A stretch of DNA of 35,605 bases from a virus. Taxonomy: Duplodnaviria > Caudoviricetes. The stretch is from the IMG/VR virus record IMGVR_UViG_3300032243_000269, positions 1 to 35,605 of that record. One strand, written 5' to 3'. This document shows, one piece after another, positions 1 through 35,605 of the stretch; the first letter of the stretch is position 1, and every line of letters starts with the position of its first letter. Position numbers and translations under genes: made by a program. A model generated the notes under the pieces. The model was given only the letters and a program-made list of their open reading frames with translations. It searched no databases and was not told where the DNA came from.

Positions 1-2
1 AT

Positions 3-203
3 GTAGCACAATATCTTGATGCACAGGGTGCTGCTAATAAATGGGCTGGTACTACTGGTCTTGCAACTGTTGGTGCTTTAAACTATAAAGTTAGTGCAAG
101 CAGAACTTGTGATAATTTTAAAGACATTGATGGCGTATGCAATGAACTTGCATCAACAACTGGTCTAGCAGCACCTGCTGCCTTAAGGAGCATAAGCGCA
201 TAA
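3..203 (+). CDS. 3' part of a hypothetical (probably virion) protein, truncated by the window edge
   Basis: Open frame VAQYLDAQGAANKWAG...LRSISA* ending in TAA that overlaps the next ATG (TAATG at 201-205); not in the ORF track. Confidence 0.75.
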   Translation, partial: VAQYLDAQGAANKWAGTTGLATVGALNYKVSASRTCDNFKDIDGVCNELASTTGLAAPAALRSISA

Positions 204-1132
204 TGGCAACCACATTAACCAATATGATTGATGAAGTATCTATGAACTTGTCTGGATACACGTTAACTCAAGACCGTTCTACTTATCTTAAGACAGCAAT
301 CACTACAACAACATCTTCTAGTGCTGCTCCGTTAACCATCAGCCTTGGCTCAACAGCTAACGTAGGTATGGGCATTATTGAAATTGATGAAGAACTATTA
401 TGGGTAGATACATATGACAGAGTTAGCAACAGTGCTATTATTGCTCCCTACGGCAGAGGTTATCTAGGCACTACTGCTGCTACACACACTGCTGATACTA
501 AGGTAACTATTTCTCCTACTTTTCCAAGATTTACAATCAAGAGAGCAATCAACGATACTATCAATGCTTTAGGCGCTAGTATTTTTGCCGCTGCTACAAC
601 TACTATTACTTCTAACGCTGCTGTTGCAGCTTTTAGATTACCTGCCACTGGCAGCTCATTAAACATTCGTAATATCCTAGCTGTTGCCTATCAATCAATT
701 GGTGCCAGCAAGGAATGGATTCCTATTCGTTCTTGGCGTCTTGATAATAATGCTAACACTACTGCTTTTACCAGCGGTCAAACTATATCAATCTATGACC
801 GTGTTCCATCTGGTCGTACTATTCAAATTGTATATTCTTCAGAACCTGCTGTGTTTACCTCTAACTCTCAAGATTTTGCAACACAAACTGGATTGCCTGA
901 GTCTTGCAAAGACTTAACAATCCTAGGCGCTACCTATCGTTTGCTTACTAACCTAGACCCAGCTCGTGCTGCAATGGTATCTCCACAAGCTGATGAGACA
1001 GATAGCAAACGTCCATATGGTTCAGTTCAAACTATTACCAAAAACATTTATGGCTTGTACAGTCAACGACTAGCCGAAGAAATTAAGAAGCAAGAAAATA
1101 GATATCCTATCCGTGTCCACTACTCCCTCTAA
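203..1132 (+). CDS. putative head-tail adaptor / tail tubular protein A
   Basis: 309 aa, AAGGAG RBS, position between capsid region and fibre genes; function inferred from synteny only. Confidence 0.55.
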   Translation: MATTLTNMIDEVSMNLSGYTLTQDRSTYLKTAITTTTSSSAAPLTISLGSTANVGMGIIEIDEELLWVDTYDRVSNSAIIAPYGRGYLGTTAATHTADTKVTISPTFPRFTIKRAINDTINALGASIFAAATTTITSNAAVAAFRLPATGSSLNIRNILAVAYQSIGASKEWIPIRSWRLDNNANTTAFTSGQTISIYDRVPSGRTIQIVYSSEPAVFTSNSQDFATQTGLPESCKDLTILGATYRLLTNLDPARAAMVSPQADETDSKRPYGSVQTITKNIYGLYSQRLAEEIKKQENRYPIRVHYSL

Positions 1133-1144
1133 ATAGGAACATAA

Positions 1145-2920
1145 ATGACAACTAGAAAATACTCATCCCGTGCTCAACAGACCACGTTATCTGCTGCCAT
1201 AACTTCTACGACTGCAACCACTATGACGGTTGCCAGTCCTACATTACTCATGGGTGGAAAAACATTAGCTGCTAATGAAACTTACACAGTAGTCATTGAC
1301 CCGGATACAGCTGTTGAAGAAATTGTAAATATTGTATCTAGTGCTGGCAACCCGGTATCTGGTTCTACTCTAACTATTACTAGAGGTGTAGATAGCGATA
1401 CTCCTGGCACTGGTTCTCTTCACAGCATTGGCGCAGTAATTCGCCATATGGTTATTGGTCGTGACCTACAAGAGGCTAATGACCACATTGAAGCAACCAC
1501 AGGACACGGTGCAACTGGTGCTGTAGTTGGTACAACTAACACTCAGGTTCTTACAAATAAAGATTTAACAAGTGCTACTAATACACTTTCTACTTCAGTA
1601 GTAACACTTACTGGAACTCAAGTATTAAGTGGTAAAACTTTAACTAGTCCTATTTTAACCACCCCAGCACTTGGAACTCCAGCATCTGGTGTACTTACAA
1701 ATACAACTGGATTACCTTTAACTACAGGTGTAACTGGAACTCTTCCAGTAGCCAATGGTGGTACTGGTATTACTGCACTTGGAACTGGCGTAGCTACATT
1801 CCTAGGCACTCCATCTAGTGCTAACTTTGCCGCTGCTCTTACAGATGAGACTGGAACTGGTTCAGTAGTACTTGCTACTAGCCCAACTCTTGTAACTCCA
1901 GTATTAGGTGTAGCAACAGCCACATCTATTAATGGTACAACTATTCCTACAAGTGCTACCCTTGTTAAGACAAGTGATACTGGCACTGTAACTAGCACTA
2001 TGATTCTTGATGGAACCATTGTTAACGCTGATATTAATACCTCTGCTCAGATTGCATATGGTAAAACTAACCTTACAAATAGCATTGTTAATGCTGACAT
2101 TAACGCATCGGCTGCTATTGACTGGACAAAATTAGGCATATCATCTACTGTTTCATCAACTGAAATTGGTTATGTAGATGGTGTAACTTCTGCTATTCAA
2201 ACTCAATTAGATTCTAAATTAGCAACTGCTACAGCAGCAACTACCTATGCTCCATTGGCTAGCCCAGCATTAACTGGTACTCCTACTGCACCTACTGCTA
2301 CTGCTGGAACTAGCACTACTCAAGTTGCAACAACAGCGTTTGTTGGAACTGCAGTATCTAACCTTGTAGCATCAGCACCTGCAGCCCTTGATACTCTTAA
2401 TGAGTTGGCAACTGCCCTTGGTAACGATGCAGCATTTTCAACAACAGTAACCAACTCTATTGCTACTAAATTACCTCTTGCTGGTGGCACTATGACTGGT
2501 GCTATTGCAATGGGTACTAATAAAATTACAGGACTAGGTACACCTACAACATCTACAGATGCTGCAACAAAAGGTTATATTGATACCGTAGTACTTGCAC
2601 CTAGCAATTTGACTGGCCCAATTACATCTGTTGGTGCTACAACATCTATTGCGTCACAGACTGGAACTGGAACTAAGTTTGTAGTAGATACAAGCCCTAC
2701 CCTTGTTACTCCAGTCTTGGGAGTGGCTACTGCTACATCTATTAATGGAACTACAATCCCATCAAGTAAGACTTTAGTTGCTACTGACTCAACTACTTAT
2801 GTAGTACCAAGTCAAACTGGTAACTCAGGTAAGTATTTGACTACAGATGGAACTACCTCATCTTGGGGTACAATTACAATTGACCCTACCCCAACAGCAT
2901 TTATGCTGATGGGTGCTTAA
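1145..2920 (+). CDS. tail fibre protein
   Basis: Thr/Ala/Gly-rich 591 aa with the typical phage fibre segments [16 protein letters not shown]...TQVATTAFV and [18 protein letters not shown], plus internal repeats. Confidence 0.85.
1877..2761 (+). repeat. duplicated 24-codon segment (1877-1948 and 2690-2761) in the tail fibre
   Basis: Both copies encode [24 protein letters not shown]; 16 of 24 codons differ synonymously. Confidence 0.9.
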
Positions 2921-2940
2921 CCAACACTAAGGAGAAATAA

Positions 2941-3270
2941 ATGGCAACAACATATAAAGTGCTTGGTCAAGTAAACCCAAGCGCAACAACAGCAACAACT
3001 CTATATACAGTACCTGCATCTACTGCAACAGTAGTATCTACAATAACAGTATGTAATCAAGCAGCATCTTCCGCTACATTCCGTATAGCAATTAGACCTG
3101 CTGGAGCAACTCTTGCGGCAATTCATTATGTTGCTTATGACTCTACTGTGGCTGCTAATGATACAACAGCCCTTACATTGGGTGTTACCCTTGCTACTAC
3201 AGATGTCATTACCGTATACGCATCAACAGCAACTATTTCATTCAACGCATACGGAAGCGAGATTGCATAA
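2941..3270 (+). CDS. small beta-rich fibre-associated adaptor protein (paralogue of 4571-4876)
   Basis: 109 aa, AAGGAG RBS; shares TTLYTVP..T.T.V..I.V.N.A.S..TF.IA and a C-terminal I.F...G.E with 4571-4876. Confidence 0.7.
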   Translation: MATTYKVLGQVNPSATTATTLYTVPASTATVVSTITVCNQAASSATFRIAIRPAGATLAAIHYVAYDSTVAANDTTALTLGVTLATTDVITVYASTATISFNAYGSEIA

Positions 3271-4256
3271 TGGCTATATCTAAAGTTAATGCAGTAGTAG
3301 CAACAAGTACTCCATCTGCTATTGCTAATTCTATTGTAACTGCATATGTTGATAAAGTTATTACACGAACTTTTGATACTGGTGTTTATACAGTTTCCGT
3401 ATCTCCAACTTCTTCAACCGCAAGAGTAACATTTCTTTCTGGAAATACTTATATAGGCGTGGCAGAAACGATTTCTGGTACTATAAATTATAATCTTGGA
3501 ACTGCTGCAACTAAAGCATACATTCAATCAAACACTGCAAGTGATGTTGTTACGGTCAATTTAATTGCAAGTACTCCTGTTGCCACTTCTATTAGTGGAA
3601 CATTAGACACAATTACATCTTCTGGAACTTATACTCAAACTGGTCTTTTATGGGTACTTGCTATTGGTGGAGGTGGAGGTGGAGGTTCTGACCAACAGAA
3701 CAATGGCGCTGGTGGTGGTGGTAGCGGTGCTATGGCAATGTATTATGGAAATGTTTCTGGTTCAACAACCGTAACTATTGGTGCGGCAGGAGTTGCTAGT
3801 AGTTCACTTAATACCGATGGTACTGCTGGTGGGCAAACAAGTTTTGGTTCCCTTGCAGTTGCTGGCGGTGGCAGTGGTGGCATAAGGGCATCAGCAAGTG
3901 CTGCAGGAGGCGCAGGTGGAACAGCAACTGTTGGTACTGCATTAATTAATGGTGTTAGCGGGGGCTCTGGTAGTAATGGTAATGGTAACTCTGTTATAAA
4001 CAATTACCAGGTTATTAAATCTGGCACATACGGTTCTGGTCACGGCGGTAAAGGTGATGGTTATGGTAATACTGCAGTAGGCGGAGGCAGTGGAGGTATT
4101 GGTCAAGGTGGTGCAGGCGGTGGCGGTGCCACAGCAGCAACTGCTGCAACTGGATATGGTTCTGGCGGTGGCGGTGGCGGTTGTTACAATGGTAATAGCG
4201 GTTCTTTAGGTTCAAACGGTACTCCTGGAGTAATTTACGTATTGAGAGGTTTTTAA
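3270..4256 (+). CDS. glycine-rich tail/receptor-binding protein 1
   Basis: Runs of GGGGG separated by short variable loops; C-terminal GxxG-VIYVL strand; TAATG coupling to the upstream gene. Confidence 0.7.
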   Translation: MAISKVNAVVATSTPSAIANSIVTAYVDKVITRTFDTGVYTVSVSPTSSTARVTFLSGNTYIGVAETISGTINYNLGTAATKAYIQSNTASDVVTVNLIASTPVATSISGTLDTITSSGTYTQTGLLWVLAIGGGGGGGSDQQNNGAGGGGSGAMAMYYGNVSGSTTVTIGAAGVASSSLNTDGTAGGQTSFGSLAVAGGGSGGIRASASAAGGAGGTATVGTALINGVSGGSGSNGNGNSVINNYQVIKSGTYGSGHGGKGDGYGNTAVGGGSGGIGQGGAGGGGATAATAATGYGSGGGGGGCYNGNSGSLGSNGTPGVIYVLRGF

Positions 4257-4257
4257 T

Positions 4258-4551
4258 ATGGCAAACTTTGCAGTAATTGAAAATAACAATGTTATTAATA
4301 CTATTGTTGCTGAATCAAAAACAATAGCAGAACAAGTTACGGGTAAAACCTGTATTGAATATACAGATGCTAATCCAGCCTGCATCAACGGTACCTATAA
4401 TGGGTCTGTCTTTATTTCTCCTAAACCGTACGCTTCTTGGGTACTAGATGGAAGTACTAAACAATGGAAAGCACCTACACCAATGCCTACAACAGAAGGT
4501 AAATTTTACGATTGGTCAGAAGAAGACTTGAATTGGAAAGAAGTAAAATAA
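4258..4551 (+). CDS. small fibre-associated (assembly/chaperone-like) protein
   Basis: 97 aa, MANFAVIENN.V.N.IV ... PKPYASWVLD...WKAP.PMP...Y.W.E...W; this type commonly follows Gly-rich phage tail genes. Confidence 0.6.
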   Translation: MANFAVIENNNVINTIVAESKTIAEQVTGKTCIEYTDANPACINGTYNGSVFISPKPYASWVLDGSTKQWKAPTPMPTTEGKFYDWSEEDLNWKEVK

Positions 4552-4570
4552 CTAAGGAGCACTGTAACTA

Positions 4571-4876
4571 ATGGCTTTAACCAAAAAGATTCTATTTAGA
4601 GGTGCTGCTACTACAACTGTAGGAACAACTCTTTATACAGTTCCTCCTTCAACAATAACAACTGTGTTAAATATTGTAGTAACTAATACTGCTAGTAGCG
4701 TTGGCACATTTACAATTGCCCTTGATTCAACAACCATACATACAACTACAAGCATTGGCCCTAACTCAAGTACCTATATTGACTGTAGTCAAATCATTAC
4801 TGCTGGTATGACTATTACTGGTGGAGCATCAGCAACTAGCATTAACTTCCATATTTCTGGAGAAGAGAATTCTTAG
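4571..4876 (+). CDS. small beta-rich fibre-associated adaptor protein (paralogue of 2941-3270)
   Basis: 101 aa, AAGGAG RBS, aligns by eye with 2941-3270. Confidence 0.7.
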   Translation: MALTKKILFRGAATTTVGTTLYTVPPSTITTVLNIVVTNTASSVGTFTIALDSTTIHTTTSIGPNSSTYIDCSQIITAGMTITGGASATSINFHISGEENS

Positions 4877-5733
4877 TGGGAATTGAAAATGTTCCAGATA
4901 GCGCACCTTGGATTAACACTCATTTTAATCTTCCTTATGGATTAAATTTACGACAAACAATTAACGCAGGAACGACATCAGTAACAATTCCTGCTGGAGT
5001 TACATTTGTTTACGCTATTGCAGTTGGTGGTGGCGGTAGTGGAAGTGCTGCGGGCGGTGGTGGCGGAGCAGGCGCTGTGTCTTGGGGTTGGACAATAGCA
5101 ACTTCTAGTTGCATTGTTGGCGCAGGTGGTGGCGGTGGTGGTGGATATACACGCTACGGAAATGTAATTGCGGGCGGTGGTGGCGGAGGAAATGCTGCTG
5201 GTTCACTCGGTAGCGGAGGCGGAGGAAATGCTGCTGGTTCAACAAATTATTATGGTATTCCAGGTGGTGCCGCTGGTGCTGCTAGTGCAAAAGGCGCATC
5301 TGGCTCAGGCGCAGGTGGTGGTGGAACTTCTGCAACTAACGGAGTCAATGGTGGTATAGGTGGCGATGGGATTTCTGGTGGCGGTGGTGGTAATAGCCAA
5401 ACAGCAGGTGCATCCACAAATACTGGTGCAGTAGGCGGAAATGGTTTAGCAGGTGGCGGTGGTGGAAGGGGTACTCTTTCAACGACATCAAATGTAGGCG
5501 GAACTGGCGGTAATGGAGTAAATATCCTTACTGGTGCTGCAACAACTGGTGGCGCAGGAACTACAGCAGGTTCAGGTAGCACAGGTGCAGGCGGTGGAGG
5601 CGCTGGTATTGCTGGTAATGGAAATCCTGCCGTTACAACCACAGGCGGCGCAGGTGGTCTTGGTGGTGGAGGCGGAGGCGGAGGAAATGCAGGTGGCGCA
5701 GGTGGCGCAGGAATACTTTACCTTTTCTACTAG
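4876..5733 (+). CDS. glycine-rich tail/receptor-binding protein 2
   Basis: GTG start overlapping the upstream TAG; polyglycine tracts; paralogous to 5743-6588. Confidence 0.7.
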   Translation: MGIENVPDSAPWINTHFNLPYGLNLRQTINAGTTSVTIPAGVTFVYAIAVGGGGSGSAAGGGGGAGAVSWGWTIATSSCIVGAGGGGGGGYTRYGNVIAGGGGGGNAAGSLGSGGGGNAAGSTNYYGIPGGAAGAASAKGASGSGAGGGGTSATNGVNGGIGGDGISGGGGGNSQTAGASTNTGAVGGNGLAGGGGGRGTLSTTSNVGGTGGNGVNILTGAATTGGAGTTAGSGSTGAGGGGAGIAGNGNPAVTTTGGAGGLGGGGGGGGNAGGAGGAGILYLFY

Positions 5734-5742
5734 GAGACAATT

Positions 5743-6588
5743 ATGAGCGCATCAATTTATAGCAATTCATCATTTACCGATACTCCTTACGGACTCAAAC
5801 TGCAACGCACAATTACCGCAACAGGAACAACATCAATCACAGATATTCCCGCTGGTATTAAAAGAGTTTATGCAATCGTAATTGGTGGTGGCGGAGCTGG
5901 AAGCACACAAACCACAGGCGGTGGTGGTGGCGGTGGAGCAGGAGGATATTCTGCTGGTTGGACTTATGTTTCAACTTCAGTAACTGTTGGTGCAGGAGGT
6001 ACTGGTTCATCATCTGCTGCTGCTGGTAACAACGGCGGTTTATCAATTTATGGAATGGTATTTGCTGGTGGTGGTTCGGGCGGACAAAACAGCCCAAATG
6101 GTGGTGCTGCTGGTGGTGCAACAACTTCAACTGGTAACGGTTCAACAATTTCATACACTGGTGCACCTGCTGCTAGCGGACAGTTGATTGTTTCTTATGC
6201 TGGTGGTGCAGGTAATACAGTAGGAAATGGTGCAGATGGAATATCTAGTGGCGGTGGTGGTGCTAGTGCCTTAGTAACAGGAAGTCGTGTTGCTTTTGCT
6301 GGTGGTCGTGGTCTTATCTGCGGTGGTGGTGGGGCAGTAGGTACAGCAGGAACAGGTACAGGCGGTGCTGGCGGTACTGGAGATTTTTACGCTGGCGGTA
6401 CTGGTTCATCAGGAACAGGAATAGGTTTTGGTGGAGGCGGAGGCGGTGCAGGTTATACAGGCGCTGGCACTAACGCTTCTGCTAACAATGGCGGCAATGG
6501 TGGCTCAGGCGGTGGTGGTGGAGGCGGTGCCTCAACACTAGGCACTGCTGGTTCAGGCGGCGATGGCGTTGTTTTTCTATACTACTAA
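5743..6588 (+). CDS. glycine-rich tail/receptor-binding protein 3
   Basis: AGGAG RBS; shares PYGL.L..TI.A..GTTS.T.IPAG...VYAI..GGGG and a C-terminal G...L(F/Y)Y with 4876-5733. Confidence 0.7.
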   Translation: MSASIYSNSSFTDTPYGLKLQRTITATGTTSITDIPAGIKRVYAIVIGGGGAGSTQTTGGGGGGGAGGYSAGWTYVSTSVTVGAGGTGSSSAAAGNNGGLSIYGMVFAGGGSGGQNSPNGGAAGGATTSTGNGSTISYTGAPAASGQLIVSYAGGAGNTVGNGADGISSGGGGASALVTGSRVAFAGGRGLICGGGGAVGTAGTGTGGAGGTGDFYAGGTGSSGTGIGFGGGGGGAGYTGAGTNASANNGGNGGSGGGGGGGASTLGTAGSGGDGVVFLYY

Positions 6589-6597
6589 GGAGTTCTA

Positions 6598-8541
6598 ATG
6601 GTCAGTCGTGATATAACCGAAGGTCGTGGTTCGACAACAGTCGGTACTGGCTACGCCATTGCCGTTGATATTGGTATTAACTCTAATAGCTCTGTCTGGA
6701 CAAACACAGATATAGCTTATGATGTAGCCATAGGTGGCATGCCATTTATCTATGCTCTTTCAGATGCACGGCCATATACTAGACAGACAGCTCCATTTAG
6801 AAAAGAACAGTTTGATAACAACAACGAGCCAGGTGAGCAATCACTTACCGGCTGGTGGATTAGAAGTCAATCATCTTTTCACAATGGTACAGGTATTAAG
6901 TTCTATGACCCATCTGCTGGTGAGACAACAGCGCATAGGTTTGCCGACTGTTTGGGCGTAGATGTATGGACTAAAGGACAAGTAACTTTACTTAAAGAGA
7001 GTACTAATACTACTACCTCTAGCGGTATATATAAACTTATATCAAATGTATCTGGTAGTACAGATGTAGTTACTGCATACATTCCTACAAGTAGCACACT
7101 TAAAGACATTACAACTACTGGCTCAACTAATACTACATATGCAACAACTTCATCTGCAATCATAGATGTAGTAAGCAATGGAACAACTTTGTTTGTTGCC
7201 GATGCTACCCGCATTTATTATCAAACTATTGGTGCTACAGGTGCTTTAAACAACCATTACACTACTGGCAATTCAAAAGTAAAAATGGCGTGGGTTAAAC
7301 AACGTCTTGTTGCTGCTATAAATACATCTATATATGAATTAACTGGTGCTCTTGGCACTACTACTTTACCAACCCCTGTTTATACTCACCCTAACACTGG
7401 TTGGACTTGGACATCTATATCTGAATCAGGTTCTGCTATCTATGCTTCTGGTTATGCTGGTGGTACATCTGCTATTTATAAATTTGTTTTATCTACTCTT
7501 GGTGGTATGCCTACTCTTACCTCAGGTATTATTGCAGCACAATTACCAATAGGTGAAATAATAAATAAAATTGAATCTTATTTAGGTTATTTAGTAATTG
7601 GCACCAACAAAGGTGTGCGTGTAGCATCTATATCAGATACTAATGGAGACTTAAGTTATGGTCCATTAATTATTGAAGATAGCTTAGGCACTACAGCAGC
7701 CCGTGACTTTGCATTTAGAGATAGATTTGTTTATGCAACTGGTTCTATCAATACTTATCCTGGAATATATAGAATTGATTTAGGTAATGAGCTTGAGACA
7801 TTACGTTTTGCCTATGCTCCTGATACCTATCTTGATGGAGTAACTGGTTATGCTACTACCGTAGATTTTATTGGCACCTCAGACCAACTAGCATTTACTA
7901 CATCAGGTAGCAATGGTATTGTAATTCAGTCTGCATCTACTTTAATATCAAGTGGTTATATTAAGACTGGCAAAATTCGTTACGGAACACTAGAGCCTAA
8001 GAACTTTAAAAGATTAATAGGACGCGGGATATTTAATGCTGGGTCTATGACCCTATCAAGCGTAGCTACTAACACAGTAGGTGGCGATGTTGAGTATGAC
8101 CATGTTGTCTACGATACCGGAGTTAGCCCAGTAGAGATAACTACCCTTAAGCCTGAGACTGCTCAAGAATTTTTAGCATATAAATTTACATTGACCCGTG
8201 ATGCTACAACTACATCAACTGGTCCTACCTTTAAAGGTTACCAAGTTAAAGCAACTATTGCTACACCTCGTGTAAGGTTAATTAAGTTTCCTGTCTATTG
8301 CTTTGATATAGAAACAGATAGATACAACACGGTTACAGGCTATGCAGGTAGAGCATCTGAACGTATTGCTACATTAGAAGCATTAGAAAAATCTGGAGAT
8401 GTACTCAGCTGGCAAGACCTTACCACTGGTGAGCTGCAACAAGCAGTGATAGAACAGATTTCATTTACCCGCATGACACCACCTGATAGAACCTTTGATG
8501 GCTTTGGAGGAATCATAGAAATTATGATTAGGACAGTATAA
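6598..8541 (+). CDS. tail protein, probable tail tubular protein B / nozzle (beta-propeller-like)
   Basis: 647 aa of short beta-strand repeats at the end of the tail module; function by synteny and size. Confidence 0.55.
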   Translation: MVSRDITEGRGSTTVGTGYAIAVDIGINSNSSVWTNTDIAYDVAIGGMPFIYALSDARPYTRQTAPFRKEQFDNNNEPGEQSLTGWWIRSQSSFHNGTGIKFYDPSAGETTAHRFADCLGVDVWTKGQVTLLKESTNTTTSSGIYKLISNVSGSTDVVTAYIPTSSTLKDITTTGSTNTTYATTSSAIIDVVSNGTTLFVADATRIYYQTIGATGALNNHYTTGNSKVKMAWVKQRLVAAINTSIYELTGALGTTTLPTPVYTHPNTGWTWTSISESGSAIYASGYAGGTSAIYKFVLSTLGGMPTLTSGIIAAQLPIGEIINKIESYLGYLVIGTNKGVRVASISDTNGDLSYGPLIIEDSLGTTAARDFAFRDRFVYATGSINTYPGIYRIDLGNELETLRFAYAPDTYLDGVTGYATTVDFIGTSDQLAFTTSGSNGIVIQSASTLISSGYIKTGKIRYGTLEPKNFKRLIGRGIFNAGSMTLSSVATNTVGGDVEYDHVVYDTGVSPVEITTLKPETAQEFLAYKFTLTRDATTTSTGPTFKGYQVKATIATPRVRLIKFPVYCFDIETDRYNTVTGYAGRASERIATLEALEKSGDVLSWQDLTTGELQQAVIEQISFTRMTPPDRTFDGFGGIIEIMIRTV

Positions 8542-8753
8542 TGACACCGAATGATTACGCAGCACTAGTAGTAGCAATAACAACACTTGTTGGAGCCCTT
8601 GCTGCTGCGATTAGATGGATGGTAAAGCATTACCTTGCTGAACTTAAACCAAATGGAGGCTCAAGCCTTCGTGATAAAGTCAATCAACTAGACGACAAGG
8701 TAGAACTTTTAACAAAGTTAGTAATACAATCATTAAAGAATGGGCAAAAATGA
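8541..8753 (+). CDS. single-TM membrane protein (holin/lysis accessory)
   Basis: Hydrophobic ALVVAITTLVGALAAAI followed by YLAELKPNGGSSLRDKV coiled segment; directly before the endolysin. Confidence 0.65.
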   Translation: MTPNDYAALVVAITTLVGALAAAIRWMVKHYLAELKPNGGSSLRDKVNQLDDKVELLTKLVIQSLKNGQK

Positions 8754-9205
8754 GTGTAGTAGATATAGCCAAGTCTCAGGTAGGATACAAAGAAGTTGGC
8801 AAGAATAATGACAGTATGTATGGCAAGTGGTATGGGCTAAACAATAATCCTTGGTGCGCCATGTTTGTATCTTGGTGTTTTGACCAAGCAGGGCTAGCCG
8901 ACAAGGTAGCAGCCCAAACTAAAAAAGGATTTGCCTCCTGTCAAGCAGGGCTTAAATGGTTTATAAGTAGAGGTAAGGGTGTCCCGGTTGGTAAAGCACA
9001 AGCTGGTGATATAGTATTCTTCCAATTCGATGCTGATGCAGAGGCCGACCATGTTGGTATTTGTGCTAGCAACGATGGAAAGAAATACCTTATGGTCTAT
9101 GAGGGTAATACCTCAGGGGATGCTAAGGGCAGTCAATCAAACGGAGATGGTGTGTTTCTAAAGAAGCGTGCTTACTCCCTAGTAATGGGCGTTGCTCGCC
9201 CTTAA
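8750..9205 (+). CDS. endolysin, CHAP (NlpC/P60 superfamily) peptidase
   Basis: PWCAMFVSW (catalytic Cys), GDIVFF, DHVGI (His), EGNT. Confidence 0.9.
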   Translation: MSVVDIAKSQVGYKEVGKNNDSMYGKWYGLNNNPWCAMFVSWCFDQAGLADKVAAQTKKGFASCQAGLKWFISRGKGVPVGKAQAGDIVFFQFDADAEADHVGICASNDGKKYLMVYEGNTSGDAKGSQSNGDGVFLKKRAYSLVMGVARP

Positions 9206-9214
9206 GGATGGAAT

Positions 9215-9406
9215 ATGAATACAACTAAATTAAAAGCAATTGTTGCTACTTATTTACGTGCAGCCGTTGCTGCCGTACTTGCGTTATATCTTTCTGGCGT
9301 AACTGACCTAAAGACACTTGCATTAGCGGGTGTTGCAGCAGTAGCAGGACCAGTTCTGAAGGCATTAGACCCATCAGCCACAGAATTTGGTCGTGGAAGT
9401 AACTAA
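9215..9406 (+). CDS. holin
   Basis: 63 aa, two hydrophobic helices, C-terminal LKALDP...FGRG, after the endolysin. Confidence 0.7.
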   Translation: MNTTKLKAIVATYLRAAVAAVLALYLSGVTDLKTLALAGVAAVAGPVLKALDPSATEFGRGSN

Positions 9407-9449
9407 TTACATACCTCTAATTGGGCTTTAAAGGCCCCTTAGAGACACG

Positions 9450-9493
9450 AAAACCCCCGGACTTAGGCTTACCCCTAGGACTGGGGGTTTTTT
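9450..9493. terminator. intrinsic terminator at the convergence of the late and early arms, possibly bidirectional
   Basis: AAAACCCCC(9450-9458)...GGGGGTTTT(9483-9491) stem with an inner TAGG/CCTA pairing; T-run on + and A-run on the other side. Confidence 0.8.
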
Positions 9494-9864
9494 CTGTTTG
9501 TCTGGAGTAACAACTCAGGCTTAATTAGGTAGCCACGGCTCTGGTTAGGTGGTATCTGACAGCTGATTGGGTATCCATCTATCTCAACGGCTAGGCGCAA
9601 TAGCTTGGTAGGCACAATTAGAACAGAGTCAGCTAATACAAATGCCCAGTATTCAGCTTTAGTTATTGACAGACCTGATGGTTGCCAACTATTAGCAGAT
9701 ACATACCAGCATTCTGTCTCTATATATAGATTGCCAGTGTTAACCCATTTAAAATCTGTCTTAACTTCTACTGTCCTACCACCAGTAAGCAAGGTGTTAA
9801 CAAGGTTCTCTCCTTGCACACCATTGCGATAGTCTAAATCAAAATCTGAATCTGAATTCTTAAT
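9475..9864 (-). CDS. PD-(D/E)xK-type nuclease-like protein (start uncertain: ATT at 9864 or GTG at 9819)
   Basis: TVEVKTD...TGNLYIE...W.PSG...TKAEYWAF motifs; frame open upstream of the track start (IKNSDSDFDLDYRNG) up to an AAAGGAAG RBS. Confidence 0.65.
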   Translation of the reverse strand: MKNSDSDFDLDYRNGVQGENLVNTLLTGGRTVEVKTDFKWVNTGNLYIETECWYVSANSWQPSGLSITKAEYWAFVLADSVLIVPTKLLRLAVEIDGYPISCQIPPNQSRGYLIKPELLLQTNRKNPQS

Positions 9865-9880
9865 TGCGTGTCTTCCTTTC

Positions 9881-9898
9881 CTGTACTGTACAGTACAG
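9881..9898. promoter_or_regulatory. perfect 18-bp palindrome CTGTACTGTACAGTACAG, candidate operator
   Basis: Self-complementary; intergenic between whiB and the nuclease gene RBS; function inferred. Confidence 0.45.
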
Positions 9899-9923
9899 TA
9901 TAATACCCTATGTTAGTAGGGGA

Positions 9924-10187
9924 TTATACTGCCCTTAACTTTTTCCTGTCATCTCCAGTAGTACCAGCCCAGTAGCCTGCCATCCTGTACTTAACAGCAT
10001 ACTCTAAGCAGGCAAGCTTAACAGAACATTGTTTGCAAATCTTATCTAATATGTCAGTGTCATAGTCTTCACCTTTATTTACAAACCAAGACTCGGTATC
10101 TGTGTTAGCACATCTAGCTTCTAACTTCCATTGTTCTTCTGCAGGGTCTATGTAGTTATTGTATTCATCTATATTAAAGTGCCCCAT
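9924..10187 (-). CDS. whiB: WhiB-family Fe-S transcription factor
   Basis: W...ARC...D...WF...ICKQCSVK..CLEYA....GYWAGT...R; four Cys plus the G-W-x-G turn; start moved to ATG 10187, coupled by TAATG to the upstream gene. Confidence 0.9.
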   Translation of the reverse strand: MGHFNIDEYNNYIDPAEEQWKLEARCANTDTESWFVNKGEDYDTDILDKICKQCSVKLACLEYAVKYRMAGYWAGTTGDDRKKLRAV

Positions 10188-10354
10188 TATCCGCCTGTCT
10201 TGTAGAAGCCACCTGTCTTGAAGATGGCCGGTATGGCAGACCATACCCTTGTCATACTTGTTTGGCAACATGTAGGTACAGACTCATTACCTATTTCTTT
10301 TGCTATCTCCTGTTGACTTGAACATACATCACATTTATAATCATAGGTAGGCAT
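10187..10354 (-). CDS. FmdB-like zinc-ribbon protein (55 aa)
   Basis: MPTYDYKCDVC...PTCC...MTRVWSA...FKTGGFYKTGG; below the ORF-track cutoff; TAATG overlaps at both ends. Confidence 0.85.
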   Translation of the reverse strand: MPTYDYKCDVCSSQQEIAKEIGNESVPTCCQTSMTRVWSAIPAIFKTGGFYKTGG

Positions 10355-10557
10355 TAATCACATCCGTCTACTTCAGTAGGAGCAGTGGCTAAGCTGCCAC
10401 AAAGGGCACACTCCATATCCAGAAAGTACATAGATATATTTTGCTCTTGAAACATTACTTTTAGATTCCATAACTGTGAGCCACAAGGACATACCTCTGT
10501 AGGTATGCCTCTGTAGTCAGCGTTATACTTCTTCTTGCTTCGTCTCTTGATTCTCAT
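10354..10557 (-). CDS. small Cys-rich (zinc-binding) protein
   Basis: DYRGIPT.VCPCG...YFLDMECALCGS..TAPT; basic N-terminus; ATG 10557 preferred. Confidence 0.7.
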   Translation of the reverse strand: MRIKRRSKKKYNADYRGIPTEVCPCGSQLWNLKVMFQEQNISMYFLDMECALCGSLATAPTEVDGCD

Positions 10558-11188
10558 CTTGAATATCCTGGTCAAAGTAAGCACGCCAACCGCCTAGGTT
10601 TTGTACTATAGAAGCCAAGGCTCTCTCGACTTTCTTACGTGCACCATCTGCACTGCTAGTACCCATATGTTCTGCCAGCTCAGACCATTCAGTCTGTTCA
10701 TTCATGTAACGAAGGCGCAGTATGTTTTGCTTGGATTCCGGCAATCTGTAGTAACCCTTAGCTATATCAGAACGTAGGGCAAGCCAGTTCATGCCATCAT
10801 TTATTGCGCCATTGTTAAACTTAAGATTTAAATCTTTAATCTTAGTAGGCATCTCATAACTCTCAGTAATAATTGAGGGCAGGAAAGCTTCAACGACTGA
10901 CACATCATAGTAATATAAATCTGTCAGGTCGTAGCCTTGATTCTTAGCTTTTTCTTTTTCACAATACTTAAGGCATTGATTACGTAATGACTTAGCCATA
11001 AGCTTGTTCTTATCCTTTTCATCAAGGGCGTCCCACTCTTTAAACTTATTAGGGTGGGTAACAAACCAGAGATACATCTCCTGTTGCAGGTCATCTACCT
11101 CAACCATAGGATATTTTTTCCTATACTCCGAGGCTATCTGTACCATCATGTCTTTATAATCTAACCATTTATTAATGTTGTATTTCAT
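10523..11188 (-). CDS. sigma-70/ECF-like RNA polymerase sigma factor
   Basis: Region-2-like DDLQQEMYLWF...LRNQCLKY and region-4 HTH LPESKQNILRLRY....WSELAEHMG.S....RKKVERAL. Confidence 0.8.
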   Translation of the reverse strand: MKYNINKWLDYKDMMVQIASEYRKKYPMVEVDDLQQEMYLWFVTHPNKFKEWDALDEKDKNKLMAKSLRNQCLKYCEKEKAKNQGYDLTDLYYYDVSVVEAFLPSIITESYEMPTKIKDLNLKFNNGAINDGMNWLALRSDIAKGYYRLPESKQNILRLRYMNEQTEWSELAEHMGTSSADGARKKVERALASIVQNLGGWRAYFDQDIQDENQETKQEEV

Positions 11189-11937
11189 GGAAGCTTGATG
11201 TCTCCATCGATAACAGGTACAGTATAAGGAATTACCTTGCGATTTTTTTCTACTAGAATACCTATGCCCTGTTGCCAGTTAGCTATACCAGAGGTTAAGT
11301 AACTTGCCTGCTTGATGTCCATAAGATGTCCGACTTCCATACCATATATGGTTTTATTCTTACCGTATAATCCAGTAGTCTCATGCTGTAGTCCCAGTTT
11401 GTGCGTGTGTCCACATACAACACTCTTACCTAGTTTCTTAGCTAATGACATAGCTGTACTTCCAGGAGTCTGTACTGACCTGCCCTCATCACCATGTGCC
11501 ATTACCCAACCAGGTAGAAGTTCTTTAAATTTATGCAGGTATTGTATGCCTAAAGAATGATACCCCAGAAGTTCTTCTATCTTGAGAGTATCAAGAGAGC
11601 CGAACGCTGGGGCATATTTTCTAATATATGTTTGTATTCTATCCGTATGATTAGACCTTTGAATAATAAACGGTTTGTTTCTGCCGAGTGCTGTTCTAAA
11701 GTCTGCCATTATGTTGTACGTTAAATCAATTGAATCTTGTAAGGTTGGTGCGTACTCACCAGCCATACCCTTATTCCAACGCGATGGTTCGGGTGCGTCT
11801 AGCTCATCACCCACGCACCACAATTCGTGGGGCTTGTACCACTTGATGAACTTCATTACTGCATTGACACTCTTGTCGTCTTGATAAGGTATCTGCAGGT
11901 CGCTCAAGACCACTATGCGACGTTGATGTGTTGCCAT
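11185..11937 (-). CDS. calcineurin-like metallophosphoesterase
   Basis: LSDLQ, VGDELD, SNHTDR, AHGD, GHTH motifs. Confidence 0.9.
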   Translation of the reverse strand: MATHQRRIVVLSDLQIPYQDDKSVNAVMKFIKWYKPHELWCVGDELDAPEPSRWNKGMAGEYAPTLQDSIDLTYNIMADFRTALGRNKPFIIQRSNHTDRIQTYIRKYAPAFGSLDTLKIEELLGYHSLGIQYLHKFKELLPGWVMAHGDEGRSVQTPGSTAMSLAKKLGKSVVCGHTHKLGLQHETTGLYGKNKTIYGMEVGHLMDIKQASYLTSGIANWQQGIGILVEKNRKVIPYTVPVIDGDIKLP

Positions 11938-12223
11938 TAGGCATGCCTTCCCATTGTCCGTTTTGAACCAATAGTCCTATTATGGCATAGTTTGCTAGGT
12001 CCATGAAGGAATCAGCAATGGATTCGTAGTTCGGCGTGTCGCCACCCTTCTCGTAAAGGTTGTTAATCCTTGCAAGTTTGTCGTACATTCGCACCCGTAG
12101 TCCATTGATAGCACCACCTGGTGCATTAGATATGTTCAATGGACCGTAATCTTGATGCTTCTTAAGCAGTAGATTCTTAAGCTCTGCAATGATTACATCT
12201 ATATTATGCTCCATGTTTTCCAT
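11807..12223 (-). CDS. DUF1599 / Nmad1-like (nucleotide-modification-associated) protein
   Basis: KKHQDYG..N......G..VRM.DKLARI.NL......ESIADS..DLANYAII. Confidence 0.8.
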   Translation of the reverse strand: MENMEHNIDVIIAELKNLLLKKHQDYGPLNISNAPGGAINGLRVRMYDKLARINNLYEKGGDTPNYESIADSFMDLANYAIIGLLVQNGQWEGMPNGNTSTSHSGLERPADTLSRRQECQCSNEVHQVVQAPRIVVRG

Positions 12224-12518
12224 TAAGTAATCCTTCCACGCTTAGCTCAAAGTTTCTCATGCCTTCATGAACCATTAGTTCTTCCCATACTCTATCGGCT
12301 TGACCCAATGGAGCGGCTACTAGTAGTGCTGCTAATCCTATTAGCAATTCTTGTGCTTGTTCCTTATCTTCTTTGTTGACATGGTAGATGTCATACAAAG
12401 CACCCAATATGTCAAGACCTTTATCTTCTGTTAACTGTATACCAACCGACTGGTCCATATGTTTAACGTGGTTCCATATACTTTCATTAAGAAGCAATAC
12501 AATTTCTGACTCGTTCAT
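12204..12518 (-). CDS. hypothetical helical protein
   Basis: 104-aa ORF tiling between neighbours in the operon. Confidence 0.65.
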   Translation of the reverse strand: MNESEIVLLLNESIWNHVKHMDQSVGIQLTEDKGLDILGALYDIYHVNKEDKEQAQELLIGLAALLVAAPLGQADRVWEELMVHEGMRNFELSVEGLLNGKHGA

Positions 12519-13116
12519 CTATCCATTCCTTTCCTAGTTTAATGAACACGCTATTTACGTCTTCACCTTCTGGCATTGCGATAACATTTGCGTTAGGCAA
12601 CTCTCTTGTTATCTTCTTGCCAAACTCTGCACCTGCTGTATCTCCGTCAGTTAATATGATAACCATATCGAAGTCATCTAGTATGCGTGAGTAGTGTGGC
12701 TTCCAGTTGTTAGCACCTGGAATACCTACCGTAGGGTGATTAGTTTTAACTGACATCATGATGCAGTCAAACTCTCCTTCGGTTACACATATGTATTTAG
12801 ATTGCACAAAGCATGCTGGTGTATTAAACATGGTTGTCTTTGCGCCTACCATTCCCATGTACTTAGGGTCTACATCTCCCATTGCACGGAAACGAATGTC
12901 AACTACACCGCTAGGTGTTATGTAAGGTATAGCTAATCTATTCTTAAAGCCCTCATGACCGGGCATAGGGTCAACTACTACCCCTAGATGAAATGTTTGT
13001 GCCTCTTCTACCGAGAGATGACGTGTTAGTAGATAATCTTTTGCCACCTCTACCTGAGAAGCGTACTGTTGGGTTGCCCGAAGTAGAAATTGTCTGTGCG
13101 AATTCGATAGCCTCAC
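12487..13116 (-). CDS. DNA primase, catalytic TOPRIM half
   Basis: RLAIPY, IRFR, PKY, VTEGEFD, GIPGA..W, DGDTAG, GEDVN. Confidence 0.9.
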   Translation of the reverse strand: MRLSNSHRQFLLRATQQYASQVEVAKDYLLTRHLSVEEAQTFHLGVVVDPMPGHEGFKNRLAIPYITPSGVVDIRFRAMGDVDPKYMGMVGAKTTMFNTPACFVQSKYICVTEGEFDCIMMSVKTNHPTVGIPGANNWKPHYSRILDDFDMVIILTDGDTAGAEFGKKITRELPNANVIAMPEGEDVNSVFIKLGKEWIDERVRNCIAS

Positions 13117-13333
13117 TTAATGTACCGCCCCTCTTCTCTTTTATTAAATCATATATGTCTCCAGCAACACCGCAACCATGACACTTAAACTTATTAAGTT
13201 CAAAATTAATTGCAGATGATGCAGTCCTATCTTCGTGGAAAGGACATCTCATCTTACGCCAGCCATGCCCATCTGATGGCAGGCTGGCACCTAGATAAGC
13301 TAAGTAATCACTTACCTTGTGCTTCTCTTCCAT
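12971..13333 (-). CDS. DNA primase, CHC2 zinc-finger half
   Basis: CPFHEDRTAS...FKCHGCG..GDIYDLI. Confidence 0.9.
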   Translation of the reverse strand: MEEKHKVSDYLAYLGASLPSDGHGWRKMRCPFHEDRTASSAINFELNKFKCHGCGVAGDIYDLIKEKRGGTLSEAIEFAQTISTSGNPTVRFSGRGGKRLSTNTSSLGRRGTNISSRGSS

Positions 13334-13664
13334 CAGTAACCTTCCTTAGTAAATTTATCCATACTTGAACGGGCATAGTGGCGTACCAATCGGATGGATT
13401 CCCCTTGCCTTTCCGCTTGTGTACCACTACACCTGTCCAAGCTTTATCATTAGCCATCTCGACTAATAATTCTTCTACCCACCCCGCCAAGTCCATCTTG
13501 GCGTGGTTTTTAATCTCTATTGTGACTCCAGGTATACCAGATATATCGCCCTTATCTAGTGTTGCACCAGCTAAGCGACGGTCTACATAAGGGAACCATT
13601 CTTTAAGATACTTTACTACATCACGTTCTGCTTGGCTACCTTTAGCTTTAGAAGCTGAACTCAT
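13308..13664 (-). CDS. Holliday junction resolvase (Hjc-like PD-(D/E)xK)
   Basis: KAKGSQAERDV..YL, DKGDI, IEIKN. Confidence 0.85.
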   Translation of the reverse strand: MSSASKAKGSQAERDVVKYLKEWFPYVDRRLAGATLDKGDISGIPGVTIEIKNHAKMDLAGWVEELLVEMANDKAWTGVVVHKRKGKGNPSDWYATMPVQVWINLLRKVTDGREAQGK

Positions 13665-14482
13665 ACTGGCATTTCTACTTGCTGATAATCTTTATACGTG
13701 TCTTCTAGATACATGGAACCTGGTTCAAAACTTAAGGTAACGTATGTGTTACCAGTTTGGTCAGCTTTACCATAACGATTCTTTACTGGTGCTACACATA
13801 GGTATGTATCTTTACCTTCATGCATTAGTTGTTGACCAACTGTTAATACCATAGCAGGTATCTGATTAACCATACCTTGTAGAGATGAGCGTGGTTGACA
13901 TGGTCTACCCTCGTATCCTTCTTTAGTATGGTGCAGTACCAACACACATGCATTGGTATCCCTTGCTAGGTACTTAAGTTCTTTCATTGCTGCTCGCATA
14001 CCAGAGAACTCTTCATGTCCATCCATTGAGATGTCCATTAGGTTATCAACAACTATAAGGGTAGGACTTCTACCCCACATAGTCTCGAATGCAGCAACCT
14101 CTTCATCTAAATCTTTAAGTGTAGGGCTAGGTTCAAATGACCAATACAAATGATTGTTGTTAGCGAGGATAGACTCAGCAGTATCTGGATTATGTTTTAA
14201 TAGATTCTCCGCTTGCTGTTGAGTCATCTTGCCTGACATAGCAATCAATCGCATAGCCATGGTATGTGCATTAGTATCAGCTGAGAAATATAATGTTGGT
14301 TGTTTTAATCTTGCAGCTATATGTAATGCAATAGAACTCTTACCAGCACCAGGAGTGCCAGCAATTACCGTAACTTCTGCACGTCTAAGTATCATACCGG
14401 CACGTTCAAAGGCTTGAAAGGGAGCCGGTAAAGGCTCCCCTCCTACCTCTGATTTACGTACGCTACGTCGTAGTGTCTTCAC
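13661..14482 (-). CDS. DnaB-like replicative helicase (ATPase domain only)
   Basis: Walker A AGTPGAGKS, Walker B LIVVDNL, VLVLHH, KNRYG. Confidence 0.85.
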   Translation of the reverse strand: MKTLRRSVRKSEVGGEPLPAPFQAFERAGMILRRAEVTVIAGTPGAGKSSIALHIAARLKQPTLYFSADTNAHTMAMRLIAMSGKMTQQQAENLLKHNPDTAESILANNNHLYWSFEPSPTLKDLDEEVAAFETMWGRSPTLIVVDNLMDISMDGHEEFSGMRAAMKELKYLARDTNACVLVLHHTKEGYEGRPCQPRSSLQGMVNQIPAMVLTVGQQLMHEGKDTYLCVAPVKNRYGKADQTGNTYVTLSFEPGSMYLEDTYKDYQQVEMPV

Positions 14483-14645
14483 TTATTTCACAATCTGTTT
14501 CTAGTTGTGTGCCACATTCTTCACATGTACTTGCTTCACATTCTATATCGGTATCATAATGTATATCACATTCGTCCCATATTATAGAAGCATTACAACA
14601 TTCAGATAGTTGTGGTGCCTCAGGAAAAGTTATTACTTCCCCCAT
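14463..14645 (-). CDS. small acidic Cys-rich protein
   Basis: SECCNA...CEECG; fills the gap in the operon. Confidence 0.55.
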   Translation of the reverse strand: MGEVITFPEAPQLSECCNASIIWDECDIHYDTDIECEASTCEECGTQLETDCEISEDTTT

Positions 14646-14647
14646 TG

Positions 14648-15085
14648 TTATTTGATTTTATCGGCTAAGAATGTATTCCACTCTGGCTCATGCTTAAGTA
14701 TATAGATAGTTTTACACTTATCTAATGCACCTCTAGCAGATGGGCAGAAGTATCCTTTGTAGATACCACCATCCTTGCTTGGACCTTGCAGTGCAGTCAT
14801 CTTACCGTGAGGACATGTGCGCCCCCCACCTAACGATTGTGTTGGAGGGGCTTGGTTAAAAGGCGGTATCTCCTGTGCATTGAACGCTTGCTTAGCGTAT
14901 GCAATAGCAGTCGGAGCTTGAGATGGCTTAGCTATAACTTCTAGTTCTGTTATAGCGGATTGAATACTTGCTAATGAGGTAGCAACTAATTGGTCTAGTT
15001 CCTCACCTGTGTTAGCACGTACTGTTAACTGCGTACCTGATGCAGTTCTTATGTTGATACTGATTGGTGCTTCTGTACTACTCAT
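14648..15085 (-). CDS. hypothetical replication-module protein with a C-terminal zinc-binding motif
   Basis: ATG 15085 after AAGGAG; CPHG.M......G..YKGYFC......C. Confidence 0.7.
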   Translation of the reverse strand: MSSTEAPISINIRTASGTQLTVRANTGEELDQLVATSLASIQSAITELEVIAKPSQAPTAIAYAKQAFNAQEIPPFNQAPPTQSLGGGRTCPHGKMTALQGPSKDGGIYKGYFCPSARGALDKCKTIYILKHEPEWNTFLADKIK

Positions 15086-15707
15086 GCTTCTCCTTTGGTG
15101 TATACCACTGACATTGTGCAGTATATCCACACATTATGCAATGGTCGAAGTTAGGTAAAAATATACCAGACTTCCTTGCCTTGTCAAACATATCTACCAA
15201 CGTCTCGACCTTGCTGTCATCCAGACCAGCAAGGTCGTGCGGTGGAGATAATTCTCCCTTACGTGCCATCCAGTAGTAACCCTTGGTTATGTTTAAACCA
15301 AACTGTTTACGGATTCCATATGCATAGAAGGCTAACTGTAATGAACTATGCGGTGTAGTTTTACCTGTTTTTAAATCTACGATTACATATTCTTTATTGA
15401 AGCTGTCATAAAACACACGGTCGATTGCCATCTTAACCGTCACACCATTAATTACCGGTGCTAATTCTAATTCGATTGCTAACGTCCCATCGTCCAGCTT
15501 AGCGATTGACATGTGAGTATTTTCCTCACGCCATTGCACCCAGTTCTCTAAGAACTTATAGCCATTGGTATACCACCAATCTCCATCCTCTGGGTTACGT
15601 GATTTAACCGCAGCCATACGCCAATTAGACGTGTCTGCTAGATTGTATTCATCACGTTCGTATGCAGTGGCTTGCCACCATGTATTCCAATGCTCTATTA
15701 GATTCAT
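15078..15707 (-). CDS. Cas4-like / RecB-family exonuclease, C-terminal part
   Basis: IELEL, IDRV, IVDLKTG, QLAFY, and terminal PN..C..C.Y...C. Confidence 0.85.
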   Translation of the reverse strand: MNLIEHWNTWWQATAYERDEYNLADTSNWRMAAVKSRNPEDGDWWYTNGYKFLENWVQWREENTHMSIAKLDDGTLAIELELAPVINGVTVKMAIDRVFYDSFNKEYVIVDLKTGKTTPHSSLQLAFYAYGIRKQFGLNITKGYYWMARKGELSPPHDLAGLDDSKVETLVDMFDKARKSGIFLPNFDHCIMCGYTAQCQWYTPKEKHE

Positions 15708-15850
15708 TTACATACCGTACAATAGTTAGTTACTCTTATGTTTCCATAACTAACATGGTATATGCGAGCACATCTATAACATACAACTTCCACTAGACTG
15801 TTTTTGTTTCTCTCTACAAAATAAAATGGATTACGAATCCTTAATCTCAA
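15704..15850 (-). CDS. 48-aa zinc-finger protein lying between the two exonuclease halves
   Basis: MRLRIRNPFYF...CYRC...YCTVCK; TTGA overlap upstream and ATGA overlap downstream; not in the ORF track. Confidence 0.7.
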   Translation of the reverse strand: MRLRIRNPFYFVERNKNSLVEVVCYRCARIYHVSYGNIRVTNYCTVCK

Positions 15851-16035
15851 GGGTTTAACCTATCCCATTCCTCAGTCGCTTTGTGTACGGCTGAACCTCC
15901 ATAGAACCACCATGCTGGTAGTTCAGCAATCTTTTGTACTCTGCTTAAATAATATTTCCATCCACATGACAACCACTCAGTAAGTGATGAGTATGAAACG
16001 TGTATAGGTAAATCGTGGTCATCAATCTTAATCAT
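15847..16035 (-). CDS. Cas4-like / RecB-family exonuclease, N-terminal part
   Basis: HVSYSSL..W..CGWKYYL.R.......W...GSAVH.A.E is the usual N-terminus of this family; AAGGAG RBS. Confidence 0.85.
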   Translation of the reverse strand: MIKIDDHDLPIHVSYSSLTEWLSCGWKYYLSRVQKIAELPAWWFYGGSAVHKATEEWDRLNP

Positions 16036-16050
16036 TGTACTCCTTAGTAA

Positions 16051-16091
16051 AGGCTGAACTAGGAGAAAGTAGAGAAAGCCTAGCCCAGCCT
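16051..16091 (-). terminator. 13-bp hairpin between the amidotransferase and replication genes (terminator or processing site)
   Basis: Minus-strand AGGCTGGGCTAGG / CCTAGTTCAGCCT with two G-U pairs, followed by only a short T-run. Confidence 0.5.
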
Positions 16092-16156
16092 ATACATTAT
16101 ACACCATGGAAAGGACACTAGAAAATGAACTAAACTAGTGCCTTATTAGTGTACCA

Positions 16157-17026
16157 CTAAAACGGGATAGCATCCTGTCTTAGTTTATTTGTGTGTCCTA
16201 CCCGCCCATTCGGGTACCCACACTGACATAGTTCAGCAACGTTCTCGCAATCAAAGCAAGCACCGCACCAAGTACATGTGCCCATAGAATCATAGAGGTC
16301 ACCCTCTGATACATAGCCAAGACAATTGAAACAAGTCTGTAATTCATCAGAGGTATAGATATCATTACTTACTGTAGTCTTAGTAGTTGACGGACCGTAG
16401 CCATCAAACCAACCACCGTAGTAGCCAGTAACATTTGACTTACCATAACTTGAATAGCCTAGGTTGCATGTATCGTTAGACCACCATACACCTGACTTAT
16501 CTTCTTTACCTGAGTCAGCATTAAGTAAATACATAGGGTGTTTAGCAGCAGGGTCAACGGTGATAACACATACCTTTGAACCAGATGTATAATCTTCTAG
16601 CATGTTCCAGATATAGTCATCATCTAGTGCGGTAACTCCGCCTAGTCTAGGCAATAACTCCTCAGCAAATACTTTAGTATCACTGCGGTCATCTTTATCT
16701 GGTATCTCAATAGGTAAGATACCGTTATGTCCAAGATAGGTACGGTCATCATGACCTACTGCAAACGGATGGCAATTTTCTAGTGTGCGAGAACCATGGG
16801 TAGCAAACCTAGCATGCCACATAGCGTAACCATCCTGATAGATAGCACGCTGTGCTAAGAACCTATTGATAGATTCATCTGCGTCCATGCTTTTTTCTAC
16901 TATGATTCTGTTCTCACTAGGTACGGCAATAGCAAAGCCAAAGCCGTGTGGATTATTCAATGCAGAGTTTTCCAACTTATCTCTAGATGGAGTAACTCCT
17001 GGTGGTGATACGCATAACATACACAT
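16157..17026 (-). CDS. class II (Ntn) glutamine amidotransferase with a C-terminal Cys cluster
   Basis: Cys at position 2, NPHGFG, HARFATHG, NCHPF, HNG, SDT. Confidence 0.9.
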   Translation of the reverse strand: MCMLCVSPPGVTPSRDKLENSALNNPHGFGFAIAVPSENRIIVEKSMDADESINRFLAQRAIYQDGYAMWHARFATHGSRTLENCHPFAVGHDDRTYLGHNGILPIEIPDKDDRSDTKVFAEELLPRLGGVTALDDDYIWNMLEDYTSGSKVCVITVDPAAKHPMYLLNADSGKEDKSGVWWSNDTCNLGYSSYGKSNVTGYYGGWFDGYGPSTTKTTVSNDIYTSDELQTCFNCLGYVSEGDLYDSMGTCTWCGACFDCENVAELCQCGYPNGRVGHTNKLRQDAIPF

Positions 17027-17028
17027 AA

Positions 17029-18351
17029 TTAATCTTCCCTACTTTCATTAGGTGAATCAGTATTGAACGAACGATTGATTGTCTCAAAGAGACTAGGATA
17101 CTTATCAGTATTGGAACTGATATAGCTTACATACTTTACCCAAGAGAATGGTTTATCTTTTGGAATTATCTTAAGTTCACGAGTATACTCAACTACTGAG
17201 TGTACAAACTCTAAGCCAGATAATATTCTAGGTATATGTAATGAGCCCTTGAATACACGAACTTCTAATGTATTGTCTGGCTCTACGTTGACGGCAGCAT
17301 ACCTACCGTTTGATTGACTCTTGTACTTAACCTTGGGAATAATCTTGCCTGCGTCAGAGAAGCTAGCATAGTTAGAACTACGACCGGCAATCCTCTGTAC
17401 TTGGCGTTCATTATCATAGATTAATTTGATGAACCTAATCTGGTGGTCATCATCATCAAATGCAGTACGACTTACATGTACGTGCAAACCACAAGTACTA
17501 GTGTTCCAAGACCTGAACCTTAACTTCTTAAGCTCAGTTAACATAGCCCAAGGAAAACTCTTTTGATATTCCTCAAGCGTGTGTGGGTGAGTAACAATCT
17601 CAAAGCCATTGACTAAAGAGCCATCACCTTTAAGATAACCACGATGTTTACGATTACGTATTGGATTCATAGCATTGTGTGCTAGTTCAGCACCTACTGC
17701 ATAGTTATCATTAGTATCTTCTACCTCTAACTCAAAGCCAAGGTAGTACTTACCTTCACCCCAAAATCTAGGGTCAGGTTTATAACTCCAGCTATGCACA
17801 AACTCGCTGTAGTTTCTAGTGCGACTATCACAACTATGACCGTCCTCTTCATTAAAGCAATCACCACAATCATCACACTCTATTTCACTGTTGTAACAAT
17901 CACGGCACCTGCTATCTTGATGTAACTCAGACCAGTATAAATCGTCTGCGTCACCAAACATTTGATTACATTCATCACATGATACATAATCTGGATTTGT
18001 TTCTTGCCAAATTGTTGTACATCCAGGGCAATACAATCTGCCATGAATGTATTCCATTTTTACTTTGGGTGTACCACCTGCGTGCCAACCACCCCAACGA
18101 CTACCCAAGAAATAGCGATTACATTCATCGCATTGTTGGCCACATCTTTTGTGACCATAAATTATTTCAAGTAAGTTATTTTCACCAGACACCCTCTTAG
18201 ATATTTCTACCTTTGAGTATCTATAATTCCAGACGGCATCGTTAACGCCACCTGTTATCTCTGGCTGTACATATATGTCATTACATACACCACACAAATC
18301 TTGTATGGTTTCGGTAACGACATTATTTGATGTCTCTACTACATCAGGCAT
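17029..18351 (-). CDS. putative amidoligase (COOH-NH2 ligase, GCS/GS fold) with N-terminal CxxC repeats
   Basis: GFELEVE, KGDGSL..GFEIVTHP, TCGLHVHVS, RYAAVN, TLEVRVFKGSL. Confidence 0.85.
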   Translation of the reverse strand: MPDVVETSNNVVTETIQDLCGVCNDIYVQPEITGGVNDAVWNYRYSKVEISKRVSGENNLLEIIYGHKRCGQQCDECNRYFLGSRWGGWHAGGTPKVKMEYIHGRLYCPGCTTIWQETNPDYVSCDECNQMFGDADDLYWSELHQDSRCRDCYNSEIECDDCGDCFNEEDGHSCDSRTRNYSEFVHSWSYKPDPRFWGEGKYYLGFELEVEDTNDNYAVGAELAHNAMNPIRNRKHRGYLKGDGSLVNGFEIVTHPHTLEEYQKSFPWAMLTELKKLRFRSWNTSTCGLHVHVSRTAFDDDDHQIRFIKLIYDNERQVQRIAGRSSNYASFSDAGKIIPKVKYKSQSNGRYAAVNVEPDNTLEVRVFKGSLHIPRILSGLEFVHSVVEYTRELKIIPKDKPFSWVKYVSYISSNTDKYPSLFETINRSFNTDSPNESRED

Positions 18352-18378
18352 TTCATTTCCTTTCTACTTTGTTAGTTG

Positions 18379-18519
18379 TTATTCTTCGTCGTCGATGAAC
18401 TCAATTTCATCATGCCCTTGAATAGCACAAATAAGTTCATCTACTTTACGTGCCCACTTACTAGCATTACCATCTACTCCTTCTAGAATGGCATCGCATT
18501 CAGCATTTGTGATACGCAT
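18379..18519 (-). CDS. small acidic protein (46 aa)
   Basis: ATG 18519 after an AGAAAGGAAA RBS; ends FIDDEE. Confidence 0.6.
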   Translation of the reverse strand: MRITNAECDAILEGVDGNASKWARKVDELICAIQGHDEIEFIDDEE

Positions 18520-18535
18520 TTTATTTCCTTTCTGT

Positions 18536-18982
18536 TTAGTACCAGCCGTGTTTACGGTGGTGTGCCCAAGCGATAGACGGACGTCCATATTTATGTTCTA
18601 TGTAAGCCAGTCCCCGCTCAATCTGTAGCGGGGCTGGCGCTTTAGGGTCCATTCCTAGTATCTGTGGAATACCACCCGCATTCTTACCTGTGTTTCTGTC
18701 TGCACTCTTATTGAAAGCATCATGCCTCCAGTTAGATTCAGCAGTCCACAATTTATTCAGAGCTATAAACTCTGATGAGTTCCAGTCGTACTTTAAATCC
18801 ATATAGGCACGTGCATAGTTCTTAGCAAGGCGTGCTGTCCAGAAAGAGTTAGGTACTTCCTTACACTCTGGCAAACTACCTACTGCTATTGCATATGCCT
18901 TTGATGGAAAGCCAATCAATCCAGTTGCTATCAACCACATAGAACTTAAGATAGATACGTTACGTTTAACTATATCTTTCAT
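18536..18982 (-). CDS. secreted/membrane lytic transglycosylase (SLT-like)
   Basis: N-terminal hydrophobic signal ending AYA; LW..ESNW...A.N...AGGIPQ...QI.RGL.YI..KYG...AW.H....WY. Confidence 0.85.
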   Translation of the reverse strand: MKDIVKRNVSILSSMWLIATGLIGFPSKAYAIAVGSLPECKEVPNSFWTARLAKNYARAYMDLKYDWNSSEFIALNKLWTAESNWRHDAFNKSADRNTGKNAGGIPQILGMDPKAPAPLQIERGLAYIEHKYGRPSIAWAHHRKHGWY

Positions 18983-19113
18983 TCATCCTCCCACATACGG
19001 TCAGGTAAACCTGAATCATCCTCATCACATACGCATTCCTCCCGGTCACAACCATCACATGGTTTAGTATCCAATGCAGCTTCATCACCTTCTAAATACC
19101 TAGGCTCACTCAT
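18979..19113 (-). CDS. small acidic Cys-rich protein (44 aa)
   Basis: MSEPRYLEGDEAALDTKPCDGCDREECVCDEDDSGLPDRMWEDE; TAATG and ATGA overlaps; not in the track. Confidence 0.7.
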   Translation of the reverse strand: MSEPRYLEGDEAALDTKPCDGCDREECVCDEDDSGLPDRMWEDE

Positions 19114-19259
19114 TAGTTATGCACCCCATAAGCAAAGCAGATAGTTTGTATTGCTCTAGACAATTCACTGAGGAATTCAGTTTTTTTTTCTTGATTCATA
19201 CCATTAACATCTTTATCATGTATGATTACTTGATATATTATTTCATTCATAGTACTCAT
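19113..19259 (-). CDS. hypothetical protein
   Basis: 3' part of track ORF 19113-19343; start at 19259 or 19250 after GGAG. Confidence 0.55.
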   Translation of the reverse strand: MSTMNEIIYQVIIHDKDVNGMNQEKKTEFLSELSRAIQTICFAYGVHN

Positions 19260-19416
19260 CTCCAATCCATTGAGCTTCATAGCTTTCCTCTTGGTCCATT
19301 GGTGCAAGCCAAGCATTGTGTAACCTGGCTTGTTCAACTGCATCTACTTCATTCAGTGCGGTTACGTCTTGCTCTTGCTCATAGGTGGTAACTTTCCACA
19401 CTTTATACTTAGGCAT
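19243..19416 (-). CDS. hypothetical protein (57 aa)
   Basis: MPKYKVWKVTTYEQEQDVTALNEVDAVEQAR...DEYYE; AAGGA RBS; not in the track. Confidence 0.65.
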   Translation of the reverse strand: MPKYKVWKVTTYEQEQDVTALNEVDAVEQARLHNAWLAPMDQEESYEAQWIGDEYYE

Positions 19417-19567
19417 TGACATGTCCTTCAGTTAATAGTCCGTCAAGTAAATCACCAGCTGTCTCAACTAATAATCTATCTGTCTTATTAAGTTGGACGC
19501 CAGAGTTACCTACCTTGTAGCATGCTTGAATCATCTGCTTGATTTCCTCTTGCTTGTATCCTAGCAT
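19409..19567 (-). CDS. hypothetical protein (52 aa)
   Basis: MLGYKQEEIKQMI...DLLDGLLTEGHVNA; GGAGG RBS; not in the track. Confidence 0.7.
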   Translation of the reverse strand: MLGYKQEEIKQMIQACYKVGNSGVQLNKTDRLLVETAGDLLDGLLTEGHVNA

Positions 19568-19639
19568 TGTTATCCTCCATTTCTTTTAGTTGTTTGATTA
19601 GATAGTTAAGTTGGTCATACATATCTAGTTGTTCATCCA

Positions 19640-19864
19640 TCATACTCTCCATGTCTGTCTCATTATAGGCTCACCAGTGCTGACTCGAATAAGTGCAACA
19701 CCTGCTGTATATCTTGCTCCTGAGTTGAAGTTGAGTTCATTTTTCCAACATGCAAGAGCGGCATCGTAATCGTCAAAATACATGACATAACTATCTGGTC
19801 TGTGGTCTGTATACGTGACGACTTTATACTCACGGATTTCTTCTGCGATATCATTCAGATACAT
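19640..19864 (-). CDS. hypothetical protein
   Basis: 74-aa ORF tiling in the early cluster. Confidence 0.6.
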   Translation of the reverse strand: MYLNDIAEEIREYKVVTYTDHRPDSYVMYFDDYDAALACWKNELNFNSGARYTAGVALIRVSTGEPIMRQTWRV

Positions 19865-20063
19865 TGGTCACACGCACAGGCATAACGTAATCTACTTTAG
19901 CCCATTGACCTTTAGCGTTGACATCTACTAGCCATCTATCTAACAGCTCGGTAATTGTCTGGTCGCATATAGATTGTAGTGCTTCTTCACTATACTTTTT
20001 AAGTTCAGGCATCTTACTGATGTCTAGGTTATGCCTGAATACTAATGCTGTGTATATCTCCAC
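19851..20063 (-). CDS. hypothetical protein
   Basis: GTG start after AAGGAG; 70 aa. Confidence 0.6.
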   Translation of the reverse strand: MEIYTALVFRHNLDISKMPELKKYSEEALQSICDQTITELLDRWLVDVNAKGQWAKVDYVMPVRVTNVSE

Positions 20064-20072
20064 GTTATCTCC

Positions 20073-20198
20073 TTATTTTTTTAGCTCGCGTAGTTTACGA
20101 GTCAGTTGAGCATTTTTAATAGCAGTAGTAATTACTAATGTAATACTTAACGTCAATGCAATTATAATTGCTATTGTATCTGTTATCTCGATGTACAT
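20073..20198 (-). CDS. small single-pass membrane protein (41 aa)
   Basis: MYIEITDTIAIIIALTLSITLVITTAIKNAQLTRKLRELKK; GGAG RBS before ATG 20198. Confidence 0.7.
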   Translation of the reverse strand: MYIEITDTIAIIIALTLSITLVITTAIKNAQLTRKLRELKK

Positions 20199-20224
20199 AT
20201 TTACTCCGTTTCTATTAGGTTGGG

Positions 20225-20255
20225 CTGCGCCCAAGGCAATTGCTGCTGGGCGCAG
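20225..20255. promoter_or_regulatory. GC-rich intergenic hairpin
   Basis: CTGCGCCCA / TGGGCGCAG perfect 9-bp stem, no U-tract. Confidence 0.5.
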
Positions 20256-20269
20256 ACCAGTATGATTGT

Positions 20270-20389
20270 TTATATAATAGGTTTCATCTTCCAGCATTTA
20301 CAACACTGTCTTACTTCAAGCCAGTAGTTGTTATGCCAATGGTGGAAATGAAACTTACCTACAGGTTTAGGGAAATGACAGTCTTTCAT
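20270..20389 (-). CDS. tiny His/Cys-rich protein (39 aa)
   Basis: MKDCHFPKPVGKFHFHHWHNNYWLEVRQCCKCWKMKPII; ATGA overlap with the upstream ORF. Confidence 0.5.
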   Translation of the reverse strand: MKDCHFPKPVGKFHFHHWHNNYWLEVRQCCKCWKMKPII

Positions 20390-20457
20390 CTTCCACATCC
20401 TTTACATTCAGGGCGAAGGCAATCGCCACAGATTACAGGCTTATCTATATCTGTCAT
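20386..20457 (-). CDS. tiny CxxC-CxxC peptide (23 aa)
   Basis: MTDIDKPVICGDCLRPECKGCGR; ATGA overlaps at both ends. Confidence 0.5.
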   Translation of the reverse strand: MTDIDKPVICGDCLRPECKGCGR

Positions 20458-20855
20458 GATACATACTCATCACAGTTGACGCATTTAGTTTGAGCAAGGG
20501 TAGTCAGATGACACCAAGCACAGACTAATTCATTATTATGTATATCTAGGTCGTCAGATTCTGCGACTGATTCCATGCGAGCCTGAATCTCGCCTTCATA
20601 GAACTCCTTGCGGAGTATGGGCTCACCATACTTGTCGAACCCAACAATCTGAACAGAGCTTACCCAGTCATGATTGCTGGACTGAACCAAGTCAGCGTTA
20701 TACACGTGACCCAGACGCCCGTCAGGACGGGAGTCTTCATGGTCACGGTCATATGCCTTAGGGTATTCTTCATTTTCATCAGGCACATCTAATAAGTACT
20801 TAATGAATTTCTCGTACTCATCGTCATTGTATGCAGTTATTCCGATACTAGTCAT
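20454..20855 (-). CDS. acidic hypothetical protein with a C-terminal zinc ribbon
   Basis: AGAAAGGAAAG RBS; CAWC...CVNC. Confidence 0.7.
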   Translation of the reverse strand: MTSIGITAYNDDEYEKFIKYLLDVPDENEEYPKAYDRDHEDSRPDGRLGHVYNADLVQSSNHDWVSSVQIVGFDKYGEPILRKEFYEGEIQARMESVAESDDLDIHNNELVCAWCHLTTLAQTKCVNCDEYVS

Positions 20856-20949
20856 TCTACTTTCCTTTCTGTATAAAGTTCAGCCTGTCTGACTGAACTG
20901 TTGGCGCTGACATGTATAGCAGGTCTGTACGATGCTATACATAGCAGTG

Positions 20950-20995
20950 AAAAAAAACAGGAAGCCTATCCACGTTAGCAGATAGGCTTCCTGTT
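20950..20995 (-). terminator. intrinsic terminator after the SSB-like gene
   Basis: AACAGGAAGCCTATC / GATAGGCTTCCTGTT perfect 15-bp stem running into a T8 tract on the minus strand. Confidence 0.9.
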
Positions 20996-21004
20996 ACAGA
21001 CTGC

Positions 21005-21373
21005 CTAAATAGACAGACTTTCTAGCATATAGTTGGTTATCCACTTGTCGCCGACCTTGTTGGTTCTTAACCAACCAGATACATTGACACGGTGTTTTGC
21101 TGATGTTTTAGCAGGCTTGCGCTCACGTGTATCAGCGTCTTCGCCGTCGAAGTGCAGGTCCCCACCGCTTAACTCAGGGTTTGTAGCGGTGCTTTCCAGC
21201 GCTTTTAGGCTGGCGACTGCGTCGAATGAACGGAATGGCAGAGAGGCTTCGAACTTGCCCTTTTCATCTCGAAGTATCAAGATGCCGCTTGCGTAAGCGT
21301 TGCCGTTCTTTGCAGTACGGAAGTTCAACGCAGCAAGTTCTGCGTCTTCGAACGTGATTTTGTTGCGGTTCAT
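21005..21373 (-). CDS. putative OB-fold single-stranded DNA-binding-like protein
   Basis: ATG 21373 after AAAGGAGA; pattern FRTAKNGNAYASGIL...LPFRSF...RVNVSGWLRT...W...Y resembles SSB/PriB OB folds; no acidic tail. Confidence 0.5.
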   Translation of the reverse strand: MNRNKITFEDAELAALNFRTAKNGNAYASGILILRDEKGKFEASLPFRSFDAVASLKALESTATNPELSGGDLHFDGEDADTRERKPAKTSAKHRVNVSGWLRTNKVGDKWITNYMLESLSI

Positions 21374-21595
21374 TTTTTCTCCTTTGTAGTTTTCAAGGTA
21401 CTTCTGCCCGCTTATGGCGAGCAAGAATCCGCTTTGCCGCAGACTGGGTGCCTGTCCTGTCAAGGACGACACGCTGCAAGCGTGGCGCAGCTCTGCTGCT
21501 TGTCCTTGCGGGATGGGCTGTCTGTGGCAGGATTTGCTGCTCGCTATGGGCTGAAGGACCTGCTCCTGAAAACTGCAAAGTCAGAATAAAATGAA
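21369..21595 (+). other. ~227-nt rod-like imperfect inverted repeat (structured ssDNA or RNA element)
   Basis: Eight nested helices read by eye, 8 G-T pairs on the + strand, forked apex; see findings. Confidence 0.85.
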
Positions 21596-21617
21596 GCGCC
21601 AAAACACGGAAGAAGCG

Positions 21618-21953
21618 TCAGGACTTGTGGAGGGAACTGGAGGACTGCTGGCAACGCTGAGCGGCATCTACCGAGATGGGGCAAGGAGAAGCCGTGCCAT
21701 GGAGTTCATGACAGCGTCGCCTGCCGTTGCTGGATGCCGCTACAAGACTGAGTTGGTGGGGGCACTTGACAGGCGAACGCTGATGTGAGCGCTGCTAAAA
21801 CTCAGCAGCCGTGGCACTGGTTGGTTGAAACCAACATGGCAGAGACAGCATAGGATAATCAACCCATGCTGGAAAATTCTATTTAAAGGCAGGCGCACAG
21901 GGAGACTATAGGTGTGGAGAGAGCAGTCCTAGGCAGACGCACTGCTATAGGAC
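21618..21953 (+). ncRNA. candidate structured non-coding RNA/ssDNA domain
   Basis: GC-rich non-coding stretch with many complementary segments, some crossing; family not recognised. Confidence 0.4.
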
Positions 21954-22128
21954 AGGCATAGCAGCACTGACTTGACCCGGAGACTTATTAACCAGGCAGT
22001 GAATGTAATACTGTATCTCTCCTAAAAATTATTTGTGGTTATAGTTACCTTTGCCCCCTGTCAAACTGGTACAAAATAGGACATAACGACCTACTTAGCA
22101 TAGGAAATAAAAATACTTTAAAATAAAA

Positions 22129-22222
22129 CGTCCGTTTTACCCGTTTGGACGGATTAGTACTGTATGTAGCAGTAAGTTATTCGCCAGGCTTTTATATAGC
22201 CTGGCTCATACAGTTACAGTAC
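22129..22222 (+). promoter_or_regulatory. structured leader upstream of terminase (late promoter/packaging region)
   Basis: CGTCCG/TGGACG, ACTGTATG/CATACAGT and GCCAGGCT/AGCCTGGC stems after an AT-rich tract. Confidence 0.45.
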
Positions 22223-22270
22223 AGGTGTTACAGACAGTGTAGGACGGCGAAAGACTATCTAAAGGACACC

Positions 22271-24160
22271 ATGACATTCAAAGCTGGCGAGGAGCATTTC
22301 AAGGTTAAGGCTCTAGCCGAGGCAAAAGCTAAGGTTATAGAATTAGTTAGCCAAGGGGCTACTACCCACCAAGCTATGAACATGGCTGGCAAGAAACCGG
22401 ATACGGTTCGTCAGTGGATGCTTAGGGATGCTAACTTTGCAAAGGAGTTGGCTAAGGCTAAGGAACTAGGTGAGAGTCTCACTCTAGCTAACCTAGGGTA
22501 TGACAAGAAAGATTTACCCTTTGCTGAATTTTCAAAAAATTTTTTAGACCAGACAGTCTTCCCACATCATCAAGACTGGGTCGACCTGTTAGAGGGACGG
22601 GAACCTTCTTGGCTTCACCCTAGCATGATATATGACAAGGCTGATAAGTCTAGGATTCTTATTAACGTGCCACCGGAGCACGCTAAGAGCACGGTTATTA
22701 CCGTGAACTACTCAACATACCGTATCGCTCTCGACCCTAATGTTAGAATCATCGTTGTTTCTAAGACACTGATAAAGGCACGAGAATACGTGTACGCAAT
22801 CAAGCAACGTCTCTCACATCCAAGATGGCTTAAGATGCAAAACGCATTTGGTCCTCAAGGTGGATGGAAAGAAGACGCAGATACTTGGCGAACCGATACA
22901 GTGTATCTCGGGAGCGATGCTCGTAACTCAAGTGAGAAAGACCCTACCATTCAAGCACTAGGTATGGGTGGGCAGATTTATGGAGCCCGTGCAGATTTAA
23001 TTATTCTTGACGACGTGATAACCACAGCCAATGCCCATGAATGGGAAAAACAACTGAACTGGCTACAAAAAGAAGTTATCACTCGTCTCGGCAAAAACGG
23101 CAAGCTATTAATAGTGGGGACTAGAATTGCGCCAAGTGACCTATATAAGGAACTTCGTAGTCCTGAGCATTGGTCTGGTGGTAAGTCTCCCTTTACTTAT
23201 ATGGGTATGCCTGCTGTACTTGAGTACGATGTTGACCCAAAAAATTGGGTTACGCTTTGGAAAGAATCAGATGTCCCATGGGATGGCGATGAAACAGTAC
23301 CTCCCAACGAAGCTGGATATTATCCCAAGTGGGATGGACAAACATTATTTAAACGTCGTTCCGAAGTTACTCCTACTACGTGGGCTCTTGTTTACCAACA
23401 AGAAGACGTACAAGAAAACTCTATCTTCCCACCAGCTTTGGTACAGGGAAGCATACTCGGGGCTAGAAGAGTCGGACCTTTAAAGCCAGGGGTACAAGGC
23501 CATCCTAAGAACGTTGAAGGCTACACCATTATTGGTATGGACCCAGCTATTGCTGGCCATGCAGCTTTAGTTGCAATAACTTTTAATAGAGCTGATGGTC
23601 GTATCTACGTACTAGATTGTTTAAACATGGCAGAGCCTAGTTACCAAAAGATACGTGATGCTATAGAAGCTATGACTATCAAATATAAACCCCAAGAAAT
23701 ACGAATCGAAATTAACGCATTTCAGAAAGCATTTGAATTAGATGACAGCTTACGGCAATGGCTTGCTGGATACGGCGTACGGCTTAGTTCTCACCATACA
23801 GGAAAGAACAAATGGGACTCGAATTTTGGAGTTGCCTCCATCTCAAGCTTATTCGGAACTACTCAAGACGGTAAGTTTCAAAACAACAACCTCATTGAAC
23901 TACCATCAAGTGAGGGCTCAGAAGGAATCAAAGCTTTAGTACAACAGTTAATTACTTGGAAACCAGACACTAGAGGTAAGACCGACTGTGTTATGGCTTT
24001 ATGGTTTGCAATTATTAGGGCAAGAGAATTGATTCAAAGCGGTACAAGGATAACACCTTATTTAGATAATAGATGGGCTACTAGAGCTCAAATGGAAAAA
24101 AGAAACTCAATCAACTTAGACGATGCTTTTAATGAGCAATGGTCTGAAATATACGGTTAG
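22271..24160 (+). CDS. terL: terminase large subunit with an N-terminal HTH extension
   Basis: ATG 22271 after AAAGGA; Walker A-like PPEHAKS, GARADLIILDD, VGTR, YQQ, nuclease IGMDPA, EINAFQ, TDCVMA. Confidence 0.9.
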   Translation: MTFKAGEEHFKVKALAEAKAKVIELVSQGATTHQAMNMAGKKPDTVRQWMLRDANFAKELAKAKELGESLTLANLGYDKKDLPFAEFSKNFLDQTVFPHHQDWVDLLEGREPSWLHPSMIYDKADKSRILINVPPEHAKSTVITVNYSTYRIALDPNVRIIVVSKTLIKAREYVYAIKQRLSHPRWLKMQNAFGPQGGWKEDADTWRTDTVYLGSDARNSSEKDPTIQALGMGGQIYGARADLIILDDVITTANAHEWEKQLNWLQKEVITRLGKNGKLLIVGTRIAPSDLYKELRSPEHWSGGKSPFTYMGMPAVLEYDVDPKNWVTLWKESDVPWDGDETVPPNEAGYYPKWDGQTLFKRRSEVTPTTWALVYQQEDVQENSIFPPALVQGSILGARRVGPLKPGVQGHPKNVEGYTIIGMDPAIAGHAALVAITFNRADGRIYVLDCLNMAEPSYQKIRDAIEAMTIKYKPQEIRIEINAFQKAFELDDSLRQWLAGYGVRLSSHHTGKNKWDSNFGVASISSLFGTTQDGKFQNNNLIELPSSEGSEGIKALVQQLITWKPDTRGKTDCVMALWFAIIRARELIQSGTRITPYLDNRWATRAQMEKRNSINLDDAFNEQWSEIYG

Positions 24161-24167
24161 GACTTAA

Positions 24168-25958
24168 ATGGCATTAGATATGAAACAGATAACCGCAAGA
24201 GTTGATTCTCTGCGTTATCGTTCTACAGAAAGAGATGCACGCAATCTAGATGTACTTTCTGTTCGTCAAGGAAAAATCTCAGAAGTTTATCCTAACTTTT
24301 TTCCAAGTGGCATAGACCAGAACGTAGTAGCTAACTTTATTGATATTGTTGCAAGAGACCTTGCAGAAGTTATGGCTCCACTACCTGCTGTTAATTGCTC
24401 AGCAGTAAATCAAGTTTCAGATAGAGCACGTCAGTTTGCAGACAAACGTACAAGAATTGCTGCTAACTATTTCCGTCATTCAGATTTGCAAGTAAATATG
24501 TACAACGGTGCGGATATGTACATAACATATGGTTTTCTTCCTTTCATCATTGAGTTAGATGAAGAAGCAAGATTGCCACGAATTAGATTAGAAAATCCTA
24601 TTGGGGCTTACCCAGAGTTTGACCGGTACGGTCGTTGTATAGCATTTGCAAAACGTTACACCCTTACCTTAGGTGAGTTAGTTAGCCAGTTCCCTGAGTT
24701 TGAATCACCACTCCTAGGCTCAGAGGGTTATAGTCAAAATCTTAATCATCAGATAGAGATGATTCGTTACTACGATAAAGACCAATCAGTTATTTATATA
24801 CCAGCAAGAAGGAATCTAGTTCTATCAAGAGCAAGTAATCCTTTGGGTAAAATGAATGTAATCATTGCTAGACGCCCAGGCGTTGATGGTGAGCTTCGTG
24901 GACAGTTTGATGATGTATTAGGAATTCAGTTACTTCGTAACCGCTTTGCTTTACTTGCAATGGAGGCTGCAGAGAAATCTGTTCAAGCTCCAATTGTATT
25001 ACCAAGCGATGTACAGGAATTACAATTAGGCGGAGACGCTGTAATTCGTACAAACAATCCAGCAGGTGTTAGACGTGTTGAACTTAATCTCCCACAAGGA
25101 GCTTTTACAGAACAACAACTTCTAAACGAAGAGCTTCGTGTAGGAGCTCGTTACCCTGAGTCACGTACTGGAAACGTTAAAGCTTCAATTATTACTGGCG
25201 AAGGTGTGCAAGCACTATTAGGTGCCTTTGATACACAGGTTAAGTCAGCACAATCTATATTTACTACAGCATTACGTGATGTTATTTCTCTTTGCTTTGA
25301 GGTAGATGAGAAATTATTTAACGTAGAAAAAACAATTCGTGGTACCGATGCCGGTGCACCTTATGCGGTTACATATACACCTACAAAAGATATCAAGGGT
25401 GATTACTCAGCCGATGTAAGATACGGAATGTTGGCTGGTTTAAATCCAGCACAAGGACTTATCTTCATGCTTCAAGCTCTTGGCGGAAAGCTTATCTCTA
25501 AAGATATGGCTATGCGTGAGTTGCCATTTAACGTCAACGTCACCTTAGAACAAGAGCGTATTGAAACAGAAGATATGCGAGCTGCATTGATTGGTTCATT
25601 GCAAGCTTACGCACAAGCAATACCTCAACTCGCTGCCCAGGGCGGTGACCCCAGCACTATTGTTAATAAGATAGCTGAAGTCATTAGGCAACGTCAGAAA
25701 GGCATAGCAATTGAAGATGCCATCAGTGAGGTATTTGCACCAGAGAATCCTCCAGCTGGTGGCGCACCATCGGTCGAGCAGCCGTCCGTCCCCTCTGCTC
25801 CCGGCGCTCCAGTTGGAGGCTCACAACCACAAGAAGCACCACCAGGACCAGGAATGGTTCAACAAAGACCAGAATTACAAACTTTACTTAGTAGCTTAAA
25901 CGCTACAGGCAAAGTGGGAAGTAGTGTAAGAACAAGTAATCGTCGTCAAGTAGGTTAA
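24168..25958 (+). CDS. portal protein
   Basis: 596 aa, helical, directly after terminase; Pro/Gln-rich C-terminal tail typical of podovirus-type portals. Confidence 0.8.
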   Translation: MALDMKQITARVDSLRYRSTERDARNLDVLSVRQGKISEVYPNFFPSGIDQNVVANFIDIVARDLAEVMAPLPAVNCSAVNQVSDRARQFADKRTRIAANYFRHSDLQVNMYNGADMYITYGFLPFIIELDEEARLPRIRLENPIGAYPEFDRYGRCIAFAKRYTLTLGELVSQFPEFESPLLGSEGYSQNLNHQIEMIRYYDKDQSVIYIPARRNLVLSRASNPLGKMNVIIARRPGVDGELRGQFDDVLGIQLLRNRFALLAMEAAEKSVQAPIVLPSDVQELQLGGDAVIRTNNPAGVRRVELNLPQGAFTEQQLLNEELRVGARYPESRTGNVKASIITGEGVQALLGAFDTQVKSAQSIFTTALRDVISLCFEVDEKLFNVEKTIRGTDAGAPYAVTYTPTKDIKGDYSADVRYGMLAGLNPAQGLIFMLQALGGKLISKDMAMRELPFNVNVTLEQERIETEDMRAALIGSLQAYAQAIPQLAAQGGDPSTIVNKIAEVIRQRQKGIAIEDAISEVFAPENPPAGGAPSVEQPSVPSAPGAPVGGSQPQEAPPGPGMVQQRPELQTLLSSLNATGKVGSSVRTSNRRQVG

Positions 25959-25972
25959 ATTGGACAGGGGAC

Positions 25973-26515
25973 ATGACAACAATCATTGGATTAGAACACA
26001 AAGACCGTTGCTTCATAGTCGCAGATAGTCAGACTACTGATGAGGGTGGAAGAATTTATACTCACCCAGAAGTTCAAAAAATTTCATCTAGAGGAATGTT
26101 TTTAATAGCAGGTTCAGGTGAGACATTACCCTGTGATATTGCACAGCATATCTGGGAACCACCTACACCTAGCAAGCAAGAAAGAGATGATTTATATCAT
26201 TTCATGATTGTAAAGGCTATGCCTTCATTACGTAAATGCATGACGGATAATGGATACAATTTTGATGAAGATACAAAAGATACTCGCTTTCAGTTTATTG
26301 TAGCTGTAGGTGGAGAAATATTTGATATTGACCAAGAATTATCAGTAAGTAAATCTGCAGATGGAGTGTACGCTGCAGGTTCAGGAGCACCATATGTACT
26401 AGGTGCTATTCATGCAGGAGCTGATGCATACGAAGCTATGGAGATAGCAGCAAAACTTACAGCATTTACTGCTGGACCATTCATGTCAAGAGAACAACCT
26501 AGGAAGATTAAGTAG
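25973..26515 (+). CDS. proteasome beta-subunit/HslV-like Ntn threonine peptidase
   Basis: M-TTIIG, ADSQTT, KI, IAGSG, AAGSGAPY.LGA, TAGP. Confidence 0.85.
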   Translation: MTTIIGLEHKDRCFIVADSQTTDEGGRIYTHPEVQKISSRGMFLIAGSGETLPCDIAQHIWEPPTPSKQERDDLYHFMIVKAMPSLRKCMTDNGYNFDEDTKDTRFQFIVAVGGEIFDIDQELSVSKSADGVYAAGSGAPYVLGAIHAGADAYEAMEIAAKLTAFTAGPFMSREQPRKIK

Positions 26516-26523
26516 GAGTATAA

Positions 26524-26943
26524 ATGGCAAACGGACAAGGCGGATATCGTCAACCTAGCAATCCAGCACCAGTATCTGGTCCAGGGGCTTTATCAAAGCG
26601 TACTGATGGCGGAGCTGTAGAGGGAATGACACAACCTCCTAAATACATGGCTGGTTTAGGTTATGGTAAGGGCGGCAACATGGAACAACAAACAGGTGCT
26701 CCTATTCAAGGAAATGATATTCCTGCTACACCTATGCCTAACGTTTCTTTATCTCAACCTTCTATGCGTCCAGAAGAACCTATTACCGCTGGTATAGATA
26801 TGGGTCCTGGTCCAAGCTCTGCTGCATTACGTTTACCTAATACAGCTATTTCGCCATCTCATACTATTTCACAAATTGCTGCTAATGACCCAACTGGAGA
26901 ATCTGAACTTTTATACAGAGCATTACTTGACAGAGGTTTCTAG
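26524..26943 (+). CDS. Pro/Gly-rich virion protein
   Basis: AGGAG RBS; GGYRQP.NPAPVSGPGALS.RTDGG; located in the head module. Confidence 0.65.
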   Translation: MANGQGGYRQPSNPAPVSGPGALSKRTDGGAVEGMTQPPKYMAGLGYGKGGNMEQQTGAPIQGNDIPATPMPNVSLSQPSMRPEEPITAGIDMGPGPSSAALRLPNTAISPSHTISQIAANDPTGESELLYRALLDRGF

Positions 26944-29900
26944 TGTCAGATTATTTAGACCCTTCGGTAGCTAAGCTATCACCAGCTTTATATGCTGGTG
27001 CAATTGCAGCTAATTTAAATACTAATCAAGCCAGTCAAGTTAATCAAATAGCTGGAACAGTAAATTTAAATAAAAGACTCATGAGCATGAATACTAATGA
27101 TGCTAAAAATGAGTGGAAACAATTAGACCCACACGTACAAGAACAACTTAAATCTATGTACGGTGAAGCATCTTATGTTCCACAAACTCAAGATAATATT
27201 CTTGTAAAAGCAGGTAAAGGTGTTGTTAGTGCAGCTCTTAGTCCATTTCGTTTAGCAATTAATGCAGCTGGTATTTATAATAGATTTATCAATGAACCTT
27301 ATTTAGTAATGCGTCAAGTTACCCAAGGTGCAAATCCATTCAGTTGGAATGTTTGGAAAGGCGCTTGGGATGGTAAAAGCATTTATGATAACGGTTCATT
27401 ACAAGCATTGCATGGAGAGTATGGTAATACTGATACTTTTGTAGCAATGAAAACTTTAGAAGGTTTAAAACCTGGCGAAATTATTGACGCTTATGGAACT
27501 GTTAATTCAGAAATTATTGGTTCTATTACAAAAATGATTAATGACCCAGATAATTTTAAGGTAATGCTTAACAAGTTTAAAGGTGCTCAAGTATCTGTAG
27601 GTAGAGATATAGCCCGTGTATTATTTAATGCACAACCTAATGATAATAAACTTTATTCAAGCAGTGGTTGGAATAAAACATCTGGTTTTCTAGATGCTTT
27701 AACTCAAATTGTTATTGACCCATTAACTTGGGCTACAGGTGGTACATCTAAAGCTATTACTCGTGCTGACCGTTTAGCTGAATCTTTAGCTAAAGGTGAG
27801 AAATCAATATCAGAGGTATTTGCTCGTCAAGATATCCGTAATACATGGGATAACGTAGCTGGTCCATTAATTAAAGACTTAGCTGATGCACGTAATGCTG
27901 GTGGTGCAGCTGGTAAAGCTAAGGCAGTTGCAGCAAGAGATGAAATTCGTCGTGTTATGCCTGACCTTAATAACGATGACATGCTTAAGTTATTAACACA
28001 TAATAAAATATTTGATGCTAGTAAAGCTGAAGATTTCTTTAGTAAATCAGAACCAATGCTTGAATTACTGTCAGGTAAAGTAGATGGAACTACATTTTTC
28101 CGTACCGGTATTCCTATTGCTAAACGTACACGCAATAGAACCAGTGGAATTAATAAGCTTATTGGTGATTACTTTAATGGAAGTATTGAAGCAGCACAGT
28201 TAGAAAAAACTGGTGATGCTTTTATGGAAGATGTACGTAAAATTGGTGTAGCTGCTGACCCTATGTATGTTGGTCAAACTCCAATGCTTGAAAAACTTAC
28301 TGGAGAATTAGCTAGCACTAAGCGTAAACTTGGTCGCTATGCTGCTAGATTCCCAGGCTCAGGTGAGATTGGTATTTTAGATAAGAACGTAGATGCTAGT
28401 TTACCTACAGTTCGTGGTCTTGCTAGAACTATTTACCCAAAGGCACATGCTGAATACTTTGCAGAAGCTTTTAGAGCATCAGACCCAGCCGATAGAGCTA
28501 TCTTACTTCGTGGTTTATACACTCAAATCCTTCATGGTATGGGTTTGCCTGGTAAAGAAGGCGGTCAACAACTCATTGAGAAGATACTTCAAGATAAGTT
28601 TGGTGACTCAACATCATTTTTAAGTCAAGCAAAGATTGATTTACCACCACAATTCAATGAAGTGTTGCGTTCTAAGGGTGTAGTAGAGGCACAACCAGAA
28701 ACAAATGTAGGCGGATTACTACAAACTACAGCATCTGGACCTGTACATTTCTTTAACTCTAAGCCAACTATAGGTAATTTACCTTGGTCTGGTAAAGAAG
28801 GTGAGCTTTCATTAGCTGATTTTGCATTTAACTTTAATAAAGGTGCGCAAAAACATTCAGTAATCAATGCGGCTGGTGGTTTTACACGTAATCAATACGT
28901 TCGTAAGCTAACAAACTCTTGGTCTGTACTTACATTGTTCCCACGGCTAGGTATTCGTTCTGCTATGGACGAAGCTTTCTTTTATTCAATGATGGCACCT
29001 GGTGAAGATATTATTAGACTTGGTGCTGGACGTAAATTCCACAAAGCAATCACAGCTTTTACTGGTGATGAGAGCTCTATCCCACCTATTAAGCGTATGA
29101 TTCTTAATAAGATGGGTAAAAACCCAGCTAGATTTTTAACAGAAGAGGGACGTTTTACTTCTACTACTGTAAATGGTGAAGAACGCTTCCGTCTTGAGAC
29201 TACAGAAAACATAGCAGCTAACGCTGTTAAGATTCTTGAACATAGTATGTTCCGTAAAGCTAAGCCTCAACACATGGAACACATGTATCAAGCTATGGTT
29301 CATCACCCAGAAGTAGCTAACGCTATTGTTAACTCATCTATTGGTAAATCTGCTATTGGTGCGGGTATTGATGGTGGAGATTTAGCATCTATGTTGGTGT
29401 CTAATAGCCATTTAACCAACATGTTTAAAGAACTTGGTATGCTTCCTTCTGGTTCATATAAAGAAGAATTTATTTCTGAGTTAGAAAAGATTAATCCAGC
29501 TTTAGTAACAGCTGCTCACTACCAAAACTGGTTTTTAAGATTCACTAAAAACGCACGTAACCTAGGTAAGACCTTTGAAACATACATTAACCCAGGTGAA
29601 ACATTTATCCGTAACAATGGTTTGCGTACACCTAAAGATGTAAAAACAGCTGTGAATGAAACCTTATCTAAAGTAGGTATTAATCCACAAGATATGACTG
29701 TTACTGACCAAAAATTATTAAATAGCTATCTTGAGCTGTCACAACAGACAGTAAGAGATACTCAAAAAGGTTTATCTGGTGTAGATATAGCAGTTAAACG
29801 TATTGAACATATGTATGCTGATATGTACACAACATTTCATGGCAATGCCGTAGCTTTTAATGACCGTCTATATAACTACATTCGTGAGACTGCAGCTGCT

Positions 29901-32024
29901 ATTCAAGATAAGTCAATGGTAGAAGGTGTACCTACTATGGCTTACGGCAAAGCTGTAAGACAATCTTTAGATAGCGTTGACTATGCAGCATTTGAAAATT
30001 TAACTAAAGGTTTTGCTCCTGTAGGTACTATCAATACAGACCTTAACTTTGCTAAAGACTTAACTAATGAAGGCTTTATGCAAAAATTACAGGCTTGGGC
30101 TGAGAATTCAGGTAACTCCGCTATGGAGTGGATGGATGCACAGAATAATCACTTGTTCCGTCAGCCAGCATTATGGGCTACATACGTCAAGTTCCGTGAA
30201 AAGTATGCACGTTTAGAAGCACAGTATGCAAAAGAGCTAACAGAGAAACATTCTCATATGTCTCAAGAGTTTGCTCGTGAATTAGCCGAAAAGAAATTTA
30301 CTGAAGTAGCCATGAATCATGCTGGTAACTACGTTTTAAAGGCTGTAGATAACCCTCAGATTCGCAGCAATTTAGCATGGACACTACGTACATCTGGACG
30401 TTTCTATCGTGCTACAGAAGACTTTTATCGCCGTGTATTCCGTCTTAAGGACGTAACACCACAGGTTTTATACCGGATGCGTTTAGCGCACCTTGGATTA
30501 CAATCTAATGGATTCATTCACCCAGACCAAAACGGTGACCCATACTTAGTAATGCCAGCAGATAATATTATCTTCCACGCTATTAACGGTAGCATGAGTG
30601 TATTTGGTGCTAATGTACAACAACCTTTGTACAATGATTTTGCTGTAAAGCTAGCTTTAGGTAACCCATCTTTCCAGCAAGATGCTGGTCAGCCTACTCT
30701 TTCAGGTCCGTTTGCCGCTGTTCCTATATTAGCTTTACAGAAAATGTTAAGCGGTTGGGGTGGAGATGTAGGCAAAAAAATTGCCCTTGATTTGGATAAT
30801 GCAGTATTAGGTAATGTTAATCAAAACTTAAACTGGACTAAAGCAATCATACCTTCTTCAGTACAGCGTGTTTGGTCTATGCTACCTAAAGGTGAACAAG
30901 ACCAACAAGAAACATCTGCTGCTATGCAAGCAGTTGCATATAATGCAGCCAATGGATTGTTCTTAAGCCCTGATAAATTAAAGGCTATGCCTGTTGAAGA
31001 ACAAGCAGCAGCTATTAATGACTACCTAAAAGGTATTAAAATTACAGCACATAACGTAATCTTTATGCGTGCATTCCTGGGATTACTATCTCCTATTGCT
31101 CCTGCTATGCAAGAGAGTAAGGATATACCAGACTATCTAAAGAATGCTGGTGTAAATGGATTACGTCCTGAGTTCTCAGACATACTACAAGCTGTAATGC
31201 GTAACTCACGGGGTCGTATTCAAGACCCATATGAAGCAGCATTGATGGCATTTACTGGTAAACACCCAGGAAAACTTGTATATACAGTAGCCCGTGATGA
31301 GAAACAAACTAAGGTTTTAATCAACAAGACTAAGAGTATGCAAAACTGGATGCTTAGCAATTCAGGTAACATTAGTAAGTATGGTGAAGCATCATTAATT
31401 TTTGGTCCACACGTAGGTGAATATGACTCTAACGTATACCTATGGATGCAGGGTGCTGGCTTACTAACACAACGTAAACTATCTGATTACTATGATGAGG
31501 TATCAATAGCACAGGACAGGCAGAAATATTACGATATTCGTAGCCAAGCTGAATCTATGTTACAAGACCCTACTTTAAATATAGAACAAAGACAACGTGT
31601 TGTTGATGCAGTAAAGATTCTTCAAGATAAAGTAAAAGCTGAAAATCCTAGATTAAAGATTGCTTTAGAAAGTAAGGCATTTGGTATAGGTAAACAAGAA
31701 AATATGCTTATTAAGCTTAAGTCAATAGTAGCTGACCCTAAGTTTGAAATGACAGATGCAGTACGTAAGAAAATGAATGTAGCTATTACCATTGCAGATA
31801 ATGCATTAACTGCTATTCAAGACGATGGTCTTGCCGGTGATTTTGGTAATGGTCCAGCTTTAAAACAAGAAGTTAAACAACGTGCATTAGCAGCTATCCG
31901 TGAACTGGGTGGCTCAAATGCTAAGAACGCTCCACAAGACCCAATCATTGCTGAAGCAACAAGGGCAGTATTTCTACCTTTGCTTGACTTCTATGCTCGT
32001 AATACTATGAAAGCGATAGGTTAA
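26943..32024 (+). CDS. large internal virion / DNA-ejection protein
   Basis: 1693 aa, helical, in the structural module; function by size and synteny. Confidence 0.6.
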   Translation: MSDYLDPSVAKLSPALYAGAIAANLNTNQASQVNQIAGTVNLNKRLMSMNTNDAKNEWKQLDPHVQEQLKSMYGEASYVPQTQDNILVKAGKGVVSAALSPFRLAINAAGIYNRFINEPYLVMRQVTQGANPFSWNVWKGAWDGKSIYDNGSLQALHGEYGNTDTFVAMKTLEGLKPGEIIDAYGTVNSEIIGSITKMINDPDNFKVMLNKFKGAQVSVGRDIARVLFNAQPNDNKLYSSSGWNKTSGFLDALTQIVIDPLTWATGGTSKAITRADRLAESLAKGEKSISEVFARQDIRNTWDNVAGPLIKDLADARNAGGAAGKAKAVAARDEIRRVMPDLNNDDMLKLLTHNKIFDASKAEDFFSKSEPMLELLSGKVDGTTFFRTGIPIAKRTRNRTSGINKLIGDYFNGSIEAAQLEKTGDAFMEDVRKIGVAADPMYVGQTPMLEKLTGELASTKRKLGRYAARFPGSGEIGILDKNVDASLPTVRGLARTIYPKAHAEYFAEAFRASDPADRAILLRGLYTQILHGMGLPGKEGGQQLIEKILQDKFGDSTSFLSQAKIDLPPQFNEVLRSKGVVEAQPETNVGGLLQTTASGPVHFFNSKPTIGNLPWSGKEGELSLADFAFNFNKGAQKHSVINAAGGFTRNQYVRKLTNSWSVLTLFPRLGIRSAMDEAFFYSMMAPGEDIIRLGAGRKFHKAITAFTGDESSIPPIKRMILNKMGKNPARFLTEEGRFTSTTVNGEERFRLETTENIAANAVKILEHSMFRKAKPQHMEHMYQAMVHHPEVANAIVNSSIGKSAIGAGIDGGDLASMLVSNSHLTNMFKELGMLPSGSYKEEFISELEKINPALVTAAHYQNWFLRFTKNARNLGKTFETYINPGETFIRNNGLRTPKDVKTAVNETLSKVGINPQDMTVTDQKLLNSYLELSQQTVRDTQKGLSGVDIAVKRIEHMYADMYTTFHGNAVAFNDRLYNYIRETAAAIQDKSMVEGVPTMAYGKAVRQSLDSVDYAAFENLTKGFAPVGTINTDLNFAKDLTNEGFMQKLQAWAENSGNSAMEWMDAQNNHLFRQPALWATYVKFREKYARLEAQYAKELTEKHSHMSQEFARELAEKKFTEVAMNHAGNYVLKAVDNPQIRSNLAWTLRTSGRFYRATEDFYRRVFRLKDVTPQVLYRMRLAHLGLQSNGFIHPDQNGDPYLVMPADNIIFHAINGSMSVFGANVQQPLYNDFAVKLALGNPSFQQDAGQPTLSGPFAAVPILALQKMLSGWGGDVGKKIALDLDNAVLGNVNQNLNWTKAIIPSSVQRVWSMLPKGEQDQQETSAAMQAVAYNAANGLFLSPDKLKAMPVEEQAAAINDYLKGIKITAHNVIFMRAFLGLLSPIAPAMQESKDIPDYLKNAGVNGLRPEFSDILQAVMRNSRGRIQDPYEAALMAFTGKHPGKLVYTVARDEKQTKVLINKTKSMQNWMLSNSGNISKYGEASLIFGPHVGEYDSNVYLWMQGAGLLTQRKLSDYYDEVSIAQDRQKYYDIRSQAESMLQDPTLNIEQRQRVVDAVKILQDKVKAENPRLKIALESKAFGIGKQENMLIKLKSIVADPKFEMTDAVRKKMNVAITIADNALTAIQDDGLAGDFGNGPALKQEVKQRALAAIRELGGSNAKNAPQDPIIAEATRAVFLPLLDFYARNTMKAIG

Positions 32025-33484
32025 TGGCTGACACAAATTTTAATACTTCACTTTCATCATTCACTTTATCAAAGGATGTTGATACTACAGCTACGGTTAA
32101 AACCCCAGCTGATATAGCTAAAGAACAATATCAAACCAAATTAGCTGCTTATAACTTTGTTAATGCTGAAGATTTATTGAATCAAATTAAATCAGGTGCA
32201 TCAACATCAGACCCTACAGCTCAGGGCGGTAAGACTAGTGTATTAACCAATGGTTCAGTACCTGGTACTGCAACTACTACTGGTAACTTAAACTATACCA
32301 CTGGTAATTATATTACTGATTTTCAAGGCGCAGATGGTAACTTAGCTGACCTTGGGTATATTCAAAACCCTAAGACTAAAGAGATGGTTGTTGTTAGAAA
32401 TAGCGACAAGTCTCAAGTAGTTCTTATGGGTGACCCTACTGATGCTAGCAAGTATATCGTAACTGACTATACAACAGCTATCAATAGAATTCTTGACCCA
32501 TACCGTAAGTCTAATAAGTTAAGTCAACTAAAACAAACTCTTATTAATAGAGGATTCTTAACAGCAGCTCAAGCTGCTAAATCAGTAGGTGAAGATAAGA
32601 CTTTTATGAAGGGTCTTATTGCATCTATTGATGATATGACTAGGACTAACTTTACTACTGGTAAAGATTCAAAGATATTTAGAGACTATGTAGCTAACTT
32701 GACTGGCTTTAGTGCTACACCTATTACCACTACTTCTACTCTTGTTAATTTAACAGATAAGAAGATAGCAGCTGCTGATATAACAGCATATATTAATCAG
32801 ACATTAGGGCGTCCTGCTACACCAGATGAAGTATCTGATTATGTATCATCTCTTAATAAATTTGAAATAGCTAATCCAAGTAAGGCTACAGTAACTGCCG
32901 TAGGTGGAGCTGAGAAGAGGCGTGTTCAAACAGCTGGTGCCTCAGACCAAGATAAACAAGCTATTAAAGTAGCTGTATTATCAAAAGCTTTAACAGCACA
33001 AGGTATCGACCCAACATCTATATCTAAAACTGGTGGAGCAATTGCACAGAACATGGATATATTAAAACAAACTGCTGCCAAATATGGTATGGCAATGGAT
33101 GACCGCATGGCTCTTGACCATGTAATTGAAACTTTAAAACCAGGCGGAGATATCAAGCAACGTACTGAACTTATTAAACAAAACTCTAAGCTTATGTACA
33201 AGAATCTTGCTTCTTACATAGACCAAGGCGGAACCATTAAAGATGTAGCTGATAACTATAACTACTATAAGAAGAAGTACCTTGAGACAGCTGGAGAAAC
33301 AGATGTCTTTGATAAAGACATTCAAAATGCATTACACAATGACGGCAAGGCAGGGGTTATGAATCTTAATGAATTCATAGTTTCATTGAAGCAAAAACCT
33401 GAATGGGCTAAGACTATGAATGCCCATGAAGAGGCTGCTAATTATGCTAACACTGTTCTTAAGTCATTCGGATTGGTAGGCTAA
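32024..33484 (+). CDS. putative internal virion protein
   Basis: 486 aa, TAATG-coupled on both sides. Confidence 0.55.
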   Translation: MADTNFNTSLSSFTLSKDVDTTATVKTPADIAKEQYQTKLAAYNFVNAEDLLNQIKSGASTSDPTAQGGKTSVLTNGSVPGTATTTGNLNYTTGNYITDFQGADGNLADLGYIQNPKTKEMVVVRNSDKSQVVLMGDPTDASKYIVTDYTTAINRILDPYRKSNKLSQLKQTLINRGFLTAAQAAKSVGEDKTFMKGLIASIDDMTRTNFTTGKDSKIFRDYVANLTGFSATPITTTSTLVNLTDKKIAAADITAYINQTLGRPATPDEVSDYVSSLNKFEIANPSKATVTAVGGAEKRRVQTAGASDQDKQAIKVAVLSKALTAQGIDPTSISKTGGAIAQNMDILKQTAAKYGMAMDDRMALDHVIETLKPGGDIKQRTELIKQNSKLMYKNLASYIDQGGTIKDVADNYNYYKKKYLETAGETDVFDKDIQNALHNDGKAGVMNLNEFIVSLKQKPEWAKTMNAHEEAANYANTVLKSFGLVG

Positions 33485-34701
33485 TGGCATATGTAGTTAA
33501 ATCTGGTGATACATTATCAGCAATTGCAAAAACTAACGGAACAACTGTACAAGCAATAAAAGATGCAAATCCTCAAATTACAAATGTTAATTTAATTAAA
33601 CCTGGACAAGCATTTACTATCCCTAATTCCAAATCTACTTCTGTAAATACTGGCAATCCTGTTATTCCTGGCACTGGTTTATTAGATTTAACCAAACCAG
33701 AAAATGCTGCATCTGCAAGATTACAAGCAGAAGCTGATGCATACTTTGCTCCAACTGGTGCAGGTGCAAACATTGACCCAACTACTGGTGGACCTAGAAC
33801 TGTAATAGCAGCACCTCAAGCTGACCCATTAACTCAATTAAAAAATGATGCCAATGATGCAGCTCGTAAAGATGCCTTTGCATTACTTGCAGATACTTTT
33901 AAATCATATGGTTTGGATTCATTAGCCGAAACTATCAAGGGTTACATGACCCAGAACATAGGGCCTAATGAAGCAGCACTTCTGTTAAAGGGAACACAAG
34001 CATACAAAGACCGTTTTGCTGGTAACGTTACTCGTGTTGCTGCAGGTAAAAATGCTATTGATGAAGGTACTTACTTAGCCCTTGAAAATAAATATGCTGA
34101 AGTACTTAAAGCATATGGACAGAATGCATTAGGTAGCCGTGCTGAATACGCTAATCTAATTGGCAATGATATATCTAATATCGAATTAGGTGACCGCCTT
34201 AAACTAGCAGTTATTAGAGTACAACAAGCTGACCCTAGTGTGAAAACACAACTTAAACAATTTTATCCTAACATTACTGATGCTGATTTAGTTAGTTATT
34301 TCTTAAAGCCAGACCAAACATTACCTGGATTAGAACGTAAGGTTACATCAGCTGAGATTGGTGCAGTAGCTACATCACAAGGTTTAAATACAAGTGCTAC
34401 TAGTGCTGAAGACTTAGCAGCCTTTGGTGTTGACCGTCCTACAGCAATTAAAGGTTACTCAACCATTGGTGAAATACTTCCACAAACTACAAAGTTAAGT
34501 GATATTTATGGTGAAACAAAGATTAATTACACACAAAAAACAGCTGAAGAAGAAGTCTTTAAAGGTAATGCATCTGCTGAGCGTAAGCGTAAGCAATTAG
34601 CTGCTCTTGAGACTGCCCAATTTGGTGGCTCAGCTGGAGTTGGTTCTGCCGGACTAAGCACTACTTACTTAAAGAAGTCATCAAGCGGCGGACAGTTCTA
34701 A
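33484..34701 (+). CDS. LysM-domain virion protein
   Basis: N-terminal YVVKSGDTLSAIAK.NGTTVQAI..ANPQI.N.NLIKPGQ...IP. Confidence 0.85.
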   Translation: MAYVVKSGDTLSAIAKTNGTTVQAIKDANPQITNVNLIKPGQAFTIPNSKSTSVNTGNPVIPGTGLLDLTKPENAASARLQAEADAYFAPTGAGANIDPTTGGPRTVIAAPQADPLTQLKNDANDAARKDAFALLADTFKSYGLDSLAETIKGYMTQNIGPNEAALLLKGTQAYKDRFAGNVTRVAAGKNAIDEGTYLALENKYAEVLKAYGQNALGSRAEYANLIGNDISNIELGDRLKLAVIRVQQADPSVKTQLKQFYPNITDADLVSYFLKPDQTLPGLERKVTSAEIGAVATSQGLNTSATSAEDLAAFGVDRPTAIKGYSTIGEILPQTTKLSDIYGETKINYTQKTAEEEVFKGNASAERKRKQLAALETAQFGGSAGVGSAGLSTTYLKKSSSGGQF

Positions 34702-34709
34702 ATAGAATC

Positions 34710-34793
34710 CTATGTGAATCCATCGGCCTCACATAGCGTATTAGACCGATAGCAAGAGCCAGACCGATTCCCCGATTGGAACCTGAGGCTTGC
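34710..34793 (+). promoter_or_regulatory. structured leader of the scaffold-capsid operon (possible pseudoknot)
   Basis: CTATGTGA/TCACATAG stem, loop ATCGG complementary to downstream CCGAT, then a GCAAG/CTTGC-closed stem. Confidence 0.5.
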
Positions 34794-34822
34794 GACTACA
34801 ACGAATAGAAGGGTGGGTTGCT

Positions 34823-35299
34823 ATGAGCAACAACTACTGGGATGAAGACGAAGACGACCAAGATACCGAAACTGAAACACAATTAGATGGAAGTGACTTA
34901 CTTAAAAAGTTACGGAAAGCTAAGCGTAATGATGAGAAACGTATCAAAGAACTTACTGAGCAACTTGAGGGATTATCCAAGTCGCAGCGTGAGCGTATAG
35001 TCAAAGATGTCCTAGACAAGAAGGGTGTCAATCCAAAGGCACAACGTTTAATCCTTAAAGACTTAGAAGACGTTAACGAAGAGTCAGTTAATAACTGGCT
35101 TGATGATAACGGCGACTTGTTTGGATTAACAAAGGAGCCTGAGGTAAACCAAGAACAAGAACTTAATCGAGCAGCCTTACGGCAGCAAGATGTAGTTACT
35201 CAGTTAGGCACGACCCCTGACAAAGCCCAAGACTTATTGAATAGAGTTATGAATGCGGCTAACGCAGAAGAACTTACTCAATTAATTCAAGGCAACTAA
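34823..35299 (+). CDS. capsid scaffolding protein
   Basis: ATG 34823; acidic N-terminus then coiled coil; immediately before the capsid gene. Confidence 0.75.
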   Translation: MSNNYWDEDEDDQDTETETQLDGSDLLKKLRKAKRNDEKRIKELTEQLEGLSKSQRERIVKDVLDKKGVNPKAQRLILKDLEDVNEESVNNWLDDNGDLFGLTKEPEVNQEQELNRAALRQQDVVTQLGTTPDKAQDLLNRVMNAANAEELTQLIQGN

Positions 35300-35338
35300 C
35301 TATACATAGTAATTCTTAAATCACCTTGGAGGTGAAAA

Positions 35339-35605
35339 ATGGCTAATGCCTATTCAAGTACAGGCTCAAGCACTCTCGGCGGAACCGCTGGGGCTGCTGG
35401 TTTAGTACAGACAGCGTATGACAGACTGTTAGAATTCGCGTTGCGTTCAGAACCCCTTATTCGTAGTGTCGCTGACAAGCGCCCTGCAAAGCAGGCAATT
35501 CCTGGCTCAACCGTAGTTCTACAATTATACGCAGATTTAGCAGCGCAGGCAACTGCGTTAACCGAAGCAACAGAGCGTGACTCTGTAGCATTAGGTACCC
35601 CAACA
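35339..35605 (+). CDS. major capsid protein, 5' part (truncated by the window edge)
   Basis: GGAGGTG RBS; MANAYSSTG...LVQTAYDRLLEFALRSEPLIRSVADKRP...PGSTVVLQLY.DL......LTE resembles N4-gp56-type capsid N-termini. Confidence 0.8.
   Translation, partial: MANAYSSTGSSTLGGTAGAAGLVQTAYDRLLEFALRSEPLIRSVADKRPAKQAIPGSTVVLQLYADLAAQATALTEATERDSVALGTPT

Follow-up and report, generated by a model that had tools for sequence, protein, structure and literature searches.

A strand-biased DNA hairpin at the start of an SSB-like gene in a tailed phage: a candidate single-strand promoter near the probable genome end

A long inverted repeat that reaches across the start of a small gene in a tailed dsDNA phage raises the question of what use such a virus would have for a folded DNA strand at this place. 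The first-pass annotation of the locus had proposed a promoter or origin that works only in single-stranded DNA, akin to Frpo-type elements in front of ssb genes. The analysed stretch, termed the window, comprises the 35,605 nucleotides of the phage record IMGVR_UViG_3300032243_000269, with a completeness of about 89%. Rightward genes encode terminase, portal and tail proteins and leftward genes an amidoligase, an exonuclease, DnaB, a DnaG-type primase, a sigma factor and WhiB, and the window also encodes a lysin. The PD-(D/E)XK exonuclease at 15078–16035 looks split into ORFs of 62 and 209 residues with a short ORF in between. Among the 38 window proteins scanned, there was no relaxase, T4SS family or other conjugation gene, and the window yielded no phage RNA polymerase. 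The large terminase (22271–24160, + strand, longest ORF starting at 22145) is divergent from the gene below the hairpin, and the same orientation, at a distance of 892–1229 nt, is found in all 57 related loci holding more than 1030 nt of upstream sequence. Its closest cultured counterparts are those of the LanE43 phages E7 and F5 (60%) and of Streptomyces cluster BF podoviruses (Beephvirinae, 43%), which also share the gene layout and a terminus motif described below (PMC9753666, PMC10202952). Neither group has a homologue of the hairpin-associated gene or a comparable rod in the stretches scanned. As the two groups hold the closest cultured terminases, E7 and F5 having been isolated on 'Ca. 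Planktophila' (PMC10202952), the host is presumably a freshwater actinobacterium.

When positions 21360–21605 are folded as DNA, the + strand, which is the template of the adjacent gene, adopts a rod (21365–21599) of 97 pairs, 8 of them G-T, which is kept in relatives. Its forked apex (21470–21499), formed by the stems CACGCT/AGCGTG and GCAGC/GCTGC, is variable in relatives and missing in some clades. Five of the nested helices of the first-pass annotation were re-read by script and proved correctly placed, with 8 G-T pairs in total. The DNA fold has an energy of –77.1 kcal/mol (z –10.9) on the + strand versus –59.9 (z –7.2) on the minus strand, the RNA fold one of –132.3 (z –10.3) versus –105.7 (z –7.4) with the same order of strands, and in each of the four folds none of 200 shuffles equalled the native rod. 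The preference for the template strand that had been claimed is thus borne out by energies and by aligning both arms in a strand-neutral way, which yields 8 G-T and 1 A-C on the + strand of the window, and it is a relative one, since the minus strand also folds far above chance. Among 506 sliding windows covering the 35.6 kb, the rod ranks first with a residual z of –6.9 (runner-up –3.5), so that no other part of the window is as strongly structured. At E ≤ 10, none of the Rfam covariance models matched the hairpin, and the 7 weak matches in 19000–23000 fell elsewhere.

The gene whose start lies within the rod, P0001 (21005–21373, minus strand), encodes 122 residues and is predicted to be an ssDNA-binding protein of SSB/PriB type. 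We identified 22 homologues and found no family for it in Pfam and PHROGs and no match among GenBank phages. Its structural model (pLDDT 78, residues 63–91 disordered) contains the five-stranded OB barrel of SSB type that had been expected for this protein and matches SSB and PriB structures with a Foldseek E-value of 4e-5; a comparison with SSB in VIA gave Z 11.4 and an rmsd of 2.2 over 86 residues, with SSB and PriB tied. The protein stops at the last strand and lacks the acidic tail of canonical bacterial SSB, being PriB/SsbB-like in this respect. Its disordered loop holds a conserved acidic GGDLHFD motif at an internal position, which we take to resemble the C-terminal partner-binding peptide of SSB. 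After the stop codon, an 18-bp stem followed by a T run (20948–20995, minus strand), with similar stems visible by eye in most relatives, has the appearance of an intrinsic terminator and closes the gene as a unit of its own, as had been suggested.

To what extent these features are conserved was assessed in 76 loci of the P0001 family obtained from three scans, 73 of which allowed placement of the start codon. Of these sequences, 68 including the window hold 300 nt upstream and 53 are distinct. In all 53 upstream regions a rod covers the ribosome site and the first codons (z ≤ –4.8 throughout, 12 shuffles each), with a size across the family of 150–270 nt, and in 51 the template strand has the lower energy. 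Transition mismatches in the strand-neutral arm alignment appear on the template strand as G-T in 356 and as A-C in 99 cases; counted by 24 clusters (cut at 75% identity), which share kinship and are thus not independent, the numbers are 153 and 44, with 22 clusters leaning to G-T and one to the opposite. No such bias is found in one subclade (L002, L003, L005, L008, L023, L027), where the ratio of G-T to A-C is 5:6 in L002, 5:5 in L003, 5:9 in L005 and 4:7 in L027. In a clade of 18 sequences, 23 of 55 pairs are altered on both sides in compensatory manner compared to 3–8 in slid controls, and none of 500 shuffles, which ignore relatedness, reached this number. Where two loci differ in their left arms, the right arms match their own left arm 3092 times, that of the other locus 204 times and neither 6661 times. 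Pair counts left out the cross-clade MAFFT alignment (A2) for its poor quality, and a covariance model of the short clade matched in 25 sources only L061, L064, L066, L069 and L030 and missed the window, so it is weak on extra copies. With a fold kept throughout the family, covariation between its arms and unequal stability of the two strands, the proposal of a Frpo-like promoter in front of an SSB-like gene is supported at the level of sequence, and none of the three refuting conditions examined (a fold without conservation or covariation, equal stability of the strands, a protein other than an OB fold) applied.

The distribution of the element was investigated in 80 loci fetched by terminase, of which the 47 with at least 1.3 kb upstream were used for co-occurrence. 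None contains a gene of the P0001 family and 46 lack the rod, with inverted-repeat scores of 35–57 versus 74–135 in the 24 clusters, and eight of the rod-free relatives carry a terminase that is 97–99% identical. As hairpin, gene and terminator come and go together, sequence comparison identifies them as a cassette of accessory nature, and a core role in packaging is accordingly disfavoured. Only L098 deviates, with a long branched hairpin of another kind and no P0001 gene. Located about 560–880 nt upstream of the terminase, before a 135-aa gene and a second SSB-like gene, this hairpin bears TTGACA on both arms, is favoured on the template strand (–83.4 vs –73.8) and shows no clear –10. Of the cassette loci, 45 of 47 carry downstream a second small gene of SSB fold that has no rod, as do 21 of 41 terminase loci; it was not found in the window. 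This second family (L103:828-1169 on the minus strand and homologues; 102–114 aa, Foldseek E 4e-6 for an SSB fold) is not alignable to P0001 and in most relatives belongs to the early operon, with many phages carrying two tail-less SSB-like genes. The idea that it replaces P0001 was rejected given the presence of both in those 45 loci, which at the same time makes it less evident why the P0001 cassette would be needed.

Promoter-like boxes are found in both arms at the places where they had been annotated. The right arm, as putative non-template strand, contains the –35-like hexamer TTGCGG (21506–21511, + strand), which pairs with TGTCAA (21458–21463, TTGACA on the minus strand), and a candidate extended –10 composed of TG (21525–21526) and the –10-like hexamer CAGGAT (21528–21533). 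A 4-nt bulge in the left arm (21431–21434) separates the nucleotides that face –11 and –10 and breaks the –10 of the gene-sense strand in duplex. The pairing predicts a transcription start at 21418–21423 on the minus strand, with a leader of about 48 nt and a Shine-Dalgarno-like AAAGGAGA (21378–21385, minus strand) within the left arm. A simple untrained sigma70 score, fixed in advance and applied to the 24 clusters, chooses the right arm in each of them, at the homologous spot with leaders of 15–49 nt in 22, and rates this site above the best gene-sense site in 20. Compared to shuffles, its p-value is below 0.05 in 10 of 24 clusters and 0.57 for the window's own site, and since latter is no better than shuffles, the case for a promoter rests on the relatives. 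The motif anchored in the 24 clusters consists of a TTGACA-like box, a spacing of 16–18 nt and TGn-YAkrNT, with TG in 22 clusters, where anchoring imposed A at –11 and T at –7 and rewarded TG, so that these positions are biased by design; position –12 is C in 17, T in 6 and G in 1 cluster. Some clades hold a near-consensus –10 (TATGCT, TATGAT), one form reading TTGACG-16-TGC-TATGCT, and one clade is devoid of a –35, its 150-nt rod (e.g. L074) containing only TGnTAGGCT directly below the apex. In mycobacteria, the –10 element is described as ANNNT and a –35 consensus as not required (PMC6448022).

The fold leaves a defined opening in this motif. Averaged over the 24 clusters, the unpaired probability is 0.65 at –11 versus at most 0.08 at –16 to –12, and the opening is made by an internal loop or a bulge of 2–5 nt in the left arm. 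Because the same left-arm insert that opens –11 also interrupts the duplex gene-sense copy, latter has no –10-like hexamer at the matching place in 21 clusters and keeps one in 3. A conserved gene-sense duplex promoter feeding the ssb mRNA was not found in the clusters, the best scores being scattered and at the level of shuffles. Bulges recur along both arms, perhaps preventing a perfect palindrome, and many relatives have an insert of 4–5 nt in the right-arm copy of the Shine-Dalgarno sequence (e.g. A3 columns 245–248). A search for the promoter pattern in five related genomes gave matches in three, and the one that was checked falls inside whiB and was discarded.

Where single-stranded DNA might arise is suggested by a conserved motif, TGACCC..TTAA..AAAATT (21973–22035, + strand), in the spacer between hairpin and terminase. 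Cluster BF phages are described as having direct terminal repeats of 253–275 bp and a terminase near the left end (PMC9753666). A matrix of three blocks, weighted on 15 family sites and with blocks picked after viewing BF sequences, finds its best site at 213 in the 46-kb genome of FlowerPower (score 20.3, next independent site 8.4) and at 235 and 224 in Immanuel3 and WRightOn, whose left ends only were scanned; in all three Streptomyces phage genera the top site is located exactly 40 nt before the end of the repeat. Searched with an nhmmer profile, the motif gave no significant result, with E 0.46 in Immanuel3 and no hit in FlowerPower. Given the choice of the blocks with knowledge of BF and the insignificant profile, we can only infer the genome end, which by analogy with BF would place the right physical end, and with it the 3' terminus of the + strand, at about 22013. 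Six of 14 contigs starting just ahead of the terminase begin 72–80 nt before the motif, a hint that these starts are left ends. In L116, L117 and L133, three contigs that differ in sequence, the first bases are GACAAC at 80 nt ahead of the motif; these could be physical left ends, in which case the repeat of this clade would measure about 120 bp. The contigs L018 and L033, which end on the ssb side, do not stop at the predicted right end. An end overlap of 127 nt in one contig (L040/L097) is located elsewhere and looks like an assembly overlap. A hand-made regular expression for the motif, which recovered both BF ends, matched no more than 31 of the 61 loci of the family, failed in the window and was abandoned for the matrix. 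The core GACCC..TTAA..AAAT, noted in the window and in L078, L084, L085 and L087, is common to these freshwater phages, E7/F5 and Streptomyces BF phages.

Taken together, we consider it likely from these sequence relationships that the hairpin is a Frpo-like promoter for the host RNA polymerase that functions only in single-stranded DNA, is attached to an accessory ssb cassette and is fired when the genome end becomes single-stranded. At linear DNA ends, 5'-to-3' resection or unfinished lagging-strand synthesis leaves a 3' tail, for which we take T7 as a parallel. With the 3' terminus of the + strand at the right end, either process would bare the rod-forming strand, the better folding of the two and the template of ssb, and the hairpin would be located about 415–650 nt from the end. 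Once the + strand is unpaired in this region, the rod would fold, with its right arm providing the –35-like box and TGn-YAkrNT and its left arm serving as template. The host σA holoenzyme would then bind a pre-opened fork, in which pairing ends at –12 and –11 is free, start near 21420, read into the ssb-like gene and stop at its own terminator. Filling in of the strand would switch the promoter off, and in any mRNA reading through the region the ribosome site would be buried in the corresponding mirror-image stem of RNA. Whether a lytic dsDNA phage in this way senses the end of its own chromosome, with a folding tail from which SSB is made until fill-in shuts off expression, is a step further, which we propose tentatively and hold to be somewhat less probable than its converse. 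Sensing of single-stranded DNA during entry, which had been considered as another source, found nothing in its favour.

In published descriptions, Frpo1 and Frpo2 of plasmid F, ssi1-3 of ColIb-P9/pESBL and class 2-3 ssDNA promoters share a long stem-loop of the template strand that rebuilds –35 and –10 elements before ssb (PMC9849209, PMC11541004, PMC12672017). Stimulation of Frpo by SSB has also been reported (PMC11541004). The phage rod likewise is a template-strand stem-loop just upstream of a gene whose fold reassembles gene-facing –35 and –10 boxes, which are consensus-like only, weak in the window and in one clade without –35. Similar to those systems, it would be expected to be silent towards the gene in duplex, which at the level of sequence corresponds to the 21 interrupted duplex copies. 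It differs by residing in a tailed dsDNA phage instead of a conjugative leading region, by its actinobacterial-type host, by its organization as a single-gene cassette with its own terminator and by the source of ssDNA, which would be the genome end instead of a transferred strand. By comparison with published descriptions, we thus regard the rod as working like Frpo/ssi elements and, in view of its location outside a conjugative leading region, do not class it as a member. To the first-pass annotation, the analysis adds the TG of the extended –10, the conserved opening at –11, the putative position beside the right end and the joint presence and absence of hairpin and gene. The promoters for the virion RNA polymerase of N4 are likewise template-strand hairpins in a dsDNA phage; these are reportedly short and read by the phage's own enzyme, whereas the rod described here has 150–270 nt and mimics a host σA promoter. 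At the minus-strand origin of M13 and the ssoA of rolling-circle plasmids, the host RNA polymerase reads a folded strand with an unpaired –10. This resembles the proposed mechanism, although latter elements prime ssDNA genomes or intermediates and the phage rod is directed to a gene with its ribosome site. To our knowledge, ssDNA promoters for host polymerases have so far been established only for conjugative transfer, and the full texts searched included no case from a tailed dsDNA phage.

The described features could also be accounted for in duplex DNA and RNA, with the right arm acting as ordinary promoter that points away from ssb and is read across the terminal repeat to the terminase, and the inverted repeat as RNA leader locking ssb translation. 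T7 phiOR would presumably offer a parallel for an outward promoter near a terminal repeat. In duplex, the right arm indeed is an intact promoter-like sequence facing outward, with –35 and –10 in line and near consensus in some clades, and a gene-sense RNA reading through the region would have its Shine-Dalgarno sequence and start codon hidden (unpaired 0.13 vs 0.65) by a stem that reaches across latter. A lock on translation does not explain why the pairing bias favours the strand opposite to the mRNA or why the opening is located at –11, no conserved gene-sense promoter was found that would supply the message, and the element is absent from phages of near-identical terminase. The prevalent C at –12 also speaks against a strong outward promoter, as VANNNT promoters are described as weaker (PMC6448022), and we consider this explanation unlikely. 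Comparably improbable, if not slightly more so, and compatible with the preferred single-strand promoter, is an origin of the ssi/ssoA kind, where the host RNA polymerase would lay down a primer to fill in the tail of the + strand, with expression of ssb being secondary. Anatomy and polarity would be the same, and Frpo-type promoters are reported also to prime (PMC12672017; bioRxiv 2026.01.09.698686). Conversely, the phage has a DnaG-type primase and DnaB of its own, the element is gained and lost together with the ssb gene, and the predicted start retains a leader with Shine-Dalgarno sequence in front of a gene with its own terminator.

Two further functions appear still less plausible. A structured RNA transcribed from the + strand over the ssb start, either as 6S-like polymerase decoy or as antisense RNA, would agree with the strength of the RNA fold and its G-U bias, as sequence cannot separate the folding of DNA from that of RNA. 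The consensus scan, however, finds neither a + strand promoter inside ssb nor a terminator behind the rod, the boxes have the spacing of a DNA promoter and point to the Shine-Dalgarno sequence, and the 6S-like RNA named in the first-pass annotation found nothing to recommend it in the light of the missing Rfam match, which makes such an RNA very improbable. The lowest probability, and a marginal one, we assign to a signal for packaging or duplication of the terminal repeat, such as the 'hairpin end' that is said to serve this purpose in T7 concatemers. The rod does lie a few hundred bases inside the presumed right end, but it is absent from 46 of 47 terminase relatives, Planktophila phage E7 and the scanned BF ends, which keep the terminus motif, so that packaging as a core function is largely excluded.

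If the rod acts as single-strand promoter as we propose, it would constitute a protein-free gauge of ssDNA that travels with a portable ssb cassette, and ssDNA promoters would no longer be confined to conjugation but be found in tailed phages and in Actinobacteria as well. The state of phage DNA, such as end resection or unfinished replication, would then directly control a gene, and upstream hairpins might mark genes that are needed while phage DNA is single-stranded. The natural variants, among them the shortest rod of 150 nt, whose sole promoter box is an extended –10, are suited for studies of actinobacterial σA on a folded strand, and the terminus motif may allow the calling of genome ends in metagenomic contigs. 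Finally, a block of the form GTTC..TGTTTGAACGGATTAA..TATATAG (22126–22165), located before the terminase, is strongly conserved and also found in F5, and is a candidate for a late promoter or packaging site.
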